IMG/VR virus record: IMGVR_UViG_3300017963_007659
Location: 122,315 to 186,314 of that record
DNA from: a virus
Direction: 5' to 3' (one strand)
DNA length: 64,000 nucleotides
The translations under genes were made by a program, and so were the position numbers. This document shows positions 1-64,000 of this stretch, piece by piece. Each line of letters starts with the position of its first letter. The first letter of the stretch is position 1. The notes beneath the pieces were generated by a model. It made no database searches and was not told the origin of the DNA. It saw nothing but the letters and a program-made list of their open reading frames with translations.

Positions 1-1
1 A

Positions 2-2581
2 GGGATCATCGACACAGCAAAGATTCTCGCGGAGCTGTTCTCCCGTGGGGCTGGCGTCGGGACCTACCTCTCCTCTCTGCGTCCTCGCTTCGCCTACGTG
101 AAGGGTGTCAACGGACGCTCTTCCGGGGCTGTGAGCTGGGGGTCTCTGTACTCGCATCTCACGGGGCTCATTGAGCAAGGAGGCTGCGTCACTGGAGAGA
201 CTCTTGTAGCTACGTCTAAGGGTGATTTTCCAATCAAGAATCTTGTAGGAACGACACCAGACGTCTATTCTTATGACTGCTCCACAGAAAGGACTGTGCT
301 CAAAACAGCGAAGTGGGTGGGTAAGACCGGGGATAGTCAAAGAATCCTACGACTTACGACAACCCAGGGTCTTATTCTTGAAGCTACTCCTGACCATCTC
401 ATCCTGTGTGCTGACAAAAAGTATCGTCCTCTACAAGAATTGGAGGTAGGGACGGCACTGAATGTCGAGAGTGCTTCTATCCACCATGTCCAATCCGTAG
501 AAGACTGTGGGGAAGAAGACGTTTACGATCTCGAAGTCCCTGATACTCACAATTTCTTTGTATTCTCGAAGGGTTGTAAAGAGGGTGTCTTCATACACAA
601 CTCCCGTCGCGGTGCCGCAATGCTCGTTCTACACGTCTGGCACCCGGATGTGTACGAGTTCATTGAGTGCAAGAGGGAGCCCAAAGCTAAGCAGCTCGCT
701 CTCCTGGCTGACAAGCTCGAATACGGCTTTGGTCTCACGGAGTTCGCTCAAGAAGCCAGAGATCTCGCGGGGCAATGGCCAGCTCACATCCAGCACGCCA
801 ATCTCTCGGTTGGAATCACAGACGATTTCATGGAAGCTGTTATTCACGATCGGGACTGGCAGCTCGTCTTTCCTGATACGACAGTTCCGGAGTACACAGA
901 GAAGTGGGATGGGGACCTCAAGAAGTGGCAAGAGGAAGGTCATCCAATCAAAGTCCACAAGGTAGTCAAGGCGCGCGACCTGTGGAACAAGCTCATGTAC
1001 TCCGCGTGGGACTCGGCTGAGCCGGGAGTCATCTACATCGATACGGTCAACAGTGAGAGTACCTCATGGTGGTACTGCAACATGCTGGCGACGAACCCTT
1101 GCGGAGAGCAGCCTCTCCCGAGCTGGTACGGTGTCTGTAACCTTGGAGCAATCAATCTCCCTCGCTTCCTCATGGAGGATCCAGACGACCCGAACAAAGT
1201 CATCCTTGACAAGGAAGCCTACAAGAATGCGATCCATGTCTCCATGCGCTTCCTGGACAACGTTATCGACACCACTCCCTACTTCTTCGATGAGCAAGAA
1301 TACAATGCGAAGCGTGAGCGTCGAGTTGGCTTGAGTCCCTTCATGGGGCTTGCCGAAGCTCTGGTCATTCTTGGTATTCGCTATGGGTCTGAGGAGGCGG
1401 TAGACTTCGTGGAGGAGGCTGGCTTGGTCGCGGCTTCAGAGTCCCTCAGAGCCAGCGTGGACCTCGCAGAAGAGAAGGGCTGCTGTGATGTGTTGGCTAC
1501 TCCAGAGGACCGGGAGAAGTTCTTGGAGAGTCTGTATGTGCAACGTATTCTCCGGTATCTGCCTCCAGAGGACAACCAGGACTTGCAGTCACGGATTCGT
1601 GAGCATGGAGCCAGGAACGTGAGCTTCACGACCTCAGCGCCTACCGGGACCATCGGGACCATGGTGGCAACGTCTACCGGAATCGAGCCCTTCTTTCGTT
1701 TCGAGTACCGCCAGAACACCAATCTCGGAACCCATATCAAACGAGAGCGTGTTCTGGATGAATGGTATAGGCAACACGGTGAGAGCGCTGCTGTTCCGGA
1801 TTACTTCGTGAGCGCTGGGGAGCTGACTCCAAAAGAGCACCTCGTCATGACTGCTGCGCTCCAGCGGTGGATTGACTCAGGTATCAGTAAGACCTACAAC
1901 CTACCACAGGAGTATACACCAGAGGACATCGGAAAGATCTACATGGAGATCTGGAAACGTCGATGTAAGGGAGGCACGGTCTTCCGTGAAGGGTCTCGTA
2001 CCGTTCAGGTTCTTGAGAGTCTCGACCCCAAGGAGAAGAAGACGTTCGAGATGAGCTTCCCGGAGAAGACTCCTGGACCGCCGAAGGGGGACAAGAAAGA
2101 TGGTTCCACGTGGTCCATCGACTCTCCCTCTGGTACCCTGCACGCTACGTTCAATCAGTATCCGACGCCAGACAACCCCTTCGAGACATTCCTGAGAATT
2201 GGGAAGGCAGGCTCTGATGTTGGAGCTATGACCGAAGCTTTCGGACGTGTCATCTCCCTCTTCCTCCAGATGAGAGGTCCAATCCGGCCCACAAGACGCT
2301 GTGAGCTTCTTGTCGAGCAGCTTGAGGGGATCGGTGGTCGAGACCAGGTTGGCTTCGGTCCAAATAAGATTCGTTCGATCCCTGATGCGATTGCTAAGTC
2401 GATAAGTCGACATTTGCAGTCAATAGTAGGTAGGGACGATGACTTGTCATGCTCAGAAGATGAAGAAGAGAAACCAGCTTCAACTCATGGCTTGGATATG
2501 TGTCCCGAGTGTGGTAATCTCGGATTGCGGTCGGAGGAAGGGTGCACGAGCTGCGCCTTCTGCGGCTATAGCAAATGCTGA
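2..2581 (+). CDS. nrdJ: Class II (B12-dependent) ribonucleotide reductase, 5'-truncated by window edge, with mini-intein and C-terminal TSCPD/Zn-ribbon domain
   Basis: Frame is open from nt 2 (GIIDTAKILAELFSRGAGVG...). Motifs: TNPCGEQPL, CNLGAINL, RRVGL, SAPTGTIG, TSTGIEP, DSGISKTYN; ends CPECG..EEGCTSCAFCGYSKC. Confidence 0.93.
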   Translation, partial: GIIDTAKILAELFSRGAGVGTYLSSLRPRFAYVKGVNGRSSGAVSWGSLYSHLTGLIEQGGCVTGETLVATSKGDFPIKNLVGTTPDVYSYDCSTERTVLKTAKWVGKTGDSQRILRLTTTQGLILEATPDHLILCADKKYRPLQELEVGTALNVESASIHHVQSVEDCGEEDVYDLEVPDTHNFFVFSKGCKEGVFIHNSRRGAAMLVLHVWHPDVYEFIECKREPKAKQLALLADKLEYGFGLTEFAQEARDLAGQWPAHIQHANLSVGITDDFMEAVIHDRDWQLVFPDTTVPEYTEKWDGDLKKWQEEGHPIKVHKVVKARDLWNKLMYSAWDSAEPGVIYIDTVNSESTSWWYCNMLATNPCGEQPLPSWYGVCNLGAINLPRFLMEDPDDPNKVILDKEAYKNAIHVSMRFLDNVIDTTPYFFDEQEYNAKRERRVGLSPFMGLAEALVILGIRYGSEEAVDFVEEAGLVAASESLRASVDLAEEKGCCDVLATPEDREKFLESLYVQRILRYLPPEDNQDLQSRIREHGARNVSFTTSAPTGTIGTMVATSTGIEPFFRFEYRQNTNLGTHIKRERVLDEWYRQHGESAAVPDYFVSAGELTPKEHLVMTAALQRWIDSGISKTYNLPQEYTPEDIGKIYMEIWKRRCKGGTVFREGSRTVQVLESLDPKEKKTFEMSFPEKTPGPPKGDKKDGSTWSIDSPSGTLHATFNQYPTPDNPFETFLRIGKAGSDVGAMTEAFGRVISLFLQMRGPIRPTRRCELLVEQLEGIGGRDQVGFGPNKIRSIPDAIAKSISRHLQSIVGRDDDLSCSEDEEEKPASTHGLDMCPECGNLGLRSEEGCTSCAFCGYSKC
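185..601 (+). mobile_element. Mini-intein (139 aa, no homing endonuclease) in NrdJ
   Basis: QGG|CVTGETLV...VYDLEVPDTHNF...IHN|SRRGA; removal restores the conserved QGGSRRGA motif. Confidence 0.92.
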
Positions 2582-2587
2582 GGTGCT

Positions 2588-2869
2588 ATGAAAGGGAACC
2601 GAATGATTCTGACGTCTTACGAATGGGGTGAGCGCATCGACTACTTCATCCAAGAGGTGGAGAGCAATAGCACTCACCCCGTATCGATGATGGCTGACCT
2701 CGCTTTCTTGTATCGCCACATCGATGGGGAAGTGTTCGAGAGGTCAGAAGAGAACAATGATCGAGTCGACAGGTTGGTGGAGGCGTGCACGGTTGCAGGC
2801 GTCTCCATCGATGGTGTGGCTAAGATTGTGGAACAACAACGGTTTTTTGAAGCTAAGAGGAGAAGCTGA
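2588..2869 (+). CDS. Hypothetical protein
   Basis: 93-aa ORF packed between neighbours, with GAGGT RBS-like sequence upstream. Confidence 0.7.
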   Translation: MKGNRMILTSYEWGERIDYFIQEVESNSTHPVSMMADLAFLYRHIDGEVFERSEENNDRVDRLVEACTVAGVSIDGVAKIVEQQRFFEAKRRS

Positions 2870-3201
2870 TGGGGAAAATAAAGTACGGCAACAAGAAAAG
2901 TCACGGTGGTGCGATGGCAAAAGCCATGGTCGTTGGGATGGAGAAGAGGCATGCTCACGCGCAGACGGCGAAGCGAAAGAGGATCTTCAGTAGATTCATG
3001 AAGACAGAGAAGGGTCGGCAGGTCGCGGCGCAGATTGAAGCTGGAGCCCTCCCTGCCGAGAGCATCGAAGTCGATGGCAACAACATCGAAGTCAAGGCGA
3101 CCGTCAATCCAGAGGTTGCAGAGGACACTTCCTCCGATGAAGGCTCAGAAAACGAGTCAAAGGATCAGGAGGAGGAAGGCGATGAGCGAACGGAAGATTG
3201 A
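2869..3201 (+). CDS. Hypothetical protein (basic N-terminus, acidic C-terminus)
   Basis: Start overlaps the upstream stop (TGATG); phage-like codon use. Confidence 0.7.
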   Translation: MGKIKYGNKKSHGGAMAKAMVVGMEKRHAHAQTAKRKRIFSRFMKTEKGRQVAAQIEAGALPAESIEVDGNNIEVKATVNPEVAEDTSSDEGSENESKDQEEEGDERTED

Positions 3202-3514
3202 CTTCGTTGACGGTGATGTCGTGCTGTTCCTGTCTGGAGGCGTGGCGGTTCGCCGAGATGGTGTGGGGATGTATCGGGTGGATATCCGAGATGAGCCACA
3301 TACCATCCAAATCTACTACCATGCAGGTGTTGGCTTTATCAACATAAACGATAACAGTCGTGACACAAGGATGCGCCTGCTTCTTCCGAGGGGGCTTGGG
3401 TCCAATCTTGAAGACGATATCGTCAGTGCTATGCTGGAGTTGGAGATCCTCTCTCAGATCAACAGCGACAAGGCTCAGAAGGGCAAGCTGCCTGACGGTT
3501 GGGCGAAGAAATGA
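3182..3514 (+). CDS. Hypothetical protein
   Basis: ATG at 3182 after GGAGG; in frame with track ORF 3035..3514. Confidence 0.65.
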   Translation: MSERKIDFVDGDVVLFLSGGVAVRRDGVGMYRVDIRDEPHTIQIYYHAGVGFININDNSRDTRMRLLLPRGLGSNLEDDIVSAMLELEILSQINSDKAQKGKLPDGWAKK

Positions 3515-3651
3515 CCTCTTCCAACGAGAAGTCCTATCGTGCCGTTGAGATGGCTAAGGTGTCTGCGCGCTATCGTCTCCGACTCGTCCGTAAGGTCATT
3601 GAAAAGCTAGACAAGAAAGCCTCAAGTAGAACCTCCGTTTCCGCACACTAA
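3511..3651 (+). CDS. Small hypothetical protein (46 aa), not in ORF track
   Basis: ATGA overlap with upstream stop; MTSSNEKSYRAVEMAK...SAH. Confidence 0.4.
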   Translation: MTSSNEKSYRAVEMAKVSARYRLRLVRKVIEKLDKKASSRTSVSAH

Positions 3652-3721
3652 CACCTCCTACGTTACTATGCGGTTCCACTGTTATCGAAATCCAGTCAAA
3701 GTACAGTAAGTGAGAAGACAG

Positions 3722-4201
3722 ATGGCAAACAAAGAGGAAGAGCTGTACTACATTCAGGACACACGCAGTGTGGTAGGAGACTGCGTTCTGTGGTGGGGTC
3801 CAGACGGCAATGGCTACACCCTCAATATCGAAAGGGCTGGCCTATACACCTACAAGCAGGCGTCGAGCCATCGGGAAACCGACGTTCCTTGGCCAAAGTC
3901 CATGGTCGACAGCCTCATCTCTTCTCATGTGCATATCGACAGCTTGAGAACGGTTCCCACAGTTGAGGTCAAGCGGTGGAAAGGCGATTGGTACAAAACC
4001 ACACACCAGGTCGTCCGGACAACGGAAACGCAGATCCTCATTTCGTGCGGACAGCGAGAGGAGCGCTACAGTCGAAAGACGGGACGTCGCGTCGGAGCTT
4101 CCAAGCAAGGACTCCGGAGCGCGAGACTCCCGCGCATCGAAAAGAGAGAACTCAAGTGGCTTGAGTCGAGGCTCACGAACACGTGGAACAAAAAACGCTG
4201 A
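3722..4201 (+). CDS. Phage hypothetical protein
   Basis: ORF (YYIQDTRSVVGDCVLWWGPDGNGYT) preceded by the AGTCAAAGTA motif at 3694. Confidence 0.7.
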   Translation: MANKEEELYYIQDTRSVVGDCVLWWGPDGNGYTLNIERAGLYTYKQASSHRETDVPWPKSMVDSLISSHVHIDSLRTVPTVEVKRWKGDWYKTTHQVVRTTETQILISCGQREERYSRKTGRRVGASKQGLRSARLPRIEKRELKWLESRLTNTWNKKR

Positions 4202-4247
4202 AGTTTTGAGAGCAATTCTCAAAGAAAGGTAGTCAAAGTATATTGTC

Positions 4248-5429
4248 ATGAAGGTTTATCGCTCGACACGCTGTACCTTGAAGTACACCAATCCACACAA
4301 GCTGGACATCTTGTCTGAGATTATAGACGAGTACGGCAGGGTGGTGCGGTTGTACATCGACTTGTTCTGGGAAAAGTCGCGATACCTTCATAATAATGAC
4401 CTCTTGAAGCCTGTCATCGAATCAATCCCTCCGACGTGGCTGGGATATAAATTCAAAAGGGACGCGGCTCGTGAGGCTCTGCGAAACATCCGGTCTATAA
4501 CGAATAGACCAGGGACGCCACAAAAGAAGCCGAACTATAAAGGGCGGTCAATGACTCTCCATTTTGACACCGCCTATCTGACGGACTCCAAAAAGACAGA
4601 TTCTTTTGACGCCTGGTTTAGATTGCGTGGAGTTGGGAAGTATTCGGATACAGGAGAGGGGATATGCATCGCTTTTCCTATAAAATTCCACAAGCATTTC
4701 AATCAATTGAGCGCCAAAGGAAGGCGCGTCAATACTATCCATGTCTATCGGGACTCAGTACAATTCATCTTTGAACTTGAGACCGGGGAGAAGAGGACCA
4801 AGGGCAAGCAGGTCGGAGTCTACACAAATGGGGAGACTCTTGCCACTATCTCCGATGGCACGAAGTACGGTACGGACATCGGACGCTATGTCGATCGTGT
4901 ACAAAGATGCGTGCCTGGGTCAAAGGGCCACAGGAAGGCGCAGCGAGCGCTCAAACAGCGTCTGAATGAAGTAGTCAAAGAAATTGGGCGTAAGCATGTC
5001 AAGCTCTTTGTGCTTGAGCGTGCCAAACCCAAGAAGGATGCGATAGGCGGACGTTGCTCGCCAGAAAACAAGCAACGATCTCTCGGTATCTGGGCATACA
5101 CCTACTGGTTGGAGAGGTTTCATAGAGAGTGTGAGATGAGACGTTCTCGCTTTCGCTCTACCGCTCCTGTATATACCAAGACGTGTTGTTCAGCATGTGG
5201 AAGTACCGAGAGGAGTAATCTGTCCGGTGAAACGTTCCTGTGTACCACATGTGGTCATAGGAGCAAAGCAGCAGTGAACGTTGCTCAAAACACTTTGGAC
5301 AGGTATCTCTCTGGACCCTACGGTGCCAGATTCAAACCCGGACGCTCTGGAAAACGAGGTCAGGGAACGGTATTTGTACAATCGCCTATCTCTCAAAAAC
5401 AGGGATCGACGAAAGGACTACAAGAATGA
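4248..5429 (+). CDS. TnpB-like protein with inactivated RuvC (TldR-like, nuclease-dead)
   Basis: TnpB layout with CCSAC/CTTC zinc finger and GPYGARFKP tail. RuvC-I reads VGVYTN (D to Y), RuvC-II VLE retains E, RuvC-III reads KAAVNVAQN (D to A). Confidence 0.8.
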   Translation: MKVYRSTRCTLKYTNPHKLDILSEIIDEYGRVVRLYIDLFWEKSRYLHNNDLLKPVIESIPPTWLGYKFKRDAAREALRNIRSITNRPGTPQKKPNYKGRSMTLHFDTAYLTDSKKTDSFDAWFRLRGVGKYSDTGEGICIAFPIKFHKHFNQLSAKGRRVNTIHVYRDSVQFIFELETGEKRTKGKQVGVYTNGETLATISDGTKYGTDIGRYVDRVQRCVPGSKGHRKAQRALKQRLNEVVKEIGRKHVKLFVLERAKPKKDAIGGRCSPENKQRSLGIWAYTYWLERFHRECEMRRSRFRSTAPVYTKTCCSACGSTERSNLSGETFLCTTCGHRSKAAVNVAQNTLDRYLSGPYGARFKPGRSGKRGQGTVFVQSPISQKQGSTKGLQE

Positions 5430-5773
5430 CCTACTGTTGTCCTCTATGTGACCTGGAGATCACCAAGGACCGTCCGTACTGTAGCAACATGTACTGCACC
5501 GTCGGCTACTACAACTGTCTATCCATGAACTGTCTATCCATGCCAGATGCTCCAGACATGGAGGATGTCGACAATCCTCTGGATAAACGGGAAGCTCTCA
5601 ATCGAAAGCAGGGTTCCTATTTTGGAGTGGATGCGGCTTCTCAGTGGCTACTGGAGAGAGCAGCATATTCTTTCACGAAGAATCAGGATGACACAGCGCG
5701 CACTCTCAGGGAGGCAGCTACCCTGATGCGTGACTCCAAGAAGGATATCCTCGCAGACTCGAACGAAGGGTAA
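5426..5773 (+). CDS. Hypothetical protein with N-terminal Cys cluster
   Basis: ATGA overlap; CCPLC...YCSNMYC. Confidence 0.65.
   Translation: MTYCCPLCDLEITKDRPYCSNMYCTVGYYNCLSMNCLSMPDAPDMEDVDNPLDKREALNRKQGSYFGVDAASQWLLERAAYSFTKNQDDTARTLREAATLMRDSKKDILADSNEG
5513..5542 (+). repeat. Perfect 15-nt tandem duplication (NCLSM x2)
   Basis: AACTGTCTATCCATG twice. Confidence 0.95.
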
Positions 5774-5829
5774 GTCCTCGGTTATTGTGATTTAGGGGCA
5801 TTTTACGCCTCTGGACACAACGAGGCTTC

Positions 5830-6846
5830 ATGGTTGCTACCAAACCACCGGACTACATCTACAAGGATATTCCCCGATCCACCGCTGAAGCTGTTCAGAA
5901 CAACGCCTATGAGGAGTCCCTCGTCCTCGTCAAGTCCGCCATCCAGCACTACCTTAATCAGTTTTTCGATTCAGATGGGAAGTATCGAAGACTTGTAGAG
6001 TCTGTGTGCCCAACTGTAGGACAATTCGTTACAGACGTTCGTGTCCCTCGGCCTGGAGAATACGAAGACCCAACAAAGTACAAAATTCAGATCGCTCGGA
6101 TGTGGCAAGGTCTCAAGCAGCGTCTTCCTTGCATCGTCATTGCGGAGACTGGCTGGACTCGTCAGAACTCTCTGAGTGACATCTCGGGTGGTATCTCCGT
6201 GCCGGGGACCGATGGGCTCCAGCACTCTCCGTTGTGGCTCAGCAACTTCCTCATGGGGAGCATCGATATTCTTGTAGGGGCGTTGGATGAACATACGACA
6301 GGGCAGATAACTTCCCAACTTATCAATATCTTTGGGCCTTTGAAGGAGTTCACCAAAGAGACAATCTTGAAGCCGACGACACCTACAGGTGGGTCAACCT
6401 GGGAAGTTCGGCTTCCGATGAATCAAACCATCAGCTCCAGAGAGCGAATCAACATCGGAGATGACCCTGTCTCGTCGCTGTGGTCGGCTACGCTGTCCTT
6501 GGATGACGTCCACTTCGAGGGGTCAACACCTCTCGATATGGAGGCTGCTGTTCCGACGGAGCCCGATTATGGTCCGAATACCCCTGTAGACAGCGATGAC
6601 TTCCCTGACACCACAATCGTTGTTTCCTCTCCGGTTAAGTTGGGGAGAGCCCAACCATTCCGTGTAGTTAACGAACGCTACAGCGCCGTCATCTACAGCG
6701 ACAATCCCCGTGTGGCACTGATACGGGGCTACACCATCATCCCTAGGAAAGTTGGTACATTTAATATAGTCGTGGCTAATGGTAATAGTGTTGGTCTTGA
6801 GGCCGACATCTTTGCAAAGCAAGAGGTGTCTGTGGCACTTATATAG
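5830..6846 (+). CDS. Putative virion structural protein (tail completion/terminator-like) with C-terminal Ig-like segment; last 29 codons supplied by the TnpB element
   Basis: 338-aa ORF just upstream of the sheath gene, preceded by a GGTTAT motif at 5780. Function is inferred from context only. Confidence 0.55.
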   Translation: MVATKPPDYIYKDIPRSTAEAVQNNAYEESLVLVKSAIQHYLNQFFDSDGKYRRLVESVCPTVGQFVTDVRVPRPGEYEDPTKYKIQIARMWQGLKQRLPCIVIAETGWTRQNSLSDISGGISVPGTDGLQHSPLWLSNFLMGSIDILVGALDEHTTGQITSQLINIFGPLKEFTKETILKPTTPTGGSTWEVRLPMNQTISSRERINIGDDPVSSLWSATLSLDDVHFEGSTPLDMEAAVPTEPDYGPNTPVDSDDFPDTTIVVSSPVKLGRAQPFRVVNERYSAVIYSDNPRVALIRGYTIIPRKVGTFNIVVANGNSVGLEADIFAKQEVSVALI

Positions 6847-8088
6847 CTCAGAGAGGGTTAGATAGCTAGTAGGCGCATAGAGCAGCAATCACATAGAAAT
6901 TTAATGTTTGTGGCACATAAAATAGCGTTATCTCCTACCCCAGATCAGGAGACGTACTTCAGGAAAGCAGCAGGTACAGCGCGCTTCGCTTATAATTGGG
7001 CTTTAGACCAATGGGTATCTCTTTACCGATTGGGAGAAAAGCCAAGTGAAGCTATGATCCGAAAAAACTTAAACAAGATCAAGTATATTGAATTCCCTTG
7101 GATGAAAGACGTTTCAAAAACGGTACCACAACAATCGATTAAAAATCTGGGAAAGGCTTTCAACAACTTTTTCAATAAGCGTGCTAAATACCCGAAATAT
7201 AAGAAACTTGGGAGGCATGACGCATTCCGTGCGGATAATGGTCCTCAAACTAAAGGAGCCGATGCGGTCCAGGTTAATGGAAAATCAGTCGGCATACCAA
7301 AACTCGGCTGGGTACGAATGCGAGAAGCGCTTCGTTTTGAAGGCCAAATAAAGTCCGCTACGATCTCACGAAGAGCCCAGCGGTGGTACATCAGTTTTTT
7401 GGTTGATAGCCCGCTTTGCTCCTTCCAGCGCGAAAACCAAGCAGTTGGAGGAGTAGACCTTGGTCTTCGTTGGATGGCTGTTACAAGCGATGGTGTCTTC
7501 TATGAGAATCCGAAGCCGCTGAAAGCTAACTTGAGGAAGCTTAAGAGACTACAGCGACAACTTCGCAACAAGAAGAAGGGGTCGAACAGACGGACGCGAC
7601 TCCAACATCGGATCGCGGAGCTTCATGTGAGAATCGCTGATATCAGAAAAGATGCTCTGCATAAGGCGACGACATCCTTGGTTAGAGATTACTCTACAAT
7701 TGTTATCGAAGACCTAAATGTAGTGGGGATGCTGAAGAATCGTTATCTCTCCAGAGCTGTCTCGGATGTGGGATTGTACGAATTCCGTCGTCAACTTGAG
7801 TACAAAGCGAAGTGGTATGGGACAAAAGTCCTCTTAGCAGATCGTTGGTTCCCTTCCAGCAAACTCTGTTCGTGTTGTGGCTATAAGTACTCAGAACTAA
7901 AGCTTGGAATGGAATCGTGGGTGTGTCCTGTCTGTAAGACAGAGCATGATAGAGACCGGAACGCAGCTATCAATCTACGGGAAGTTCTCCCGGAAGTTAC
8001 GCACGTGGAGACCACGTCCTCTACTTCTCTAGCTGGACTAGAGAAGCAAGGCAGGTCGATGAAGCGTGAACTTGTTGAAAGAGAACGG
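6756..8088 (+). mobile_element. Non-autonomous TnpB element (1333 bp, no TnpA), IS607-like GG junctions, carrying a recoded host-gene 3' end
   Basis: Left junction GTTGG|TACATTT, right junction GAGAACGG|TACTTTT. GG-to-GG removal restores an intact 338-codon gene. The element is visibly more AT-rich than its flanks. Confidence 0.85.
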
Positions 8089-8097
8089 TACTTTTAA
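6904..8097 (+). CDS. tnpB: RNA-guided endonuclease TnpB, catalytic triad intact
   Basis: N-terminal HTH (AGTARFAYNWAL), GGVDLG, VIEDLNV, WFPSSKLCSCC...CPVC, HDRDRNAAIN. Confidence 0.95.
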   Translation: MFVAHKIALSPTPDQETYFRKAAGTARFAYNWALDQWVSLYRLGEKPSEAMIRKNLNKIKYIEFPWMKDVSKTVPQQSIKNLGKAFNNFFNKRAKYPKYKKLGRHDAFRADNGPQTKGADAVQVNGKSVGIPKLGWVRMREALRFEGQIKSATISRRAQRWYISFLVDSPLCSFQRENQAVGGVDLGLRWMAVTSDGVFYENPKPLKANLRKLKRLQRQLRNKKKGSNRRTRLQHRIAELHVRIADIRKDALHKATTSLVRDYSTIVIEDLNVVGMLKNRYLSRAVSDVGLYEFRRQLEYKAKWYGTKVLLADRWFPSSKLCSCCGYKYSELKLGMESWVCPVCKTEHDRDRNAAINLREVLPEVTHVETTSSTSLAGLEKQGRSMKRELVERERYF

Positions 8098-8108
8098 CAT
8101 AGTGGTTG
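7985..8108 (+). ncRNA. Predicted TnpB omegaRNA 3' scaffold plus about 20-nt guide (guide begins 8089); 5' boundary approximate
   Basis: Hairpins ACGTGG/CCACGT (8003-8017) and CTTCTCTAG/CTAGAGAAG (8024-8046); long-range AAGTT-ACGC/GCGT-AACTT pairing; ends at GAGAACGG. The guide is placed by the known TnpB rule (sequence 3' of the right end). Confidence 0.7.
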
Positions 8109-8179
8109 CTGATGGCAACTCCACAGGGCTCGAAGCTAGAATTTTTGCAACTCAGGAAGTCTCTGTATCTCTCATATGA
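8089..8179 (+). pseudogene. Displaced original 3' end (29 codons plus stop) of the 5830..6846 gene
   Basis: Reads TFNIVVADGNSTGLEARIFATQEVSVSLI* versus TFNIVVANGNSVGLEADIFAKQEVSVALI* at 6756..6846; both are 91 nt. Confidence 0.92.
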
Positions 8180-8283
8180 TCTGGTCGCACGGATGCGTCT
8201 TATAAAGACGACCTCTCTAGAGCGAGGTTATCTTTAGACGATATCGATGAAATTGACCAAATAAGAACGGAGCGTTCAGAACC

Positions 8284-11200
8284 ATGGCTGACGTCTTAGT
8301 CACATCACAATATGTGCTCCCAGGTTCGTACCTAGGAAGAATCTACACACCCAACGCCGGAACGCTGTCGGGCGACCCAAGACAACCCTGTTACGTTGGG
8401 AAGGGTAGTCGACTTGCGACCGCAGCGAACGTTCCGATCCGCCGTGCGTTTTTGCAGGGAGAGGTCATCCCCTTCCCGCAGACGGTGCCGCACTTGGTAA
8501 CTCTTGCGCACCCATCGGATGGCGACCAGACGTTGGCAACGATGACTACACAGTCGGGGGCTGTCATTCCAGCCTCGAAGTGGCAGTTCCAGAAGTCCGC
8601 TCCCGGTATCACAGGATACGACCAAATTCTGCTGTTGCCGGAAGCCTTCAACTCCACCTCGACCTACACTCTCGACTACCAGACCATCGACCGAGATGTT
8701 GTCGATGATGTCCCGTTTGACGAGATGCGTCAAATGGTTAGAGTAGGCGACTACCAGGACCAGGATTTCTACTCCGAGCAGGTGGACTACCGCGTTATCA
8801 CCTCCAATACGGATCCAGTTCCGGACCCGACGGTGGCGAACGCGACGACTACGCTGTTCACTCCTGTTCAGCAGACGGCTACGGGTGGTGGTGCTCCGAC
8901 TCCGACGGTCAATGTTGGTGCCACCTACACAGGGCAGCACAACAGGCACTATCGCTTTGAGGCGGTTGGGCTCGCACCGCTGACCTTCTTGGTGGACATC
9001 ACCAACGAGGGTGGCGGCAACAACCTGACTCCGGACTATCCGGTAGGTCCGAACATCAGCGGGCTGACCTTCCCGGTCGCTATCGCGGGTGCTTACGACC
9101 TCGACTCTCAGATGGGGCTCACCTCTCTTGGTGTGCTAGTCGACCTCGACCCGGCTGACCCTGGTGTCTGGGCTGTTGGTGACGTTTTTGAGTTCAACGC
9201 GCTTGGACCGTCCGTCATCGAATTGGACCCAACCTACGACAACACCAACCAGTTCTCTTCGGTTTCTGCCCTCACAGCAGCGGCTGGAAATGGTGGAACT
9301 GGTACAGTGACACTGAACCCCAATACGGACTTCACGGGATCGACGAACAAAGATGTGCGCATCGAATGTGCCTCCTTTGCTGGTCTGTCTCCGAACCGAA
9401 CCGCTCTCTTCGATTGGCAGACCTACGGGGCTGATGCGATTGAGAAGGGATCGATTCTTGTAGATGAGTCTGTCGCGGGGAACCTGATCAACCGAACGGT
9501 AGCCGATGGAATCTCTGTCGACTTCGACTTCGGCACGGATGCTGGTGGAAACAGCGCGAACTTCGTTTTTGCGGCTGGTATCATCACCTTCGATGCGGGT
9601 ACAGGTACCTTCACTCCTAGCATGGTTGGTCGGCAGATCACCATCGTTGGAGCCACTACCCCTGCGAATGATGGTACCTTCGTCATCGCTTCCTATATCT
9701 CTCCAACACAAATCACCTACGCCAACGCTCTTGGTGTAACCGAGGTTGGAGCAGGTACCTGGGTTGTGGAAGGTTTCTTCGTTCCGACCTCAGCGACGAC
9801 ACAGGGCGACCTCTTCACGACGGCTGCTACTGCCCCCATGCTCTATTACACGGGTAAGGACGACCGAGAGTACACTCTGGAGGTCACAGCAGCTACGTCT
9901 ACTCCGTTCACCGCAGTGACTGGTGTTGCGATTGCTCCAACGAATACGTTCGACGTCGCAACGGATCTCACGACAGCCATCGCGCTTCATCCGAACATTC
10001 GGGTCGAAGGTTCGACGGGCAACGACAATCTCTATACGGTCCAGTCCACCTCCTACGATTCTGGAACGGACACCACGACTATCACCACAGTCGAGAACGT
10101 CCCGAATGCCGTAGCAGATGGAAACCTCTGGTACGGAACAGGCGCAGCGTCCATCTTCTGGTCGACAGCTACTCCTGAAGGTGGTTTCGGTACCCTTTCT
10201 CTGTTGGATAACGACACGGCTTCACCGCTCGCCGATGAGATCAAGTTCTATGTCCGAAACTCTGGAAATCCGCTGCTTCGCTCGGATGCTCAGAATCAGA
10301 GAAACGTCATCGCAGACGTCTGGACCTTCACGGTTACGAATGAGGATGAGATCTCTTGGACGCTCGCAGCGCGCGAGACGGAGACCATCGCTGTAGCGGA
10401 CCTTCGACAAGATACCACGGGTTCCATCACAGGAGCTTCTGGTGGCGTTCCTGGCACGCGTTACCTCATCCTTGAGCAAACTCCTACGATCCAGCCTCTT
10501 CGAGTGTGGACGACCAACCCGACGACCAGTGTCACCACTGAGCTGACGGTTGCAACGACACCTCCCTATGTCGCTGGTTCGGACGCCTACTGGATCACCG
10601 GGACACCGTACATCTTCTTCCCGACGACTCCGACTGAGCCTGTCTCGGTCACCTACCAGCACAGAGCGTTGGAGCCGGATCCTGGACAGGTCTACTACAT
10701 CACGTCGTACTACCTGCGACCCCTCAACTTCTACAACAACCCGATTCGGTTGCTGAACGAAGACGAGGCGATCTCGGTTCTCGGTCCCATGGACCCCGAG
10801 AACGACCTTCTCATCATGGCTCTCGTTGCCCTGGTGGACTGCAACGCCTTCGCTGTTTGGGTCACGCAGGTTCGAGACACAGACGATGACGGTGTGTATA
10901 CCACATACGACTACAACACGGCTATTGAAGCCACAGAGCTGAATGACCAACTCACGGACATCACAGTTCTACAGAACTTCGATTCGCTGTCCAAGCTGAA
11001 GACGTCTGTCATCCAGATGAACGACCCCTTCGAGCGGAAGCAGCGTCTGTGCTGGGTTGGAGCCCCCATTGGGACAGAGATTGGCGATACCGACACTCCG
11101 GACACTTTGGTCTACTTGGCCAAGAGAACGCTCCAGGTGTACGGTGAGAGCCCCGCGCACGGTGCCTTCATTCTTGTAGGCAACACGGTGTGTGAGCGCA

Positions 11201-11844
11201 CCATTGAGCTGGCTGAAGGGACTCAGACCACTGTCACCCTTGACGGAAGCTTCGTGGCGGGTGCTGCGGCTGCTCTTGTCGCCTCCTACACTGATCCTGG
11301 TGAGACCATTCTCCGAAAGGACCAGCCAGGGTTCGACCGTATCGGTGGAACGACCATCGATATTCAGTACGAGGAGAAGGAACTCAAGCTGCTTGGTGCG
11401 GCGGGTGCAAGTACCTTGAATGAGGTTGGCTCCGGTATCTACCAGTGGGTTGAGGACATCACCGTAGACACATTCGCCCAAGATACTCAGCAGATCAACG
11501 CGATGACCCAGAAGCAATTCGTCGAGCGTTACGTCCGAAGTCGGATGGACACCTCGATTACGGGTATCGTGGCTCCGTCTGCTCAGGCGGGTGTCGCCAT
11601 CGTCAAGGGCTTCCTGGTTGAGCTGCTTCGCTCACTGGCAAGTCGGGGTATCATCGGTGCGTGGACGGATGACTCTGGGAATGAGCGAGACATCGATCCT
11701 CAGAACGATGTTGAAGTATTCCGGGATGATACGGACCGAACGTTGTACCACTACAAGTTCTGGTTCAACATTCGGTACCCAATCAAGCGGACCTTCGGTC
11801 TCTACTCCGTCGACTCTCGTTCCTTCACACCGCTCGCTGCCTAG
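8284..11844 (+). CDS. Contractile tail sheath protein (1186 aa) with large beta-rich insertions
   Basis: N-terminal YVLPGSY...YVGKG; C-terminal sheath core (DITVD...INAMTQKQFV...LYHYKFWFNIRYPIKR); tail tube gene nearby. Confidence 0.88.
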   Translation: MADVLVTSQYVLPGSYLGRIYTPNAGTLSGDPRQPCYVGKGSRLATAANVPIRRAFLQGEVIPFPQTVPHLVTLAHPSDGDQTLATMTTQSGAVIPASKWQFQKSAPGITGYDQILLLPEAFNSTSTYTLDYQTIDRDVVDDVPFDEMRQMVRVGDYQDQDFYSEQVDYRVITSNTDPVPDPTVANATTTLFTPVQQTATGGGAPTPTVNVGATYTGQHNRHYRFEAVGLAPLTFLVDITNEGGGNNLTPDYPVGPNISGLTFPVAIAGAYDLDSQMGLTSLGVLVDLDPADPGVWAVGDVFEFNALGPSVIELDPTYDNTNQFSSVSALTAAAGNGGTGTVTLNPNTDFTGSTNKDVRIECASFAGLSPNRTALFDWQTYGADAIEKGSILVDESVAGNLINRTVADGISVDFDFGTDAGGNSANFVFAAGIITFDAGTGTFTPSMVGRQITIVGATTPANDGTFVIASYISPTQITYANALGVTEVGAGTWVVEGFFVPTSATTQGDLFTTAATAPMLYYTGKDDREYTLEVTAATSTPFTAVTGVAIAPTNTFDVATDLTTAIALHPNIRVEGSTGNDNLYTVQSTSYDSGTDTTTITTVENVPNAVADGNLWYGTGAASIFWSTATPEGGFGTLSLLDNDTASPLADEIKFYVRNSGNPLLRSDAQNQRNVIADVWTFTVTNEDEISWTLAARETETIAVADLRQDTTGSITGASGGVPGTRYLILEQTPTIQPLRVWTTNPTTSVTTELTVATTPPYVAGSDAYWITGTPYIFFPTTPTEPVSVTYQHRALEPDPGQVYYITSYYLRPLNFYNNPIRLLNEDEAISVLGPMDPENDLLIMALVALVDCNAFAVWVTQVRDTDDDGVYTTYDYNTAIEATELNDQLTDITVLQNFDSLSKLKTSVIQMNDPFERKQRLCWVGAPIGTEIGDTDTPDTLVYLAKRTLQVYGESPAHGAFILVGNTVCERTIELAEGTQTTVTLDGSFVAGAAAALVASYTDPGETILRKDQPGFDRIGGTTIDIQYEEKELKLLGAAGASTLNEVGSGIYQWVEDITVDTFAQDTQQINAMTQKQFVERYVRSRMDTSITGIVAPSAQAGVAIVKGFLVELLRSLASRGIIGAWTDDSGNERDIDPQNDVEVFRDDTDRTLYHYKFWFNIRYPIKRTFGLYSVDSRSFTPLAA

Positions 11845-12023
11845 TCCGTATCCTTATCCTCTTCTTCCACTTTTCTAACAGGCATAAGAGTCCTGCAAAC
11901 CCCATCTGGAGGGCTCTGCAAGTAATCCATGATTACGTCCGCACAGAGTAGCGCTATGTACTCCGTGGACACCTTGTCGCGCTCTTCTTCGTCTGTACTC
12001 ATGCTTCTCTTTGACTGTTTCAT
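11841..12023 (-). CDS. Small hypothetical protein
   Basis: 60-aa ORF convergent with the sheath gene. Confidence 0.35.
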   Translation of the reverse strand: MKQSKRSMSTDEEERDKVSTEYIALLCADVIMDYLQSPPDGVCRTLMPVRKVEEEDKDTD

Positions 12024-12072
12024 TTTAGGCGCTTCCCTTGGGTTACTCTATACATAGGAGTCTTTCCCTTCG

Positions 12073-12402
12073 ATGGATAGAAAAACAGCAACCATCCTCA
12101 CGAATCTTGAAGAGCAGGGCTTCAAGAATGAAGCTGACCTGCTTCTCCGTGCCTCCTTAAAGAAGGTAGCGGAATCTATGCCTCTCTTCCAGCCTCACCA
12201 GAAAGTATCCTTGGTGTACCACAATCGTCAGGAAGCTCTGGCGGGTGTAGTGGTTGGAATAGATGAGCGCACCATCACCGTCGCGTCGTCAACGGAGACG
12301 CATGAGTATCGATGGACAGGAGAGATCTTCGAGGATCTGGATGCGAGTAGTACTCTGTCGATTCCTGTAGCAATCCTCCCAGAGTATAACGGAGACGAAT
12401 AG
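12073..12402 (+). CDS. Hypothetical protein, probably virion-associated
   Basis: GGAG RBS; GGTTAC motif at 12041; LEEQGFKNEADLL motif. Confidence 0.7.
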   Translation: MDRKTATILTNLEEQGFKNEADLLLRASLKKVAESMPLFQPHQKVSLVYHNRQEALAGVVVGIDERTITVASSTETHEYRWTGEIFEDLDASSTLSIPVAILPEYNGDE

Positions 12403-14136
12403 ATGTCTGCACTTTTGACCAAAAAAGACCTTCGTGAAGCCGCCGTCCTCCTGGACACTCTTGACGTCGTTTTGGATATCGACCAGTCCTCCTGTGAAAA
12501 GAACGCTGCGGCTGTTTCCGAATTCGCCTTCACTGGACTTGTCAAGAAGTTCCCTGGACTTTGTGACAACATCGACAGGTCCGTAGAGGAGATCGACGCG
12601 GAGATCAAGAAGTTCGAGCGTCTCCGGGACAAATGGAAGAATGCAAAGGTGCAGGGAGCGCGTGCTGTGCTCCATGCTACCGCCGTAGCTATCGTCGGCT
12701 ATGTGTTCGGTGATATTGGAAAAGCTGGAATAGCAGCCGCCGTCTCCTTGGTCAGTGAAGGGGTCATCGCTCTATTCTTGAGGGCTCTGGTTGCCATGAA
12801 GAAGCGCAAGAAGCGCAAGGCTATCGATGAGTTCGACCCCAAGATGGTGACAGCTTGTGAGAAGGCCAAGAAGCAGAAGGCCAAGGATGTGGAGAAGACC
12901 TTGACGGAGATAGCGGAGAAGGAAGCTGGAGCCAAAGCCCCGTCTGTGATGGAGTTGGTGGCTACGTTTGATACTATCTCCGTGCTCTGTGAGACCCTTG
13001 ACAACGAGAAGGTTGCTGGTACTGATGCTGAGCGGGAGATCCGTGAGAAGATCGCTGATTGGTCTGATGTGGCGTTTCGAGTAGCTATTCTGAGAGCCCC
13101 CAACCTATGCACTTATGTAGGTGCCCCTCCTGAAGCTATCTCTAAAGAGATCAAGAATATCAACAGGATATTGAAGAAAACTAAGAGAGAGATGCTTCAC
13201 AATCCCCTAACTGTAAGTGCTACAGGAGGCATTCTGGGGATATCTCTGATATCCGCGCTCTTCGGAGGTCCCGGTGCTTTGGTTCCGGGTGCGGTGACCC
13301 TAGGACTGATGTGGGCTGCTATTGGTGCTACTTACCTCTATCTCAAAGCTCTTACCGCTCTCTACAAGATGACACTTCGTGGTGTTATGGATGACGAGAG
13401 GGTGCAACAAATCAAAGAGATCTGTGGGAAACATTATCCTGAGAAGCTACGTCGTGAATGGGTTGACCGACATGCGAAGGATGCACCTCCAGAAGAAGGC
13501 TCTTTCCCAAAGAAAGCTGAAGCACATCCCCCCTTGCATATAGCTACGATGCTTGAAGCGGACCTCGACGAGATGGAGACTTCTATCGAGCGTCTCTACC
13601 TCCTAGCCGAAGAGTTGGACGCAGCGAACTTCAAGGATGCTGCCATCCGTGACAAGGTGATTGAGAAGTGGGCCAAGCAGTGGGCCAAGCTCGTCACCAA
13701 GGCTCCAGGGCTCTGTCGATACCTCAACATGTCTCAGTACGGTTTGAAGGTCGTCATCGACCGTGTTGAGAAAGAGTCCGAGTTGGTGAAGAAGTACTGG
13801 AAGGGACGCAACGCTGACGCTGCCAAGGGTGCTGCTATCGCCATCTTCGCGCGAGTGAAGGGTTTCCCTCCTGGCTCCGAGATCATCGCTCAGTTTGCTC
13901 TTCCTGTCGTAGAGAAGCTCATCGTGCTGTACTTGAAGGGATTGTGGCTGCTCCACAAGTTCATGAGGAAGCAAGCAGTCCCTGTCATGCTCTACGAAGC
14001 CTTCGATTTGGCCTGTAAGACGGTGTATCCAATGAAGACACCTTCGGAAAAGGTTATTTTGAAAGAGGAAAAAGAGTATCAAACTCGACTTGAGAATGGA
14101 ACTGCTGCTCCGGGGCTCCCGGCAGTCAAAATATAG
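12403..14136 (+). CDS. Hypothetical protein with three internal repeats and hydrophobic segments
   Basis: 577 aa; KFPGLC, RAPNLC and KAPGLC units, each followed by a hydrophobic stretch. Confidence 0.75.
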   Translation: MSALLTKKDLREAAVLLDTLDVVLDIDQSSCEKNAAAVSEFAFTGLVKKFPGLCDNIDRSVEEIDAEIKKFERLRDKWKNAKVQGARAVLHATAVAIVGYVFGDIGKAGIAAAVSLVSEGVIALFLRALVAMKKRKKRKAIDEFDPKMVTACEKAKKQKAKDVEKTLTEIAEKEAGAKAPSVMELVATFDTISVLCETLDNEKVAGTDAEREIREKIADWSDVAFRVAILRAPNLCTYVGAPPEAISKEIKNINRILKKTKREMLHNPLTVSATGGILGISLISALFGGPGALVPGAVTLGLMWAAIGATYLYLKALTALYKMTLRGVMDDERVQQIKEICGKHYPEKLRREWVDRHAKDAPPEEGSFPKKAEAHPPLHIATMLEADLDEMETSIERLYLLAEELDAANFKDAAIRDKVIEKWAKQWAKLVTKAPGLCRYLNMSQYGLKVVIDRVEKESELVKKYWKGRNADAAKGAAIAIFARVKGFPPGSEIIAQFALPVVEKLIVLYLKGLWLLHKFMRKQAVPVMLYEAFDLACKTVYPMKTPSEKVILKEEKEYQTRLENGTAAPGLPAVKI

Positions 14137-14191
14137 GCTTGAGTTGCTTTGTCCCTTGGTGGAATAAAGCTAGCGATAACGAGGATTTAAC

Positions 14192-14710
14192 ATGTCTTCA
14201 ATTTCTCCCTACGGCGGCAACGTACATGGCGTGCGCGCCACCCCGTTGGATCTCGACGCCACAGGTGCGCCAACAATCAAAACCTACCATGGTGTGACCA
14301 TCAGTGTCGATGGGAAGATTGTTGGACGTATCACTACGTGGAATCCGAACCCCTACACCCGTGAAGGCATGCATGTCTACGAAGTGAGCCACATCACGTG
14401 GGGTAAGCCAGTGGACTACGTTCCTGGCAAGGGTGGCGATTGGACCATCTCTTGTGGTCGAACCGAGGTTTGGAACCAAGAGCTTGAAATCGCTCTCGGT
14501 TTCCCGTCGGTCTGGTCTGACCTCACTGAGCAGGACCGTCCGTTCACGGCGCAAGAGTATTGGTACCGTGGAACAACCATCTATCGAGTATGGAACTACT
14601 CTGGTTGCTGGTTCCAAGATCGTTCTGAAGATGGTGTGGAGAACGAAGGTGACGCCATCGTTCGCACCAACCCGACGATCGCTTTCGTCTCCAGAACCAT
14701 GGTGATCTAA
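14192..14710 (+). CDS. Tail tube protein
   Basis: 172 aa, beta-rich; GKIVGRI...VDYVPG...RTEVW...DRPF...YSGCWF pattern typical of contractile-tail tubes. Confidence 0.8.
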   Translation: MSSISPYGGNVHGVRATPLDLDATGAPTIKTYHGVTISVDGKIVGRITTWNPNPYTREGMHVYEVSHITWGKPVDYVPGKGGDWTISCGRTEVWNQELEIALGFPSVWSDLTEQDRPFTAQEYWYRGTTIYRVWNYSGCWFQDRSEDGVENEGDAIVRTNPTIAFVSRTMVI

Positions 14711-14723
14711 CCCTATCCATCGT

Positions 14724-16487
14724 ATGTCGACACAAGAACAACAGAGGTCGGCGCGGTCTATCCGCCAACTACTTGATCAGAAGCCCAACTACGGTCGAGA
14801 CGACCCTCGCTTTTGGAGGGAGAAGATCGATCGTTGGGAGCGGGGGAAGGACCGCGATCGTCGACAGATGGATACGCAGCAACGGGGCGAGCAGCCCCTG
14901 ACGCTCAAGCCAACCTCCTTTTGGCAAGCTCCTCAGTCCTTCTGGCAGGGGCCACAGTCTTTCTGGCAGGAGCCTGAACCGCTCAAAGACGCTCTGATTG
15001 CCGAGATCGTCAAGCCTCTTGAAGCCGAGATTCGGCATGTTGTTCGGAGCAAGCTGGAAGCTCTCTGGGCAGTCAAGAAGGTTCGACAGCAGCAACAGAA
15101 TGTCGGAAATATCAAATGGTTCTTTCAAAAGATCCAACGGCAGTTCGAGGACAAGGTAATCAAACTAGGGGACTACCTCCGAATCTTGAAGGCATTCTAC
15201 GCACTCTTGAAGCTCCTTGACGAACGACGCGCCAAGAACAAGGCGAAGAAAGACCTAGAGCAGAAAGAGTGGTACGAGCAGCAAGAGGAGAAAAAGCGTC
15301 AAGAGAAGGAGAAGTTCACTCTTGGCTCTTCTTTCTCCCAAGAGCGCGCTTGGATTGCCAAGGAAGTCTCTGCGCTAGCTGTTTTCAAGGCGAAGGGCGA
15401 CGAAGGTCTCGCTGACCAGTTCCTACAAGAAACAGGTATGGGCTCTCTTGACGAGATTGAGCTAATGCCTGGTTTGAAGATCAAGGTCAAGGATGATGGT
15501 GGAGACGACGGTGGTGGTCCGGACGATTCAGGTCCCGATACTACAGATGACTCCTCTTCCTCCGATTCTGAGACCAAGAAGAAGAAGGATAAGCCGAAAA
15601 CCCCCCAAGAAGAAAAGTCTTCTAGGAAGTGGATGGCTCTCTCTGCCAAATTGAGGGCAGAAGCTACAGGGTTAGATAAGAAGGAAGCCCGACGAATCAT
15701 GAAGGAATTCGGCAAGGCTGTCGCTGCGGGAGATGAGAACGAAGCGCGTAAGTCACTCTCGAAGGCGAAAAATTCAACTGAGATTTGGAAATGGGCCAAA
15801 GGTATGTTTTTCAAGAAGTCGGCCCGAGGAGCAATCATGAGCGACCCTAAAGAAATCATGGCAATGGTCAAGGACCTGGACGAAGTTGCTGAAAGCCTCG
15901 AAGCCTCTGGTGCCGATGAAGCTCTCATCGAAACGATCGACAAACAGGCGGCAAAGCTCCAGGCGTACTACGGCATGGAAGAGACGATGTACGATGACGA
16001 CGAAGACATCGTAGACGACTCGGAAGAGCTGGCGCTGGACTATCAGCAGGCTCCTCCGATGCAAGCTCCGATGCAGCAGCCTCCAATGCCTCGGCAGCCC
16101 CCAATGGGTGGTCCGATGGATCCCGGCTGTCAGCAAGCTCCGATGCTTGAAGACCAGACGACCATTCCGAATCCCGGTTTGCCGACGCCGACTCTTCCGG
16201 ATCAGACCACGCTCATGAACCCGCGTCTGCCTGCTCCAGGTATCCCAGGTCCGACCAACTCGACCATGCCTGTCCCGCAGTCTTCTGTCCCGATGGAAGA
16301 AGACGTGGCACTCGACGACGTCGTATATGACGATGATGATGACGCCTATGGCGACGACGAGATCATGGACTACGAGTCTGATATGGTCTTCGCCGATGTC
16401 GTAGCTTCTGTCTCCAGTAAGTTGGACGAGCGTGGCGCTACCGAGCTGGCGGCTGAGGTTCGTTCCCTGCTGAATGAGACTGAGTAG
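14724..16487 (+). CDS. Hypothetical low-complexity protein (possible internal start at 15837)
   Basis: 587-aa ORF with SFWQ x3, acidic and Pro/Gln/Met-rich tracts. Confidence 0.7.
   Translation: MSTQEQQRSARSIRQLLDQKPNYGRDDPRFWREKIDRWERGKDRDRRQMDTQQRGEQPLTLKPTSFWQAPQSFWQGPQSFWQEPEPLKDALIAEIVKPLEAEIRHVVRSKLEALWAVKKVRQQQQNVGNIKWFFQKIQRQFEDKVIKLGDYLRILKAFYALLKLLDERRAKNKAKKDLEQKEWYEQQEEKKRQEKEKFTLGSSFSQERAWIAKEVSALAVFKAKGDEGLADQFLQETGMGSLDEIELMPGLKIKVKDDGGDDGGGPDDSGPDTTDDSSSSDSETKKKKDKPKTPQEEKSSRKWMALSAKLRAEATGLDKKEARRIMKEFGKAVAAGDENEARKSLSKAKNSTEIWKWAKGMFFKKSARGAIMSDPKEIMAMVKDLDEVAESLEASGADEALIETIDKQAAKLQAYYGMEETMYDDDEDIVDDSEELALDYQQAPPMQAPMQQPPMPRQPPMGGPMDPGCQQAPMLEDQTTIPNPGLPTPTLPDQTTLMNPRLPAPGIPGPTNSTMPVPQSSVPMEEDVALDDVVYDDDDDAYGDDEIMDYESDMVFADVVASVSSKLDERGATELAAEVRSLLNETE
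14914..14976 (+). repeat. Three degenerate 21-nt tandem units (SFWQxPx)
   Basis: TSFWQAPQSFWQGPQSFWQEP, in frame. Confidence 0.85.
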
Positions 16488-16527
16488 CATACTTCCAACT
16501 CAACCTAGTCAATAAAGACTAGGAGGA

Positions 16528-17007
16528 ATGGACTGTATGGGCACTACGACGCCACTGCATAGTCAGGACTCAAGCCCATGGAAGCTGTTCGAGTTCTACG
16601 CACGACGCTTCCAGACCTTTTCGTCGCAGCTCGCTGCATTTCAGCGTGCCCTTATTGTTGTGTTCACAGAAGGCTCCTCTGAATCTCTGAACTACCCTCT
16701 CCATCGCAGTCAGGTGGTGGAGATGACTACCTTCTGGACCTCCAGCCAAGAAACCCTCATTGAGCTATTTTTGGATGTCCCTGCAAACAAACGACGACTT
16801 CTGTCCAAATACGTCGATACCCTTACGAGAAACCTCCCTCTCATCGATGAGAAAAGCTGCGCGCTTCAGCAGAATCAAGGGGAGTTGTCCGTGCTCATGA
16901 AGGATGCACAGAAAGCATTCACAAGAGTTTCTGCAAAGTTAGAAGAGCGTGCTCGCTGGTATCGAGTACACCCCATCTTGAAGAGCCACGCAGAGACAAG
17001 CGAATAG
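16528..17007 (+). CDS. Hypothetical protein
   Basis: AGGAGG RBS; CTAGTC-AATAAA-GACTAG inverted repeat upstream. Confidence 0.6.
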   Translation: MDCMGTTTPLHSQDSSPWKLFEFYARRFQTFSSQLAAFQRALIVVFTEGSSESLNYPLHRSQVVEMTTFWTSSQETLIELFLDVPANKRRLLSKYVDTLTRNLPLIDEKSCALQQNQGELSVLMKDAQKAFTRVSAKLEERARWYRVHPILKSHAETSE

Positions 17008-17072
17008 CCCGATCAGGGGGTTATCTTCTTCCAGTACCGTTGAGAAGCTCATACTTGTAGGAGAACTTAGTC

Positions 17073-17837
17073 ATGTCAACTACTCCACGTAAACCTACTC
17101 TTGCCCCCAAAACGGAGAACCTTGGTGGTCGCTCCGCTACAAGAGTCGATTTGAACGAGATGGCTGAAGAGGAGCTGGAGAGCACCAATCAAACTGGTGT
17201 AGCCCCTACTTTGGGACCGAATCCTCCACAACCACAAAACTTCGTTCCGTCAGAGCAGCACCTTTCCGACGAAGCGGCTCCAGAAGCAGCTCCCGAACCT
17301 CCCGTTGTCGGCGCTGATCGCCCCTACGCTCCGGAGCAGCAAGCTCAGAACGTCTTGAAGATGCTCAAAGAGAAGCTGGGAGTTCGGCGCGTTGAGCCTA
17401 TCGATGTGAATGTGGGCGGCATGCGCTTCACCATGGTCAAGCTCTCCGATCGTGATGCGGAGTGGGCAGTCAGCAACTCCGATGAGAACACCGCGCACAG
17501 AGGTGCCTCTGTCTCCTCTCTCCGCACGTCTATCGTTGCGATGTCGGTGCGCGCTATCGAGGGTATCCCTCTCTATCAGGTTCTGGACATCCAGCTTCCT
17601 GAAGACCAAAGAGGGAAGGCATTGGAAATCGCTGACCAGCTCTATCCTCCTGTAGCCGTGCGCTTCGCTGCGGCTGCGAAGTACCTGAACATGCTTCGAG
17701 ATGAAGTAGACGATAGTGTCTGCCCTGCATTGTATGACATCTACAACGTTCAAATCGAGGAAAAGCATGCGGTCAAAGTGGAGATGGACGCCCCTTTCTC
17801 CGAGACGCCTTCAGAGAAGGAAGAGACCCAGAGCTAG
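17073..17837 (+). CDS. Tail assembly chaperone (gpG-like)
   Basis: Lies downstream of the tail tube and ends with a slippery heptamer. Confidence 0.7.
   Translation: MSTTPRKPTLAPKTENLGGRSATRVDLNEMAEEELESTNQTGVAPTLGPNPPQPQNFVPSEQHLSDEAAPEAAPEPPVVGADRPYAPEQQAQNVLKMLKEKLGVRRVEPIDVNVGGMRFTMVKLSDRDAEWAVSNSDENTAHRGASVSSLRTSIVAMSVRAIEGIPLYQVLDIQLPEDQRGKALEIADQLYPPVAVRFAAAAKYLNMLRDEVDDSVCPALYDIYNVQIEEKHAVKVEMDAPFSETPSEKEETQS
17792..17798 (+). promoter_or_regulatory. Programmed -1 frameshift site C CCT TTC
   Basis: X XXY YYZ heptamer in frame; the -1 frame is stop-free from here to 18286. Confidence 0.8.
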
Positions 17838-18286
17838 ACCAGCTCGGTTGGGTTCTCGCGAAGTGTAAGGTTCTGCCTACGGACCCTGCTGTCCGTAAGA
17901 TGGACCCAATCACTACGCTGTGGTACTCCATGTGGTTGCATCGTGTAGATGAAGAGAATCGTCGCTGGTGGGACGATACTCTCGGTACCCGATGGGACAG
18001 AGAGTACTTCGACAGCCTAGCGAGAGGCGGTGGAGACGGGGAGCGTCCGGACTCAGTTCGTGTCCCCATAACACTGGCGCTAGCTCAAGTCGACTTCCTC
18101 AAGGAGGTCAAGAAGATTCTCGGTACGGCTGCTGCGGACATGCCTGGAGGCATTCCGAGTGGGTTGGAAGACAGTCCTGTAGTCGAGATCGGCAATTGGC
18201 CGAAGAATGACTTCCTGGCTCTCATCAGTGGTGCAGGTCTCCTTCCTGAGCACCTCGACCCCAAGACCAAGCCCAAGAAGAAGTAG
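17798..18286 (+). CDS. Frameshift extension of tail chaperone (gpGT-like C-terminal part)
   Basis: -1 frame LRDAFREGRDPELDQLGWVLAKCKVLPTDPAVRKMDP... continues into track ORF 17900..18286. Confidence 0.75.
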   Translation, partial: LRDAFREGRDPELDQLGWVLAKCKVLPTDPAVRKMDPITTLWYSMWLHRVDEENRRWWDDTLGTRWDREYFDSLARGGGDGERPDSVRVPITLALAQVDFLKEVKKILGTAAADMPGGIPSGLEDSPVVEIGNWPKNDFLALISGAGLLPEHLDPKTKPKKK

Positions 18287-18309
18287 TCAAAGTAGACAGA
18301 GGAGGACAG

Positions 18310-18546
18310 ATGCACTACGATGACGAGAAACGTCTTGGCGCGGATCTCACTACAAGAATCGCCAAGGCGGCGCAGCAGTTCTACCCCTCTGGCATTGTAG
18401 TCCCTGATGGTCAAGTAGCGCATATGCGCAATCTACAAGACTTCATGGGGAAGTTGGGGGAGTCAAAGCAAGACCCTCTCATCGGTTGGTACCAAGGGCT
18501 CCCTGTATACCGGTCTCTCGGGAGAGACGAACTCCTCATCTTCTGA
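18310..18546 (+). CDS. Hypothetical protein
   Basis: GAGGAGG RBS; TAGTCAAAGTA motif at 18284. Confidence 0.7.
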   Translation: MHYDDEKRLGADLTTRIAKAAQQFYPSGIVVPDGQVAHMRNLQDFMGKLGESKQDPLIGWYQGLPVYRSLGRDELLIF

Positions 18547-18560
18547 GTCCCAAAAACCTC

Positions 18561-18591
18561 TTGACATAAGCTCAAAATTCTGGTCAAAGTA
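18561..18591 (+). promoter_or_regulatory. Putative promoter TTGACA-N18-CAAAGT
   Basis: Perfect sigma70 -35 at 18561, with the recurrent GGTCAAAGTA motif in the -10 position. Confidence 0.55.
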
Positions 18592-18642
18592 GGACATGGG
18601 CGAACGCTGTTCTCCTCAGCATGAGATGACCTATATAGTTAC

Positions 18643-18888
18643 ATGAGCGACGACATGGAGTCAGCGTTGGCCAAGCGCTACTATCTCTACGCGAAGTCCT
18701 TTGGTCTTTCCCCGACAGAAGCTCTTGCTCGTGACTCAGAAATCTTTCCTGACGACAAGATGGAAGGATTCGTTGCGTGGAACAAGACGCAGATCTACCA
18801 TTGGGCTCAAGCCAAGAACACTCATCCTGATTGGGCTGTGCTCTATCGGGAAGAGGTCTCAGCCTGGATTGAGGAGCAGCTCGAATGA
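18643..18888 (+). CDS. Hypothetical protein
   Basis: 81-aa ORF after the promoter. Confidence 0.65.
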   Translation: MSDDMESALAKRYYLYAKSFGLSPTEALARDSEIFPDDKMEGFVAWNKTQIYHWAQAKNTHPDWAVLYREEVSAWIEEQLE

Positions 18889-19016
18889 AACGATTCGGTG
18901 AAGTTGACTATGAGACCCAACTGAAGAAGATAGGCTTCAAGAAAGTGATGGTCGGTTCGACGATTGCCTACACTCGCCCTGGTCTCGTCATTCCCTCGGA
19001 GCCGCCGAAGAAATAG
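18885..19016 (+). CDS. Small hypothetical protein (43 aa), not in ORF track
   Basis: ATGA overlap; MKRFGEVDYETQLKKIGFKK...PPKK. Confidence 0.45.
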   Translation: MKRFGEVDYETQLKKIGFKKVMVGSTIAYTRPGLVIPSEPPKK

Positions 19017-19072
19017 CCAGTCTCCAGACGCCTCTCGGGACTTTCCTGGTCAAAGGTATGTAGGGAGGTCTC

Positions 19073-19405
19073 ATGGCAGACGACAAGGCAGAAGAAGTCC
19101 GAGATGCGATCAATATTCTTGTAGCTACTCTCGCCGTCACGAACTCTCTATTCGATATCGGGAAGGAGAAGACGGTCGCGTTGATTGAAGACTGCGGTCT
19201 TCTAGCTCCAGAGGAGCCTGACGTTACCTTTGCCGTATTCCAGGCTCTCCTAGGGAGGAGTAAGCTCAAGATACTTGAAGACCTTGAGCTTCTTGCCCAA
19301 AGGTTGGAAGCGGTTCCGGGGGCCATTCGAGAGGCTTGTGCGGTCTACAAGGAGCTACAAGGATTGGAGACCTCCACCGACGAGGACGACGAGGAGACGT
19401 CATGA
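19073..19405 (+). CDS. Hypothetical protein
   Basis: GGGAGG RBS; CTGGTCAAAG at 19046. Confidence 0.7.
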   Translation: MADDKAEEVRDAINILVATLAVTNSLFDIGKEKTVALIEDCGLLAPEEPDVTFAVFQALLGRSKLKILEDLELLAQRLEAVPGAIREACAVYKELQGLETSTDEDDEETS

Positions 19406-20325
19406 AGCTGATTAAAGATGGGATCTGCAACGACGTCGAATTCACTCTCGACGACATGCGGGAAGCCATGACGGACTACTACTTGAAGAAGGCGAAAGAA
19501 GACCCCTCTCTTCGGGTAGACGACGCTCCTCATCCCACCTGTGGTGTAGTCACCGATATGCCTGATTACGAGAACCTGGGGGCCTCTTATGTCCAAGATA
19601 CTCCCAACTCCGGACACTTGCGTTGGATCGACAAGAAGCGTGCCCGAGATCTGAGTCTGAAGGCTCAGATGAAGCGACGGCTAAGACAGGGGCTTGATAC
19701 CCGAATTGTCGCACACAGCTCTCCAGGGCACTCATCAGACCCCGAACATGTGCGCTGGGAAGTGTTGAAGAATCGCAACACTCCTATCCAGGGGAGTGCT
19801 TCGGACGCTTTTCATTTTGAGGTCTCGAAGAGTCGAAAGAGGGAAGAAGCGCTTGTCTACTTGAGGGGGCTAGGGGTTCCTGATTTCATCATCCAAGGTT
19901 GGGACTCCGCGCGGGAAGAGTCTGACTCCTACACGGCGTATGTGCTCGCTGCCGTGCAGTGTGGTCTTCCAGCGACGATCCAAGAATTCGGACATGCGGC
20001 TGGTTTCACCAAAGAACACATGCGAGACGCTTTGAAGGTGAGTGCGAACCTTCCTCCTGCTGACCACGCGGCGGCTGAACCTGGTCTTCTCGACGTCTCG
20101 CAGGAAGAGAAGACCATCACCGACGGTATGCTACACGCTCTTGGTGTTGACCCAGAGTTCCACGAAGAGATGAAGAAGAAGCACGAGGAGCACAAGGAAG
20201 GCATATGCTGTGTCCAGGGCTGCTCAGCCGAAGCATGGACCCGTCCTAACGGCACCAAGAAGTTCTGTACGGAGCACGAGACCGAAGAGTTCACCTACAA
20301 GAAAACAGGCTTAACCCTCCTGTAA
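19402..20325 (+). CDS. Hypothetical protein with C-terminal Cys/His motif
   Basis: ATGA overlap; CCVQGC...FCTEH. Confidence 0.7.
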   Translation: MKLIKDGICNDVEFTLDDMREAMTDYYLKKAKEDPSLRVDDAPHPTCGVVTDMPDYENLGASYVQDTPNSGHLRWIDKKRARDLSLKAQMKRRLRQGLDTRIVAHSSPGHSSDPEHVRWEVLKNRNTPIQGSASDAFHFEVSKSRKREEALVYLRGLGVPDFIIQGWDSAREESDSYTAYVLAAVQCGLPATIQEFGHAAGFTKEHMRDALKVSANLPPADHAAAEPGLLDVSQEEKTITDGMLHALGVDPEFHEEMKKKHEEHKEGICCVQGCSAEAWTRPNGTKKFCTEHETEEFTYKKTGLTLL

Positions 20326-20403
20326 CCCAAAACAAAACAATATTGTTGTACAACGTTTCTGTTTTTGTTCTCCTCCTCAAGACAAACCTAGTCAAAGTAG
20401 AAT

Positions 20404-20610
20404 ATGCCCTATACAGAAGATGGCACCATCTACACCGATCAGTGCTGGCGAGAAACAGAAGACTCTCCAGGGGTCAAGATTACTGATATTCTCCTGGACG
20501 ATGCGTCAGGAGAGGAAGTCATAGTCTACCGGTACTTCAAGGATAAAAATAGAGGGAGCGGATATTGTTCCCCGCGCTCTCGGTTCGTAAAGAGGTTCAC
20601 GAGGTATTAG
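20404..20610 (+). CDS. Small DUF1653-like protein
   Basis: EEVIVYRY...PRSRFVKRF pattern; CTAGTCAAAGTA lies 4 nt before the ATG. Confidence 0.5.
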   Translation: MPYTEDGTIYTDQCWRETEDSPGVKITDILLDDASGEEVIVYRYFKDKNRGSGYCSPRSRFVKRFTRY

Positions 20611-20611
20611 G

Positions 20612-20824
20612 GTGACTGAGGTACCATCGAAGCTCCGAAGAGGGCACGTCTGGGTACGAAAGGGAAGTCCCCAGAGTGCGTGGGTTCAGATTGAAGCTGT
20701 AGCTACGCCCACGTTCGATGACCCTCAGAAGTATGTTGCCTTTCGTCAGATCGGAGCCAATGACGCCTTCCTCTCGACGGTGGATGAATTCTTGAAGGAG
20801 TACGAGTACGATGACGGATCCTGA
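20612..20824 (+). CDS. Small hypothetical protein (DUF1653-like)
   Basis: KYVAFR...STVDEFLKEY pattern. Confidence 0.45.
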   Translation: MTEVPSKLRRGHVWVRKGSPQSAWVQIEAVATPTFDDPQKYVAFRQIGANDAFLSTVDEFLKEYEYDDGS

Positions 20825-21050
20825 CAAGACATTCGAGATCTGCTACTCTGGTGGAACCAATATCAAGGTCAGAGAGGTGTGGCCGGATGGAGATGCTCCA
20901 GAGAACCCCACGGCTGAGGATGTCATGAAGAGGATGAAGGAGTCCTGCAAGGGAGTCAAAGCCGACCTTCTCATGGATTGGAATCTCGCTGGGGACCTCG
21001 ACATCTCAGTCATCGACTACAAGGTCGGCAGGGCACATTGGGACGAATGA
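20811..21050 (+). CDS. Hypothetical protein
   Basis: Tightly overlapping ORF chain. Confidence 0.65.
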   Translation: MTDPDKTFEICYSGGTNIKVREVWPDGDAPENPTAEDVMKRMKESCKGVKADLLMDWNLAGDLDISVIDYKVGRAHWDE

Positions 21051-21274
21051 AGAAGGAACGTCAACCACGACCAGGAGTGATGAAACGCGTCCTCTTTTCC
21101 GAGCTGGAGGGGCGGTTGGATGAGTGCCACAAACACATCCGACGCACAGGGGATCAGATCATTCTTGTAGACGAGGAGAATCTTCCTCTTGGAATCTTCA
21201 TGGATATCAACACGCACAACGAGCTGAGACCGTACTTTGAGAGAAAGCTCGGACGTAGGAAGATAGACCTATGA
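21047..21274 (+). CDS. Phd/YefM antitoxin-like protein
   Basis: MKRVLFSELEGRLDEC..HIRRTGDQIILVDEENLPLGIFM matches the Phd/YefM pattern by eye. Confidence 0.5.
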   Translation: MKKERQPRPGVMKRVLFSELEGRLDECHKHIRRTGDQIILVDEENLPLGIFMDINTHNELRPYFERKLGRRKIDL

Positions 21275-21516
21275 TCCTCTTCGATAAGGTCAAGATAGAT
21301 GAGATACGGCATGGGTCCTACTGTGACCTGTGTCATGCCTTTCTGGAGTGGGGTGCGGAGTGCGTGGAGTCCAAGGTCTGGGACTATGGATTCAAGAGGA
21401 TGGAGAAGAAGCTCCTCTGTCTTGACTGCATTGGTCCGATGTCACAGCTTGCGGACTCTCCTGTCGGAGCCTCGATACACGCTGAGGACAGGCAAGAATA
21501 CCCGGAGGAAGAGTGA
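21271..21516 (+). CDS. Hypothetical zinc-finger protein
   Basis: CDLC and CLDC pairs; ATGA overlap. Confidence 0.6.
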   Translation: MILFDKVKIDEIRHGSYCDLCHAFLEWGAECVESKVWDYGFKRMEKKLLCLDCIGPMSQLADSPVGASIHAEDRQEYPEEE

Positions 21517-22136
21517 TGGAACGCTACCCGCAGATCCCACACCGAACCCAAGTCAAGACGAAGGGGGAGATCTTCTACGCGTTCGATAAGCTCGATGGGT
21601 CGAACGTCCGCGTCGAGTGGACCAAGAAGAATGGCTATCACAAGTTCGGTCGGCGTAAGGCGCTCCTGGACAACTCCAACGAGTTCCTACCGGAATCGGA
21701 GGACATCATCCGAGCTAAGTACGCCTCGGAGCTTGAGGAGGTCTTCAAGAGTCGGCGTTGGCCTCTCGTCACCTGCTTCTTCGAGTTCTTTGGTCCGAAC
21801 TCCTTCGCGGGGAACCATGTGCACGAGCCGCATGACGCTGTACTCTTGGATGTCCGTCCCTTCAAGAAAGGGATCATCCCTCCACGGGAATTCTTGAAGC
21901 ACTTCGATCACCTCGACATTCCGAAGCTCCTCTACAAGGGACCGATGAACCAGGAGTTGATTGAGTCGGTGGAGAACGGGACTCTTGAAGGGATGACCTT
22001 CGAGGGAGTTGTCTGCAAGGGGAGCTACGACCGGAAGAAAGGTCGTCCGACCATGTTCAAGATCAAGAATCGAGCGTGGTTGGAGAAGCTGAGGGCACGG
22101 TGCCCTGACGAGAAGACGTTTGAGAGGCTGAGATGA
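21513..22136 (+). CDS. Short RNA ligase-like nucleotidyltransferase (Rnl2-like core)
   Basis: KLDGSN (I), FEFFG (III), LLDV (IIIa), EGVVCK (IV), FKIK (V). Confidence 0.8.
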   Translation: MMERYPQIPHRTQVKTKGEIFYAFDKLDGSNVRVEWTKKNGYHKFGRRKALLDNSNEFLPESEDIIRAKYASELEEVFKSRRWPLVTCFFEFFGPNSFAGNHVHEPHDAVLLDVRPFKKGIIPPREFLKHFDHLDIPKLLYKGPMNQELIESVENGTLEGMTFEGVVCKGSYDRKKGRPTMFKIKNRAWLEKLRARCPDEKTFERLR

Positions 22137-22477
22137 GTACCAAAATTCCGAAAGAGACCACCTTCTTATGGGATGACGGGTCCTATGCTGTCGCCCGACA
22201 GGATAACGAGACATTTGCTCAGGACTTCTGTGAGATGGTGTGGCTCAAAGGTCTGCCGACCTCGTTTCGAGAGACCGAGTGGGTAACGGAAACCATTCCC
22301 ACACAGTCGTCCTACTGTTGTAGTAAGACCTGTACCTGGATTGAGTACATCGATAGATGTTCCTTGTATGAGGAAGACCTGTACTACAACGCTGATTTGA
22401 AGATGATGGTGCGCTGTGACAAGTGCTTGAAAGAGAATCCGACGAAAGAGATCGCGGATCTGCGAGAAGAAGAGTAG
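22133..22477 (+). CDS. Hypothetical protein
   Basis: ATGA overlap; Cys-rich. Confidence 0.6.
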   Translation: MSTKIPKETTFLWDDGSYAVARQDNETFAQDFCEMVWLKGLPTSFRETEWVTETIPTQSSYCCSKTCTWIEYIDRCSLYEEDLYYNADLKMMVRCDKCLKENPTKEIADLREEE

Positions 22478-22945
22478 ATGCATACTTGTAGCACGACGAG
22501 AGCCTGTGAGGGAGAGCGCTGGACCTGGAAGGTAGAAGACCTCTGGGAAGCTGCTAGGGACCTCCCTGTGCATGAACTGGACATCCCAGCGGTCACAGAG
22601 ATTACCGACCTCCTAGAATCACCTGTGGGGCATGTGTGGGGCTCTGAGGGAGAGTTCACCTTCTGGAATCTGTTGGAGCACATGGAGAGGGTACTTGAAG
22701 CTGACCTGAGCTATCCTATCCTGGCTAGTCCAGAAGGAAGCATTTTGGACGGGATTCATCGGCTGGTCAAAGCTCGTCTCTACGATAAGACGGTTAGGTG
22801 GCAGCAGTTTGAGGAGTGGCCTGAACCGTGGAAGAGGGAGAAGGTCACAGCTCCTACCGATTGCCCTGAACGGGACGAGCAGTGCGACCCGCAGTGTGCT
22901 GTCTGGGCTACGGGCGACCACAGGTGCAGAACGGAGTGGGAATGA
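22478..22945 (+). CDS. ParB/Srx-like domain protein
   Basis: ADLSYPIL...SILDGIHRLVKA. Confidence 0.65.
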   Translation: MHTCSTTRACEGERWTWKVEDLWEAARDLPVHELDIPAVTEITDLLESPVGHVWGSEGEFTFWNLLEHMERVLEADLSYPILASPEGSILDGIHRLVKARLYDKTVRWQQFEEWPEPWKREKVTAPTDCPERDEQCDPQCAVWATGDHRCRTEWE

Positions 22946-23214
22946 GCGAAAGAACCCCAAAAGATGCGCTTCGCCACGCGATGCACCGGGCTATTCGGTA
23001 TGCAGAGATGCGCCGAGACGCAACCAAGCCAGGAGCTGTCATCGAAGCGATGTCCGAGGAAGACAGGCGACTCTTGAAGGAGCTGTCCTCAGATGACTTC
23101 AAGGATGTCTGGCGAGACGTCATTCCGGACGAGCCTCCGCATGGGTCTCCTGCATGGAACGCGATGGGATGGGAGTACACTCTGAAGGCGATTCTTGAAG
23201 GCAGGTACAAATGA
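22942..23214 (+). CDS. Hypothetical protein
   Basis: ATGA overlaps at both ends. Confidence 0.65.
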   Translation: MSERTPKDALRHAMHRAIRYAEMRRDATKPGAVIEAMSEEDRRLLKELSSDDFKDVWRDVIPDEPPHGSPAWNAMGWEYTLKAILEGRYK

Positions 23215-23467
23215 GCGACGAGAAGAAGAATACCGTCCTGAAACCAAGCAAGCTGAACCTCGACTGCCCGGAGTGTCAGCGCAAAATCTCGCATGAATGG
23301 GATCCTTCTGCGGAGACGTGTAGATGCACTGGCTGTGACTACACGCGCAGTGAAGATGTGGTCATGGAGCCTCCTGGAGCGAATCATATACGCTTCATCA
23401 TTCACTACGAGAATGAGCTTCAGAAGGTGATGGACAGGTTGGTGTACAAATGAGCGACGAGAAGAAG
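23205..23467 (+). repeat. 24-nt perfect direct repeat GTACAAATGAGCGACGAGAAGAAG (23205-23228 and 23444-23467)
   Basis: Read directly; each copy spans a stop/start junction. Confidence 0.95.
23211..23453 (+). CDS. Small zinc-ribbon protein flanked by 24-nt direct repeats
   Basis: CPEC...CTGC. Confidence 0.65.
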   Translation: MSDEKKNTVLKPSKLNLDCPECQRKISHEWDPSAETCRCTGCDYTRSEDVVMEPPGANHIRFIIHYENELQKVMDRLVYK

Positions 23468-24184
23468 GAACGTCCTGAGTGGATGGAGAAGCTGTTGGAG
23501 GCACCTCTTCAAAAGGACTGTTTGATCATGTCCGAGGGTACCTTCAAGATGCTGCTTCAAGATTCAGCACTCAGTGTAGAAGAAGGCACTATGGACGATG
23601 AGACCTACGCTGGTCTCGAAAAGGTCTTCTCAGAGAGTATCGAGCGTCGAGACGCAGCACTCAGGAAGCTCCGCGCGTTGCCTTCATTCCCAGGTTCTCT
23701 CATGGCTACGACAAGCCTCCCTAACGAAGAGGACCTTGAACAGGCTGTAGAGCTGATCCGAGAGCCAGAGACAGCCGCGAAGATCAAGGAGCTGGATGCG
23801 GAGACTGTCCCGGAGCCTTCTATGTTTGAAGATGTGGAGCGCATCCGCAAGTACACAACACCTCAGCACCTACAAGGAGTTCCTTGGACCAAGCTGAGCC
23901 GTTCCTACATGGCACGGGTCGCTCCTCATGTCTTTGAAGGTCAAGACAAGGCATACAGTCTCGACTTCGAGATCTGCAACACCTATTGGGACAACTCGGG
24001 GGAGTGTTCTGACCTCGTGGCTGAGGGACATGTGAAATGGGATGGCTGCATGAACGTCTGCTTCTACGATGACTACATGCACTTCTGCTGTCCGGATGAC
24101 GCTGATGAGCTGAACAAGGCTTTGAGATGGGTCTGGTCGCAGGGGAAGACGCTAGAGACTTGGGATGAGCTGCTGGACTACTAG
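23450..24184 (+). CDS. Hypothetical protein
   Basis: 244 aa; C-terminal EGHVKWDGC..HFC motif. Confidence 0.7.
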   Translation: MSDEKKERPEWMEKLLEAPLQKDCLIMSEGTFKMLLQDSALSVEEGTMDDETYAGLEKVFSESIERRDAALRKLRALPSFPGSLMATTSLPNEEDLEQAVELIREPETAAKIKELDAETVPEPSMFEDVERIRKYTTPQHLQGVPWTKLSRSYMARVAPHVFEGQDKAYSLDFEICNTYWDNSGECSDLVAEGHVKWDGCMNVCFYDDYMHFCCPDDADELNKALRWVWSQGKTLETWDELLDY

Positions 24185-24186
24185 CT

Positions 24187-24507
24187 CTATCCTTTGTAGT
24201 ATCCGTGGTCGATTTTGTGGCTCATTCCTAGCCCTGTACACCACTGCCTACTGACCTCCACGGGAGCCCACTTGGGCATTTCCCCATCAGACACGGACCA
24301 GGAGCTTCGCTCGCTATAACGATGTTCCCAGCTATTGCAGTCGGGGAATTGGCGGCGCACGACGCGTGCCTGGAGGGTCTTGATCTCACCAGTCTCTGGG
24401 TTCTCATAAACACCGTTCGCGATGTCTCTTGATACCACAGCAGCCGTGAACCAGTGAATCTTGACCATGAGGGTGGCTTTCTTGTCGTCTGTCATGCTTG
24501 CCTCCAA
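24187..24507 (-). CDS. Hypothetical protein
   Basis: ORF with probable start MTDDKK; TTGACA-N17-GATAAC upstream on the minus strand. Confidence 0.55.
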   Translation of the reverse strand: MEASMTDDKKATLMVKIHWFTAAVVSRDIANGVYENPETGEIKTLQARVVRRQFPDCNSWEHRYSERSSWSVSDGEMPKWAPVEVSRQWCTGLGMSHKIDHGYYKG

Positions 24508-24643
24508 CAGCTACAGTTATCTCAAATTTCAGGTCTTCTGTCAAGAGGAATTTTGCTACGTAAGCGCGGCGAGATCGCCTTTTCGTCAAAATTATCCCAT
24601 GTAAGGGAGAAATCTGGTCAAAGGGTAGTAGGGAAGGAGCGCG

Positions 24644-24859
24644 ATGTACAACTTCAACTTCACTGAACACAGCGGCATTTACTCGAACGCGAAGAGGAAG
24701 ATTGCCTTCTGTGTGGAGGGCTACCGGGTATCAAGGGAAGCATTCATCGCCTACATGGAGAAGAATCGAAGTCCCTCTGAACTCGCGGAAATCTTGGAGA
24801 TAGAGCAGTCCTATTTGGACAAGGGCTACACTCGCGCAAGAGAGCCTGCTCTCCTCTGA
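24644..24859 (+). CDS. Hypothetical protein
   Basis: AAGGAG RBS; CTGGTCAAAG at 24614. Confidence 0.65.
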   Translation: MYNFNFTEHSGIYSNAKRKIAFCVEGYRVSREAFIAYMEKNRSPSELAEILEIEQSYLDKGYTRAREPALL

Positions 24860-24936
24860 AGAAATCTAGTCAAAGTATAGGGACCAAGATGATTCAACCA
24901 CCATGAAGGGAACCACAAGGAGGACACCATGAGGCG

Positions 24937-25704
24937 CTAAAGAACTTGAATCTTCGATTGTTGGCTTGGGACACTTCCATAGCCTAGGTCTACAAGAATC
25001 GCCCGCCTTCCCCTGAACCTGACATTCCCAGCATGCAAGTCATAGAAGACAATACGTCTATGTGACAGAGCCTTAGCCCATTCCATGAGGGTGTGGAGTT
25101 CATTCTTGTAGCGGTCCATCAGAGGTTCATACTTGAAGTTCTTGCCGAACTCCCCCCATCCTTCCAGGTCCATCCCCTCTTCTTCAACCTTGCGGTCTTT
25201 CTCTCGGTAGTAGTCCTCAAGAGCGTAGATGAGCTTGCGGTTGAGACCCTTCTTGAGCATCTTCCGGAATGGAAGATTGCGGTCTCGAAGCGTATCGAAG
25301 ATATGGAGGTACTGACTGAGTTCCATCCCCGCAGCATCCGTGAGCTTCTCAGCCACGATACAGTAAAGGACCTTCGCTTCTGGAAGAGGACGGAAGACGT
25401 CATGAACCTGGAGCAACCAAGGACTCGGCTTGTCTTTGAGGATCTGAGCTGCCCACGCATCGTTGTAGTCGGTGGTGATCTTGAGCACACGTTTTCGGTT
25501 GCCCTTCAGCCAGAAGACTACCGCATACTGTCCATGACCCAGCATCGCTGGCTCTTGCGTCTCCCCCAGACGGTCTAGGATAGCCGTTGTTATCTCATGG
25601 ATCTGTGCAGGCGTCTTCTCTTCGGGAAGATGCTCTCGCTTGAGGAGCTGCGCGAAGACCTTATCGAATCGTGTGAGGTCCATATACGTGAAGTCCTCTA
25701 CCAT
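24937..25704 (-). CDS. Protein-kinase-like (Ser/Thr or APH fold) protein
   Basis: LGHGQYAVVF, VLKIT, IVAEKL, YDLHAGNV, ILVDLG. Confidence 0.8.
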   Translation of the reverse strand: MVEDFTYMDLTRFDKVFAQLLKREHLPEEKTPAQIHEITTAILDRLGETQEPAMLGHGQYAVVFWLKGNRKRVLKITTDYNDAWAAQILKDKPSPWLLQVHDVFRPLPEAKVLYCIVAEKLTDAAGMELSQYLHIFDTLRDRNLPFRKMLKKGLNRKLIYALEDYYREKDRKVEEEGMDLEGWGEFGKNFKYEPLMDRYKNELHTLMEWAKALSHRRIVFYDLHAGNVRFRGRRAILVDLGYGSVPSQQSKIQVL

Positions 25705-26111
25705 TGCTTCTTCCCGTCCTTGGTCGGATAGCCCAGCACACCATCATCCATTCCAATAGGCGCTTCTTCGTCTTCCCACACCTTGGAGCCGTCTAGGAGG
25801 CGTAGGGCTTTCTTGTAGGGCAGCTCGACTGCTGTACGCAGCTTGATCTTCTTTTCCTTCCAGACAACCTCTTCCGGATAGACTAGATCTGGGTAGGTGT
25901 ATGTACTGAATAGGACTACTTTCTTGCGATGCTTCGGTCGTCCTAAGCTCGTCTCCTGCACACCAGGAACGTAGGCTCCTCCGAGAGCTACGGCGTAGAC
26001 TCCAGGGACAATACTCGAATCCCAAATCTCTTTAGTTCTGATGATTTCGGAGAGACCTTCATCATCGGTGAAGTGGACGTAGAAGAGGTTTCTTGGAGAG
26101 GGTTTCTGCAT
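25698..26111 (-). CDS. Possible ADP-ribosyltransferase-fold protein
   Basis: YVHFTDDEGLSEIIRTKEIWDS...GVYAV resembles HYD-type ART N-termini; by-eye match only. Confidence 0.4.
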   Translation of the reverse strand: MQKPSPRNLFYVHFTDDEGLSEIIRTKEIWDSSIVPGVYAVALGGAYVPGVQETSLGRPKHRKKVVLFSTYTYPDLVYPEEVVWKEKKIKLRTAVELPYKKALRLLDGSKVWEDEEAPIGMDDGVLGYPTKDGKKQW

Positions 26112-26184
26112 AATGCGCTCGTTTTTAGGTAACCGTTTGGAAACTCGTCACAAACTAGTCAAAGAGAGTAGAAGGAGATTCTAC

Positions 26185-26478
26185 ATGACAGACGAAACGT
26201 TTACCACCTCTACGGGAAGCATAACGATCTCGGTCAACGAGGTAGAACCGAACAGTCCCTTGGGAGAGATCACGGAGAACACCTATCCTATTGGAACAGT
26301 GGTTCGCCTCATCGCTGGAAGTCCTCTCATGACGGTGGCAGAAATCGTCAGCAAGACGTTGCGCAAATGCTATTGGTTCATTCCCTCTGGAGATGTTCCA
26401 GACTTCTATGAAGGCAAATGCTACGCGGAGACCTTCCATGTCAATGCTCTGATGACTGTTGATAGGGACGCTGAGTGA
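26185..26478 (+). CDS. DUF2158/YodC-like protein
   Basis: IGTVVRLIAGSPLMTV...CYWF...F...L; AAGGAG RBS. Confidence 0.7.
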   Translation: MTDETFTTSTGSITISVNEVEPNSPLGEITENTYPIGTVVRLIAGSPLMTVAEIVSKTLRKCYWFIPSGDVPDFYEGKCYAETFHVNALMTVDRDAE

Positions 26479-26696
26479 GCTGGAAGCAGGTCGATATCGG
26501 TGGAGCCGCGATGTGGTCCAAAACTGGGGAGACCGAGCTGCACCTATACCCTCCAAATGGTACCCTATGGTCGGAAGTAGACCGAGGTACGTTGCCTGGC
26601 TTCACTCCAGAAGGGCGTCAGCAGTATGGGGCGAGTGACAATAAGTACTTGCTGAGACTGGTAGGAGCTATAAGCGAGCGGCTTCAAGAAATCTAG
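26475..26696 (+). CDS. Hypothetical protein
   Basis: GTGA overlap with upstream stop. Confidence 0.55.
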   Translation: MSWKQVDIGGAAMWSKTGETELHLYPPNGTLWSEVDRGTLPGFTPEGRQQYGASDNKYLLRLVGAISERLQEI

Positions 26697-26709
26697 TCAA
26701 AGATAGGGT

Positions 26710-27027
26710 ATGAAGCTGACCAAAGCCCAGAAGGAACAGCGTGCCCTCTGGAAGAATCCTCCTCCTGTAGAGGCAACGAGAGAGCAGGCGCGAGCCCTCT
26801 TCGATGAGAACGGTAACTTCAAGAATTACGATCCCTACCGCCGTGCTGACGATCTGTTCTTTAACAAGGATGGCTGGCCTGTGGCAGAAGTGCTGGCATA
26901 TGCACAGATTCTTGTAGACACCAAGGAGCTGGACCATTTCTGTGATGCTGTAAAGATTCTGCATGCTTGTGCGTTTGCTCGTTGCACCAAAGGGAACTAC
27001 TCCCCCTGCTACATGTGGAGAAGGTAA
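26710..27027 (+). CDS. Hypothetical protein
   Basis: CTAGTCAAAG lies 7 nt before the ATG. Confidence 0.65.
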   Translation: MKLTKAQKEQRALWKNPPPVEATREQARALFDENGNFKNYDPYRRADDLFFNKDGWPVAEVLAYAQILVDTKELDHFCDAVKILHACAFARCTKGNYSPCYMWRR

Positions 27028-27028
27028 G

Positions 27029-28321
27029 ATGGAACGTGTGCGCATCCTAGCTCAAGACTACCTGTTGACCCATTCCTTTGGTGATCTCTACGAGAAGCAC
27101 CACATCAGAGCGAGCATTCGAGGGCGATTCGTCTCTCTGAACTACCATCAGCTCAAGTCAACAAGGTCTGACCCTGTCTCGCAGCAGTGTCGAGGAGCTG
27201 TCCTCCTCCATGACCACGACGACATCGACTACGAGACTGTGGTAGGAGAGACGCAGCTCCTTGCTTGGCCTTTCAACCGCTTCTTCAACTTCAATGAAGG
27301 CGTATGCGCGGACATTGATTGGACCACAGCGGAAATCCAAGAGAAGCTGGATGGCTCGCTCTGCTTCGTCTACTACAACCCCCTCGACGGTCAGTGGGAA
27401 GTCGCTACGAGGAAGGTCCCGCAAGGCAACCTCCCTATCAATCCATATGGAACAGAGACCGTTCGTGACCTCTTTCTTCAAGGATTGCAGAGGGTCATCG
27501 GAGGCTTCAAGAGTCGAGGTGTCTCTGACTTCGATGACCTCATGAACAAGATGGACCCGTTTCGCATGCACACCTGGATGTTCGAGCTGACCTCTCCGGT
27601 CAACCGGATCGTCTGTGTGTACAATGACATCTCAGTCACCCTCTTGGGACGGCGTAATCTCCAGACGGGGAGGGAGCGGAGCGTCCGAAACAGTGCCCTT
27701 CCCTTTGGTATCCCCATAGCGGAGACCTACGACCTGAAGGATCTCAACGCCATCATTTCCTTCGTGCAAAGGCGTCCTCCGCATGACCATGAAGGGATTG
27801 TGGTCTGTGACGCATACTTCAACAGAATCAAAGTGAAGTCGGAAGCTTACGTGTTAGCGAACAAGATGCAAGGGCACCTCGCTTCAAGCCCCCAGAAGAT
27901 CACGAGCATCATTCTTGAAGGGGGCTGGGATGACGTCTCAGGTCAGCTACCGGACTACATTCGGGAGCAAGGGGACCTCATGTCCCAAGCCTTCGGGGAC
28001 ATCGTTGCCAGAACTATCAAAGCATTCCGAGAGATTGAGAAAGAGGTCGCGGACCAAGGTCTCACCATCGAGGACAAGGACCACCGGAAGACATTCGCTC
28101 TCGCCGCCAAGGCTCGGAAGTGTGATGTCCAGGCAGTCATGAATTGCTATGGACAAAACGCGGACGCCATGATAGAGTGGTTCCATTATCGGGATGGTCG
28201 AAAGCCTGATATGCGTGGTAGGCACGTCAAGCGCATAAGGGACATGATCAAGAAGGAGATGGAACGGAATGGGACATCGCGCAAAGCGTTCTGGGAAATC
28301 CAAGAAGACGAGGAAGAATAA
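27029..28321 (+). CDS. T4 Rnl1-family RNA ligase
   Basis: AWPFNRFFN, EKLDGSL, FELTSP, EGIVVCD, RIKVKS. Confidence 0.88.
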   Translation: MERVRILAQDYLLTHSFGDLYEKHHIRASIRGRFVSLNYHQLKSTRSDPVSQQCRGAVLLHDHDDIDYETVVGETQLLAWPFNRFFNFNEGVCADIDWTTAEIQEKLDGSLCFVYYNPLDGQWEVATRKVPQGNLPINPYGTETVRDLFLQGLQRVIGGFKSRGVSDFDDLMNKMDPFRMHTWMFELTSPVNRIVCVYNDISVTLLGRRNLQTGRERSVRNSALPFGIPIAETYDLKDLNAIISFVQRRPPHDHEGIVVCDAYFNRIKVKSEAYVLANKMQGHLASSPQKITSIILEGGWDDVSGQLPDYIREQGDLMSQAFGDIVARTIKAFREIEKEVADQGLTIEDKDHRKTFALAAKARKCDVQAVMNCYGQNADAMIEWFHYRDGRKPDMRGRHVKRIRDMIKKEMERNGTSRKAFWEIQEDEEE

Positions 28322-28571
28322 GACACGGAAGCCGAAGCCGAAGGTAGTGGTTCTCCCGCTGAGTCGTCATCGGGTTCGGTATCCAGAGAAGAGCGAAGAG
28401 TGGAGTCCCTGGCTATATTCGTCGCTTCGCAGGAAACGAGTCAAAGTAGTAGACGGGAGCTTCCGGTGGATGGTTCTCCCGCCGACGCCAGACACAAAGA
28501 AGATAGCTCGGCTGTCGAGAGAGGCATTTGACGCATGGCAACAGAACCAGAGCTGTACTACGAGCCCCTGA
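28269..28571 (+). CDS. Basic hypothetical protein
   Basis: Fills the gap between the ligase and dnaX genes; start uncertain. Confidence 0.4.
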   Translation: MGHRAKRSGKSKKTRKNKTRKPKPKVVVLPLSRHRVRYPEKSEEWSPWLYSSLRRKRVKVVDGSFRWMVLPPTPDTKKIARLSREAFDAWQQNQSCTTSP

Positions 28572-29665
28572 CTGACAAGTACAGGCCCAAGACGCTGGAT
28601 GCAGTCTTCGGTCAAGATACAGCCAAGAAAATCTTGAAGGGGATGCTGACTACGAAGAAGATAGCACGCGCCTATCTCCTCACAGGTCCCCACTCCACAG
28701 GAAAGACGACGCTCGCACGCATTCTCGCGCGAAACATGAACTGTGAAAAGGGACCTGCTAAATCATGTGGGAAGTGTCCCTCCTGTAACGCGATGGACAA
28801 GAAGGTCCACCCTGACGTCACAGAGATCGACGCAGCGAGCAACCGAGGTATCAACGAAGCCAGAGAGTTGAAGGCTCAAGCCTCTCTGGCTCCTCGCTAC
28901 AAGAAACGTGTCTTCATCATCGACGAAGTTCATGGACTTACGGGGCATGCCGAAGAGGCATTACTCAAGACTCTTGAAGAGCCTCCACCCTCAACAGTCT
29001 TCATCCTCTGCACGACAGACCCTGGGAAGGTGCGCGCTACCATCCGGTCTCGGCTGAAGTGGCTCAAGCTCTCCCCTCTGAATATCAAGGACTGTGGAAA
29101 CCTGGTTCAGATGGTCTCGGCTGGAGAAGGGTTCCCTCTCGACGAGACGAACTCTCAGCTCGTTGCCAAGTATGCCTACGGACATCCACGGGAAGCTCTC
29201 CACCTTGTCGAGAACATCATCGACTTCGCTGCGAGTGGCGAGAACGTGGAAGACCTGAACCAAGTCCTGGACAGGATTGTCTCCCGTGCGCTCCAGATGA
29301 GCCCCGAGATGCTCTCTGAGAAGTATGTGGAGAACGTGCTCCAGGGACTTTCGGATCAAGTCTACAAGTATGTGGCGGAAGTGGACAACGCTCCTGCCTT
29401 CCTCGAACGTGTCTGCTACATCCTCCGTCAGAGCCTCATCCTCTCCACAGGAGGGTTCAAGAGCGCGGACGAGTATTTCGATCGTTTCTTCTCGCGGGGA
29501 TGGGTACGAAACTTCGGACCGGCCCAGACTCTCAAGATCTACAACATCCATCTGGACGCACTCCTGAAAGCTTCCACCTATACCATGGATCCTGTGGAGA
29601 TTCTCATGAAGGCTGCGATTGAGAGTCTACTCATCATCATGGAATGTCCGCCAACCGCCAAGTAA
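28535..29665 (+). CDS. dnaX: DNA polymerase III gamma/tau-like clamp loader subunit
   Basis: KYRPKT..VFGQ, GPHSTGKTTLAR, CGKCPSC, EIDAASNRGI, IIDEVH, LLKTLEEPP. Confidence 0.92.
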   Translation: MATEPELYYEPLTDKYRPKTLDAVFGQDTAKKILKGMLTTKKIARAYLLTGPHSTGKTTLARILARNMNCEKGPAKSCGKCPSCNAMDKKVHPDVTEIDAASNRGINEARELKAQASLAPRYKKRVFIIDEVHGLTGHAEEALLKTLEEPPPSTVFILCTTDPGKVRATIRSRLKWLKLSPLNIKDCGNLVQMVSAGEGFPLDETNSQLVAKYAYGHPREALHLVENIIDFAASGENVEDLNQVLDRIVSRALQMSPEMLSEKYVENVLQGLSDQVYKYVAEVDNAPAFLERVCYILRQSLILSTGGFKSADEYFDRFFSRGWVRNFGPAQTLKIYNIHLDALLKASTYTMDPVEILMKAAIESLLIIMECPPTAK

Positions 29666-29689
29666 CTTCAGCGGTTACCTTGTAGACGG

Positions 29690-30508
29690 ATGAACTACAA
29701 GAATATCCTGAATGTAGCAGACGTTCTTGACTGTGACTTCAGCGAAACCTCGTTGGCAAGAGCCCTCATTCTCAAAGAAGTACACCCTGTTATTCTTGAA
29801 GAGTATCATACTCTTGTGCATGTACAGGGACCAGGAGGCGTTGGTTGGGTTCTCCCGACTTCAACGAACGTCGAATCTGTGTATAGGAGGGTCACGCGGT
29901 TGGTTTCCAAAGGAGAGATGCTGGTAGTTCCACCCTCTCTCCTGGACAAACGTTGTATACCTCTACCCCATGACTTTACATTTATTGGGGAGACCTCCTA
30001 CATGGAGGGACAAGCGCACTCTCCGCATTACAGCCAGTTCTCCAAGGACCCAGACAACTTCCGGATCATCCCTCTCTACTCTGAAGGATACGACCCCGAT
30101 AGTCTCCACATCATGCTCATGGAGTGGTTCAAAGATGACCTTCTCCTCTCCGAGTATGACAAGCATGCGGTAGAGCATCTGATTGGCAAGCGACCTTGGT
30201 TCGCCGATTACGTGGGCCTGAAGGGACTCATCCTTCAAGAAAGAGTGCCCATGGAGTCTGCCGACATCTGGGAACCAAGAGGACTCATCATCACGGCGCA
30301 GCTCTCCAAAAGGCGTTGGGGTGTGCTCTACAGGTTCGGAGAGGACACACAGACCTATCTCACTACCTGTGCTGCCAATACCTACTTTGCCCCTGAGTTC
30401 GACGATGGCTGCTCCAAAGGCGACTCCGCGCTGCACTTCTTCAAAGCTGGTCTGACCAAGACTATGGTGCCGCTCTATCAGGCTACGGGGAAACTTAGTC
30501 AAAGCTAG
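29690..30508 (+). CDS. Hypothetical protein
   Basis: 272-aa ORF; GGTTACCTT motif 5' of the start. Confidence 0.7.
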   Translation: MNYKNILNVADVLDCDFSETSLARALILKEVHPVILEEYHTLVHVQGPGGVGWVLPTSTNVESVYRRVTRLVSKGEMLVVPPSLLDKRCIPLPHDFTFIGETSYMEGQAHSPHYSQFSKDPDNFRIIPLYSEGYDPDSLHIMLMEWFKDDLLLSEYDKHAVEHLIGKRPWFADYVGLKGLILQERVPMESADIWEPRGLIITAQLSKRRWGVLYRFGEDTQTYLTTCAANTYFAPEFDDGCSKGDSALHFFKAGLTKTMVPLYQATGKLSQS

Positions 30509-30511
30509 GTG

Positions 30512-30694
30512 ATGCTTGAAATTCTATTTAGCATAGACGCCACCCTACGGTTGCTGCTCGTCTACTGTGTCCTATCGATGACGGCGATGACTGTTCTCCT
30601 CTTTCTCATCTGGCTCCAAATCAAACGAGTCAATAATAAAGAGGATGAGAAGACAGAAACCAAACGGAACTCCACAGATAAGAGATCTCCTTGA
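30512..30694 (+). CDS. Small membrane protein
   Basis: Single hydrophobic helix; TAGTCAAAG just upstream. Confidence 0.55.
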   Translation: MLEILFSIDATLRLLLVYCVLSMTAMTVLLFLIWLQIKRVNNKEDEKTETKRNSTDKRSP

Positions 30695-30848
30695 CACGAT
30701 TCTTGTAGCCGTAGAGAACCATCACATAGAGTGGTACGACGCCACGGAGGGGACGGTTCCCATAGAGCCCCTCGACAAGAAGCTCTGGGATACAGCGAAA
30801 GAGGTCCGTGACGCTTTGGAGGGCAACGATGACAGACTCAGAGGGTAA
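30645..30848 (+). CDS. Hypothetical protein
   Basis: GAGG RBS; overlapping ORF chain. Confidence 0.55.
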   Translation: MRRQKPNGTPQIRDLLDTILVAVENHHIEWYDATEGTVPIEPLDKKLWDTAKEVRDALEGNDDRLRG

Positions 30849-31200
30849 TACCGTCGAGCAGCCTTGGGTGGATATCGTTCCGGGGCAGATGAATCAAACC
30901 CATCAGCTCATGGGATGCATCGCTCCACTCTTGACGTACCTGGAGGGCTATGATTCCAGATCCCTCCACACGCTTCTTAGCATGAATCAGAACCCTTACT
31001 GTGAAGGGGACGGTTCGATGTCTGTCGAACAATGGAACGCAGCGGCTGATGTTAACGATATGGTCAACGACCTCCGAGAGGCATGTAGGGCATTCATGAA
31101 CGCTCCGCTTGGTCCTGCTGTTCGTGAAGGACCTCGACACATAGCTCGTGCTTCCAAAGTCATCGCTAATGTCTTCGCAGACGACGACATCCCTTTTTAG
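30829..31200 (+). CDS. Hypothetical protein
   Basis: GGAGG upstream; ends ADDDIPF. Confidence 0.65.
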   Translation: MTDSEGNTVEQPWVDIVPGQMNQTHQLMGCIAPLLTYLEGYDSRSLHTLLSMNQNPYCEGDGSMSVEQWNAAADVNDMVNDLREACRAFMNAPLGPAVREGPRHIARASKVIANVFADDDIPF

Positions 31201-31218
31201 GAGTATTTAAGGTAAGTT

Positions 31219-33624
31219 ATGACAGCTACGTTCAAACGCCTTCGAGCTACCAACACTCTCACCTACCGTGAGTTGGATGTCCCCCTCGACAACCAGGGAC
31301 TCGTCCTCATCACGGCGAAAAACAAGGACACAAACGGGAGCAATGGGTCGGGGAAGTCGAACATCTGGGAGATGCTCTGCCATCTCATCTTCGGGACAAC
31401 GGGGAAGGGGCTGAACAAGAAGGGAATCATAAACCAGTTCGTAGGCAAGGACATGCTTGTAGAGCTGGACCTGGAGGTCAACGGTACTCCCTACACCTTC
31501 GTGGAAGCCAGAAAGCACAAGAAGCACGGGACTGGTTTCCAGGTTCTCGAAAATGGGAATGACATCACGCCCAAGCGATCTGCTGGAAAGAATGAACCTC
31601 AGCTCCTCATGCAGGAGATCATCGGGTTCTCCCTACCAGAATACCTTGGTATGGTCTACCTCTGTCAGAAATTCAACCATGTGCTCGTCAAGGGAACGAG
31701 GAGCGAGAAACAAGCCTACCTCTCCGCACTCTTCGACCTCGACAAGTATGAGGTGCTCCACAAAGAGGCTAAGGAGCGGTCCAAGCAAGTCGAAAAGGAC
31801 ATGGCAGGCTACCAGTCCTATGAGAGAGACCTGGAACGCTGCAATGAAACCTTGGCTAACATTCCGGATACCGCTGTCCTCACACAGGCCCTGAATGACT
31901 CCACAACCATCATCAGTCAGAAGAAAGAGGAGAGGACTCTCCTGACACAGGAGATCACCAAACTCCGAGCTGCCAACCAGCAAGCCCAGAGGAAAGTTGA
32001 CGCCCTCTCTGCCTTGAATGACCTCAACTTCGCTGTCATATCTGAAGAGGCGTTCCAGACGCAGCGTACAGCGGTGGAAGCGAACCTGACGAAGGTACGT
32101 CAGACAATCAAGTCTCTGGAGCTGATGATTGAAAAGCTGAAGCACCGGGAGAAGGTCCAGAGCCAAATCCCAGCTCCACCGACACTGAGTCAGCAGGAGC
32201 TTCTTGACACAGCGCAGCAACTCCGCAGCAGCATTCCCACCAAGCAACTCCTCATTCAGCAGATTGAGGAGCGGAATCGAATCGCTGTGCAGCTCGAACA
32301 GTTCAAGACGCAGAGGGAAGCCTATCCCCCTCCTGAAGAGCTTGACGCCTCTCTTGCGAAGCTTCGAGAAGAGAACGCGACGGTCAAGGCTCAAGTACGA
32401 GAAGCGGAGTTCGCGCTCCGTGCTGCTACAGAGGCGAAGAAGTCTCTGGACGATATCACCGGGAGCGTATGTCCCACCTGCCATCGTGGAATTTCTCCGG
32501 AAGAGAAAGACCTGCTCATTACTGGTTTGGGTCTTCCGGAGAAGCAAGCCTCCTACGATACTCTGAGTCAGCAGGGACGAGATCTCGTAGCTGAAGAGGC
32601 GCAAGTCGTACAGCAGAAACTCGCTGTGGACAAGATCTTCGAGGAGGAGAAACGCCTCCTAGAGCGCTACGTGACCCTTCCTACGGACATTCTTGAAGAG
32701 GTGCAGGAAGCCCTTCAAGAGAACCAGGAAGCCCTCCAGACGGCTGAGAACCGCCTACAAATCTGGTCTACCATTGAGACCTTGAACGCGCAGCTCGCCA
32801 ACTTGCCTGAAGGCGACATTGCCATGAACGAAGCTGTTCTTGTGGACTTCCAGGAGCAGAAGGCGGCCTACAAGAATGAGGGTGACATCCTCAACAAGGT
32901 GTCCATTTGGATTCGAGATGCGAACTTGGACACTGATGACCTTACGGGGGATGAGGTGCTCCAGGAGAAGCAGGGGATTCTTGAAGATCTGACGACTCAG
33001 ATTGAGGACCTTATTAAAGAGCAGACTGTTGTACAGGGACAGCTTCGCGAGAGACATGAAGTCGAGACCCTGAAGCAGACGGCTGAAGAGATGTTGCAGG
33101 AAGCCTCTGCTCTTCGCCCCCGACAGATTTATCTTCCCAAGCTCGTCGATGCGTTTGGTCCGAAGGGACTCAAGACGGTTCGCTTGGATATCATCATGCA
33201 GCAGCTTGTGAAGATTCTGCCACACTACCTCAATCCCCTCTTCTCTGGTTCTGGTTATAAGGTCAGCGTGGGCAAAAATCTAGAGTTCGAGCTGTCGATG
33301 CAGCATGAGGGAAAGAGGATCGTACTTCCAGGTAAGGGGACGAGCGGAGGGGAAGCCAAATCTCTCGATATGGCGAACCTCTTTGCGCTCCGAACGTTGC
33401 GAACATCGCATAAGTCCGCTAATATATTGATTGTGGATGAGCCTTACGGAGACTTGGACGCAGGGAAGCGAGGTATCTTGACTGACCTCTTCCAGCAGCT
33501 CCGAGCTACTGAGGCTGTTAGTAGCGTGTTCGTAATCACGCATGAATCTGAGGTCTTACAGCACTCCTTTGACAAGGTTTGGACTGTGGTCCGTGAGAAC
33601 AACGAATCAAAACTGAAAGTGTGA
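31219..33624 (+). CDS. SbcC/Rad50-like ATPase (recombination nuclease subunit)
   Basis: GSNGSGKS Walker A, coiled coil with CPTC hook, TSGGE signature, ILIVDEP, ITHES. Confidence 0.92.
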   Translation: MTATFKRLRATNTLTYRELDVPLDNQGLVLITAKNKDTNGSNGSGKSNIWEMLCHLIFGTTGKGLNKKGIINQFVGKDMLVELDLEVNGTPYTFVEARKHKKHGTGFQVLENGNDITPKRSAGKNEPQLLMQEIIGFSLPEYLGMVYLCQKFNHVLVKGTRSEKQAYLSALFDLDKYEVLHKEAKERSKQVEKDMAGYQSYERDLERCNETLANIPDTAVLTQALNDSTTIISQKKEERTLLTQEITKLRAANQQAQRKVDALSALNDLNFAVISEEAFQTQRTAVEANLTKVRQTIKSLELMIEKLKHREKVQSQIPAPPTLSQQELLDTAQQLRSSIPTKQLLIQQIEERNRIAVQLEQFKTQREAYPPPEELDASLAKLREENATVKAQVREAEFALRAATEAKKSLDDITGSVCPTCHRGISPEEKDLLITGLGLPEKQASYDTLSQQGRDLVAEEAQVVQQKLAVDKIFEEEKRLLERYVTLPTDILEEVQEALQENQEALQTAENRLQIWSTIETLNAQLANLPEGDIAMNEAVLVDFQEQKAAYKNEGDILNKVSIWIRDANLDTDDLTGDEVLQEKQGILEDLTTQIEDLIKEQTVVQGQLRERHEVETLKQTAEEMLQEASALRPRQIYLPKLVDAFGPKGLKTVRLDIIMQQLVKILPHYLNPLFSGSGYKVSVGKNLEFELSMQHEGKRIVLPGKGTSGGEAKSLDMANLFALRTLRTSHKSANILIVDEPYGDLDAGKRGILTDLFQQLRATEAVSSVFVITHESEVLQHSFDKVWTVVRENNESKLKV

Positions 33625-33634
33625 GGCGTAAGCT

Positions 33635-34027
33635 ATGCCTAAAGGGTCAGACCTGTATATGTCCGCTGCGATGTCCGCAGCCATGGTTGAGGGAGATTGC
33701 ACAGAGTACAACTGTGTGAACTGCAAAGCACCGTGCTGTGGGTTCCATGTTGGCCTCAATGAGCAGGAGTTGAAAAACGGGCACTACCTTGTGACCGAAG
33801 CTCCTGGGTATCCTATTCTGGCTCGTACAAAGGAGGGGGCTTGTGTATACCAGAATCCTGATGGGTCTTGTGGTATTTACGCAAGGCGTCCGTGGATTTG
33901 TCGAACCTATACCTGTGAGAAGGATACTCGAATTGACGACGTAGCTCGTTTCGAGACAGGACGTCCCAATATCGATACTCTCCTTCCAGATGAAAAGGCA
34001 TCGGATGGCGAAGACACAAACAAGTGA
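33635..34027 (+). CDS. YkgJ/FliB-family Cys-cluster (Zn/Fe-S) protein
   Basis: CVNCKAPCC...GACVY...CGIYARRPWICRTYTC. Confidence 0.8.
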   Translation: MPKGSDLYMSAAMSAAMVEGDCTEYNCVNCKAPCCGFHVGLNEQELKNGHYLVTEAPGYPILARTKEGACVYQNPDGSCGIYARRPWICRTYTCEKDTRIDDVARFETGRPNIDTLLPDEKASDGEDTNK

Positions 34028-34871
34028 GGAAATGCCAAAGTGCCGTGTCAAAGCACATGGCTACTGTAAGGGGCAGTGCGATACGTGTATTTCTCATGAA
34101 GTAGCTGAAGTCATTGCAATGGTGTCTGCTTCAGACCCGAAGACGGCACAGCTATGTCTTCAAGAATTGGACTTCGGCACGGTCTGGGACAAGATTCCGG
34201 AGAACTTGAAAGCTCCTCCTGAAGACCCCTTCTACTGCTCTATTCTTAAGACAGAGGTCGTCGTTCCCTGTTTGCTGAGGAGTTGTCCCTATTGGGTAGA
34301 TAGGACATCAGCGCAGAATTGTCTCCTGTGCTACTACAAGGAGCAAGAGGGAAACGAGGAGCTATCAACACGGGAGATTGCGGAGGTCTTAGACTACACG
34401 GTCACGGAAACGAACAGCCTGTTGGAATCTGCTATCACTGCTCTTAGGCATATGGCAATTGGTCTTCCTGTCGGCAGTCAAGACTTGCAGGCGACCTTCG
34501 AGTTCGTTCAGACGGAGTATGTGTGTTGTGTCTGTGAGAGACCTACACCAGAGGACCTGACGGAAGTGCTGAGAATCCCAGAGCTTGGGTTGGCTTACTG
34601 TTCTTTGGCTTGTAGAGTACGGAAGAATCCTACAGTGATTCATCTGGAACACAAATTCCATGCGGACATTGCTGACATTTTGACCTGGACGTTGGCCAAC
34701 TTTGTCAAAGCGAGTGCTATGGAGCAGGCACTGAACATGGATTCCTGTGCGATTCAGCAGCTTATCCGCCAATTCCTTGGGAAAAACGCCTTATCCGCCT
34801 TCCCTGGAGAGAAGCTCCCTGAAGCTATTCAGCCCTTCGAGGCGCTCTTCTCTTTCAACAAACTGGTTTAA
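34005..34871 (+). CDS. Cys-rich protein with sigma region 4-like HTH
   Basis: ELSTREIAEVLDYTVTETNSLLESAITALR; several Cys clusters. Confidence 0.55.
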   Translation: MAKTQTSEEMPKCRVKAHGYCKGQCDTCISHEVAEVIAMVSASDPKTAQLCLQELDFGTVWDKIPENLKAPPEDPFYCSILKTEVVVPCLLRSCPYWVDRTSAQNCLLCYYKEQEGNEELSTREIAEVLDYTVTETNSLLESAITALRHMAIGLPVGSQDLQATFEFVQTEYVCCVCERPTPEDLTEVLRIPELGLAYCSLACRVRKNPTVIHLEHKFHADIADILTWTLANFVKASAMEQALNMDSCAIQQLIRQFLGKNALSAFPGEKLPEAIQPFEALFSFNKLV

Positions 34872-34929
34872 AAAGCAAAGGTTATCTTTAGATGAAGTTC
34901 TTGACGCACAGAAAAAGGGTTGGTTTACG

Positions 34930-35679
34930 ATGAGCCAAGATATGTTTCAAAAATTCCAAGAGCGAAAAGCTGCTGCTGGGCGTCCAAGGGGCGATCTCTA
35001 CCTCGCAGACATTCAGCCCATGGACTCCAAGAATGCCGCGCGCATCCTGCTCGGGTATCATTCGTCTTTGAAAGAGCCGACTATGGATGAAGTTCAAGCA
35101 TTCGTGGTTCAGCGCTTCAAGGGTAAGGTCGAGCCTGTTTCGCGCAGTGCTGCTCGACATCCTGATGTCAATGGGTTCAGCTTGGTCGTCAAGTCTTTCA
35201 CGCCTCGTCGACCGATTGGCGATGCTGATGGCATGACGCGAGTCACTGGTTCAATCTACACAGACAAAGAGAACGTGTTCTGGGATGTGGACACCGACGA
35301 GAACGGCACGACTTTCCTGGCTCGCAGGCAAGAAGCTACTCTCATGGACATCCTGAACGAGCATCGCGCACCGTCCAGCCTCAAGAATGCCAGCTTCGCC
35401 AAGACCCAAATCTCGGCTGCGGTTGTGTATGCTGGAGATACGGTCAAAGGCTACGCGAATGGTCGTCTGTACGTCGGAACGGTCACCGACGTTCGTGGAA
35501 CGGACATCATCGTTCAGCCGAAGCAGGGGGAAGCTCTCAAAGCTTCTCTGACTGAGATTATCTCGGTTGAAGAGCGAACCGCTGAGCTGGACAATGCGAC
35601 GAAGCAGAAGCTGTACGAGTACTACACTCAAGCCTACGGCAGCGAAGAGTACGCTCGTAAGCTCGTATACGGACCGTAA
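34930..35679 (+). CDS. Hypothetical protein, likely virion or late
   Basis: AGGTTATCTTTAGA upstream, identical to the sheath-gene motif. Confidence 0.7.
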   Translation: MSQDMFQKFQERKAAAGRPRGDLYLADIQPMDSKNAARILLGYHSSLKEPTMDEVQAFVVQRFKGKVEPVSRSAARHPDVNGFSLVVKSFTPRRPIGDADGMTRVTGSIYTDKENVFWDVDTDENGTTFLARRQEATLMDILNEHRAPSSLKNASFAKTQISAAVVYAGDTVKGYANGRLYVGTVTDVRGTDIIVQPKQGEALKASLTEIISVEERTAELDNATKQKLYEYYTQAYGSEEYARKLVYGP

Positions 35680-35714
35680 TAGCTGGTGCTGAAAGCACCT
35701 GGGAGAATGGTGCT

Positions 35715-36365
35715 ATGACCTCCTGTCCTGTCTGCCTGAACAAGGATGCAGAGACGCTTGAAGCGATCAAATCCGCCTACCTGGATGAAGGTGCATCTGC
35801 GGAGGAGATATCGAGCGAGTTCAGCATTCCCTACGACCTCATCATGGAGCATCTCTCCAAGTGTATCACCTCTGGCGAGAACAAGATCGATGGTATGAAT
35901 GATCGGTCTGAGGACCTCCAGGAAGTATACAGGAAAGTCAAAGAAGCGCTAGATGAGGCGCATATCACCTACATGGCAGACTCCAAGGGCAGTAATGCCC
36001 AAGGGTATTCTCAAATTCTGATGCAGTTTCGTGGACTTGTTCAAGACATCCATCAGCTCGACAGTCCAGAGAAGCTCGCCAGTGAGCTAGCGAATGACGT
36101 GGTTGGACCTCTTGTCTCCCGTGTCATCACTACGGTAACTGAAGAGCTGCATCGTCTCCGGGAAGACCTGACTCCTAAAGTTGGAGCGGAGCACTCCAAG
36201 GCGGTCAGCAATGCCTCCAGCGACATGCTGAAGCGTATTGGTTCTAGGCTCACCATGGACCAACAAGAAGCTGTAATCAAGATTCAGAAGCGCTTCAATG
36301 TCGTCGGGGATGACGAAGGTTCCAAGAAGAAAAAGCCCTACAAGAGTGACGCTGCTCTACACTAA
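35715..36365 (+). CDS. Probable terminase small subunit
   Basis: N-terminal CPVC plus HTH, helical body; immediately upstream of the large terminase. Confidence 0.55.
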   Translation: MTSCPVCLNKDAETLEAIKSAYLDEGASAEEISSEFSIPYDLIMEHLSKCITSGENKIDGMNDRSEDLQEVYRKVKEALDEAHITYMADSKGSNAQGYSQILMQFRGLVQDIHQLDSPEKLASELANDVVGPLVSRVITTVTEELHRLREDLTPKVGAEHSKAVSNASSDMLKRIGSRLTMDQQEAVIKIQKRFNVVGDDEGSKKKKPYKSDAALH

Positions 36366-36431
36366 CGAATCCACTGAAACCTTCCTCGGTTACTTGTAGG
36401 AGAGGGAATGCCCTCTTTTTAGTGGACAACT

Positions 36432-38621
36432 ATGCCTAAAGTAAAACCTACCATTTTAGAGGACCCTACTGCGGTTCCGTCTCTGGACTTGCCAGATCCG
36501 GAAGCAATGGTCCAACAAGCTATAGACGCTGACCTTGACGCTAGCGTCTTTTCCATTGACGAATCGGGTATTGAGTGGTGCCCTAACATTGTTGAATGGG
36601 TCACTGAGCCCAAATTCCTGTCAGCAGAGAACCCTCCCTTCCCAAAGCAGATGCAATGGATGCTTCAGCTTTTCGAGGACTACTGCCCTCATTGTAGTGA
36701 TTACGACTACATACAGGACGTCCCTGCCGGGTCCTCTTTCGATGAGCTGTTGGATAGGGTTCAACCGCTGGAATTCGGCGTATGCCCTAAGTGCAGAAAG
36801 AACAAGCTCCAATTCGAGAAAGAGGGGCTGTTTCACTTCCCGAATGAAGTCAACGTGTGCGCTGGGATGCGCTCTGGTAAAACAGCATGCGCTGGGATGA
36901 TTACCAGCTATCATATTCACAAGTTCTTGCAGCTTCCAACTCCTGCGAAGACCTTTGGTCTCTTGACGGCGAAGCAGACGCTGTATGGCACTTTCACTGC
37001 GACTACTGCGGGTCAAGCTGAGCAAACGCTGTGGAAAGCCTTCAAGGATTTGCAGGACGGCTCCGCTTGGTACCAAGAGTACATCAGCTTCATGGAGGAC
37101 AAAGCAGCTCGTCTCGGTACGGAGCTGTACCGTGAAGGTGATACCTTCGTCTACTTCATCGGGAAGCGCATCTATCTCACCTACGCTCCTGCTGACATGA
37201 AGAAGCTTCGTGGTCGCACGAGGTTGATTGCTGGGGTCGATGAGATTGGCTTCATGGATGACAACCCACAGCGCGTCACGGCGAACGCGGATGAGACATA
37301 CGAAGCTCTAATCAAGTCTCTACGTACTGTTCGCTCAGGAGCGGAAGAGCAGCGGCGTCGTGGGAACTTCAACATTCCAGACGGTCTCATGATCAATATC
37401 TCATCGCCATGCTCCGCTTCGGACAAGATCATGCGTCTGGTGGAAGAGTCCATCAGAGACCCGCGAAGAGTTTGGGATCATGTCTCCACGTGGGAAGCCA
37501 ACCCCACAATCAAAGAAGAAGACCTCGCTTCTGAGAAGCGTGCGAACTACGTCACGTACCTGCGAGACTACGGTGCTATCCCTCCGATGGCGCATAACCC
37601 CTTCATCTCCTCAGAACAGTCAGTCTTGAAGCTCGCGGACAACACCATCGTTGGTCCAGGGACGATGCAGTATGAGACGCAGAAGGATGACACCAGTGAC
37701 GGCTACTACGTTACTGGAAGGCTCGTGAGTTGTATCCGAGATAAGAACACGCCTCGGATTCTCACGATGGACGCGGGAGAGTCCTACTGCTCTTTCTCTG
37801 GTACGCTTTGCCATTACGAGAAGGATGTCGACCGCGCCATCTGTGACCTCATCTTTGAGATCATCCCCCGAGATGATGACCTGACAGGAAAGTGGCCTGT
37901 GCACTTCCCTTCTGTCTACGAGAATATCATCGAACGGTTCTGCGAAGATCTGAAGATCATACACGTAGTTACAGACCGCTGGAATTCGACTCAGATTATC
38001 CAGTCTCTTCGGATGCACACACTCAAGAGGCGTGCTGTAGAGGCTGAGAAGTACACCCTGAAGTGGGCGGACTTCGTGAACTTCCGCGCTCACGTCATGC
38101 AGAGCAACTGGCGTTTCCCCTATCCTGAGATGGAGATTCTGGAGAAACCGAAAGTTGTAGATTCGATTGCTGCTCGACGCCGGAAGAGACTGAATCTTGA
38201 AGATGCTTCAGAGACACAACGTATCGCTGAGGCTCTTAAAGACCTTCCTCTTGGTAATCCTGATGCGCTACAGAAGGTTCCCAACGCACACCTGCTACGT
38301 CAAATTTTGACAGTCAAAGAAGTAGGTAGGAAGGTGTTGAAGCCCTCTAATGACCAAGATGACATTTTCAGGTGTCTCTGCTTGGCTGACCGCTACATCT
38401 TCGCGAACAGAGAGATGTACGAATACTCAGGAACAGCAGGACAAAAGAATCTTCATCAGGGACCAAGTGCTATTGCAACTGTGAAACGTGCAGGCAGTCG
38501 AGGCGTCTACAGTCGGAAGAATTCTGACCGTGTAGTCGTTCGGAATGCTCGTCAAACTAATTCTAGTAGAAGACAAGGCGTCCGAAAAGTCAACAACCCA
38601 AATTTCTTTCCCAACAGGTAG
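36432..38621 (+). CDS. terL: Terminase large subunit
   Basis: CAGMRSGKT Walker A, AGVDEIG Walker B, NISSP coupling motif, ILTMDAG nuclease motif, QDDIFRC. Confidence 0.9.
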   Translation: MPKVKPTILEDPTAVPSLDLPDPEAMVQQAIDADLDASVFSIDESGIEWCPNIVEWVTEPKFLSAENPPFPKQMQWMLQLFEDYCPHCSDYDYIQDVPAGSSFDELLDRVQPLEFGVCPKCRKNKLQFEKEGLFHFPNEVNVCAGMRSGKTACAGMITSYHIHKFLQLPTPAKTFGLLTAKQTLYGTFTATTAGQAEQTLWKAFKDLQDGSAWYQEYISFMEDKAARLGTELYREGDTFVYFIGKRIYLTYAPADMKKLRGRTRLIAGVDEIGFMDDNPQRVTANADETYEALIKSLRTVRSGAEEQRRRGNFNIPDGLMINISSPCSASDKIMRLVEESIRDPRRVWDHVSTWEANPTIKEEDLASEKRANYVTYLRDYGAIPPMAHNPFISSEQSVLKLADNTIVGPGTMQYETQKDDTSDGYYVTGRLVSCIRDKNTPRILTMDAGESYCSFSGTLCHYEKDVDRAICDLIFEIIPRDDDLTGKWPVHFPSVYENIIERFCEDLKIIHVVTDRWNSTQIIQSLRMHTLKRRAVEAEKYTLKWADFVNFRAHVMQSNWRFPYPEMEILEKPKVVDSIAARRRKRLNLEDASETQRIAEALKDLPLGNPDALQKVPNAHLLRQILTVKEVGRKVLKPSNDQDDIFRCLCLADRYIFANREMYEYSGTAGQKNLHQGPSAIATVKRAGSRGVYSRKNSDRVVVRNARQTNSSRRQGVRKVNNPNFFPNR

Positions 38622-38630
38622 GTAAGAGCA

Positions 38631-38993
38631 ATGACGGCTACAAGCTTTGATACCCTCTTTAATCAGGTTGCTGCGGAGCAAGGCGTATCTGCTCTCTACA
38701 AGGGTCATGCGAGAAGCGCACTACGGTACGCAAACTTTGACCTCACCAACATCGATAACACAGAGCTGGCGAAGAAGATCATCTGCACGGCAGTGACCAA
38801 AGCGGCTGAAGCTGACGAAGGTGAGAAGGAAAAGACCGCTTCCACTTTCATGGTACCGATGTCTTTGAACAAAGAGGACCACGACGCTCAATGCCCACGA
38901 TGCAAGAGCGCGACCCCGATGCAAAATATCGAGTTACTTAACAACGTAAAGGCTCGTTATTGTGCTCAGTGTCGGCTGACTGATATCGCGTAA
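38631..38993 (+). CDS. Hypothetical zinc-ribbon protein
   Basis: CPRC...CAQC. Confidence 0.7.
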   Translation: MTATSFDTLFNQVAAEQGVSALYKGHARSALRYANFDLTNIDNTELAKKIICTAVTKAAEADEGEKEKTASTFMVPMSLNKEDHDAQCPRCKSATPMQNIELLNNVKARYCAQCRLTDIA

Positions 38994-39017
38994 ACATTGA
39001 GCTTTAAGTAGGTACCA

Positions 39018-42000
39018 ATGTTCAGTATAGCTAGGTCTCGTCGTCGTGCTCGACAACACAGCGTTCGGACTGCGTCTGCGCAGCCCGGTCCACAGGATGT
39101 AAGACAGGCTTTCTTCCAGCATCTGTCTGACCAGGCAAAACACAAGACGGCTTCCCATTCGAGGACAGCGACGTCTCCTGGTAGGACGTATTACAACCCG
39201 ACGTATGATGACCTGACGCTGGACACTCTCACTTCTCGTTTCATTCCAAACGATTACAGGAAGCAGAACGAGCTTTGGCGGAAAATCTACGTAGAGGATG
39301 CTACGGCAGGACCCGCTGTCGACCTCTACAAGGATATGCCATGGTCTGACTTCGGTCTCCTTGGAGTCAAAGACCCCAAGATTCTCCAAATCTACGAAGA
39401 CTGCCTCGAAGCCATCCAGCTCGAATCGCAGCTTCCTTTCATTTCACTCGATTTTCTCATGTTGGGTCGGTTCATCCCTCACTTCCTCTTCGACTCCTCG
39501 AAGGGGTACTGGTCTCGGATGATTCTCCATGACCCAGACTATATCAAGATCAGCCCCATCCCTATCCCAGGGTTGGCTCCGAAGCTCGACCTCGTGCCTA
39601 CAGACGCGATGAAACAGTTCGCACGGAGCAAGGACCCCAGAGACATCGCGGCTAAGCAGCAGCTCTCTCAGGACCTCTTGGCCTATCTCCTTAAAGGACA
39701 GGAGATTCCTCTCGACCCGCGCAACACCTCCTACATTGCTAGAAGGTCCTCAGCGACGGACTCTGTAGGGACCTCCATCTACACAAGGATCCTCGATATC
39801 ATCGCCTACCAGAAGGGTCTCATTCAAGGGTCTCAGGCTGCTGTGCGTCGTCGCCTTGGAGCAGTACGGACCGTCACGGTAGGAAACGAGGATTGGGAAC
39901 CAACAGTAGGCGAGATCAACGAAGCCGTTGAAGCTCTTCTGGCTGCCGAAGAGGACCCTGTAGGAGCTGTCGTAGGTGTCCGACAGGGTATCGAGTTCAG
40001 TGAAGCTGGTGGTGGTTCGGCTCAGGATATCTTAAAAATCAGTGATGAGTGGCAATTTATCACCGAAGCGAAGATGCAAGCTCTTGGAATCAATGAGTCA
40101 TTTTTGAGTGGTGACGCCACCTATTCATGTCTGACCGGAGACACCCTTGTTCCAACGAAGGAACAGGGGATTGTACGTCTAGACGAGTTGCTCAAAGAAA
40201 AGAACCCAGACGAAAAGACTCCCCGTCCTTTGAGCGTTACAGTAGACTCTCGTTTTGGACTGGCTAGTACAAAAGTTTGGCTCTACAACGGGAAAGCTCC
40301 AACATACCGCATTCTTACAGAAAGTGGTAATGAACTGACAGGTACTCCAACGCATCCCCTGTTGGTACTGCGAGGAGTCGACCTAGACTTCGTAGAGCTG
40401 AGAGATCTTCAAGAAGGAGACCTCCTCTGTATCAGCACAAATAAGGTGGTGAGAGAGACCACATTGGAATTCTCTCTCAGTGATGCCTGTAAGAAGACTG
40501 AGGACTCTTTTGTCACGTGTGCTGAGTGTGGAAAAACATACAAGAGTCTTGGGTCGCATATCCTCGCTCATGGTTTGGATACAAAAGGCTACTTGACGAA
40601 GCATCCTGGAGCATCTCTGACTAGTGCCTCTGCGCGGCAAAATATTGCCAATGGAGCAACCAAAGAGGTCCAGAAGCCACGCGCCATGACGCCAATGCTC
40701 GCCTATGTGTTGGGCAGTCTGACGGCTGAAGGGTGGCGTGATAAGTACTCCTTCTGGTTCTCCAACTCTGATCTCTCTTTCCTGGATAAAGTAGAGGGTT
40801 TTGTCGCTGAGGTGTTCGGGCTGACAGGAACCAGGCACCTTATGCTTGAAGAGGGTACCCCTCAAAGTATCAATGGTGTCGAGACAGTATGCCATAAGAA
40901 CGTCTACGCCACTAAATTTGATAGCCTTCCTGTATGCTGCTGGTTGAATGAACTAGGATTCACGGAGAAGAAGTCTCTCGAAAAAGAGGTTCCGTGGTCT
41001 ATTCTTCAAGCAGACGCGTCTTCTCAGAATGCCTTCTTGGCAGCTTTCTTGGAAGGAGATGGGTCTGTTAGAGAGAACAGAGAGCAGGCTACCTTCCTGA
41101 GTGGAAGTCCAGAACTTCTTCGCGGCATTCAAGCGGTGCTCAATGCGCATGGCTATGCTTCAGCTCGTCGGAATGGTCGACGGCTGACCTTGGACCGTCA
41201 TGATAGCCTTGAACTCTACAAGAATCTCAAGCCGTATGTTCTCACGAAAAGCATCGTGCAGGGAAGGAAGCTAAAGTCTAGGAATCGTTTTGGAATTCCT
41301 ATTGAGCCCTTGCAAGAATTCTTGAAAGCCCGTCAAACAAAGACCAACAGACACGGGAGCTTCTACAAGAATGACTCGGGTGAGGAAGTCTGCATCAGTT
41401 GGCATAAACTAGGGACGCATCCTCTTCGTGATGAGAAGCGCCTGTTGTATGACCGTGATGACCGTGGCGATTACACGAGTCTGCTGACAGCGCTCCACAA
41501 AATTAGCCCAAGTTTCACTGCGAAGTTGAAGGCTCTTTTTGTACTACGATATCGATTCACTCCTGTTACTTCCATTGACGAGGCTGGAGAACACGCTGTG
41601 TACGACCTCTCTATGGAGGACCGAGAGAATCGTTCCTTTGTAGCAAATGGTCTACTTTCCAGTAATACAATGGAGACCCTGTTGTCAGTTTTCCTGGAAA
41701 GGGTACGGGCACACCGGGAGTTCATCACCAGATTCTTCATCGAAGACAAGATCCTTAAGCCAATCGCTGAGATCAACAACTTCCGACGCATCCCCGAGAA
41801 GAAGCTCGCGCACCGCTACCGTATCGCCGACTCGACGACGAACGAAGAGTGGATGATCCCTACGGTTCAGTTCTCCAAGAATCTCCGTCCTGTAGCCGAC
41901 CGTGAGTATCTAGAAATTCTGGAGATGGCGCAAGAGCGCGGTCTCCCTGTCACTCTGAAGACGTGGGCTACCTTTGCGGGGTTCGACCTTCAAGATGAGC

Positions 42001-44117
42001 TGGAGCGTCTTCCGGAAGACTTGGCGCTTCGTCGGTCTCTACGAGAATACCAAGCGGCGACGGACCCAGACTACGCGGACAAGATCCAGAACATCACTCA
42101 AGAGTCTGGTCTGGTTGTGCCCCTGAGAGTTTGGGCCAACTCGATTGGTTTGGATATCGATGAGCTGGCTTTGGCTATGGAAGATGATGTAGCACTGCGG
42201 AGGAAGTTCCGTCAGTGGGCTCTACAAGCATCTCCTGAAATGCCAGATAAGATTCGTGACGCTATAGAGCAGGGCGTCCCCGTTCCAATCGCGGAGGTTT
42301 CCTCTGCCTACGGGTTGAACCTCGACAAGCTTCTTGAAGTCAAGGATGACGATGTTGCTCTCCGTGTAGAGATCAAGAAGTGGCTGACGGCTGTGAGTCC
42401 GGAAGCACGCGACTTCCTGGAGATGGCTCAAGACAAGGGTATCCCTGTCAACCTAGAGATGTGGGCCAAGGTCCTGGGTCTCGACCTCGCACAGCTCCGA
42501 ACAGAAGCGCCTGAAGATATTCAACTCCGTCAAGAGCTGACACCTTGGCGCAATGCCGCTGAAGGTGAATTCGAGGGAGAAGAAGGAGGAGAAGAGGAAG
42601 GCGACTTCGGGGAGCTTCCTGGCTTCGGTGGTGCAGAAGAGGGTGAAGAAGAAGGCGGCATGCCTCCAGAGTTGGGTCTTCCTGAGATTCCGGAAGAGCT
42701 GCCTGGAGAGGGTGAAGAGCCCCATGTTCTGGAAGTCGAGAAAGAAGACCTACCAGAATTGATCGATAAGGTCAAGGAAACGCATCCAGACGCTGAGATC
42801 CCCGAGCTGCCTCCAGAGGTGAAGGATGAGCTGGAAGAAGGGGAAAAGGTTCCTGGAGCTGAGGGAGCTGAGGGAGCTGAGGAAGAGATTCTTGAAGAGG
42901 AGCTGCCTCCTCCGACGCCGAAGAAGCGTCCTGTCCGCAAGCTCACTCCTGAACAAGAGGAGAAGCTCACAAAGTCCATCCGAGACGTTCTGATGGAGGC
43001 GTTGAAGACGCACAAGAAGGCGGCTGATACGGCACAAGCAGCGACGAAGTTCTACAAGAATGGCTACTTCTCTCTCGCTGATACCATCTATAAGAAAGGT
43101 GTCACGGCGACGTCGGAAGATGTTCCTGTAGATCTCGGCTACCTCCTGGATGGAATTCTTCCGGATGATGTCATACCTCCACAGGGATACTTGAAGTCTG
43201 ACGTCTTGGAGTATAAGACGGTCGACATTCCTATGGATGAGTGGCAGAACCTCATTGACAAGCTGAACCAGACGCAGGCTCGCCAGTCTGGTTCGTGGGG
43301 GAAGTCTCTCGCGGAGTTCTTGAGGACCAAGAGTCCCTTCCCGACACATCCGCAGAACGCGCTGACTTGTGTCTCCCGTGTACGCATCTTTGTGTCGCAT
43401 AAAACCAAGTATGTTCGGATAGTTCCTGAGCTGTCCTCTGATAGGCCGGATTTCTACACATGCACGTACTACAATGTTGTGCGGTTGAAGCGTCCGGATG
43501 AGATTGACCCCAAGAAGCTCCTCTTGACGGACCTGGAGCGCTCCTTCCAGATGCAGTTGCTTCTGGCTGATCCTCCGAAAGAAGAGGTCCCTCTTCCGGA
43601 CGTGGTTCCGGTGGAGACTCCTGCTGCTCCTCCGCAGCCTCCTCAAGTGGTCAACATTAACATCCCTGAAGGAACGTCGGAGCAGGTTGTTCAGATCATG
43701 CGCAGCCTTCCCATTTGGAGTCGGGACAAAAAGTTCGTCGACCTCCGTCAGAGAGAAGCCGAAGTCCTCGTCAAAAAGGTGTTGAACGCCAGGGGTATTG
43801 GTCGTCAGGGACGCTATGCCATGCAGATGGGATTGCTCAATCCCAAGAAGAAGCAGCTTGCACAGTACATTCTGGCGAGACTGGGACTCATTAAGGACGT
43901 CTCATTGGAGCCGGATGTTGCTGCTGACATCGTGAACCATCTGACCAAGAGGGTTCCACAGGCTGCAAATCCAGAGCAGGTCAACGAATTGTTCATGATG
44001 GCGTCCATGAAGACTGATGATAATCAGCCGAGACGGGCAGCTCCTGAACAAAACACTCGGAATTGGCCCATGGCTTCCAGCCAACTTTTGACCGGGCACA
44101 TCCCAAAATCCAAATAA
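39018..44117 (+). CDS. Portal protein with intein and long C-terminal extension
   Basis: Lies between terminase and protease; AGPAVDLYKDMPWS, AEEDPVGAVV, ALGINESFLSGDATY portal-like blocks. Confidence 0.8.
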   Translation: MFSIARSRRRARQHSVRTASAQPGPQDVRQAFFQHLSDQAKHKTASHSRTATSPGRTYYNPTYDDLTLDTLTSRFIPNDYRKQNELWRKIYVEDATAGPAVDLYKDMPWSDFGLLGVKDPKILQIYEDCLEAIQLESQLPFISLDFLMLGRFIPHFLFDSSKGYWSRMILHDPDYIKISPIPIPGLAPKLDLVPTDAMKQFARSKDPRDIAAKQQLSQDLLAYLLKGQEIPLDPRNTSYIARRSSATDSVGTSIYTRILDIIAYQKGLIQGSQAAVRRRLGAVRTVTVGNEDWEPTVGEINEAVEALLAAEEDPVGAVVGVRQGIEFSEAGGGSAQDILKISDEWQFITEAKMQALGINESFLSGDATYSCLTGDTLVPTKEQGIVRLDELLKEKNPDEKTPRPLSVTVDSRFGLASTKVWLYNGKAPTYRILTESGNELTGTPTHPLLVLRGVDLDFVELRDLQEGDLLCISTNKVVRETTLEFSLSDACKKTEDSFVTCAECGKTYKSLGSHILAHGLDTKGYLTKHPGASLTSASARQNIANGATKEVQKPRAMTPMLAYVLGSLTAEGWRDKYSFWFSNSDLSFLDKVEGFVAEVFGLTGTRHLMLEEGTPQSINGVETVCHKNVYATKFDSLPVCCWLNELGFTEKKSLEKEVPWSILQADASSQNAFLAAFLEGDGSVRENREQATFLSGSPELLRGIQAVLNAHGYASARRNGRRLTLDRHDSLELYKNLKPYVLTKSIVQGRKLKSRNRFGIPIEPLQEFLKARQTKTNRHGSFYKNDSGEEVCISWHKLGTHPLRDEKRLLYDRDDRGDYTSLLTALHKISPSFTAKLKALFVLRYRFTPVTSIDEAGEHAVYDLSMEDRENRSFVANGLLSSNTMETLLSVFLERVRAHREFITRFFIEDKILKPIAEINNFRRIPEKKLAHRYRIADSTTNEEWMIPTVQFSKNLRPVADREYLEILEMAQERGLPVTLKTWATFAGFDLQDELERLPEDLALRRSLREYQAATDPDYADKIQNITQESGLVVPLRVWANSIGLDIDELALAMEDDVALRRKFRQWALQASPEMPDKIRDAIEQGVPVPIAEVSSAYGLNLDKLLEVKDDDVALRVEIKKWLTAVSPEARDFLEMAQDKGIPVNLEMWAKVLGLDLAQLRTEAPEDIQLRQELTPWRNAAEGEFEGEEGGEEEGDFGELPGFGGAEEGEEEGGMPPELGLPEIPEELPGEGEEPHVLEVEKEDLPELIDKVKETHPDAEIPELPPEVKDELEEGEKVPGAEGAEGAEEEILEEELPPPTPKKRPVRKLTPEQEEKLTKSIRDVLMEALKTHKKAADTAQAATKFYKNGYFSLADTIYKKGVTATSEDVPVDLGYLLDGILPDDVIPPQGYLKSDVLEYKTVDIPMDEWQNLIDKLNQTQARQSGSWGKSLAEFLRTKSPFPTHPQNALTCVSRVRIFVSHKTKYVRIVPELSSDRPDFYTCTYYNVVRLKRPDEIDPKKLLLTDLERSFQMQLLLADPPKEEVPLPDVVPVETPAAPPQPPQVVNINIPEGTSEQVVQIMRSLPIWSRDKKFVDLRQREAEVLVKKVLNARGIGRQGRYAMQMGLLNPKKKQLAQYILARLGLIKDVSLEPDVAADIVNHLTKRVPQAANPEQVNELFMMASMKTDDNQPRRAAPEQNTRNWPMASSQLLTGHIPKSK
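40128..41666 (+). mobile_element. Intein (513 aa) with LAGLIDADG homing endonuclease and C2H2-like insert
   Basis: TYS|CLTGDTLV...LGSLTAEG...FLAAFLEGDGSV...VYDLSM...FVANGLLSSN|TME. Confidence 0.92.
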
Positions 44118-44168
44118 ATAATAAGTACCTTTCAAAACTTAGGTTATATTGACCTAGAGAGGTGCAAA

Positions 44169-44900
44169 ATGCCTATTCTAAAAGTGGGCGAGTCTGAAGC
44201 TGCCTCCAATATTTTTGAGGGGCATGGTCTCGACGTCAGAGCTGACGGCGAAGGGAACACCCGACTTGCGTCTCCGCTTCAGCAACGACCTCTGATCGAC
44301 ATTTCGTGGCTTCCGTTGGCGTCTCCCGCCTACAAGATTAGCCCGCACATCGCGGACTATGTCTTCGTGGAGATCCCGATTGTCACAGCAGATGTACCGA
44401 ACAGAAACCTGGATTGTTTCCCGCTGGCTGAGCTTCTTCGCTTCGACGTGCAGTCCGGTAAGCCTGTGTTTGGAAGCTTCATTGGAAAGCCCACACACGC
44501 AGACCATGACAACAAGGACCCATTGAAGGCGAAAGGTGTTATCTTTGACGCGTACATGACCCCGATGGAGATTCGTGGTCATCGCTATGTAAAGGTAAGG
44601 ATTCTAGCTGGGTGGGACCGGACGAAAGACACTGCTCTCGTCCAGAAGATCCTCAAGCGCGACCGGGTAGCTCATAGCATGGGAGCTTGGGTGGATTACA
44701 CTCAGTGTTCCTACTGTGGAGCGATTGCGAAAAGCGGGCAGATTACATGCCATCCCAAGGGTCAAATCATCGGAGGTATTCTGGTGTATGAGACTTGCGG
44801 AGGGGTGTGTTTCATCGAATCATCTAGTGTCGGCGACCCCGCTGACTTTGACGCTGTGGACAGTGGAGTCAAAAATCCTCCACATTCCGAAGCAGCTTAA
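44169..44900 (+). CDS. Putative prohead protease
   Basis: VPNRNLDCF, KPTHADHDN, HSMG, CSYCG, FIESSSVGDPAD; located after the portal. Confidence 0.65.
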   Translation: MPILKVGESEAASNIFEGHGLDVRADGEGNTRLASPLQQRPLIDISWLPLASPAYKISPHIADYVFVEIPIVTADVPNRNLDCFPLAELLRFDVQSGKPVFGSFIGKPTHADHDNKDPLKAKGVIFDAYMTPMEIRGHRYVKVRILAGWDRTKDTALVQKILKRDRVAHSMGAWVDYTQCSYCGAIAKSGQITCHPKGQIIGGILVYETCGGVCFIESSSVGDPADFDAVDSGVKNPPHSEAA

Positions 44901-44973
44901 ATTTAACTAGGTTACTTGGAAGTGATGTAGGTTAGTTATCTTTGTATAAAGGTGACTATGAAAGGAGTTCACA

Positions 44974-46065
44974 GTGACTGAGACCCGAGCAGCCTTACGA
45001 GAAAAGCGGAAGGAAAGGATGGCTCAGTACGCACAGGAAGATGAGTCAACTCAAGTTGAGGCGAATGCCGATGCTGACGAGACCACCCCTGAGCCCGCCC
45101 CGAAAGAGGCGGTAGCTGAGACGGTGGAAGCGGAAGCCGCTACCGAGACGACTCCTGAACCTGAAGCTACTGAAGTCGACGCTTCTGCGGATTCTCCAGA
45201 GGGCACGACTCCAACAACCGAAGGTGGGCAGTCTTACGAAGAAACCGCACCCGCTCCGGAAACCGAGTCTGCCGGTCAGCAGCTTATCGCTGAGGTAACA
45301 GCATGGGACAATCTCCCGGCTGACGCTTCCGTCGATATGGTGTTGTTCCAATACGACGAGGAAAACCCGAGCTGGTCCGTGTTCGCCGCAGGCCAACCGC
45401 TCGCCGAGGTCCGTCTATCGGATCAACCAAATCCCGCTGACATCCGTGCATTGTTTCTGAGTCAAGGCTATGCCGAAACCGTCAAGAAGGCGTGTGCACA
45501 GGATGGATTGCAGAAGACCCTGGAAGGGATCTCTGCTCGCCCCTACGCCGTTGCCATGGAGCGCTCTGATGTTGTAGCGCAGCTCCGTGAAACGATGGAA
45601 GCCGAGCAAGCCGATTCTCTCCGGGAAAAGCAGGCAGAAGCCGCTCAAGATCTCATGAGCGCGCTTGGTCTCGTCTTGACCGCCATGCAGAAGGGCGTGC
45701 TCGTGAGCAACCCTCTGAAGACCGCTCTGTACGAAGCACTGGCCAACGTAGGTGTGGCAGCTCCCGTACCGACAGTCGAGGCTGTTTTCGACGAAACCGG
45801 TCCCGCTTTCTTCGAGACCGCAATCAATCAAGCTCGCGAGTGGGCGTCCTACAGTCCGGAAGCGTACCATCAGATTGAGGCTTCGGTCAACAAAGCTGAG
45901 AAGTACACTCCGTCTGAGGTCGTCAGTGCACCGAATTCTCCTCAGTTGGCACAGCAGGCAGCATTCCCTGAGTTGCCCGCGAACGTTCCGCTGGAGACGA
46001 AGACGGCTGGTCAGGAAACAATGGATCGAAAAGCCGCGCTGCGACAGCGCTTGGCACTTAAGTAA
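44974..46065 (+). CDS. Putative scaffolding protein
   Basis: Acidic, helical; located between protease and capsid genes. Confidence 0.6.
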   Translation: MTETRAALREKRKERMAQYAQEDESTQVEANADADETTPEPAPKEAVAETVEAEAATETTPEPEATEVDASADSPEGTTPTTEGGQSYEETAPAPETESAGQQLIAEVTAWDNLPADASVDMVLFQYDEENPSWSVFAAGQPLAEVRLSDQPNPADIRALFLSQGYAETVKKACAQDGLQKTLEGISARPYAVAMERSDVVAQLRETMEAEQADSLREKQAEAAQDLMSALGLVLTAMQKGVLVSNPLKTALYEALANVGVAAPVPTVEAVFDETGPAFFETAINQAREWASYSPEAYHQIEASVNKAEKYTPSEVVSAPNSPQLAQQAAFPELPANVPLETKTAGQETMDRKAALRQRLALK

Positions 46066-46080
46066 GGGAAGGAATAAATC

Positions 46081-46818
46081 ATGTACGATCGAAATTTCTC
46101 AGACCTGGAAGCTCCTCGGGAGTTCCCCCTCGCTGCTGGCGCGAACGTCGCAGAAGAGGGCCAGCTCTTTGTTTTTGTGGATGACGGTGCTGGTGGCTCC
46201 GCAGTACAGCCTTCGGCTGGTGCTGCCGGTGAGCGCCTCGCTGGATTCTCGTCCACGGACGCTTTCCTCCACGTAACGCGCTCCCTCGTTGAGGATGCGA
46301 CTGTTCCGGCTGCGGCTCCTTTGACCGTGCAGCTTGAGAACACGAACCTCGTCGGCGCAGCGGGCACGGACATTCGTGTGTGGGACGTCACCCAGGCTAT
46401 CAACCTCGTCTTCAACGTGGCTGTTGGTGTTGGTCAGTTCAACGTGAACTACGCGACTGGCGTTCTCACCTTCAACGCGAACGAGGCTTCGGATGTCTTG
46501 GAGATCACCTACAGGTACAACCTGACGGTAAACGAGGCTCTGACGCGCTACCAGGACGCTGGCGTGCACCGCTATGCCCAGCAGTTCTTTGCGCAGCTCG
46601 CCGTTGTCGGTGGTCACGGGATCATCTACACCAACCAGTACGATGCCGCGCAAGCGTGGGCTATCGGCGACCAGGTTTTCTCTGGTGCGGCTGGTCAGCT
46701 CGTCGGTGCCGGTCCCGGTACGCTGGTTGGAGTCGTTCACGCGACTCCGGAAGTTGGTCAGACTGACTCGGATCGTCCCGGCATGCTGGGCGTTCGCTTC
46801 GAGATTCAGCCCGTCTAA
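46081..46818 (+). CDS. Putative head decoration/minor capsid protein
   Basis: Ala/Gly/Val-rich; YTNQYD..AW..GD motif; upstream of the major capsid gene. Confidence 0.6.
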   Translation: MYDRNFSDLEAPREFPLAAGANVAEEGQLFVFVDDGAGGSAVQPSAGAAGERLAGFSSTDAFLHVTRSLVEDATVPAAAPLTVQLENTNLVGAAGTDIRVWDVTQAINLVFNVAVGVGQFNVNYATGVLTFNANEASDVLEITYRYNLTVNEALTRYQDAGVHRYAQQFFAQLAVVGGHGIIYTNQYDAAQAWAIGDQVFSGAAGQLVGAGPGTLVGVVHATPEVGQTDSDRPGMLGVRFEIQPV

Positions 46819-47004
46819 CCTCTGACCTCGCTCTCTTCCTTCTTCTTTCCACACATTCTCTCGTCAAAACCACCAATAGGGATACGTCTGTCTGATTCTT
46901 GTAGACAGAGGGTCTTCCTCTTTTGGGGTTATTTTGTAACAACCTCCTACTTTTCACTTTTAAAACTAAGGGTTGAAAAGAGTAGGTTATATGCAAAGTG
47001 GAAG

Positions 47005-47511
47005 GTGAAAATGAGTGCTGTAGAGAAAAGCCTTCATATTCGTCTTTTTGAGGCGAATGACTATCCAGTGCGGTTAGCCGCTTTGGAAGACGCCGCCGTC
47101 AGTCTTATGGAAGCCGGTTTTACGGATCAAGCACGCAGCGTTATGGAAGTGTACGCTGACTTCATGGACTATGTGCTGGACAATGGTCTCGACATTCTGT
47201 TGGCAGAGGGAATTGATAACCTTAAAGAAGCTGTCAGCGACCGAATGCAGACCAAACTTCGCTTCAAGAAATTGAAGATGAAGCACAAGACAACCAAGAA
47301 GAAGTGGCTGTGTTGTAAGAAGCCGCGACTGAAGAAGCAGCGTGCATCTGGCAAACGGGTTTGGATGTCCACCTGTCGCTATCGAGACTTGAGAAGTAGG
47401 CGCATCAGAGTCATGAACATGATGCTTGGCAAGGATACTTCAAAAAAGCCGAAGTTCGTCACAGTGCAAGGGAAAAAGATGCGCTGGTGTACCGGACAGA
47501 ACGCGAAGTAA
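47005..47511 (+). CDS. Hypothetical protein with very basic Cys-containing C-terminus
   Basis: Acidic N-half, K/R-rich C-half; GGTTATAT upstream. Confidence 0.65.
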   Translation: MKMSAVEKSLHIRLFEANDYPVRLAALEDAAVSLMEAGFTDQARSVMEVYADFMDYVLDNGLDILLAEGIDNLKEAVSDRMQTKLRFKKLKMKHKTTKKKWLCCKKPRLKKQRASGKRVWMSTCRYRDLRSRRIRVMNMMLGKDTSKKPKFVTVQGKKMRWCTGQNAK

Positions 47512-47566
47512 CTGCGAAGCTGACTCTGTGCAGTTTCCATAAAGGACAACGGAAAAGGTAACCAAA

Positions 47567-48652
47567 ATGACTATGATGATTGCAGGAACGGACGTTCCGG
47601 CTGTTGAGGGCCTTGCTCGCCCCGATGGCAACAAGATCTTCGCGAACATGGGCGACCACTTCGAGATCAACGCCAATGACAAGAAGGGTCTCATGCAGCA
47701 GATCGGCTATCTGCTCAACAACTACGGCAACGGCAAGCTCGCTGAGTCGCGTGTTTCCGGTCGTGAGAAGGCAGCTCAGGTTGCAGAGCGCAATCAGGCT
47801 CTCGCTGAGGCGTACCAGGATCGCACTGGTAACGACTTCGAGCTTATCGGTGAGGTCGTAACTGACCAGATCATCGAGACCTCGGAACGTCAGGGTTTCG
47901 CTCGCACCATTCTCGGCGTTCGACCGCTGGGTAAGGGCGAAGACGCCAAGATCCCCGTGCGCAAGCGCGACGTGGTTGCGTTCATGGCTACCGTGGACAG
48001 CAAAATCACCACGCAGGAAATCCGACAGGCGTATCTCTACCCACCGCTCTTCTCCGTTGACGCATACATCGTCATCGAAGAAGGTGACATCCAGGGTGCA
48101 CCGTTCGATCTCCTCGACGCGAAGTACCAGGACGGACTCATCGCGATGATGGTTCGTGAAGACCGCATCCTCCGCGACCTCATGCTCGCAGCGGCTCCGC
48201 TCTTCAACGACCGCGTTTTCTTCGGCAACTTCAACCCGGCGTCACTGGCTCAGATGCAGACTCAGGTCTCGTCCTGGGGTGCCCCGGCTGCGAACCTGTT
48301 GATTGCCTATGATCTCTGGCAGGACATCATCAGCAACAACGACTTCGTGAACTGGTTCGATCCAGTCCACCAGCACGAGCTGATCCTCGAAGGTCGCCTC
48401 GGTACGCTCCTCGGTATGCAGGTCCTCACGGACGGCTTCCGTTACGAGCAGCTCCGAGTTCTGGAGCAGGGCGAAGCTTTCGTGACCGCGCCTCCTGGAA
48501 ACCTCGGCGTGATCCTTGAGCAGACTCCTCCGGAAGCCAAGGCTATCGACCTCGCGGTCGTCGGTCAGGCAGCCCGTGGTTGGTTCATCCACTCGGGTGA
48601 AGGCATGATCATCGGCAACGCCCGAGCAGTGTGCTTCGGACAGCGCGTCTAA
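47567..48652 (+). CDS. Major capsid protein (HK97-type)
   Basis: 361 aa with strongly biased codons; ERQGFARTIL, MMVREDR, GRLGTLLGMQVLTD; position in the head module. Confidence 0.85.
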   Translation: MTMMIAGTDVPAVEGLARPDGNKIFANMGDHFEINANDKKGLMQQIGYLLNNYGNGKLAESRVSGREKAAQVAERNQALAEAYQDRTGNDFELIGEVVTDQIIETSERQGFARTILGVRPLGKGEDAKIPVRKRDVVAFMATVDSKITTQEIRQAYLYPPLFSVDAYIVIEEGDIQGAPFDLLDAKYQDGLIAMMVREDRILRDLMLAAAPLFNDRVFFGNFNPASLAQMQTQVSSWGAPAANLLIAYDLWQDIISNNDFVNWFDPVHQHELILEGRLGTLLGMQVLTDGFRYEQLRVLEQGEAFVTAPPGNLGVILEQTPPEAKAIDLAVVGQAARGWFIHSGEGMIIGNARAVCFGQRV

Positions 48653-48707
48653 TCCCTTTCTGTCCTCCTCGTCTTTCTTCTCCAATACTCTACTACATAT
48701 TTGTTTT

Positions 48708-48731
48708 CGCTCTCTCTTTCGAGGGAGAGCG
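48708..48731 (+). terminator. 10-bp stem with UUCG tetraloop after the major capsid gene (terminator or stabiliser)
   Basis: CGCTCTCTCT-TTCG-AGGGAGAGCG; the 3' U-tract is weak. Confidence 0.5.
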
Positions 48732-48817
48732 GTGTCTTCTACCTACACCAGAGGTGGTAGCTAAAGTTGCTGCTACCAATGGTGTGAGGTTATCTGTATG
48801 TGTATCCGTAGCGTTAA

Positions 48818-49285
48818 ATGGAGCAAGTCATGCCTGAAGATACAAAACTGAAAACCTGTTCAAACTGTGCTGTTTGGGGTACTGAGTACCGTCTCGCCAA
48901 TCGCACCACAAGCTGTGCGGGTCTTGGGTTCGATTCCAATGATACCTGTGACAAATGGACCGCTCCCTTCCAGGCTCTTGTCCGTGTACGGGAACCTTCT
49001 CTAGCTCAGATCCTACAAGAAAAGGATCTCCGTGATCCCTGGAAAGAGCTTCGGACAAAGCTCGCTTCAACGACGGCTTACTACAACAAAGAAGACGGCT
49101 ACTACTATTACTTCTTCGAGGGACAGAACTCACTACAAGAAGCTGAAAAGTTCGCTGCTACACTCTCAGCGGACCACTACGTCCAGAAGAGTCAGGGTAG
49201 GATCATGCCACTTCGCTTCGAGAACATGGAGGAAGAGGACAAAGGTCGCTTCCAGCAACTCGCCAAGGTAGCCAAAGCAGAGTAA
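48818..49285 (+). CDS. Hypothetical protein
   Basis: CSNC...C...C motif; GGTTATCT upstream. Confidence 0.7.
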   Translation: MEQVMPEDTKLKTCSNCAVWGTEYRLANRTTSCAGLGFDSNDTCDKWTAPFQALVRVREPSLAQILQEKDLRDPWKELRTKLASTTAYYNKEDGYYYYFFEGQNSLQEAEKFAATLSADHYVQKSQGRIMPLRFENMEEEDKGRFQQLAKVAKAE

Positions 49286-49288
49286 CAC

Positions 49289-49675
49289 ATGACCACCTAC
49301 GAATTAGGCGTGTCTGCGACCTATCATGAGACGGGGGATATCGTGCTCGTCACGACCTATATCCTCGACCCTACGATGGGACCAGAAGGCACGTATAGGC
49401 CACAATTGGTCAAAGCAGGAACGTGTACTCTCCTCTCTGGGGACACTCCCATAGACTGCCCTGTTGAGTTCGATTGGAGAAGCGGAACGAGTGAAGGCAG
49501 CTTCCAGATTTTCTTCATCCATCCGTCCAGCCTTCACCACCTGATGGTTCGTTTGTCGCTGCTCGTTATCGACGGTACAAACGAAGACACATACGAGACA
49601 GAAACACACGTCATACGTGTTGAAGCTGAGGACTTGGGTCTCGCAGCCCAGCCTATGGAAAATGAGGTATACTGA
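49289..49675 (+). CDS. Hypothetical protein
   Basis: Beta-rich 128-aa ORF. Confidence 0.65.
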   Translation: MTTYELGVSATYHETGDIVLVTTYILDPTMGPEGTYRPQLVKAGTCTLLSGDTPIDCPVEFDWRSGTSEGSFQIFFIHPSSLHHLMVRLSLLVIDGTNEDTYETETHVIRVEAEDLGLAAQPMENEVY

Positions 49676-50829
49676 TGGTTCTCCATAGTAAGGAAGCTTC
49701 TGATATCGATGTACAGAGTCTCACTGAGGTTCTGGCGCGTAAGGGGTTTCAACCAACAGAAATTCGTGCACATCTGGAGAGCTTCAAGCTTCCAGTTCCT
49801 GATTTGACCAAGGTTGCTGCTTTCCAGATGACTGCTCAAGCTGCTGAAAAAGAGATTGAGCCTGCTATCAGGGAAGCTGCCCAGCGTCTTGGTAAGAATC
49901 CTTCTGTAGACGAAGAGTCGTGGCTGCTCATGGAAGCAGCTCGTTCTATTGGGGATGAGCTGATTTCTGACACGATTCTTGAAGCGGGTACCTCTCCAGC
50001 CCCAGACACTCCTCCCAAGGGTATCAATCCGAAGGCGATGGGGGTTTGGAAGAAGCTCTTCAAGGAACACGGTAAGGAGATTACAGACGCAAAACCAGCG
50101 AAACAATGGGGAGTTGCTGTAGCCATCTTCAAGAATCTGGCGAAAGCTGACGGCTACGAGCCCTTCGTCGAGAAAGCCGCGTGGACTCTCGATTCGATGT
50201 CTCTGGAAGAGAAAGCCCAGACCATCAGTACTCTGACGGCTCTCGCTGAGAACCTGGAGATGTTGGGGCTGGAGGACCTGGCGTCTGATGTCGACGCTGT
50301 GACTGCTTCCTTTGAGGAGAACATGACTTCAGAGGAGAGGCGTCTTGCGATGGCGACTGAGAACGTGCGCATCTCTTCTATGCTGCGGGATGTACAGGTC
50401 ATGCCCTTCGAGAACTTCGCCATGATCGTCGCTCAGAGTCTGGACTCTATCAAAAGCCGAGACTTCACCCGACTCTTCAAGAAAGCCTCCAAACTTCTTC
50501 GAGAGGGAGGGAACGGCTATCTTCATGGCGTCAAGCAGGTCTACAGCCTCTTCGCTGACGTCTTCACAGAGGACAAAAAACTCTTCTCTCAGGCCCCTCC
50601 AGAGGCTCTTGAAGCGGAGTTGTTCCCTGTATCCTTGGGCTACGTCCATGACGCCATCATGGCGATGGTGGACAGCGTAGGGGGAGATGACTTCTACGAG
50701 CCAGAAGAGAACATCCCTCCAATCAATCGAAGGAAGCTCAAGAACTATCTGCAAAGCCCCTACGTGGAAGGTGAGATACACAAGGTGTTGTCTCGTAGTC
50801 CCTTGTGGCGACAGCAGTTTGGACTGTAG
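49675..50829 (+). CDS. Hypothetical protein, likely virion-associated
   Basis: 384 aa; LAENLEMLGLEDLA motif. Confidence 0.7.
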   Translation: MVLHSKEASDIDVQSLTEVLARKGFQPTEIRAHLESFKLPVPDLTKVAAFQMTAQAAEKEIEPAIREAAQRLGKNPSVDEESWLLMEAARSIGDELISDTILEAGTSPAPDTPPKGINPKAMGVWKKLFKEHGKEITDAKPAKQWGVAVAIFKNLAKADGYEPFVEKAAWTLDSMSLEEKAQTISTLTALAENLEMLGLEDLASDVDAVTASFEENMTSEERRLAMATENVRISSMLRDVQVMPFENFAMIVAQSLDSIKSRDFTRLFKKASKLLREGGNGYLHGVKQVYSLFADVFTEDKKLFSQAPPEALEAELFPVSLGYVHDAIMAMVDSVGGDDFYEPEENIPPINRRKLKNYLQSPYVEGEIHKVLSRSPLWRQQFGL

Positions 50830-50838
50830 AGGCGTATC

Positions 50839-51201
50839 ATGCTGACTGTTCCCAGGAACGAATCTTACTTGTTCGTCGCTACCCAGATTCTGGATAAGTC
50901 GGCGCTCCCTCCTGTACCGGCTGAGCCTGACTTGCCCCCTTTGGGTCTCATCTATAGAGATGTCAATGGTGCTCCGGTGCCTGCAACAGAGATCGCTGGA
51001 GGATCCGTCACCTTCGTTCAACAAGCCACTTCTACCGGCTTCTACGGCATAGGTCTCCCTATCAGTGCTACGACTCCGCTTGGACGATACTGGATGCGCG
51101 TGACGTTCGATGTTGGTGGAAGCCCCCAAGCTGAACTAATTCAGTTTGAGGTGGTGGAACCGGGGAACTCTCTTCTTGTAGCGCTCGCCGCTATCGGCTA
51201 G
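50839..51201 (+). CDS. Ig-like hypothetical protein
   Basis: TGFYGIGL...LGRYWMRVTF...FEV pattern. Confidence 0.6.
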   Translation: MLTVPRNESYLFVATQILDKSALPPVPAEPDLPPLGLIYRDVNGAPVPATEIAGGSVTFVQQATSTGFYGIGLPISATTPLGRYWMRVTFDVGGSPQAELIQFEVVEPGNSLLVALAAIG

Positions 51202-51203
51202 AC

Positions 51204-51386
51204 CTACTCTTCTCGCAGACGCTCTTCAATAATCTTCTTGTCGGAACGTCGTCTGGCGTGAGAAAGCGCTCGTTTAGCGTGTCTTCTAGCTACATGCCAG
51301 TGGTGGACGTCCTCTTCATGAGCGACGGCTTTGACGCGTCCGCACCGCTCTTCTGCCCACTTCAGCGATTTTCGATGACGTTTCAT
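51204..51386 (-). CDS. Small basic hypothetical protein
   Basis: 60-aa R/K/H-rich ORF. Confidence 0.45.
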   Translation of the reverse strand: MKRHRKSLKWAEERCGRVKAVAHEEDVHHWHVARRHAKRALSHARRRSDKKIIEERLREE

Positions 51387-51465
51387 ACTTCTTGTAGTTA
51401 AGTAGCCTCTGTAATTACGAGGACTAACAGCAATAGAGCCCTTCTCTAGGTTATCTTTTGGCAGT

Positions 51466-51636
51466 ATGAGCTGTTGTGGACAGAAGACGTCTGGAAATAC
51501 TCGCGCTATTCAAGCCCTGATGGACAAAGCCCTGGAGCTTGAGGAAGCTGGGAGAGAAGCTGAATCCACCTTGATTCTTGAGAGTTTGGCCGACTATTTT
51601 GAGACGGTCCAACAGCGCAAGAAAAAGAAGAAGTAG
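51466..51636 (+). CDS. Small hypothetical protein (56 aa), not in ORF track
   Basis: MSCCGQK...ALELEEAGREAESTLIL...KKKKK; GGTTATCTTT lies 7 nt upstream. Confidence 0.65.
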   Translation: MSCCGQKTSGNTRAIQALMDKALELEEAGREAESTLILESLADYFETVQQRKKKKK

Positions 51637-51642
51637 GAACAC

Positions 51643-52071
51643 ATGCTTGTCCCGATTGAGATACTCTTCCCGATTAATATCGTAGCCAACTCGTCACACA
51701 CGTTCACTCTTGAAGACAACGTGTCTGACTTCCCGCTGTTCGATCCGATCCTCATGTACTACAATGTGAGTGCTGAGGAAACACACTACAAGATTACCCG
51801 CGCCCTCACTGTTGGGAACAGTTCAAATCCACTGATGTCGGGAACTTACTCCAAGGACCTTGTAGACCTCACAGTAGCAGCGGACATGGTTCTACGGTTT
51901 GAGCCTGAGCATCGCATGTTGACCCAGCGTGGTGTCTACCCAGAAATCGTCCATACTGTGGAAATTACGAACAATTCAACAACGGTTGACATCATAGTCT
52001 ACGCCATCCTCACCGGGCGTATTTGGGAAACTCTTGCTCATTCTCCAGAGCGGCTTCCGGTCATTCGTTAG
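51643..52071 (+). CDS. Hypothetical protein
   Basis: AGGA RBS; beta-rich. Confidence 0.7.
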   Translation: MLVPIEILFPINIVANSSHTFTLEDNVSDFPLFDPILMYYNVSAEETHYKITRALTVGNSSNPLMSGTYSKDLVDLTVAADMVLRFEPEHRMLTQRGVYPEIVHTVEITNNSTTVDIIVYAILTGRIWETLAHSPERLPVIR

Positions 52072-52079
52072 GAGCAGCC

Positions 52080-53351
52080 ATGTCTATCGATGAAACCAAG
52101 ACCAAAGAGATCAAAGAACTTTCTTCCCTCGTATCTGCTTCTGGACATCCAGATCAAGCACAGGTGCTCCTGACTCTTCTCGCCGCCAAGAAGAAAGACG
52201 ACGACAAGAAGAAAGACGAGAAGAAAAAGAAGCCGAACAAGGACCAAGAGGAAGCGGAAGAGAAGCTCGACGAAGAGAAGAAGGAAGAGGAAGAGAAAGA
52301 AGACGATGAGGTTGAGGAGGGTCCGGAAGACTCCGTAACCGGTCTCGACGTCCCTGAAGACGTTGACGTTGACGTTGAGGTCGAAGAGGAAGTTGTAGAA
52401 GAGGAAGAGAAGCCCAAGGGCAAGGGCAAGAAGGACGACAAGAAAGAGAAGAAGCCCAAGGGCAAAGGCAAGAAAGAGAAGCCTGACGAGGAGCTAGAAG
52501 AAGTCCTTGAAGACGAGATTCTTGAAGAGGAAGATCCTCAGAAAGAGAAGAAGCCCAAGAAGAAGGAAGAGAAGAAGGAAGAGAAGGCTCCCAAAGACGA
52601 CAAGAAGAAGGAAGAGAAGCCCAAGGACAAGGGCAAGGACAAGGGCAAGAAGGACGACAAGAAAGAGAAGCCCGACGAGGAGCTGGAAGAGGTTCTTGAG
52701 GAGGAGGTTGTAGAAGAGGAAGCCCCTCCGAAAGAAAAGAAGGACGAGAAGAAGCCCAAGGGCAAGGACGAGAAGAAGCCCAAGGATAAGAAGGCTCCGA
52801 AAAACGACAAGAAGAAGGAAGAGAAGCCCAAGGGTAAGGAAGAGAAGAAGCCCAAAGAGAAGGGCAATCCTGACGAAGAGGCTGAAGTAACGGAAGAGGA
52901 CATCCCCGAGACGGACAAGCCACCGGAGCCTGACGAGAAGGAAAAGAAGCCCAAGGGCAAGGACAAAGAGAAGGAAGAGAAGCCCAAGGAAGAAAAAGAC
53001 GAGAAGGGGAAGCCTGAAAAAGAGAAGGAGGCCCCCGAAGATATGACTCGTCAAGATGAGATCATCGAAGATATCGAAGAGGAAGTCGAGGAGGACGAGA
53101 AGGATAACATCGATCCTGCTGACATCCCCGATGTGACTCCTGACGGTGGTCTTGGAGAGACGCCTAAAGCCGAAGACGCTAAGAGCGACAAGGGCAAAGG
53201 GAAGAAAAACGACAAGGGTAAAGGGAAAGACAAGGGGAAGGGCAAAGCCAAGGACGACGTGCCTGTAGAGACAGTCGACCTCGAAAAGGTGGTCGATACC
53301 GTCATGGACAAGATCCGTCCCTTGATCAAGAAGGTCTTTGAAGAGGCGTGA
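52080..53351 (+). CDS. K/E/D-rich low-complexity repeat protein
   Basis: AGGAG RBS; repeated KPKGK and KPDEELEEVLE blocks. Confidence 0.75.
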   Translation: MSIDETKTKEIKELSSLVSASGHPDQAQVLLTLLAAKKKDDDKKKDEKKKKPNKDQEEAEEKLDEEKKEEEEKEDDEVEEGPEDSVTGLDVPEDVDVDVEVEEEVVEEEEKPKGKGKKDDKKEKKPKGKGKKEKPDEELEEVLEDEILEEEDPQKEKKPKKKEEKKEEKAPKDDKKKEEKPKDKGKDKGKKDDKKEKPDEELEEVLEEEVVEEEAPPKEKKDEKKPKGKDEKKPKDKKAPKNDKKKEEKPKGKEEKKPKEKGNPDEEAEVTEEDIPETDKPPEPDEKEKKPKGKDKEKEEKPKEEKDEKGKPEKEKEAPEDMTRQDEIIEDIEEEVEEDEKDNIDPADIPDVTPDGGLGETPKAEDAKSDKGKGKKNDKGKGKDKGKGKAKDDVPVETVDLEKVVDTVMDKIRPLIKKVFEEA

Positions 53352-53812
53352 TGAACGAAGCTCCTCAATCCTTGAAGTTAGTCTTTGGTGCCCACGCGGC
53401 TGGGAAGTCCACCTTTGTAGCTTCCATACAGCCAGAACGAAACATCGGGAGCCGCAGCTTCGACCCTTCTCCTCCATTCCTCTGGGAACGCTTCTTCAAC
53501 GCTCCTGGACTCTACGAGATTGCGCCGATGCTCCCTGGAGCTGTCCAACTGTTCGACCCCTACAACAGCACAGCTTCCTTGGAGAGTATCAACTTCAAGA
53601 ATCTTGTAGTACCTCCACCTACGTTCACCTTCATCCACGTCGAGCCCCCATTCGAGGAGCATTTAAGACGTTATATGGTTAGAGACGGTAAACGTCTTGG
53701 TCTCTCTCAGAGAGAGGCAACTCAACTACTTGTACGACTTCGCGGGTACTACAGAGGGATAAGCCAAGCGCTCACGAAGCAAGGACGATCCGTCTCAAAG
53801 GTCTGCGTATAG
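53348..53812 (+). CDS. P-loop kinase-like protein
   Basis: GAHAAGKST; HVEPPFEEHLRRYMVRD lid-like segment. Confidence 0.65.
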   Translation: MMNEAPQSLKLVFGAHAAGKSTFVASIQPERNIGSRSFDPSPPFLWERFFNAPGLYEIAPMLPGAVQLFDPYNSTASLESINFKNLVVPPPTFTFIHVEPPFEEHLRRYMVRDGKRLGLSQREATQLLVRLRGYYRGISQALTKQGRSVSKVCV

Positions 53813-53821
53813 GAACAGCGA

Positions 53822-54541
53822 ATGCCGGATACTGTACAAAAGTCCTATGATTACGCTGAGCTGCTCACTGAGATAATCAAGAGCATGCCAAAGAAGCTGA
53901 ATCTCAACCTGCTTCAGAAGCGAACACGGAAGAAGCTCGCTCAGTTGGAGCCGGATGCTTGGCGCGGATATCTGGAGAGCGCTCTGCTGGAAAACCTTTC
54001 TACTTTCTTTTTTGAGACGGATGACGACGGGAACGTGATTCGGGAGGCTGCCGTTATGGCCAAAGAACGAGACGTACACAAGGAGCTTCTTGTAGCGGCT
54101 GCTCATGCTGTCGACACAGGAGACGCAGACACTGCGCGCTTTCTCCTCCAAGCATTGGATGATATGACTGGAGATGAGGAGATAACGGAGCTTCAAGAAG
54201 AGGTTCAGATGTCTCCCTACCATCGTCTTCCTATGATTGAGGACCAGAGTGCCACCATCGGTCCGTGGGCTGGGTTGAGCTGGATTCGTCTCACCGTGGA
54301 CCGAGCGAACCACGACCCGAACTGGGTCAAGTACTGCAAACTCCACCGTGCTCCGCATGTTGGTCCTCTGACGTGGGACTTCCCCATCTTGCCGCATGAG
54401 GATGCACAAGACGTGCTCCGCACAATCAAGGATGAAACGGGCTATTCCCCTCGTTGGTATGAGCAGCTCGACCTACGCAGGGAGATTGATCACGACCTTC
54501 CTGGACGTCCCTTCCTGGCTGAGACGGAAGACGCTGAGTAG
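53822..54541 (+). CDS. Hypothetical protein
   Basis: 239-aa ORF in a co-directional chain. Confidence 0.7.
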   Translation: MPDTVQKSYDYAELLTEIIKSMPKKLNLNLLQKRTRKKLAQLEPDAWRGYLESALLENLSTFFFETDDDGNVIREAAVMAKERDVHKELLVAAAHAVDTGDADTARFLLQALDDMTGDEEITELQEEVQMSPYHRLPMIEDQSATIGPWAGLSWIRLTVDRANHDPNWVKYCKLHRAPHVGPLTWDFPILPHEDAQDVLRTIKDETGYSPRWYEQLDLRREIDHDLPGRPFLAETEDAE

Positions 54542-54543
54542 CC

Positions 54544-56475
54544 ATGTCGCTGAAGACAGCCATCATTCGACCGTGCGACAAGAAGGATATCGACCCTGAT
54601 CGTCCTCTTTCCGAGCAGAAGGTCTGCCTCTACTCTAAGAAGACGCCTGGAAAGCTCCTGGGTCGACATCCGAATGAAGAGAGCGCACGGAAGCAAGAGG
54701 CTGTCATCCAGATTCATAAGCACGCCACAGAGTGTGAATGCGAGGAAGAGCGCACAGCGAATCTAAAGGCTCTCCAGACCTACCTTCTCTACGAAGTCGC
54801 GAAGCATATCATAAACTACGCGAAAGGCAAGCGTCTTCAGAAGCCTGCCGAGAAGGTATGGAACGATCTCTTCAGCAAGACCTTCAAGGTGACAACCCGT
54901 GGTCCCTTGAAGCGAGGGCAAGAAGGTGGGCAATACAAGGTCTCTGGGTCGCTCATCTTCACCAGAGGAGACACCAATCGTCCTATAGAGCTTCTAATCG
55001 TGGCAGCCTACTGGAAGTTCAAGATGACGGTGCTGTTCCAGCTCAAGGAGAAGAATGGCCGAAAACCCATCTTCTCTGTAGTGGACAAGGACGTCTCGAA
55101 GGTAGTGAAGAGCGCTAAGGAGTTCATAGCGCAGAACCTCGTCTTCCCTCCGATCAAGGCGGGAGATAGAGTATCCATCGATATTTTTCCACACAAGGGG
55201 CGTGTGGGGGTAGTTCAAAGTTATCAACCATTTGCACGGCGAGTGCTCGTTCGATTGGATCCTGTCATGCAGGACGACCAACCCGTGGACGTGTGGTTTG
55301 ACAGGGATCAGGTGACTCTCATGACAACGAATATGATCACGCGACAGTTCCAAGCCGCGATTGCTGCCTTGGAACCACTCCATCCGGACCTCGCTCAGAA
55401 GCTCGCCAAAGCAAAAGAGCAGTACAAAGCGAAGACAGCTCTGGAGAAGATGATCGGGGAGATGGTCCAGGGGCAATCCGGAATCTGGCTGGACAAGAAG
55501 CAGATGGCTCTCCTGGTCCTCGAACTGCACAAGCAGGGGATCACGGAGCCAAAAGACGGTACGCATGACGAGATTGCGCAAGCCGTCGGGAAGCTCCTGG
55601 ACAAGCTCATCCCTGACGCTGGGGACAAGAAAGAGAAGAAGAAAGACAAGAAGGGGTCACTCCATCCTCTGACTCTTGAAGTCTTCAAGCATCTCCAGCG
55701 GGACCACGGCTTCATCGACGCGCACAAGAACGATGTCACGGAACCGCAAGACACGTGGTTCAAGCTGGATTACGTCGATGACATCTCCGTGAAGAAGGGG
55801 CACCTGGTTCTTGGGACTACTGACGTCCTCGTACCGAACTACGTCGAGGGCGAGTTTGATACCCAGGATGTGGATATCATACAGGTTCACCCCATTCTTG
55901 AAGGGAAGAAGGCTAGGTGTCAATCCTTCGATGTTCTGACCATCCCCGCTTTCGGGGATGTCCCTCCGCGCATGTACGTGGACTTCGGGTCGAAGAGCTA
56001 TCTGCTCAAAGCCGAGACCGCACCTGGCTTGGCAGCTCAAATCTACGTAGCGTCACTGGACCGGAACTTCCTGAGTGAGCGATTGGCTGTCAAGATTGAG
56101 GTTGAGGTAGAGATTGACCTCGGAGACCTCCTCGGAACCGACATCTCTTTGGATGAGCTGGAGGAAGAGGATGAGAGTGATAGCACGGAATCTCAGGAGT
56201 CTTCTGATTCTGAAGTTAGCGGTCCTGGAGAACTCATTACAGAAGAGCAACTCAGGCAGTTTGCGCCTCCTGCTGACATGCCCGATCCGGAACCTCCGGT
56301 CATTGTTGAGCCCGCTTCGGAACCGATGGTGCTGGACCCCGAAGCCCTGAAAGTAGCTCCGGTAGAAGAGACTGTGGTTGAGGAAGAGATTCCAGCGATG
56401 GAAGAGCCAGACCCGATTCCGGTTACAGATATTCCGGACCCGCGCTTCCCTCCTGTCCCGTTCCGTTGGGATTAG
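54544..56475 (+). CDS. Multidomain hypothetical protein, likely virion-associated
   Basis: 643 aa; N-terminal CLYSKK..GKLLGRHP motif, KOW-like segment, acidic Pro-rich tail. Confidence 0.7.
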   Translation: MSLKTAIIRPCDKKDIDPDRPLSEQKVCLYSKKTPGKLLGRHPNEESARKQEAVIQIHKHATECECEEERTANLKALQTYLLYEVAKHIINYAKGKRLQKPAEKVWNDLFSKTFKVTTRGPLKRGQEGGQYKVSGSLIFTRGDTNRPIELLIVAAYWKFKMTVLFQLKEKNGRKPIFSVVDKDVSKVVKSAKEFIAQNLVFPPIKAGDRVSIDIFPHKGRVGVVQSYQPFARRVLVRLDPVMQDDQPVDVWFDRDQVTLMTTNMITRQFQAAIAALEPLHPDLAQKLAKAKEQYKAKTALEKMIGEMVQGQSGIWLDKKQMALLVLELHKQGITEPKDGTHDEIAQAVGKLLDKLIPDAGDKKEKKKDKKGSLHPLTLEVFKHLQRDHGFIDAHKNDVTEPQDTWFKLDYVDDISVKKGHLVLGTTDVLVPNYVEGEFDTQDVDIIQVHPILEGKKARCQSFDVLTIPAFGDVPPRMYVDFGSKSYLLKAETAPGLAAQIYVASLDRNFLSERLAVKIEVEVEIDLGDLLGTDISLDELEEEDESDSTESQESSDSEVSGPGELITEEQLRQFAPPADMPDPEPPVIVEPASEPMVLDPEALKVAPVEETVVEEEIPAMEEPDPIPVTDIPDPRFPPVPFRWD

Positions 56476-57710
56476 GCGAAAGCGGCTGCCATCATATTGT
56501 CGATGTTGGGAGTTTTCCCGACGCTGTTGAACACTGAGACGTCCGTGCCGCCTTGCTCAGCGATGAGCCGCCTGAGCCTCGTTCCGAGGTGTCTCTTGAG
56601 GTCATTCTGGTTAATCTGCAACCAGCCACAAGCAAGCTTGCTCAGCTTCCTGTAGTTGACAGCTCTCACGAAGTCCTCGTGCTTCGGCTTGCGCCCATTC
56701 TTCCAGTAGGCAGGGCGCTTCTTGTCGAGCGTCACCTCTTCAAGAGTCTTGCAGTACTTGTTCTCTACATACTGCTCGAACTCCGTGGGGATGATCTCCA
56801 GCGAGATGATACGGAGGTACGTTTGGTACCTATCGTCAAGACCTCGACTGAGCACACGGACGACCTCCCAGGTGTGCCGTGCTTCCTCTTCGTTCTGAGG
56901 GTCGACGCACATGTTGTGCAGTGACAGCTCTTGAACAGTAGCCGCATCTGCATGTGTTGGTCGGTCCAAACTGAGGGTCGTGACGAACCGCTCGAAATCC
57001 CGGTGAGGACCATCAGTCTCGACCTCCACGCTCGCCAACCGCGCTCGCGATTCATGCGTGTGGTGATGCAGAAGGTCCAGAGCCTCGTTGACGATGGCAC
57101 GACGAGCGAGGTTCAGACGAATCTTCTCGTTCGTGATGTGCCAGTTCAATTGGAGCAGTCGACAGCCCTCCATCCACAGGTCTTCAGCGAAGTCCTCCAG
57201 ACAGATGCCCCGGTCGTAGTTGGCGACGAACTGGAGCCGCTTGTACGCCATCGTCTTCGAGAAGGTCTTTAGCTTCAAAGCGAGCTTGGAGTACTGACGG
57301 GCATTGATTGGATCGAAGCACCATTCTTCCGCTTCGGCCTTTCGGAACATGTGGTCGCACTGCTCACCCGTCAGCCTGTCATAGATGAAGTAGACATCCT
57401 CACGGCTGACCTTGTGACGCCGCGCTACCGACCGAACGGACCGACTGCTACAGATAGCGTCCATGATCGCACGCCACAGATTCCTGTAGCCATTGGTGCG
57501 AGTGAACTGCGAGGCAATCTTCTCTTCGAGGAGCTTTGCCATTGGCCTACTCGTCAGACCCCGAAGATTCCGGCGCATCTCCCAAACGCCTCCCATGACA
57601 TGGGAACGCACAAGCTCTGTGCACACCGCATCAGCCTGGGTAAGGCTCCAGGCTCTTCCATATGTGGCAATGAACTCGGTCAGAGCTTCCTTGAACATAC
57701 AATCCTCCAA
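56472..57710 (-). CDS. Putative phage sigma-factor-like transcription protein
   Basis: HTH (SVRSVARRHKVSREDV); region-2-like EDFAEDLWMEG...ARRAIVNEALDLL; TLSLD. Confidence 0.45.
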   Translation of the reverse strand: MEDCMFKEALTEFIATYGRAWSLTQADAVCTELVRSHVMGGVWEMRRNLRGLTSRPMAKLLEEKIASQFTRTNGYRNLWRAIMDAICSSRSVRSVARRHKVSREDVYFIYDRLTGEQCDHMFRKAEAEEWCFDPINARQYSKLALKLKTFSKTMAYKRLQFVANYDRGICLEDFAEDLWMEGCRLLQLNWHITNEKIRLNLARRAIVNEALDLLHHHTHESRARLASVEVETDGPHRDFERFVTTLSLDRPTHADAATVQELSLHNMCVDPQNEEEARHTWEVVRVLSRGLDDRYQTYLRIISLEIIPTEFEQYVENKYCKTLEEVTLDKKRPAYWKNGRKPKHEDFVRAVNYRKLSKLACGWLQINQNDLKRHLGTRLRRLIAEQGGTDVSVFNSVGKTPNIDNMMAAAFA

Positions 57711-57789
57711 GCTTCAAGTATCAAGCTAGAACCACCAATTCCCGTTATACTTGAAAGCTGAAACGCTGTCAAGATAAATTTCCTGTTTC

Positions 57790-58620
57790 TTACGATAGCC
57801 CCCTCCGTCTTCTCTCATCCTTAATGAGTTTCGAGGCTTCGGACCGTCTGATGTTGTCTGGGGCTGGAATTCCCAGAGTCTTCAGCATCTTGAGTTGACG
57901 TTCCGTTGCTGGGATGTTGTTGAGTTTGTCCTGAATGATCTTCGAGGCTTGCCCCCTTGTCCAAGTTGGGTCAGCTTTGATACCCAACGATGCGAGCTTC
58001 TCTCTTTGTCTTTCTGTCGCGTCCTGGTCCTTCCACGCTTTGTCCTTGTTCTCTGTGGCAGCACCGGGGACCGGCGTAGGTGTGTCATCTTCCAGTACCT
58101 CCATGTCGTCGTCTTCGTCGTTGTCTGGACGTTGGGTCATCTCTGTGCCGCGAATCTTCCGGATGACGGCATTCACGTCTAGGAGGTACTTCCCTTCGTA
58201 TTCGATTCCGTAGGTGGGTGTAGGCACCGCTCCTTGTAGGAAGTGAGGGAAGACGAGAGCTGTGTTCTCTATCGCGTCTTCAAGAGTCGGATCGACTATG
58301 ATGTCGCGCAGCACGCCTCCGAACAGCTTCTTGAAGACGATCACTCCCTTCTCCAGATAGAACTTGTAGAGGGAGAGAACATCTGTCTCCAGCTCGTGCT
58401 GCCCATAGACCTGCATAGCCTGTCCTGGACCCAATAGAACAGCTCCAGACTGCCCTTGCAAAAGGACGACATGCGTCAATTCTTGAAGCTCCTTCAAGTC
58501 TACTGTCGCTGTAGCCTTCTTTCGTACAAAGGCAGGAGAGCTGTCTGGCTTCTGCACGATGTACCAGCGGCTCGTGCCTTTCAACGGGTTTTTCTTGAAT
58601 TTGAGAGACTTACCCATCAT
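57790..58620 (-). CDS. Hypothetical protein with two C-terminal ATERQ repeats
   Basis: ATERQREKLASLGI..TRGQASKII and ATERQLKMLKTLGI..RRSEASKLI. Confidence 0.7.
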   Translation of the reverse strand: MMGKSLKFKKNPLKGTSRWYIVQKPDSSPAFVRKKATATVDLKELQELTHVVLLQGQSGAVLLGPGQAMQVYGQHELETDVLSLYKFYLEKGVIVFKKLFGGVLRDIIVDPTLEDAIENTALVFPHFLQGAVPTPTYGIEYEGKYLLDVNAVIRKIRGTEMTQRPDNDEDDDMEVLEDDTPTPVPGAATENKDKAWKDQDATERQREKLASLGIKADPTWTRGQASKIIQDKLNNIPATERQLKMLKTLGIPAPDNIRRSEASKLIKDERRRRGLS

Positions 58621-58624
58621 CCAC

Positions 58625-59839
58625 CTACAACTCGAACGCTTCTTTGATAAGCTGCGAGATCCCTTCCTCGGAGAGAGGGTAGTCCAGGGTGAACATCTTC
58701 AGCACCTTCATCCGATGCAAAAGAGCGAGCAACAGAGAGTTCCGGATGCTGACTGGGATGACATCCAGCATGCTCACGACCTTGTTCCGCACTCTCCGTA
58801 GCTTCAGCTCGTTGTTGGTTTCCTTGATCTTCGATACGATATCCTCGCTCCAAGCCAGCGTCTCTGTTGTAGGAACTCCGGAATCAAGGAGGTCTTCTAC
58901 GTCAACCGCTGAAGACACGGTGTCCCCTAGCTTGAAGTCAGCGACGATGTTCTTGATCTTCTGGACCAAGGTATCTTTCTGCGTTGTCTTTTGAGTGATC
59001 CCCCAGATTTCCGGAATCGTACTGAGAACGATGTCTACAAGAGTCGTGGAGGTGACCATCTTCGCGTAGTCCTCCGTGCTGACCCTTCTGAGCTTCTCGG
59101 ACGCATCCAGCATGTCATAGAGCATCTTCATGCTGCGGACGTTGTAGCCAGGAGTCGTCGGCGTCACAGAGAGCGCTGTGTGCACGACCTTGGCTATCCT
59201 GGCTACCAGAGACCGAAGCTCCCTTGTGTCTTTCTTCGGTAGCGCTGACCGACGGACCTTCTCCACCAAGCCCACGAACGTGTCTGTTTCCTTCGTGGAG
59301 ATCGTCGTCTCCAGAATGCTGTTGAGCACTCCCTCTGTGAAGATAGACAGGTCGGGGACCTGCACACAGATGAAGCGAGAAGCTAGCGCCAGCTCCATGT
59401 AGAGCGACCCATAGGACTCAGGAGGGTTGACCGCTGCGAAGACGTACTCGACGCCGGTAGGCATGCCCATGACTGTCTTCTCCCGCACCAACTCGACGAG
59501 CTTGTGTTGGACCATCATGGTAGCGCGATTCAGCTCATCCAGGATGATCCCCTTCTTCCCCCAAATCGAGATGGGAGTGGGGACGTAGGACATCGGCTTA
59601 CCTTCAGCTAGGTCTCGTGGGTTTGGATATCCCAGCAGCTCCTCGGCTTGAAGGTTGGGAACGTCGTACTTCTGGACTTGAGCGTCAGGACCAGACAGAG
59701 CCTTGATCAGGACCACAGCACCTTCGGTCTTAGCGGCACCGTGTGTCCCAATGAAGAGGACCGGTTGCTTGGCGACCATGGCTGCCAGAACCACAGGTTC
59801 GATGTCACCCCAACCGTATATCCCAAATTGCTCAAGCAT
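58625..59839 (-). CDS. MoxR-type AAA+ ATPase
   Basis: PVLFIGTHGAAKT, IILDELNRA, FAAVNP, LALASRF. Confidence 0.88.
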   Translation of the reverse strand: MLEQFGIYGWGDIEPVVLAAMVAKQPVLFIGTHGAAKTEGAVVLIKALSGPDAQVQKYDVPNLQAEELLGYPNPRDLAEGKPMSYVPTPISIWGKKGIILDELNRATMMVQHKLVELVREKTVMGMPTGVEYVFAAVNPPESYGSLYMELALASRFICVQVPDLSIFTEGVLNSILETTISTKETDTFVGLVEKVRRSALPKKDTRELRSLVARIAKVVHTALSVTPTTPGYNVRSMKMLYDMLDASEKLRRVSTEDYAKMVTSTTLVDIVLSTIPEIWGITQKTTQKDTLVQKIKNIVADFKLGDTVSSAVDVEDLLDSGVPTTETLAWSEDIVSKIKETNNELKLRRVRNKVVSMLDVIPVSIRNSLLLALLHRMKVLKMFTLDYPLSEEGISQLIKEAFEL

Positions 59840-59881
59840 TCTGCTCCACCCTACAAGAAACGATTCTTGAAGTCAAGGAAA

Positions 59882-61621
59882 TTATCGTTCGATTTCCCTC
59901 AAGAGATTGATCTTCCTCGTCGCGATGCTCGACCACCCGTGTCGCTTCATACCTTCTCTTCTCTCCGTGCACAGAAGATAGACCTCCGTCTGCTTCGCTT
60001 GAAGAGTGTTGCGGTGCTCTGTGAGGAGTGTCCCGTCATCATCAGTGAGAATGAGGACCCGCTTGTAGCCCTCTTCCAGGATGTGACGTGCCACGGTATT
60101 GAAACAGGTGCCTTGGGATGTGAGCAGAATCTGTGTGTTCTTGGGGCGCTCCAAGAGAACTCCCGTCCCCGAGAATTGGTAGACCTTCCCCACATGCTGC
60201 TTCAAGTGTTGTACGATCCACGGGATGAAGAGGTACCAATGCCCCATGGATATAGACACATCTACATAGAGAGGCACCTTCTCCTCTGGTTTGTCCAGAT
60301 GGAGATTCCAGGAGGTTGGAGGATACCCAGCTCCCATCATTACGATGTCTTGACGATGAATCTGGTAGGGGTAGACAGACTTCCCACGAAGTCCTGTATC
60401 CTGAAGAGCTGGTGTGCTCATGATGCAACCAATCAGAGAGGCGACTTGGTTGAGCTTGTAGGAGAGGTCTACAACCGCGTTCTGCACATCGGAGGCTAGA
60501 TCGTCGAGAGTCATATCCCACGTTTCTTGTAGGAGCGCACCGTCCATACCGTCCAGGTTCACCTTCGGCACGACGATGGCGTGGAGGAGGTTGTTCCTGT
60601 TTCCACTCTGTGTCCACGCTGTGTCAGGTTCACCGCAAGGATCCTCCGAGTAGAGGGACTTCCCAGCCTCTAGCGCTTGCTCCACAGCAGTTTGGATGTC
60701 TTCTTTGGTAGGACCGTTGCTGTAGTCCTCTTCCATACCCTCGTAGTGGTCTATCTCTCCGTCTCTTTTCCCCTCGTTGGTTCCGATCTTCCCTGTGGCG
60801 GGGTCGATGGTATCGGAGTCTTCAAGAAACTCTTCTGCGGCTTCCTGTGATGCGGGGTTCCCCAAGACACCAATGGAGCCGTAGTCAGTGACACTCTCAC
60901 AGGACTCCGTGCAAGGCTGCTCCTCCGCATCCAGTCGCTCCTCTTCGTCTGCTTTCTGTATGAGCCACAAAACGAGCCGTCTCCCCGCTTTCATCCACTC
61001 TTCGTAGTCCACATGGGCGTAGCTCTCCGAGTCGCCGTCGTAGAGTCGCTGGTGTAGACGGAGGATCTCACGTTTGTGTGGGTCTGGATAGCCTACCTCT
61101 TTCATCCAGGACTTGAACTTGTAGCTCGCTGGATAGAGGATGGTCTGGATGTCCTTCTCATCCTTGTAGTATTCCGTCAGGAACTTGGGACGCAAGAGCC
61201 TGTACAGAGGACCATTGATATAGGCGTCCTCCAGCAGACCACTTGCGTTGGCTGAGATCCCTTGGAGGCGAGCGAACTTCAAGCGTCGGATGAGATAGTG
61301 GTTGCGTTCATGTAGGAGGATGAAGAGGAGGTCTGTGGTGGAGCGTATGTAATTCTTGAAGAATTCTACTCCGATGAGCACTTCTCCAATGATGATGTTG
61401 CATTGCGCTGTCTGTACCTTGTCGTCGAATGCTACTCGATTGACGTAACGGAGGACGTTCGCACAATCACCGTAGGCTCCATGCAGATGGGAACTCACCT
61501 CTGGGTGTGTCAGGTACGAGAGGAGAAGCGCGGACGCCTTCTCTATCTCTCCCAAACCGAGCGCCGAATGGATCTCATGGAGCGCTGGGACCTTATCATT
61601 GGTATGAAGAATTCCGAGCAT
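59882..61621 (-). CDS. Metallopeptidase-like/VWA domain protein (MoxR partner)
   Basis: HERNH (HExxH), DAYIN, YVDVSISM (MIDAS), GT.F, LTD. Confidence 0.85.
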   Translation of the reverse strand: MLGILHTNDKVPALHEIHSALGLGEIEKASALLLSYLTHPEVSSHLHGAYGDCANVLRYVNRVAFDDKVQTAQCNIIIGEVLIGVEFFKNYIRSTTDLLFILLHERNHYLIRRLKFARLQGISANASGLLEDAYINGPLYRLLRPKFLTEYYKDEKDIQTILYPASYKFKSWMKEVGYPDPHKREILRLHQRLYDGDSESYAHVDYEEWMKAGRRLVLWLIQKADEEERLDAEEQPCTESCESVTDYGSIGVLGNPASQEAAEEFLEDSDTIDPATGKIGTNEGKRDGEIDHYEGMEEDYSNGPTKEDIQTAVEQALEAGKSLYSEDPCGEPDTAWTQSGNRNNLLHAIVVPKVNLDGMDGALLQETWDMTLDDLASDVQNAVVDLSYKLNQVASLIGCIMSTPALQDTGLRGKSVYPYQIHRQDIVMMGAGYPPTSWNLHLDKPEEKVPLYVDVSISMGHWYLFIPWIVQHLKQHVGKVYQFSGTGVLLERPKNTQILLTSQGTCFNTVARHILEEGYKRVLILTDDDGTLLTEHRNTLQAKQTEVYLLCTERREGMKRHGWSSIATRKINLLREIER

Positions 61622-61755
61622 ATGCCTCCAAGCCTATCAGGCTGAGCTTCAAAAAACAAGCAGATTATTACTTCAAGAATTACGATATGTTGGAGACTAA
61701 TTTCCTATCCAGACTGTGCTGGGAGACCGGATACTACAGAATATTCGCTAATACT

Positions 61756-62301
61756 CTAGGACAATAGACCGGTGCGCGACGAGAGGATATTACTACATGA
61801 CTTCGCCAACTTGAAGATGTTGAACTGCATGTCATCGATCCTCCACATACCCTTCCTGATGAGGTACTGTGTCAAAATCAGGGCTGCGAACTTCGGCACG
61901 CCAAGAGGTCTACCACGGTCCCCTGGGTGTTCAGATGCTAGCACCCTTAATCTTTTGACGAGTTCAGTTGGAAGTGTGACGCGGACTTCGGTTTCGGCGC
62001 GTTCGTCGAGTCCTGGGATGGCGAAGCTCTTCGCGACGAGTTGAGCGAGCTTCATGCTTCGGCTGCGGACTGCGGGGGCTTTGTACTCCAATGTAGCAAG
62101 GTCGACGGCTTCGGAACTCTTGCCGTTGGAAATCATCTCAGCAAACCTGTGTAGGTTGTCATGGCACGTGGGGCACAGGTATACGAGATTGTCTTTGGTG
62201 TCTTTTCCTCCTGCGGCTCGGGGGACTTTGTGGTGTTCATGTGCGAGTTTTCTTGGTTTCAACTGTTTGCAAATGTAGCAGGTGACCAATTGTACGCCCA
62301 T
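61756..62301 (-). CDS. HNH endonuclease with C-terminal extension
   Basis: CYIC...HEHHKVPRAAGG...NLVYLCPTCHDNLH. Confidence 0.85.
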   Translation of the reverse strand: MGVQLVTCYICKQLKPRKLAHEHHKVPRAAGGKDTKDNLVYLCPTCHDNLHRFAEMISNGKSSEAVDLATLEYKAPAVRSRSMKLAQLVAKSFAIPGLDERAETEVRVTLPTELVKRLRVLASEHPGDRGRPLGVPKFAALILTQYLIRKGMWRIDDMQFNIFKLAKSCSNILSSRTGLLS

Positions 62302-62419
62302 GTCTTACGGACTCCTTGCTGGTAGTCAGGTCCCTCTAGCCTTAGAGTAGACCGGTAACATAAATCCTGAAAATCAGGAAATGTGACGGAAACACAAAAC
62401 AAGGATTCAGATATGGATT

Positions 62420-62665
62420 TTACAGCAGAACAAGTAGGTGCCTAGCTTTGACTAGTTTTTTCAGATTTGAAGAGAGTTTGAGTGCCTTCAAGGAGATCAT
62501 GTCCGTGAGAGTCAGTGTTTGTCCTGGCTGGATACCGAGACGGAGAACGACTCCCGTTGGGTAGTTGTTCTCTCCAATCTCCGGATAGTGTAAGCTGATC
62601 TCACCAGATGTGCCGTTCTTGACTGTGACACTTTGTGTAGCTAGAGCTTTCATGAGCTTGTGCAT
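62420..62665 (-). CDS. Hypothetical protein
   Basis: AAGGA RBS; TGTTATCT motif upstream on the minus strand. Confidence 0.65.
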   Translation of the reverse strand: MHKLMKALATQSVTVKNGTSGEISLHYPEIGENNYPTGVVLRLGIQPGQTLTLTDMISLKALKLSSNLKKLVKARHLLVLL

Positions 62666-62698
62666 GACAGGAGTTTCCTTTCAGGTATAGATAACAAA

Positions 62699-64000
62699 CT
62701 AGCGGGGCACACCTGTGCCAAAGGGAAGTTGAGACTCTTTGGCAGCATCGTAGTTTCCTAAGAGGTCGTAGAAATTGTCAAGGGTGAGAGTGAGCTTCCC
62801 CATGTTGTCTACGCCTGCGTTGAGCGGGATGTCGCCAACTCTGGGGGCACGTGTGGTTTGATTCCCACGAGCAGCAGAAGGAACCATGGCTGCCATCTTG
62901 TCCCTACCAATTAGGTTCCTGAGAACCTCTGGATTGATCTTTGTTGCTGCTCCAAGCTTCGCCTCATTCATGAGGGTTGCGATTCCTCCAGGGGCTGGAG
63001 CAATAGCTGATGAGAGGTCCGCCGTTCGTCGTTCGTCCATGAAACGTTGACCAGCGTCTATAGCAACCTCTTCTCCACCAGCCACAGGTGTAGCTGCTTG
63101 AGCTGAGCGTTCTGCCAGCATGCGATCCGCAGCCGCTAGAGCTGCTTCATCCTCTCTTTTGGACTTCGACTTGGCGCGCTCTGCTATGGTCTCGCCTTTA
63201 GCTGCTGCGATGCGATGCTTCAAGGATTTGAGAGAGGCTCCTGTTCGAGCGGCACGGAGCTTCAGCGCTCCCTCAATAGCTTCCGGAGAGGCTCCCTTTG
63301 CTTGTAGAGCTTTGGAGATGTCGGCTGCGAGGTCTGGACGTCCCCACATGAGGCCAATGGGGCTCTTTCCGTTGTACCTCATCTTGTCGAGGTCGGAAGC
63401 TGATTTGCCTTCCAGGTCGCTAGGCATACCCCCTGTTATTTGATCTAGCATGTCTTTTCTGGCTGCTGTACCGCCAGAAGCAACCACATTCTCAAAGCGT
63501 CGGTCCCACAGTCCACCAGTGACCGCACGGAGTCCTCTACTTAGGAGGTCTTTCCGCTGAGGTCCCTTGGTGACCTTCAGTTCTCCAGCTTCGATGTCTT
63601 TCTTCTCTCGCTTGGCAATCGCCTCTTCTACACGTTGGGATTCTTCTCTCCACTCTAGGATGCTCTTATCCGTCTTGGCTATACGACGAGCAATCCGCTC
63701 GGAAACGAGCAGAGTTCCTGCGAGAGCTGCGAAGGGTGCCGCGAGAGCTGCACCGGCTTTGAGAGCTACGCCTGCTTTCCCGACGAGACCCAAGACGTTG
63801 GCGATAAGACCGCCTCCACCGCCCATAGCAGCGCCGAGAGCGAACTTCCCTGCCGTGACCCCAGAAGCCAGGAACGCGGCTCCCATGCCCCCAAGAGAGC
63901 GCATAATGCCGCCGCCACCGCCTCCTCCAGCAAGAGCCATGGCACCCCCACCCCCCCCACCACCCCCCCGAAGAAGACCCCCCACCGCCGAAGCCCCGCC
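62699..64000 (-). CDS. Probable tape measure protein C-terminal part (continues beyond window)
   Basis: Frame open to the window edge; Gly/Ala-rich amphipathic and hydrophobic segments. Identity inferred from composition. Confidence 0.6.
   Translation of the reverse strand, partial: GGASAVGGLLRGGGGGGGGAMALAGGGGGGGIMRSLGGMGAAFLASGVTAGKFALGAAMGGGGGLIANVLGLVGKAGVALKAGAALAAPFAALAGTLLVSERIARRIAKTDKSILEWREESQRVEEAIAKREKKDIEAGELKVTKGPQRKDLLSRGLRAVTGGLWDRRFENVVASGGTAARKDMLDQITGGMPSDLEGKSASDLDKMRYNGKSPIGLMWGRPDLAADISKALQAKGASPEAIEGALKLRAARTGASLKSLKHRIAAAKGETIAERAKSKSKREDEAALAAADRMLAERSAQAATPVAGGEEVAIDAGQRFMDERRTADLSSAIAPAPGGIATLMNEAKLGAATKINPEVLRNLIGRDKMAAMVPSAARGNQTTRAPRVGDIPLNAGVDNMGKLTLTLDNFYDLLGNYDAAKESQLPFGTGVPR

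What the first reader, a model, noticed from the sequence alone, without database searches (positions are those of the whole stretch)
4231..5429. Domesticated nuclease-dead TnpB (TldR-like) driven by a phage promoter motif
SEEN: a full-length 393-aa ORF with an intact zinc finger but two of three RuvC acidic residues replaced (D to Y at 4821-4823, D to A at 5271-5273). The accessory-gene motif AGTCAAAGTA lies 7 nt before its ATG, it overlaps the next gene (ATGA), and no TnpA is nearby. KNOWN: TldRs are RNA-guided repressors derived from TnpB. INFERENCE: this may be an independent phage domestication as an RNA-guided regulator or DNA binder. It lies only about 1.5 kb from an active TnpB of a different subfamily, so it could also act as a decoy.
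Basis: partly seen in the sequence, partly recalled or inferred. Interest (0 to 1): 0.7.

Follow-up and report, generated by a model that had tools for sequence, protein, structure and literature searches.

The report
Nuclease-dead TnpB still carrying its guide RNA
A large marine phage carries one copy of a transposon-type RNA-guided DNA cutter (TnpB) that has lost its cutting residues but keeps its guide-RNA scaffold and transposon end, so it may still bind DNA; nothing shows it has become a gene regulator.

Summary
The ORF at 4248-5429 (393 aa) is a TnpB. It is the only one of 137 full-length relatives that lacks RuvC Asp192 (Tyr) and Asp342 (Ala). Glu257 and the four zinc-finger Cys are kept.

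New here:
- **Family:** it is IS607-like, and 32 of 74 relatives' loci carry a serine recombinase upstream. A covarying 40-pair omega-RNA lies inside the ORF's 3' end, and elements end at AACGGT.
- **RNA retained:** the window keeps 34 of 40 pairs (24 expected from its protein alone, P = 4e-4) and GGGAACGGT at 5363-5371. The predicted guide (5372 onward) is therefore simply its own flank.
- **No target:** no second match was found in the 186-kb phage record or in viral contigs. Bacterial genomes gave only chance-level hits.
- **Singleton:** the nearest homologue is 44% identical, and the gene is absent from syntenic related phages.
- **Erosion pattern:** family-conserved positions changed more in the catalytic pocket (about 47%) than elsewhere (about 21%), and the ORF is intact.

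Verdict: an immobilised, nuclease-dead TnpB-omegaRNA element still in its insertion architecture. It probably still binds DNA under RNA guidance. TldR-like domestication is only partly supported, and simple decay is nearly as likely. The scan has reported dead TnpBs in other large phages.

The parts
4231..4240 (+). Phage gene-start motif AGTCAAAGTA, 7 nt before the ATG
   Evidence: The core GTCAAAGTA occurs 21 times in the 186-kb record, usually preceded by AAAnCT(A/G). Most copies lie 4-28 nt upstream of an ORF start on the same strand.
4248..5429 (+). TnpB-family ORF, 393 aa (P0001), RuvC triad Y192 / E257 / A342
   Evidence: AlphaFold2 model pLDDT 82; Foldseek top hits are Cas12f, TnpB and Fanzor2.
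4821..4823 (+). Codon 192, TAC (Tyr), in place of the first RuvC Asp
   Evidence: Asp in 136 of 136 relatives.
5016..5018 (+). Codon 257, GAG (Glu), the second RuvC acidic residue, retained
   Evidence: Glu in 137 of 137.
5187..5252 (+). Zinc-finger CxxC...CxxC (Cys314, 317, 332, 335), intact
   Evidence: Cys in 137 of 137 at all four positions.
5271..5273 (+). Codon 342, GCA (Ala), in place of the third RuvC Asp
   Evidence: Asp in 136 of 136 relatives. The neighbouring family Asp at position 339 is Ser here.
5133..5371 (+). Omega-RNA-like scaffold embedded in the 3' end of the ORF
   Evidence: Family consensus of 40 pairs, 26 with compensatory changes, 95.7% of cells paired against 36-48% for slid controls. 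The window keeps 34 of 40 pairs against 24.1 +/- 2.4 under synonymous resampling. MFE -88.6 kcal/mol, z = -3.1.
5363..5371 (+). GGGAACGGT, the near-invariant end of the family's element (right end / last scaffold bases)
   Evidence: For the second TnpB, homology to empty alleles in related phages resumes at its own GAACGGT (8083-8089).
5372..5391 (+). Predicted guide, which is the flank immediately after the scaffold (ATTTGTACAATCGCCTATCT)
   Evidence: The position is inferred from the family architecture. No second match was found.
5426..5773 (+). Next ORF, 115 aa, Cys-rich ORFan; its start overlaps the TnpB stop (ATGA) and has its own AAAGGA Shine-Dalgarno
   Evidence: no homologue in 5.8 billion proteins.
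6904..8097 (+). Context: second, canonical TnpB with D/E/D intact, of a different subfamily
   Evidence: It is absent from related phages.

Best explanation
This is one copy of an IS607-like TnpB/omega-RNA element, a type common in large phages. It still has its original insertion layout: ATG at the left edge, guide-RNA scaffold embedded in the last ~240 nt of the ORF, terminal AACGGT, then flank. Its RuvC pocket has been destroyed (D192Y, G194N, D339S, D342A, remodelled lid), so it can no longer cut DNA or home.

The rest of the protein and the RNA scaffold look maintained. The most likely present state is therefore a ribonucleoprotein that still forms and binds, without cutting, DNA carrying the family's TAM next to ATTTGTACAATCGCCT... 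That sequence is the unoccupied form of its own site, for example in co-infecting relatives.

It is probably transcribed from the phage motif 7 nt upstream, together with the 115-aa ORF whose start overlaps its stop.

Shown: family membership, loss of the two Asp, retention of RNA pairing and of the end motif, singleton status. Inferred: that an RNP forms, that it binds DNA, that the motif is a promoter, and any benefit to the phage.
For: - Unique loss of two catalytic Asp among 137 relatives.
- Multi-step codon changes at the active site, read from the sequence: family Asp at 342 would be GAY against GCA here, Gly at 194 GGN against AAT, Asp at 339 GAY against AGC. This argues for an old inactivation.
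- At family-conserved columns, the RuvC motifs plus lid deviate at 9 of 19 positions against 19 of 91 elsewhere (Fisher p = 0.02). Other family members deviate at about 10% in both classes.
- The 393-codon ORF is intact on a 1.21 substitutions/site end branch.
- The family omega-RNA is strongly supported by covariation. The window keeps 34 of 40 pairs, many through compensatory changes, against 24.1 +/- 2.4 expected from its protein sequence alone (P = 4e-4).
- The scaffold region folds with z = -3.1.
- GGGAACGGT is retained at 5363-5371. The same heptamer marks the true right-end boundary of the neighbouring TnpB, judged against empty alleles.
- The fold is TnpB/Cas12f-like, pLDDT 82.
- The same allele is 100% identical in assemblies from at least two studies, dated 2018 and 2021.
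Against: - It is a singleton, so there are no orthologues for dN/dS.
- No polymorphism is available: the other contigs are 100% identical.
- P0001 is also the most deviant member outside the pocket (11 of 54 columns conserved at 90% or more, against a median of 1). It ties for the most broken RNA pairs (6 of 40). General relaxation of constraint is therefore evident.
- The timing of inactivation relative to the retained features is unknown. The retained features could be inherited from the active ancestor.
- The pocket-versus-rest contrast rests on small counts (p = 0.02-0.05).
- The ORF could be kept open only to allow translational coupling to the next gene.
- The family's TAM is unknown, so binding sites cannot be predicted fully.
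Confidence: 0.45

Rival explanations
1. Decaying relic. A homing-type TnpB element became fixed in this phage lineage and no longer had empty sites to cut. It is drifting towards loss, as in the classical homing-endonuclease cycle. The protein and RNA have no selected function. The ORF is still open by recency, or because read-through translation helps the overlapping downstream ORF.
For: - Transposon architecture is fully retained and the guide equals its own flank.
- It is a singleton, absent from syntenic relatives that are 70-80% identical in flanking genes.
- It lies in a hypervariable accessory stretch of a phage crowded with selfish elements: a second TnpB, an intein in the portal gene, an HNH gene, and an intein signal in the ribonucleotide reductase gene.
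- Divergence is raised everywhere: 11 of 54 conserved columns, 6 of 40 pairs broken, and an end branch about 3 times those of its sisters.
- No target was found.
Against: Erosion is concentrated in the catalytic pocket rather than uniform. If the pocket changes are neutral drift (about 0.3 substitutions per site), a 1.2-kb neutral ORF should have acquired many stops or frameshifts, yet it has none. That estimate is my own inference. RNA pairing is kept well above what the protein sequence alone would give.
Confidence: 0.4
2. True TldR-type regulator. The guide has been re-targeted to a promoter of the phage or of its host, and the RNP represses transcription there.
For: It is nuclease-dead with an intact zinc finger and scaffold. 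It sits 7 nt behind a phage gene-start motif, like other genes of that class. Phage-borne TldRs exist (10.1101/2023.11.30.569447; PMC13418256).
Against: - The guide position is fixed by AACGGT, and the sequence there is the local flank.
- There is no second site in the 186-kb record beyond chance: 11-of-12 matches number 2 against about 0.8 expected.
- There is no 20-mer match in viral contigs.
- The 9 scattered 18-mer hits in 596 Gb of genomes compare with about 17 expected. They lie at unrelated positions, apart from two orthologous Chitinophaga sites.
- There are no extra scaffold copies in the record.
- There is no conserved dead clade and no conserved gene partner.
- The earlier suggestion that ACTACAAGAAT (5417-5427) is a guide against early promoters fails. 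It lies 46 nt past the scaffold end and is one of 134 copies of the genome's commonest 10-mer.
- The host genome is unknown and only about half of the phage is in the record, so a target cannot be excluded.
Confidence: 0.08
3. Still an active nuclease. Another acidic residue, for example Glu196, substitutes in the RuvC site.
For: Glu257 is retained, and a new Glu sits at position 196 where the family has Asn or Lys.
Against: Both Asp are lost, and no acidic residue lies anywhere in the motif III stretch HRSKAAVNVAQN. Single D/E/D mutations abolish cleavage in ISFba1 TnpB (D194, E290, D371; PMC11061315); the same is reported for ISDra2 TnpB, which I cite from my own knowledge of PMC8612924 and did not read here. 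The lid is remodelled and predicted disordered.
Confidence: 0.03
4. Decoy or partner for the neighbouring active TnpB. It would titrate that TnpB's omega-RNA or occupy its target.
For: Both scaffolds end in GAACGGT, and the genes lie 1.5 kb apart.
Against: The proteins are only 16% identical. A profile of this family's scaffold finds no second copy in the record, so the neighbour's RNA is not detectably related. The guides differ. The best 12-mer near-match of the dead guide inside the second tnpB (7783, minus strand) is at chance level.
Confidence: 0.02

Closest known systems
TldR, TnpB-like nuclease-dead repressors (Wiegand et al., bioRxiv 10.1101/2023.11.30.569447; Xiao et al., 10.64898/2026.09.22.753285)
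   Same: It is a TnpB homologue with a deteriorated RuvC triad that keeps the overall fold and an adjacent or overlapping guide-RNA scaffold. It is carried by a phage. RNA-guided binding without cutting is the expected mode of action.
   Different: TldRs form conserved clades with new, stable gene partners (fliC, oppF). They lack identifiable transposon ends and have guides matching promoters next to a TAM. Here there is one sequence only, the right-end motif is kept, the guide equals its own flank, no target was found, and the zinc-finger/RuvC C-terminus is not truncated.
IS607-family TnpB with its omega/reRNA (ISFba1 TnpB, PDB 8IAZ, PMC11061315; IStron TnpB, PMC10690162)
   Same: Among solved structures, 8IAZ is the best natural sequence match (E = 9e-23 with the family profile). 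A serine-recombinase TnpA lies upstream in 32 of 74 family loci. The guide follows a conserved scaffold end.
   Different: The ISFba1 reRNA (RAGATH-18) lies wholly outside the ORF. Here the scaffold sits inside the coding sequence, and Rfam, including RAGATH-18, does not match it. The catalytic Asp residues are lost.
Homing-endonuclease life cycle: invasion, fixation, degeneration, loss (general knowledge, not tested here)
   Same: A selfish nuclease gene is fixed at one site in a phage rich in inteins and HNH genes. Its catalytic residues are lost while the ORF is still whole.
   Different: Degeneration should affect the whole gene. Here the pocket is eroded more than the rest, and RNA pairing is retained.
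Naturally nuclease-deficient Cas12 relatives (Cas12k of CASTs; dCas12f-sigmaE, PMC13472631)
   Same: They are RuvC-inactive members of the TnpB/Cas12 lineage that act through RNA-guided binding.
   Different: Those work with dedicated partner proteins (transposase, sigma factor) and CRISPR-type guides. No such partner is evident here.

Membership tests
TnpB (IS607-like subfamily) | TnpB/Cas12f-type fold with split RuvC motifs and a CxxC...CxxC zinc finger | tested here: met
   PHROG 506 'transposase' at 7.5e-12. There are 937 homologues at E <= 1e-3. The family profile matches TnpB and Cas12f structures. The AlphaFold2 model's Foldseek hits have probability 1.0. Pfam Cas12f1-like_TNB scores only 24.6 bits, below its 26.3 cut-off.
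TnpB (IS607-like subfamily) | Catalytic D-E-D triad | tested here: not met
   The triad is Y192 / E257 / A342, unique among 137 full-length relatives.
TnpB (IS607-like subfamily) | Omega-RNA scaffold at the 3' end, followed by the guide at the transposon right end | tested here: met
   34 of 40 consensus pairs are kept and GGGAACGGT lies at 5363-5371.
TnpB (IS607-like subfamily) | Association with a serine-recombinase TnpA | tested here: not met
   None was found in the first 20 kb of the window. In the family, 32 of 74 loci have one, so solo copies are normal.
TldR | RuvC active site inactivated | tested here: met
TldR | Inactivating changes conserved across a clade of homologues | tested here: not met
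   The nearest homologue is 44% identical and has D-E-D. No closer relative exists in 5.8 billion proteins, 1.84 billion representatives or JGI metagenome contigs.
TldR | Loss of transposon ends and of TnpA; new stable gene neighbourhood | tested here: not met
   The right-end motif is retained. The neighbours are ORFans. The gene is absent from syntenic related phages.
TldR | Guide complementary to a TAM-flanked promoter target | tested here: inconclusive
   No second match in the 186-kb record or in viral contigs, and only chance-level hits in genomes. The host, the TAM and about half of the phage genome are unknown.
TldR | RNA-guided DNA binding and transcriptional repression shown | not testable with these tools
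   This needs RIP-seq, ChIP-seq or a reporter assay.

The most novel reading that the evidence does not exclude
An independent, very young exaptation. A lytic-type marine phage keeps a nuclease-dead IS607-like TnpB with its ORF-embedded guide RNA as an RNA-guided DNA blocker. Its guide matches the unoccupied version of its own locus, just downstream of a phage gene-start motif. It would therefore silence that locus in co-infecting sibling phages that lack the insertion, or it would act on a still unknown host site. That would be phage-versus-phage interference by a dead transposon nuclease.
Probability: 0.15. Interest if true: 0.7.

Novelty: new member of a known kind. Interest (0 to 1): 0.35.

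Why it matters
Nuclease-dead TnpBs (TldRs) are known, and the scan has flagged many in large phages. This copy may catch the step between 'selfish cutter' and 'domesticated binder': the active site is gone while the transposon end, guide scaffold and ORF are still in place. If it proves functional, it would show that exaptation can begin in situ without re-targeting. If it is only a relic, it documents the degeneration phase of RNA-guided homing elements in phages.

A by-product is the description of an uncurated omega-RNA class. It has 40 covarying pairs inside the coding sequence, ends in AACGGT, and belongs to an abundant phage-borne IS607-like TnpB family.

Tried and rejected
- **Rfam:** a scan of 3000-9000 and of six family loci found no family for this RNA.
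- **Phage collection:** megablast of 3500-8200 against GenBank phages gave no match.
- **Closer relatives:** none exists in the protein collections or the JGI metagenome contigs, so dN/dS was impossible. Other contigs with the gene are 100% identical over 11.4 kb, so there is no polymorphism.
- **Empty sites:** the neighbours' homologues were sought in viral contigs and the 115-aa ORF in the protein database, with nothing found. The 20-mer guide of this element and of family member L036 matched occupied sites only. The TAM therefore could not be derived, and upstream flanks of family members show no clear motif.
- **RNA evidence:** no RNA holder was listed among public runs; there were only two DNA metagenomes, sediment 2018 and seawater 2021.
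- **Host target:** the 18-mer guide gave 9 hits in genome contigs at non-homologous positions, against about 17 expected by chance.
- **Extra guide copies:** nhmmer with the family scaffold found only the one copy.
rejected, as explained under the rival explanations.
- **My own early reading:** I first thought the right end lay inside the ORF about 40 nt before the stop. The alignment corrected this: the variable stretch precedes a conserved terminal AACGGT.
- **Sigma-70 scan:** it found only a weak TTCTCA-17-TATATT match overlapping the motif, which is not above shuffles.

Full report
**Observation.** The ORF runs from 4248 to 5429 on the + strand and encodes 393 aa (P0001). The stop TGA at 5427-5429 overlaps the ATG at 5426-5428 of a 115-aa ORF. 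Pfam gives only a sub-threshold Cas12f1-like_TNB match (24.6 bits against a 26.3 cut-off). PHROG 506 'transposase' matches at 7.5e-12. A full scan of 1.84 billion representatives gives 937 homologues, all of the TnpB type. The AlphaFold2 model (pLDDT 82; the lid at 262-277 and the tail at 366-393 are disordered) matches Cas12f, TnpB and Fanzor2 structures.

**Catalytic residues.** I aligned all 137 full-length relatives returned by the two unbiased protein searches. P0001 is the only one without Asp at 192 (Tyr), Gly at 194 (Asn) and Asp at 342 (Ala). Glu257 and the four zinc-finger Cys are invariant and present. The family's second Asp in motif III (position 339) is Ser here, and no acidic residue remains in that motif. 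Several of these codons need two base changes from the family state (GAY to GCA, GGN to AAT, GAY to AGC; read). Single D/E/D mutations abolish cleavage in ISFba1 TnpB (PMC11061315), so the protein is predicted to be nuclease-dead.

**What family it is.** The nearest relatives are 43-45% identical, 360-380 aa long, and abundant on large viral contigs of up to 619 kb. One relative sits directly behind a Resolvase-domain gene with an overlapping stop and start. A serine-recombinase-like ORF lies upstream on the same strand in 32 of 74 viral loci. This is therefore an IS607-like TnpB family, and more than half of its copies are solo. Between related elements, nucleotide similarity starts at or within about 30 nt of the ATG, and upstream flanks are unrelated. 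The element brings no conserved upstream region of its own.

**The guide RNA.** I aligned the last 300 nt plus 40 nt of flank from 43 family loci and the window. This shows a near-invariant AACGGT after the stop codon, beyond which the loci are unrelated. RNAalifold predicts 40 pairs inside the coding 3' end, and 26 of them show compensatory double changes.
- Paired cells: 95.7% form standard pairs, against 83% for column shuffles and 36-48% for slid partners.
- Covariation score: 0.44, against 0.21 and 0.07-0.09 in the same two controls.

Rfam has no matching family. The window keeps 34 of these 40 pairs. The family range is 34-40 with a median of 39, so the window ties for the lowest. When I resampled synonymous codons of its own protein, only 24.1 +/- 2.4 pairs survived (P = 4e-4). 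Several of the kept pairs differ from the consensus on both sides. The stretch 5128-5371 folds at -88.6 kcal/mol, z = -3.1. GGGAACGGT lies at 5363-5371.

The same heptamer, GAACGGT, ends the scaffold of the second TnpB at 8083-8089. There, homology to three related phages that lack that element resumes at 8087. This supports reading AACGGT as the right-end boundary. The predicted guide of the dead TnpB therefore starts at 5372 (ATTTGTACAATCGCCTATCT), which is simply the local flank, as in any resident TnpB element. The family normally stops translation in a small terminal hairpin before AACGGT. Here that hairpin is remodelled and has no stop, so the ORF reads 19 codons into the flank and ends on the next gene's ATG. 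With no selection, a run of 19 codons without a stop has a probability of about 0.4.

**Search for a target.**
- Phage record: the guide has no second match in the 186,314-nt record beyond chance. Two 11-of-12 matches were found against about 0.8 expected.
- Viral contigs: there is no 20-mer match.
- Bacterial and archaeal genomes: there are nine 18-mer matches in 596 Gb, against about 17 expected, at non-homologous positions apart from two orthologous Chitinophaga sites.
- Extra scaffolds: no further scaffold copy exists in the record.
That 11-mer lies 46 nt beyond the scaffold end. It is one instance of ATTCTTGWAG, the commonest 10-mer of the genome, with 134 copies. The match is not specific.

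**Signs of selection or decay.** P0001 has an end branch of 1.21 substitutions per site, against 0.33-0.47 for its nearest neighbours in the tree. It deviates at 11 of 54 family columns conserved at 90% or more, where the others have a median of 1 and a maximum of 8. At columns conserved at 80% or more, it deviates at 9 of 19 positions in the three RuvC motif windows plus lid, but at 19 of 91 elsewhere (Fisher p = 0.02). Other members deviate at about 10% in both classes.

The pocket is therefore eroded most. The rest of the protein and the RNA are more changed than usual but far from random. If the pocket changes are neutral drift, roughly 0.3 substitutions per site have passed since inactivation. 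A neutral 1.2-kb ORF would then be expected to carry many stops. This is my inference, not a computed test. Dating is not possible, because the gene is a singleton and all other contigs that carry it are 100% identical over 11.4 kb.

**Context.** The motif, with core GTCAAAGTA usually preceded by AAAnCT(A/G), occurs 21 times in the record. Most copies lie 4-28 nt upstream of an ORF start on the same strand, often only 4 nt away and without a Shine-Dalgarno. It is a phage gene-start signal, probably a promoter with a start site at its end. P0001 is wired like the other genes of that class. Because this TnpB family has no upstream region of its own, any copy must sit behind host-phage transcription. 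The motif therefore does not by itself indicate domestication.

The phage is a large marine virus. The record is 186 kb and estimated 50% complete, and it was found in sediment and seawater samples. It carries many selfish elements: a second TnpB, an intein with LAGLIDADG in the portal gene, an intein signal in the ribonucleotide reductase gene, and an HNH gene.

Four related phage contigs were found through the 338-aa gene at 5830-6846, which is 70-80% identical to their copies. None carries either TnpB. In the syntenic one (L093), a few small unrelated ORFs lie between the reductase and the 338-aa gene. The dead TnpB and the 115-aa ORFan are both absent there. The gene is thus a lineage-specific insertion in a hypervariable accessory stretch.

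**Interpretation.** The element is an immobilised, nuclease-dead IS607-like TnpB/omega-RNA unit still in its insertion architecture. I give 0.45 to the reading that the non-catalytic parts are still maintained and the RNP binds DNA without cutting. It would then work like a TldR or dCas12, with the unoccupied allele of its own site as the only predictable target. I give 0.40 to plain decay after fixation. A re-targeted, promoter-directed TldR gets 0.08, residual nuclease activity 0.03, and a decoy for the neighbouring TnpB 0.02.

It should not be filed as a TldR. Two defining features were tested and not met: a conserved dead clade, and loss of transposon ends with a new conserved neighbourhood. 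One was inconclusive (a promoter target), and the functional one cannot be tested here.

**Novelty.** Nuclease-dead TnpBs are known: 506 were listed in 10.1101/2023.11.30.569447, including phage-borne ones. This scan has reported dead TnpBs in other large phages. This copy is a new, isolated member, of interest mainly as a possible intermediate. The ORF-embedded, covarying omega-RNA of its abundant phage-borne family is not curated in Rfam.

Noticed in passing
whole record G000; in the window e.g. 5417-5427, 18349, 29694: The word TTCTTG(A/T)AG occurs 212 times in 186 kb (about 3 expected). ATTCTTGWAG occurs 134 times, split 68/66 between strands, with no conserved flanks. For the related 11-mer CTACAAGAATG (26 copies), most sites lie inside ORFs and are frame-locked: sense Y-K-N, antisense I-L-V. 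Its purpose is unknown.
   Followed up: partly
window 3694, 4231, 18285, 18582, 20390, 24868, 28439 and 14 more sites in G000: The gene-start motif (A)AAnCT(A/G)GTCAAAGTA lies mostly 4-28 nt before ORF starts on the same strand, often only 4 nt from the ATG with no Shine-Dalgarno. This suggests a phage-specific promoter class giving leaderless or very short-leader mRNAs.
   Followed up: partly
window 6783-8089 versus L093:8925-8953, L095, L096: The second TnpB cassette is missing from all four related phage contigs. Homology to three of them resumes at its GAACGGT (8083-8089), and the flanks overlap by about 28 nt in the empty allele.
   Followed up: partly
L007-L080 (family loci), alignment A2 columns 82-282 and about 367-372: An abundant phage-borne IS607-like TnpB family has its omega-RNA (40 covarying pairs) almost wholly inside the coding sequence, and a terminal AACGGT. 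No Rfam family matches it.
   Followed up: yes
window 39018-44117: A 1699-aa portal-like gene carries an intein splicing domain, a LAGLIDADG domain and a ROS/MucR-like zinc-finger segment. The reductase gene at the window start also shows an intein signal in other assemblies.
   Followed up: no
window 5426-5773: A Cys-rich 115-aa ORFan (N-terminal CCPLC...C..C) starts on the stop of the dead TnpB. It has no homologue in 5.8 billion proteins and is absent from the syntenic related phage. It may have arrived together with the TnpB.
   Followed up: partly
L026:2732-2963 and L058:4521-4891: In two family loci, a HEARO (IscB-type) RNA lies immediately upstream of the TnpB, and a phage-encoded tmRNA lies just downstream on the opposite strand.
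   Followed up: no
window 61756-62301 (-): A free-standing HNH endonuclease gene, one more selfish-element candidate in this phage.
   Followed up: no

Follow-up and report, generated by a model that had tools for sequence, protein, structure and literature searches.

A phage TnpB cassette that appears to bring a diverged replacement end for the gene it interrupts

Introduction

TnpB, the ancestor of Cas12, is known in nature to maintain the transposon that encodes it or to put that transposon back in place. The window analysed here, a stretch of 64,000 nucleotides from a viral contig (IMG/VR record IMGVR_UViG_3300017963_007659, positions 122,315 to 186,314), contains a tnpB gene in a different setting, inside the coding region of a phage structural gene. 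This raises the question of how the interrupted gene still obtains a complete product, and what such a position could offer a mobile nuclease gene. An original prediction, made from the DNA letters, held that the element carries a recoded copy of the gene end that it displaces and spreads between co-infecting phages by cutting alleles that lack it. Coordinates below are window positions, and the features of the interrupted locus lie on the plus strand.

Results

One gene body, two gene ends

The body of the host gene occupies 5830–6755 (codons 1–308 and the GG of Gly309) and forms part of an open reading frame that spans 5830–6846. A structure model of its product resembles a tail-tube protein with a C-terminal Ig-like domain; the best PDB matches were the lambda tail tube protein gpV (8IYD, 7T4F) and the Ig-like domain of that protein (2L04), with TM-scores that are low (0.2–0.3) because the protein consists of two domains. 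Its homologues, P0002–P0007, are 34–80% identical. The insertion point lies 29 codons upstream of the host-gene stop, and the codons now in frame with the gene body, termed tail1 (6756–6846; 29 codons and TAG), form the final two strands of the Ig-like domain in the model. The Ig-like domain of the lambda gpV tube protein may be dispensable; if this also holds here, the 'rescue' of the gene may matter less than supposed.

A second version of the gene end, tail2 (8089–8179; 29 codons and TGA), is severed from the gene body, and its reading frame has stayed open and undecayed. Both tails are 91 nt long and continue in one frame from a common GG(T), with the translations TFNIVVANGNSVGLEADIFAKQEVSVALI for tail1 and TFNIVVADGNSTGLEARIFATQEVSVSLI for tail2. 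They share 24 of 29 residues and 59 of 91 bases; 17 of the 24 conserved residues are encoded by a different synonymous codon (including AGT and TCC for Ser), and the stops differ (TAG versus TGA). When position 6755 is joined to 8089, an intact open reading frame of 338 aa results. Direct reading bore out all of these figures, which the original prediction had given.

The duplication stands out from background. Between the 600 nt 5' of tnpB and the 500 nt 3' of it, local protein alignment scored 118 at best, compared with a maximum of 61 in a null distribution from reversed flanks at 78 loci. Third codon positions hold 21 of the 30 differences between tail1 and tail2, and when 30 random substitutions were introduced into 87 nt, at least 24 of the 29 residues were retained in none of 200,000 trials (mean 11.5). 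This pattern indicates, at the level of sequence, that the tails diverged under protein-level selection and are two functional alleles from different lineages. As to the proposed 'recoding' of tail1, the codon swaps are real, but recoding is indistinguishable from the import of a diverged allele. Seven contigs, taken from ENA, Logan and IMG/VR and built from different samples by different assemblers, have the same gene order and proteins; such recurrence in separate assemblies makes an assembly artefact unlikely.

Related phages carry an end like the displaced one

Five related phages possess the host gene with a single tail and without tnpB (loci L003, L004, L006–L008, L009 and L010). Their tail resembles tail2, and none of them has both copies, as had been predicted for empty alleles. 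L003, the nearest relative, shares 74 of 93 nt with tail2 versus 59 of 93 with tail1, and L006 shares 68 of 93 nt with tail2, more than with tail1. Tail2 is closer than tail1 to every alignable relative, and tail1 has just 59–61 of 93 nt in common with any relative or with tail2. The alignment to L003 picks up again exactly at 8087 and continues through the next gene. Tail2 is followed by the native intergenic region (8180–8283), which contains the conserved motif GGTTATCTTTAGACGATA at 8226–8243, and by a gene for a 1186-aa protein at 8284–11844; as the motif is common to the empty relatives L003, L006 and L009, tail2 lies in its resident context. Tail2 is, by these comparisons, evidently the resident type. 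With tail1 in frame with the gene body and the relatives' type of tail pushed downstream, the prediction that the element supplies the working C-terminus of the gene and displaces the native one agrees with the sequences.

The sampling of relatives sets the scale of this comparison. At 90%, the host protein forms a cluster with no other member, so that no empty allele of the same lineage was sampled, and the relatives are 65–75% identical on both sides of the element, a level at which no co-conversion tract is visible. They came from the protein index alone: searching viral contigs with the host protein gave no match, and public phage records contained no DNA match to the locus. In exact searches of viral and metagenome collections, from which close kin of the window may have been withheld, a 25-mer of predicted TAM plus guide, a 23-mer spanning the guide and a 23-mer from tail1 had no other occurrence.

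An IS607-type TnpB that lacks TnpA

The tnpB gene (6904–8097) is apparently intact and encodes 397 aa, with a TAA stop 7 nt past the right-end junction. Its product scored above the cut-off for three Pfam domains (HTH_OrfB_IS605, OrfB_IS605 and Cas12f1-like TNB) and matched the ISDra2 TnpB (8EXA/8H1J) with a phmmer E of 2.4e-65. The motifs GVDLG, VIEDLN and HDRDRNAA align to the RuvC D/E/D motifs of ISDra2 TnpB, and the triad is kept. TnpB is the only open reading frame in the cassette, which encodes no LAGLIDADG or GIY-YIG endonuclease. The closest other TnpB is 57% identical, and only a single phage lineage is known to carry the element. A second TnpB-like gene, at 4248–5429, has no flank duplication.

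Consistent with the predicted lack of a transposase, neither a serine TnpA (PF00239) nor a Y1 (HUH) TnpA (PF01797) was matched anywhere in the 186-kb record, which itself represents ~50% of the genome. The nearest cellular relatives of the TnpB (~50% identical) are bona fide IS607 elements whose TnpA combines a MerR-HTH with a resolvase domain, and their right ends terminate in AGAACGG; the earlier remark that IS607-type elements insert at GG therefore fits this locus. A serine TnpA is present in the IS607 relatives L096/L099 and L011. Since TnpA is missing here and present in relatives, the element is classed as a non-autonomous derivative and not as a complete IS607.

Two other assignments were rejected. 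An IS200/IS605 element of the ISDra2 type does not match the lack of a Y1 TnpA, the junction motif (GTTGG, not TA-rich) or the serine TnpA of the nearest relatives. An IStron would contain an intron, for which there is no room, as had been noted: just 57 nt separate the tail1 stop from tnpB, and an Rfam scan of 3500–9000 found neither a group I intron nor a match to any further family.

Junctions, scaffold and predicted guide

The junctions read GTTGG/TAC on the left (GTTGG at 6751–6755) and GAGAACGG/TAC on the right, and both contain the GG core. GTTGG also stands at the left-junction site of L003 and L006, two of the empty relatives, and we infer from this sequence context that GTTGG is the TAM of the window TnpB, ending in the GG core. 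IS607 relatives, whose boundaries were set by paired copies, have right ends that terminate in CAGAACGG or GGAGCGG, and the terminal AGAACGG of the window's right end is common to relatives with boundaries known in this way. IS607-type TnpA has a strict need for GG; the IS607 rules comprise this core, a G-rich TAM, a scaffold ending in CGG and self/non-self discrimination at position −3, and CboTnpB uses the TAM TGGG with a scaffold end of UCGG (PMC10690162). The window, with a TAM of TTGG and a scaffold end of ACGG, fits these rules.

The left end is less distinct. The spacer of 57 nt that follows the tail1 stop and precedes tnpB (6847–6903) has no significant similarity to native intergenic regions and may hold a left-end remnant: GGGTTAGATA (6855–6864) is weakly similar to GGGGTTAGTTA, with which the left end of the IS607 relative L011 starts (p ~0.06), and left-end resemblances to IS607 relatives are weak altogether (p 0.04–0.06).

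The predicted omega-RNA scaffold (7975–8088, 5' limit uncertain) overlaps the 3' end of tnpB and ends in GAGAACGG (8081–8088). Alignment with five IS607-type relatives revealed one hairpin and one long-range helix that are kept with compensatory changes; the last, guide-proximal stem-loop of the relatives is missing. The scaffold had no Rfam match, and its single-sequence fold was not better than those of shuffles (z −0.45). An omega-RNA that lacks the relatives' stem-loop and folds no better than shuffled sequence could be defective.

Tail2 follows the scaffold directly, and its first 20 nt, TACTTTTAACATAGTGGTTG (8089–8108), would be expected from TnpB biology (PMC10690162) to act as the guide. 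This predicted guide has no other occurrence in the 186-kb record, even at 3 mismatches. Tail1 differs from it at 4 positions (4, 10, 16 and 19).

The layout recurs at other viral TnpB loci

Other TnpB loci had been predicted to share this arrangement, and a survey of 78 distinct viral and 50 cellular TnpB clusters identified four further sites, all of them viral, a viral-versus-cellular contrast with a p of only ~0.05. Two of the four, in Bacillus IEBH-like phages and in an uncultured phage, have empty alleles of their own. In all five sites, the window included, the left-end side holds the gene body and the guide side the displaced piece. Together they cover G-rich and TA-rich junction motifs and both gene orientations.

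In phages of the Bacillus cereus group, where the gene concerned encodes 126 aa, the empty alleles of LY4 and Waukesha92 have the displaced type of tail, and the occupied alleles of IEBH, L076 and L074 have a common functional tail1 type. The displaced tail is whole in L076, reduced to 17 aa in L074 and missing in IEBH, which resembles a plain insertion directly past the stop codon. Between IEBH and L076, tail1 and an Arc-like gene are 93% identical and the TnpBs only ~33%; modules have thus been reshuffled by recombination, and 'element-borne' is not a clean description of tail1 there. In the L082 family the gene is on the opposite strand and the duplicated part is its 5' head; the empty alleles L181–L185 have the displaced type, and the L082 region had no match among public phages. 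L194 shares the layout, and its TnpB is internally broken. L036 is a weak example only, because its displaced copy begins ~25 nt past the scaffold end.

Several candidates were rejected: L020/L105/L216 (a 75-nt repeat at 87% nucleotide identity), L205/L240 (a perfect 48-nt repeat), L246 (full-length paralogous genes that flank tnpB on both sides), and L052/L215, L038, L037/L243 and L071/L072 (= L198/L199), which have gapped, stop-filled, AT-rich repeats.

Discussion

A proposed homing cassette with a spare gene end

From its sequence, the locus is somewhat more probably than otherwise a TnpA-less, IS607-type TnpB/omega-RNA derivative that homes by cutting the empty allele and carries a spare gene end. 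The cassette (6756–8088) consists of a foreign, synonymously saturated 29-codon allele, the 57-nt spacer, and tnpB with its predicted omega-RNA scaffold. Tail2, untranslated and directly behind the cassette, would provide the guide by position (its first 16–20 nt). In co-infecting relatives, TnpB and its omega-RNA would cut uninterrupted alleles, recognised as GTTGG with tail2 sequence after it. Mismatches to the guide at positions 4 and 10, and further ones at 16 and 19, would spare the tail1 of the cassette itself, and the right-end junction would be spared by having ACGG in place of the TAM. Repair from the occupied genome would then copy the cassette in, a non-restorative form of homing, or the rival genome would be lost. 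The replacement tail would permit the element to reside in a coding region without an intron. As to its origin, one may speculate that, in a diverged phage, TnpA mobilised an element located directly past the gene, with the gene's GG serving as the left end. TnpB-dependent, TnpA-independent spread of IS605 among plasmids has been reported (review PMC13565253).

It is unlikely, but well worth weighing, that the locus is instead an inert recombination scar, in which illegitimate or homeologous exchange joined the gene end and IS607-type element of a diverged phage to the resident gene end. TnpB would then be a passenger, perhaps unguided by now, and the duplication would be purposeless. Phage genomes are mosaic, and the Bacillus tail1/Arc module is paired with two different TnpBs; the resemblance of IEBH to a plain insertion just past a stop codon, the omega-RNA that is one stem-loop short, the lack of documented spread and the broken TnpB of L194 also agree with a scar. 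Against this, the copies start in exact register at a common GG that is also the IS607 core, and no base lies between the right end and the displaced tail. This geometry, in which the left-end side holds the gene body, occurs at five independent sites with both motif types and orientations, and in the window tnpB is intact with its catalytic triad and the displaced tail is undecayed.

We think it rather improbable that the cassette is an exclusion weapon only, with TnpB and the orphan tail acting as a fixed spacer against co-infecting relatives that have the tail2 allele, and with copying rare or irrelevant. When a homologous genome is cut during co-infection, the intact one normally serves as its repair template, which makes copying hard to avoid, and the Bacillus tail1 type occurs in several phage backgrounds, which points to transfer. 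The anatomy of such a weapon would nevertheless be identical to that of a homing cassette, and the arrangement, identical on 7 contigs, seems fixed; interference of this kind between co-infecting phages is known for intron endonucleases (cited in PMC13565253).

An ordinary tandem duplication of the gene end, later hit by an insertion sequence, would account for two copies of the same length and frame in direct order, and is very improbable. No tnpB-less relative has two copies, and third positions are near saturation between tail1 and tail2 (21 of 29), compared with just 10 between tail2 and L003. The copies therefore predate the split of these phages, yet one lineage has both, and a copy without translation could not have kept its frame intact over such a time. 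A chimeric assembly of two strains, conceivable for a metagenomic viral contig, has next to no probability given the identical gene order and proteins on the 7 contigs (ENA, Logan, IMG/VR), the unique 1.3-kb tnpB between the copies and the same layout in isolate-derived Bacillus prophage records.

Beyond this locus, homing with a spare end may be one instance of a wider pattern. It is a tentative proposal, with a little less than an even chance of being right, that a guide-resistant spare gene piece is a general, convergent way for viral TnpB elements to live inside coding regions. Such elements would amount to home-and-rescue drives of natural origin, guided by RNA, that use co-infection to spread and to exclude rivals. 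The proposal would extend to elements of IS607 type (G-rich TAM) and IS605 type (TA-rich TAM) and to 3' tails or 5' heads alike, the severed piece being the guide template. The window and the four further sites would then suggest a second lifestyle of viral TnpB, as TnpA-free cassettes that enter coding sequence with a guide-resistant spare end. If true, this would be natural TnpB homing between phage genomes, which was still theoretical in a 2026 review. It would also account for orphan gene fragments and hybrid genes beside phage tnpB, including those of long-sequenced Bacillus phages, allow guides and TAMs to be read straight from gene duplications, and add a mechanism for allele exclusion and mosaicism in phage populations.

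Comparison with known systems

The original prediction knew of no description of this strategy for TnpB, and literature on recoding, gene drive or rescue, and co-infection yielded no earlier description of such a TnpB cassette. The principle is already known from fungal mitochondria, whose mobile ORFs (mORFs) are LAGLIDADG or GIY-YIG genes with a foreign C-terminus of atp6, atp9, cox2 or nad3 (Allomyces, Glomus; PMC3630166). In mORFs as here, a nuclease gene lies near the 3' end of the host gene, a foreign in-frame C-terminus is used, and the native C-terminus, closer to that of relatives, has been pushed downstream. The copies are 63.5% identical at the nucleotide level in the Glomus atp6 mORF versus 65% here, with mostly synonymous differences in both. 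The mORF nuclease, however, reads DNA by protein contacts, whereas the specificity of TnpB would come from the displaced tail via the omega-RNA, and the host is a phage, not an organelle. By this analogy, the cassette is best described as working like an mORF without being a member of that class, a putative RNA-guided counterpart.

The IS607 element CboIStron (PMC10690162) shares the RuvC triad, a scaffold that runs over the tnpB 3' end and terminates in CGG, GG at both junctions, a G-rich motif before the target, a guide directly past the right end, and an empty site that equals the predicted target. Unlike CboIStron, the window element has no serine-recombinase TnpA in the 186-kb record, no intron detected by Rfam and, at most, a left end with weak resemblances. 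It lies inside a coding region, offset at the DNA level by a spare gene end, and its homing would run between co-infecting phage genomes and not restore an element after excision. IStrons in general (group I intron plus IS605/IS607) also place a TnpB element in a gene without killing it; they splice out of the mRNA, whereas here a duplicated, diverged end completes the gene.

Engineered HomeR/cleave-and-rescue drives (PMC7968924) similarly place an RNA-guided nuclease towards the 3' end of a required gene, with a recoded 3' end invisible to the guide and the guide aimed at wild-type; those are Cas9 constructs in insects, and this would be a natural, putative phage system. T4-like free-standing homing endonuclease genes, for which intronless homing and marker exclusion are reviewed in PMC13565253, spread between co-infecting phages with co-conversion of flanks, as is proposed here, and distinguish self from non-self through differences in a nearby conserved gene. 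Unlike the cassette, they are intergenic, lack a duplicated gene end and rely on protein recognition.

An insert with a second end for its host gene

The 338-aa host ORF (5830–6846, + strand) is interrupted at the GG of Gly309 (6754–6755, +) by an insert of 1333 nt. This begins with an in-frame gene end of 29 codons and a TAG stop (tail1; 6756–6846, +) and carries a tnpB ORF of 397 aa with all three Pfam TnpB domains (6904–8097, +). Directly 3′ of its right end lies a second gene end of 29 codons and a TGA stop (tail2; 8089–8179, +). The two tails are equal in length and in the same frame, and share 24/29 residues and 59/91 bases, with a synonymous codon swap at 17 of the 24 conserved residues. 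Fusing 6755 to 8089 yields an open 338-aa gene again. Direct reading thus bore out the original prediction in its coordinates, identities, codon swaps and restored gene. A flank paralogy scan, comparing the 600 nt before tnpB with the 500 nt after it, scored the locus at 118 against a null maximum of 61 over 78 loci. The identical arrangement was present on seven independently assembled contigs, which argues against an assembly artefact.

Pfam and PHROGs searches with the host protein returned no match. A structure model based on the seven homologues (pLDDT 64 on average, 80–90 in the C-terminal domain) has an alpha/beta N-domain followed by a beta-sandwich at the C-terminus. Among PDB entries it matched best gpV, the tail tube protein of lambda, as well as tail terminators and the Ig-like domain of gpV (2L04), and the 29 duplicated codons form the last two strands of the Ig-like domain in the model. 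The assignment as a structural gene is therefore reasonably supported by predicted structure, in agreement with the earlier proposal.

Tail2 is the resident gene end

Six relatives of the host protein were found (34–80% identity), and the host-gene loci of five were fetched (L003, L004, L006–L008, L009 and L010). In four of the five, the host gene is followed within ~100–130 nt by a homologue of the 1186-aa gene that comes next in the window; in L010, the two are separated by several small genes. All five loci lack tnpB and have a single, tail2-like tail, as had been predicted for empty alleles. Tail2 is identical to L003 at 74/93 nt and to L006 at 68/93, while tail1 reaches at most 59–61/93 with any sequence compared, tail2 included. 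The blastn alignment of the window with L003 breaks off 27 nt into tail1, picks up exactly at 8087 and continues through the intergenic region, with its conserved motif, and the gene beyond. Together, these comparisons identify tail2 as the resident gene end and tail1 as the end brought by the insert. The intergenic motif, GGTTATCTTTAGACGATA (8226–8243), is conserved between the window and L003, L006 and L009, each time upstream of the ~1180-aa gene, and is a possible promoter or regulatory element.

The tails differ at 30 of 87 nt, 21 of these at third codon positions. When 30 substitutions were placed at random, none of 200,000 trials retained 24/29 residues (mean 11.5), which argues that both copies evolved as translated sequence. 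Judged by their sequences, they are two alleles set side by side, from source lineages at least as distant as these phage genera. For tail1, recoding is not distinguishable from the import of a diverged allele. Tail2 is free of stops and frameshifts, which suggests that its displacement was recent or has been renewed.

The element resembles IS607-type TnpB elements

The window TnpB aligns to ISDra2 TnpB (E 2.4e-65), and its RuvC positions are occupied by GVDLG, VIEDLN and HDRDRNAA. Its nearest cellular relatives are ~50% identical and occur as paired copies, which defines their element boundaries: Sulfobacillus copies read flank|GGGTTTTAACAG...CAGAACGG|flank, and the right end of the L011/L095 pair reads ...GGAGCGG|. 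The window right end, GAGAACGG|TAC, matches these ends and thus lies where originally placed. The cellular relatives encode a 209-aa MerR-HTH and resolvase protein, the IS607 serine TnpA. As first reported, TnpA is missing, with neither the serine nor the Y1 type found in the 186-kb record, and no intron was detected at the locus. An IS607 IStron has a strict GG requirement, the transposon-adjacent motif TGGG, a scaffold ending in UCGG and self-avoidance via position -3 (PMC10690162); the window, with left junction TTGG and scaffold end ACGG, is consistent with this logic. Alignment of the omega-RNA region with five relatives revealed one hairpin and one long helix kept by compensatory changes. 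The guide-proximal stem-loop is absent from the window, a real caveat for predicted activity. No second host lineage with the element was found.

The native target GGTACTTTTAACA (8087–8100) weakly resembles the left-end start GGGTTTTAACA of a Sulfobacillus IS607 relative (p ~0.04), and the spacer sequence GGGTTAGATA (6855–6864) that of L011 (p ~0.06). A serine TnpA may have used the former as a pseudo-site, and the latter may be a left-end remnant.

Similar layouts at other viral TnpB loci

The same flank scan was run on 142 viral-contig TnpB loci (78 distinct clusters) and 72 cellular-genome loci (50 clusters). The anticipated recurrence was seen at four further viral sites with a duplicated gene piece, in Bacillus cereus-group phages, the L082 family, L194 and L036; none of the 72 cellular loci had a coding duplication. 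By cluster, the viral-over-cellular contrast (6/79 vs 0/50, p ~0.05) is suggestive only. Every case has the gene body towards the left end and the orphan piece towards the guide.

In L076, of the Bacillus cereus group, the last 54 codons of a 126-aa gene occur twice (identity 41/57 aa, with the stop counted, and 109/171 nt), and the displaced copy begins directly after the scaffold end GGTTCAA. LY4 and Waukesha92, both public phages, have empty alleles with the displaced-type tail; the occupied alleles of IEBH, L076 and L074 have the other type in common. L076 retains the displaced tail in full, L074 only 17 aa of it and IEBH none. TTAT precedes the duplication start in all Bacillus alleles, and the L076 guide has 3/20 mismatches to empty alleles vs 8/20 to tail1. 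A small antisense ribbon-helix-helix (Arc-like) gene accompanies TnpB in these phages (L091, Bacillus phage IEBH, NC_011167 gp72–gp74; L094, phage LY4, 7403–8783). Between IEBH and L076, this gene and tail1 are 93% identical and the TnpBs only ~33%, implying a nuclease-module swap; in IEBH, moreover, the element looks inserted directly after the stop codon. Recombination thus reshuffles the modules.

In the L082 family, the gene is encoded on the opposite strand, and what is duplicated is the 5′ head together with the start codon; three empty relatives have heads closer to the displaced one. L194 has an internally broken TnpB with 69% identity to the L082 protein; the last 24 codons of a different, 70-aa gene are duplicated. 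L036 is a weaker case (17 aa).

One viral TnpB (L246) lies between two paralogous Cys-rich genes on the opposite strand (2318–2635, 4160–4486; RWLCRC..CG...TSCGCK); it was rejected as a truncated-copy layout because both are full-length. Direct repeats flank tnpB in L205/L240 (48 nt, perfect; 2695–2742, 4061–4108) and in L020/L105/L216 (75 nt, 87% identical; 2881–2955, 4167–4241 in L020 and L105), probably as end structures of those insertion sequences.

A possible homing mechanism

The best reading, by analogy, is a TnpA-less IS607-type TnpB cassette that would act like the mobile ORFs of fungal mitochondria. Such ORFs bring a foreign C-terminus that takes the place of the native one, and they home through cleavage of alleles that lack them (PMC3630166); the two atp6 ends are 63.5% identical in nucleotides, compared with 65% in the window. 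What would be new here is that cutting specificity is copied from the displaced native piece via the omega-RNA, and that the spare gene end doubles as an immune allele. Synthetic home-and-rescue drives share this design (PMC7968924).

The predicted guide, assigned by position (8089–8108, +), is unique in the 186-kb record even with three mismatches allowed. An empty allele would show GTTGG and then guide-matching sequence. In the occupied allele, GTTGG is followed by tail1, which mismatches the guide at positions 4, 10, 16 and 19, and this would block cleavage. None of the empty alleles sampled matched the predicted guide. On balance, we favour homing or exclusion with modest confidence. That the locus is an inert recombination scar seems to us unlikely, and variants make up the rest.

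In a 2026 review on TnpB homing, copying into co-infecting phages is presented as theoretical, and replacement gene ends go unmentioned (PMC13565253). Our literature searches found no earlier description of such ends for TnpB; the principle is known from the fungal mobile ORFs.

Other selfish elements in this phage group

A second TnpB-like gene (393 aa; 4248–5429, +), overlapped by a 115-aa ORF (5426–5773), has no flank duplication around it. Its product has a TNB domain at 24.6 bits, slightly below the Pfam cut-off, and is probably nuclease-dead, as its RuvC motifs read GVYTN and HRSKAAVN vs the expected GVDxG and HDRDxNAA. Window positions 2568–5822 have no counterpart in L003. The L003 ribonucleotide reductase gene (204–3872) carries an extra ~1 kb segment, an intein with HNH by Pfam, at a site that is uninterrupted in the window (98–2581); the phage group is polymorphic for this further selfish element, too.

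Follow-up and report, generated by a model that had tools for sequence, protein, structure and literature searches.

A transposase-less TnpB cassette between two copies of a phage tail gene end, a candidate natural RNA-guided homing element

Results

The window, which is the whole stretch of 64,000 nucleotides that was analysed, is part of a 186-kb IMG/VR virus record with a completeness estimated at ~50%. The surroundings consist of phage genes, including that of ribonucleotide reductase, and many large open reading frames (ORFs) lie on one strand. An ORF of 338 aa, here called gene X (5830-6846), is intact in this occupied genome, and its stop codon is separated by a spacer of 57 nt (6847-6903) from a tnpB gene of 397 aa (6904-8097). 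The conserved part of an omegaRNA scaffold (7972-8088) overlaps the 3′ end of tnpB and is followed by a second version of the end of gene X (8089-8179), an intergenic region of 104 nt (8180-8283), and a gene of 1186 aa (8284-11844), all of them, like gene X, on the plus strand. We call the last 30 codons of gene X as it stands, with their TAG stop, copy 1 (6756-6846); they form the left side of the cassette and are a diverged replacement of the original end. Copy 2 is that original end, displaced by the cassette, and with 29 codons and a TGA stop it is still coding-like. Because the motif GGTTATCTTTAGA (8226-8238) in the intergenic region is conserved both after copy 2 and in relatives with an uninterrupted gene, in which the large gene follows in the same way, copy 2 and the downstream DNA represent the native layout, and the inserted block is 6756-8088, or 1333 bp. 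The element is single-copy. An assembly chimera was considered and rejected; all seven contigs that encode an identical gene X, from different samples, have the cassette in the same layout, which rules out an assembly artefact.

Gene X had no match in Pfam or PHROG. Its AlphaFold model (pLDDT 64 overall and 76-91 in the C-terminal domain) matched the lambda gpV tail tube, the tail terminators lambda gpU and T4 gp15, and the C-terminal Ig-like domain of gpV, and an Atlas search with gene X gave leads to T4 gp15 and tail completion. These matches suggest that gene X encodes a tail terminator/tube-like protein whose C-terminal domain is Ig-like, and in the model the cassette would fall in the last two strands of that domain. 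Homologues of gene X with 70-80% amino acid identity were found in four other phage contigs of the protein database. The site is uninterrupted in four related phages (L083-85, L086, L088 and L089), which carry the large gene ~100 nt downstream. Empty and occupied alleles of the site therefore exist in related genomes, the empty ones coming from different phage species, and the DNA around the site is 20-30% diverged from these relatives. Peptide patterns of gene X were not found in IMG/VR, and a blastn search for the locus among 50,697 GenBank phages was negative.

A preliminary description of this DNA, made from the letters alone, had placed the end of the scaffold at GAGAACGG (...GAAAGAGAACGG) at 8088 and a predicted guide in the 20 nt that follow, TACTTTTAACATAGTGGTTG (8089-8108), and both positions agreed with the sequence. 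The predicted guide template thus starts directly after a conserved CGG terminus and equals the 20 nt with which the displaced gene end begins. The description was equally correct that GTTGG (6751-6755) is followed by TACATTTAATATAGTCGTGG (6756-6775), a mismatched protospacer at the start of copy 1 that differs from the guide at positions 4, 10, 16 and 19, all synonymous third codon positions of gene X, and that the perfect-match copy is preceded by AACGG. The right junction accordingly reads AACGG|TAC and the left one GTTGG|TAC, with GG at both. When up to five mismatches were allowed, the guide matched two places in the window, 8089-8108 and 6756-6775, and the whole 186-kb record held no match with three or fewer mismatches beyond the guide itself. 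The last two codons of tnpB and its TAA stop (8089-8097, the stop at 8095-8097) lie within the guide, so that target DNA encodes the end of TnpB, its last two residues and the stop.

The duplication extends beyond the guide. The segments 6754-6846 and 8087-8179 align over 93 nt with 61 identities, each copy has its stop codon, and the local-alignment score lay 22 standard deviations above shuffles, so that the duplication is not a chance match. The copies are ~34% diverged, and the longest exact run between them is 7 nt. Beyond the first 20 nt they differ at five amino acids (N/D, V/T, D/R, K/T and A/S), indicating that the copy has diverged and is not purely synonymous. The best-conserved part of the duplication is the guide region, with identity at 16 of 20 positions against 43 of 71 in the rest. 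The divergence and the short longest run would also protect the cassette from loss, since recombination between the copies that deletes the cassette is unlikely when the identical run is only 7 nt.

The TnpB protein matched the Pfam families PF12323 (HTH_OrfB_IS605, 2.7e-12), PF01385 (OrfB_IS605, RuvC, 1.3e-24) and PF07282 (zinc-ribbon TNB, 7.1e-23), and it aligned over its full length to ISDra2 TnpB (8bf8/8exa) at an E value of 2e-65. The D/E/D residues of RuvC are kept in GVDLG (D185), IEDLN (E269) and DRDRNAA (D351), which align with the catalytic motifs of ISDra2 TnpB, and the zinc-ribbon cysteines are kept as well. Taken together with the structured omegaRNA described below, these domains and catalytic residues place the protein in the TnpB family as a putative nuclease that is predicted to cleave DNA. 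Its nearest relative is 58% identical, and no relative above that identity was found among 5.8 billion proteins or metagenome contigs; the same cassette thus has no known second phage lineage. The same phage has a dead TnpB-like gene 1.5 kb upstream.

The hairpins that the preliminary description had called omegaRNA-like were confirmed as such by comparison. In an alignment of the window with 12 relatives (A3, 13 sequences), RNAalifold gave 14 consensus pairs, 11 of them with compensatory changes, and every conserved pair is kept in the window. The conserved parts in the window are a hairpin at 7979-7993, an ACGC..GTGGAG motif, a 9-bp hairpin at ~8026-8048, a GAAGCGTGAA motif and the terminus GAGAACGG; common to the 12 relatives are a hairpin with an AGTTC loop, the ACGC..GTGGAG motif, a GAAGC.GGAA motif and a terminal GA(A/G)CGG. 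The window scaffold does not have the last hairpin, of ~55 nt, that is present in the relatives. Folded as a single sequence, 7860-8088 did not surpass shuffled sequences (z -0.7), so that it is the comparative alignment that supports the scaffold structure. No Rfam family, neither RAGATH-18 nor a group I intron, was found by a scan of 6700-8400 at E<=1. GA(A/G)CGG ends 13 related elements (the relatives in A3 plus L176 and L178; L177 gave no candidate end), and directly after it the sequences are unrelated, which supports a scaffold/guide boundary after CGG to within one base. The base after CGG was T in 8 of the 11 elements first compared.

The relatives for which upstream DNA was available mostly have a serine-recombinase tnpA adjoining tnpB: tnpB is immediately preceded by a tnpA of the MerR plus Resolvase type in L003, L008, L011, L090-094, L096-098, L110 and L176-178. 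The window has no tnpA, only 57 nt separating tnpB from the stop of gene X, and the 186-kb record (~50% complete) gave no match to the Resolvase family. Left boundaries of the relatives follow from elements that occupy several sites (L090/091/092 and L096/097) and from pairwise comparisons. In 12 relatives the flank on the left finishes with NNGG, and the left end of the element starts with G(C/T)TnnnAACAG; no such left end was found between 6847 and 6903. IS607 elements are known to end in GG and to insert at a GG (PMC13565253; PMC10690162), and the cassette follows this rule, its right end terminating in GG and its insertion lying at or after GG, which accounts for the GG at both window junctions. 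These features indicate that the cassette, as judged from its sequence, derives from an IS607-type element and has no transposase.

The preliminary description had also proposed a TAM ending in GG. The proposal fits the family, although it is not proven: the relatives have NNGG flanks, the two closest ones (53% identity) have the left flanks ATGG and GTGG against TTGG in the window, and CboTnpB has a TGGG TAM with GG as the IS607 core dinucleotide (PMC10690162). Two of the empty alleles, L083 and L086, likewise read GTTGG|TAC. Every right end compared has C at position -3, and position -4 of the putative TAM is T in the window and A in most relatives. A candidate TAM xTGG that rejects ACGG is therefore plausible. 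The lack of a TAM at the right junction, to which the preliminary description had given weight, is not special to this locus; all IS605/IS607 elements ordinarily avoid themselves in this way. The left-end terminus of related IS607 elements is similar to the target GG|TACTTTTAACATAG, which shares the 9-mer CTTTTAACA with L093 at a one-base offset. A serine TnpA might once have used this site in the gene as a pseudo-end; the resemblance was noticed post hoc and is possibly due to chance.

The four mismatches in copy 1 had been explained as synonymous recoding that gives self-immunity. The protein motif GTFNIVV is invariant in the family, so that only third positions can vary. The empty relatives differ from the guide in the same class of positions: L086 at 4 and 10, L088 at 10, 16 and 19, L083 at 10, 13, 16 and 19, and L089 at six positions. 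This range of 2-6 mismatches shows ordinary allelic divergence, and the high conservation of the guide region within the duplication likewise lends no support to recoding for immunity. Recoding selected for immunity was considered and is not needed to account for the data, because the relatives show equal third-position differences. Mismatches in the first 1-4 nt have been reported to abolish unwinding, and a heteroduplex of ~12-16 bp is needed for cleavage (PMC12803034). By analogy, the mismatches in copy 1 would be expected to block cutting, which does not show selection for immunity. An empty allele had been predicted to read GTTGG followed by the exact guide; GTTGG does stand in two relatives, but no known empty allele matches the guide perfectly. 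A perfect-match empty allele was found neither in IMG/VR nor as a protein variant within 90% identity, and the six matches of an exact guide 17-mer in IMG/VR were all unrelated chance matches. With 2-6 mismatches to the guide, none of the four empty alleles appears to be an obvious present-day target.

Between copy 1 and copy 2, pS was 0.91 and pN 0.16. These values suggest that both copies diverged as working gene ends in separate genomes and are not a pair of one live and one decaying copy, which in turn implies that the cassette moved between lineages. The translation of copy 2 equals the family consensus at every defined position, and its nucleotide identity to the relatives was 0.71-0.78, against 0.55-0.64 for copy 1. 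The pS of copy 2 to L086 was 0.44, below that of every 30-codon flanking window of the gene X body and the downstream gene (0.54-1.1), with a binomial P of ~1e-4 on a sample of 22 synonymous sites, and the synonymous divergence of copy 1 was as saturated as that of the rest of the region. The low pS of copy 2 fits a tract that travels with the cassette, as homing co-conversion would produce. Our tentative reading is that each of the two tails derives from a phage lineage of its own and that copy 2 and its flanks have had separate histories. Sliding nucleotide identity to the relatives around the junction gave no clear co-conversion tract beyond copy 2. GC3 was equal in the copies (10 of 29 codons each, counted by eye) and does not tell which copy is native.

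When 80 viral TnpB loci were scanned for a duplicate of the right flank, in diverged form, upstream of tnpB, the same gene-tail duplication flanking TnpB appeared at three other viral loci, all with IS605-type right ends. The duplication comprises 53 codons at L068/L073, where both copies end in TGA and an RHH gene lies between copy 1 and tnpB, ~30 codons at L030, and 14 codons plus a terminator at L012. Among 55 metagenome TnpB loci, many with short flanks, no comparable flank duplication was found.

Discussion

The anatomy of the locus, the membership of the TnpB protein and its RNA in known families, the empty sites of the relatives and the recurrence of the layout are observed, and with these in hand we consider it fairly probable that the cassette is a natural RNA-guided homing element, derived from an IS607-type TnpB and placed at a GG in the last 30 codons of a tail gene. 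TnpB is known to drive homing of IS605/IS607 elements (PMC10690162), and ~16 nt of flanking DNA serve as its guide (PMC8612924). RNA processing, TAM recognition, cleavage and homing at this locus, as we infer them, would proceed as follows. The RNA would run on into copy 2, and its first 16-20 nt would become the guide. In a co-infecting relative with an uninterrupted gene, the TnpB-omegaRNA complex would cut xTGG followed by TACTTTTAAC..., and recombination would mend the break from the template of the carrier genome, with the gene body as the left homology arm and copy 2 plus the intergenic region as the right one. Such repair would copy the cassette in (homing), whereas failed repair would leave the rival phage damaged. 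In the phage's own lineage, the empty allele would join ...AAAGTTGG directly to TACTTTTAACATAG. The carrier would be spared at copy 2 because this is preceded by ACGG, the invariant right-end terminus with its C at -3, and at copy 1 because mismatches 4 and 10 would lie inside the region of R-loop formation, with mismatches 16 and 19 in addition. Copy 1, as a spare tail, would keep the tail gene whole, so that the cassette would cost the phage little.

The same cassette could instead be an immobile relic, in which an IS607-type element inserted, illegitimate recombination gave the second tail and removed tnpA and the left end, and tnpB has simply not decayed, with no homing at all. In favour of this explanation, the record has no tnpA, left end or Resolvase match, the element is single-copy, known sequences include no perfect target, the scaffold falls short of the length in the relatives, and other phages have no close TnpB relative. 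Yet the 397 codons of tnpB are unbroken and encode all the catalytic residues, no conserved pair of the scaffold has been lost, and copy 2 is an undecayed, coding-like tail that still has its stop; moreover, the layout recurs at unrelated viral TnpB loci, a recurrence that speaks for a design under selection rather than for an accident. We therefore regard a relic as unlikely, though it is the alternative to which we give the most weight.

Less probable still, in our judgment, is that the cassette acts mainly as a weapon, with TnpB destroying the DNA of co-infecting relatives that carry an unprotected allele, in interference competition to which copying is incidental. The anatomical evidence for it is the same as for homing, the relatives may be too diverged around the site (20-30%) for efficient recombinational repair, and such an outcome has been described for phage homing endonuclease genes (PMC13565253). 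But a rescue copy and precise junctions are needed for copying-in and not by a pure weapon, and the pattern of divergence between the copies implies that the cassette moved between lineages. The dead TnpB-like gene upstream, together with the phage TldR proteins already known (PMC10705468), brings to mind a TldR-like regulator that does not depend on nuclease activity, in which the TnpB-omegaRNA complex would bind DNA and control the neighbouring late genes; this we hold to be very improbable, given that the three RuvC residues and the zinc-finger cysteines are kept and that nothing in the record matches the guide perfectly except its own template, which has no candidate TAM.

As a homing element, the cassette would be closest to the IS607-family systems such as the CboIStron TnpB (PMC10690162). 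It has in common with them a TnpB with a right-end omegaRNA, a GG end at a GG site, a TAM ending in GG (TGGG for CboTnpB, and a candidate here in view of the NNGG flanks of the relatives), a guide taken from the DNA beside the right end and, by inference here, homing on the vacant site. It differs from them in that it has neither a serine-recombinase tnpA nor a left end, lies in a phage and inside a gene, brings a replacement gene tail, has no Rfam match and is at most 58% identical to its nearest relative. With ISDra2 TnpB and its reRNA (IS200/IS605; 8bf8, 8exa and 8h1j; PMC8612924), it shares the domains, the catalytic triad, an RNA that overlaps the 3′ end of the gene and the use of ~16 nt of flank as guide, whereas ISDra2 itself has a Y1 TnpA, a TTGAT TAM and another right-end terminus, and its natural role is to restore the element on the sister chromosome after excision, unlike the role proposed here. 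IStrons, which combine a group I intron with TnpB, likewise show that TnpB elements can sit in genes without destroying them; they are silent by RNA splicing, whereas the cassette, in which no intron was detected, would be so by a spare DNA copy of the displaced end. Intronless homing by T4 SegF, SegB and Mob (PMC13565253) also involves a nuclease gene beside its target gene and, as we propose here, spread in co-infection with co-conversion of flanking DNA. Those nucleases rely on protein recognition, while the cassette would use a guide RNA and a candidate TAM; it also splits the gene in which it lies and supplies a rescue fragment.

Integrating elements that bring along the 3′ end of the tRNA gene they target resemble the cassette in pushing aside the end of a gene on insertion and providing a working substitute for it; they differ in using a site-specific recombinase and an attachment site, in having near-identical repeats, and in having no guided nuclease. 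Engineered home-and-rescue drives, which are synthetic Cas9 systems in insects, have a similar layout, with a guided nuclease in a needed gene and a re-spelled copy that escapes the guide, but the re-spelling at our locus is indistinguishable from ordinary allelic divergence. A wider generalization, to which we would give slightly less than an even chance, is that phages host widespread RNA-guided "home-and-rescue" drives, that is, TnpB-only cassettes that insert into needed genes, carry a diverged spare end and use the displaced end as guide and right arm, the present one being derived from IS607 and having imported its tail from another lineage.

TnpB, omegaRNA, the IS607 rules and TnpB-driven homing are already known, and we found no description of the present layout in the literature searched. 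What appears new is the combination: an element without transposase inside a phage structural gene, rescue by a spare tail, and the displaced tail serving as both guide and homology arm. TnpB-driven homing has so far been shown for transposons in bacterial chromosomes and plasmids, and a 2026 review still regards transposon homing between co-infecting phages as theoretical (PMC13565253). If our interpretation is correct, the cassette would represent a third route to phenotypic silence within a gene, beside IStron splicing and inteins. It would also be an RNA-guided counterpart to intronless homing in phages and a natural parallel of engineered rescue-type drives, and pieces of structural genes would be shuttled between phage species by such a cassette. 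The guide, the candidate TAM, the protected copy and the empty alleles are all defined at the nucleotide level, which makes the locus directly testable.

The displaced tail of gene X and the end of TnpB

We compared the displaced tail of gene X (8090-8176) with its counterpart in L086, a related phage in which the gene X site is uninterrupted. The synonymous divergence (pS) of the tail was 0.44, about half that of neighbouring 30-codon windows, all of which gave higher values of 0.54-1.1. Because the tail is less diverged from L086 at synonymous sites than its surroundings are, these data suggest that it has a history distinct from that of the flanking DNA. At its 3' end tnpB runs into the predicted guide: its final two codons and its stop (8089-8097) are target-derived DNA, so that the C-terminal end of TnpB would differ from one insertion site to another.

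At three further viral TnpB loci, each with an IS605-type right end, the upstream gene has its 3' end duplicated, with diverged copies on either side of the element. The duplicated stretch is 53 codons at the L068 locus (2548-4355; the same arrangement in L073 was counted as one locus with it), about 30 codons at that of L030 (2803-4345) and 14 codons at that of L012 (2880-4241). In L068, the spare tail is separated from tnpB by a small RHH (Arc-like) ORF on the minus strand.

The relative L003 carries a complete IS607-type element at the extreme end (540-600) of an ankyrin-like ORF, and the last two codons and stop of this ORF come from the left end of the element (…AAGGGG|GTTAGTTAA). A gene end supplied in this way is an alternative means of sparing the host gene. 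The target site in the window (8087-8102), GG|TACTTTTAACATAG, is similar to the terminus found at the left end of IS607 relatives, which have the consensus G(C/T)TnnnAACAG and, in L093, read GG|GCTTTTAACAGTTAG (approximately 215-235). The site may be a pseudo-end formerly used by a serine transposase, or the likeness may be due to chance.

Other features of the window

A second ORF resembling tnpB, of 393 aa and followed by one of 115 aa (4248-5773), gave only a weak match to the TNB domain, together with PHROG transposase matches. It showed no sequence relationship to the putatively active TnpB of the same window. L086 lacks both ORFs and has four small ORFs at the corresponding place.

The ribonucleotide reductase gene of L086 (1-2872; 1222+ aa) contains an intein with an HNH endonuclease, whereas the window's copy reads 859 aa up to the window edge (2-2581) and, on contig L087, is called at 1018 aa and gives only a faint intein match, indicating that the predicted homing-element content is not the same in the two phages.

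Finally, the window has two exact copies of the 13-mer GGTTATCTTTAGA (8226-8238 and 34880-34892); this sequence is kept upstream of a 1186-aa gene in L086 and in two other phages with an uninterrupted site, L083 and L088, making it a candidate regulatory or late-promoter motif.
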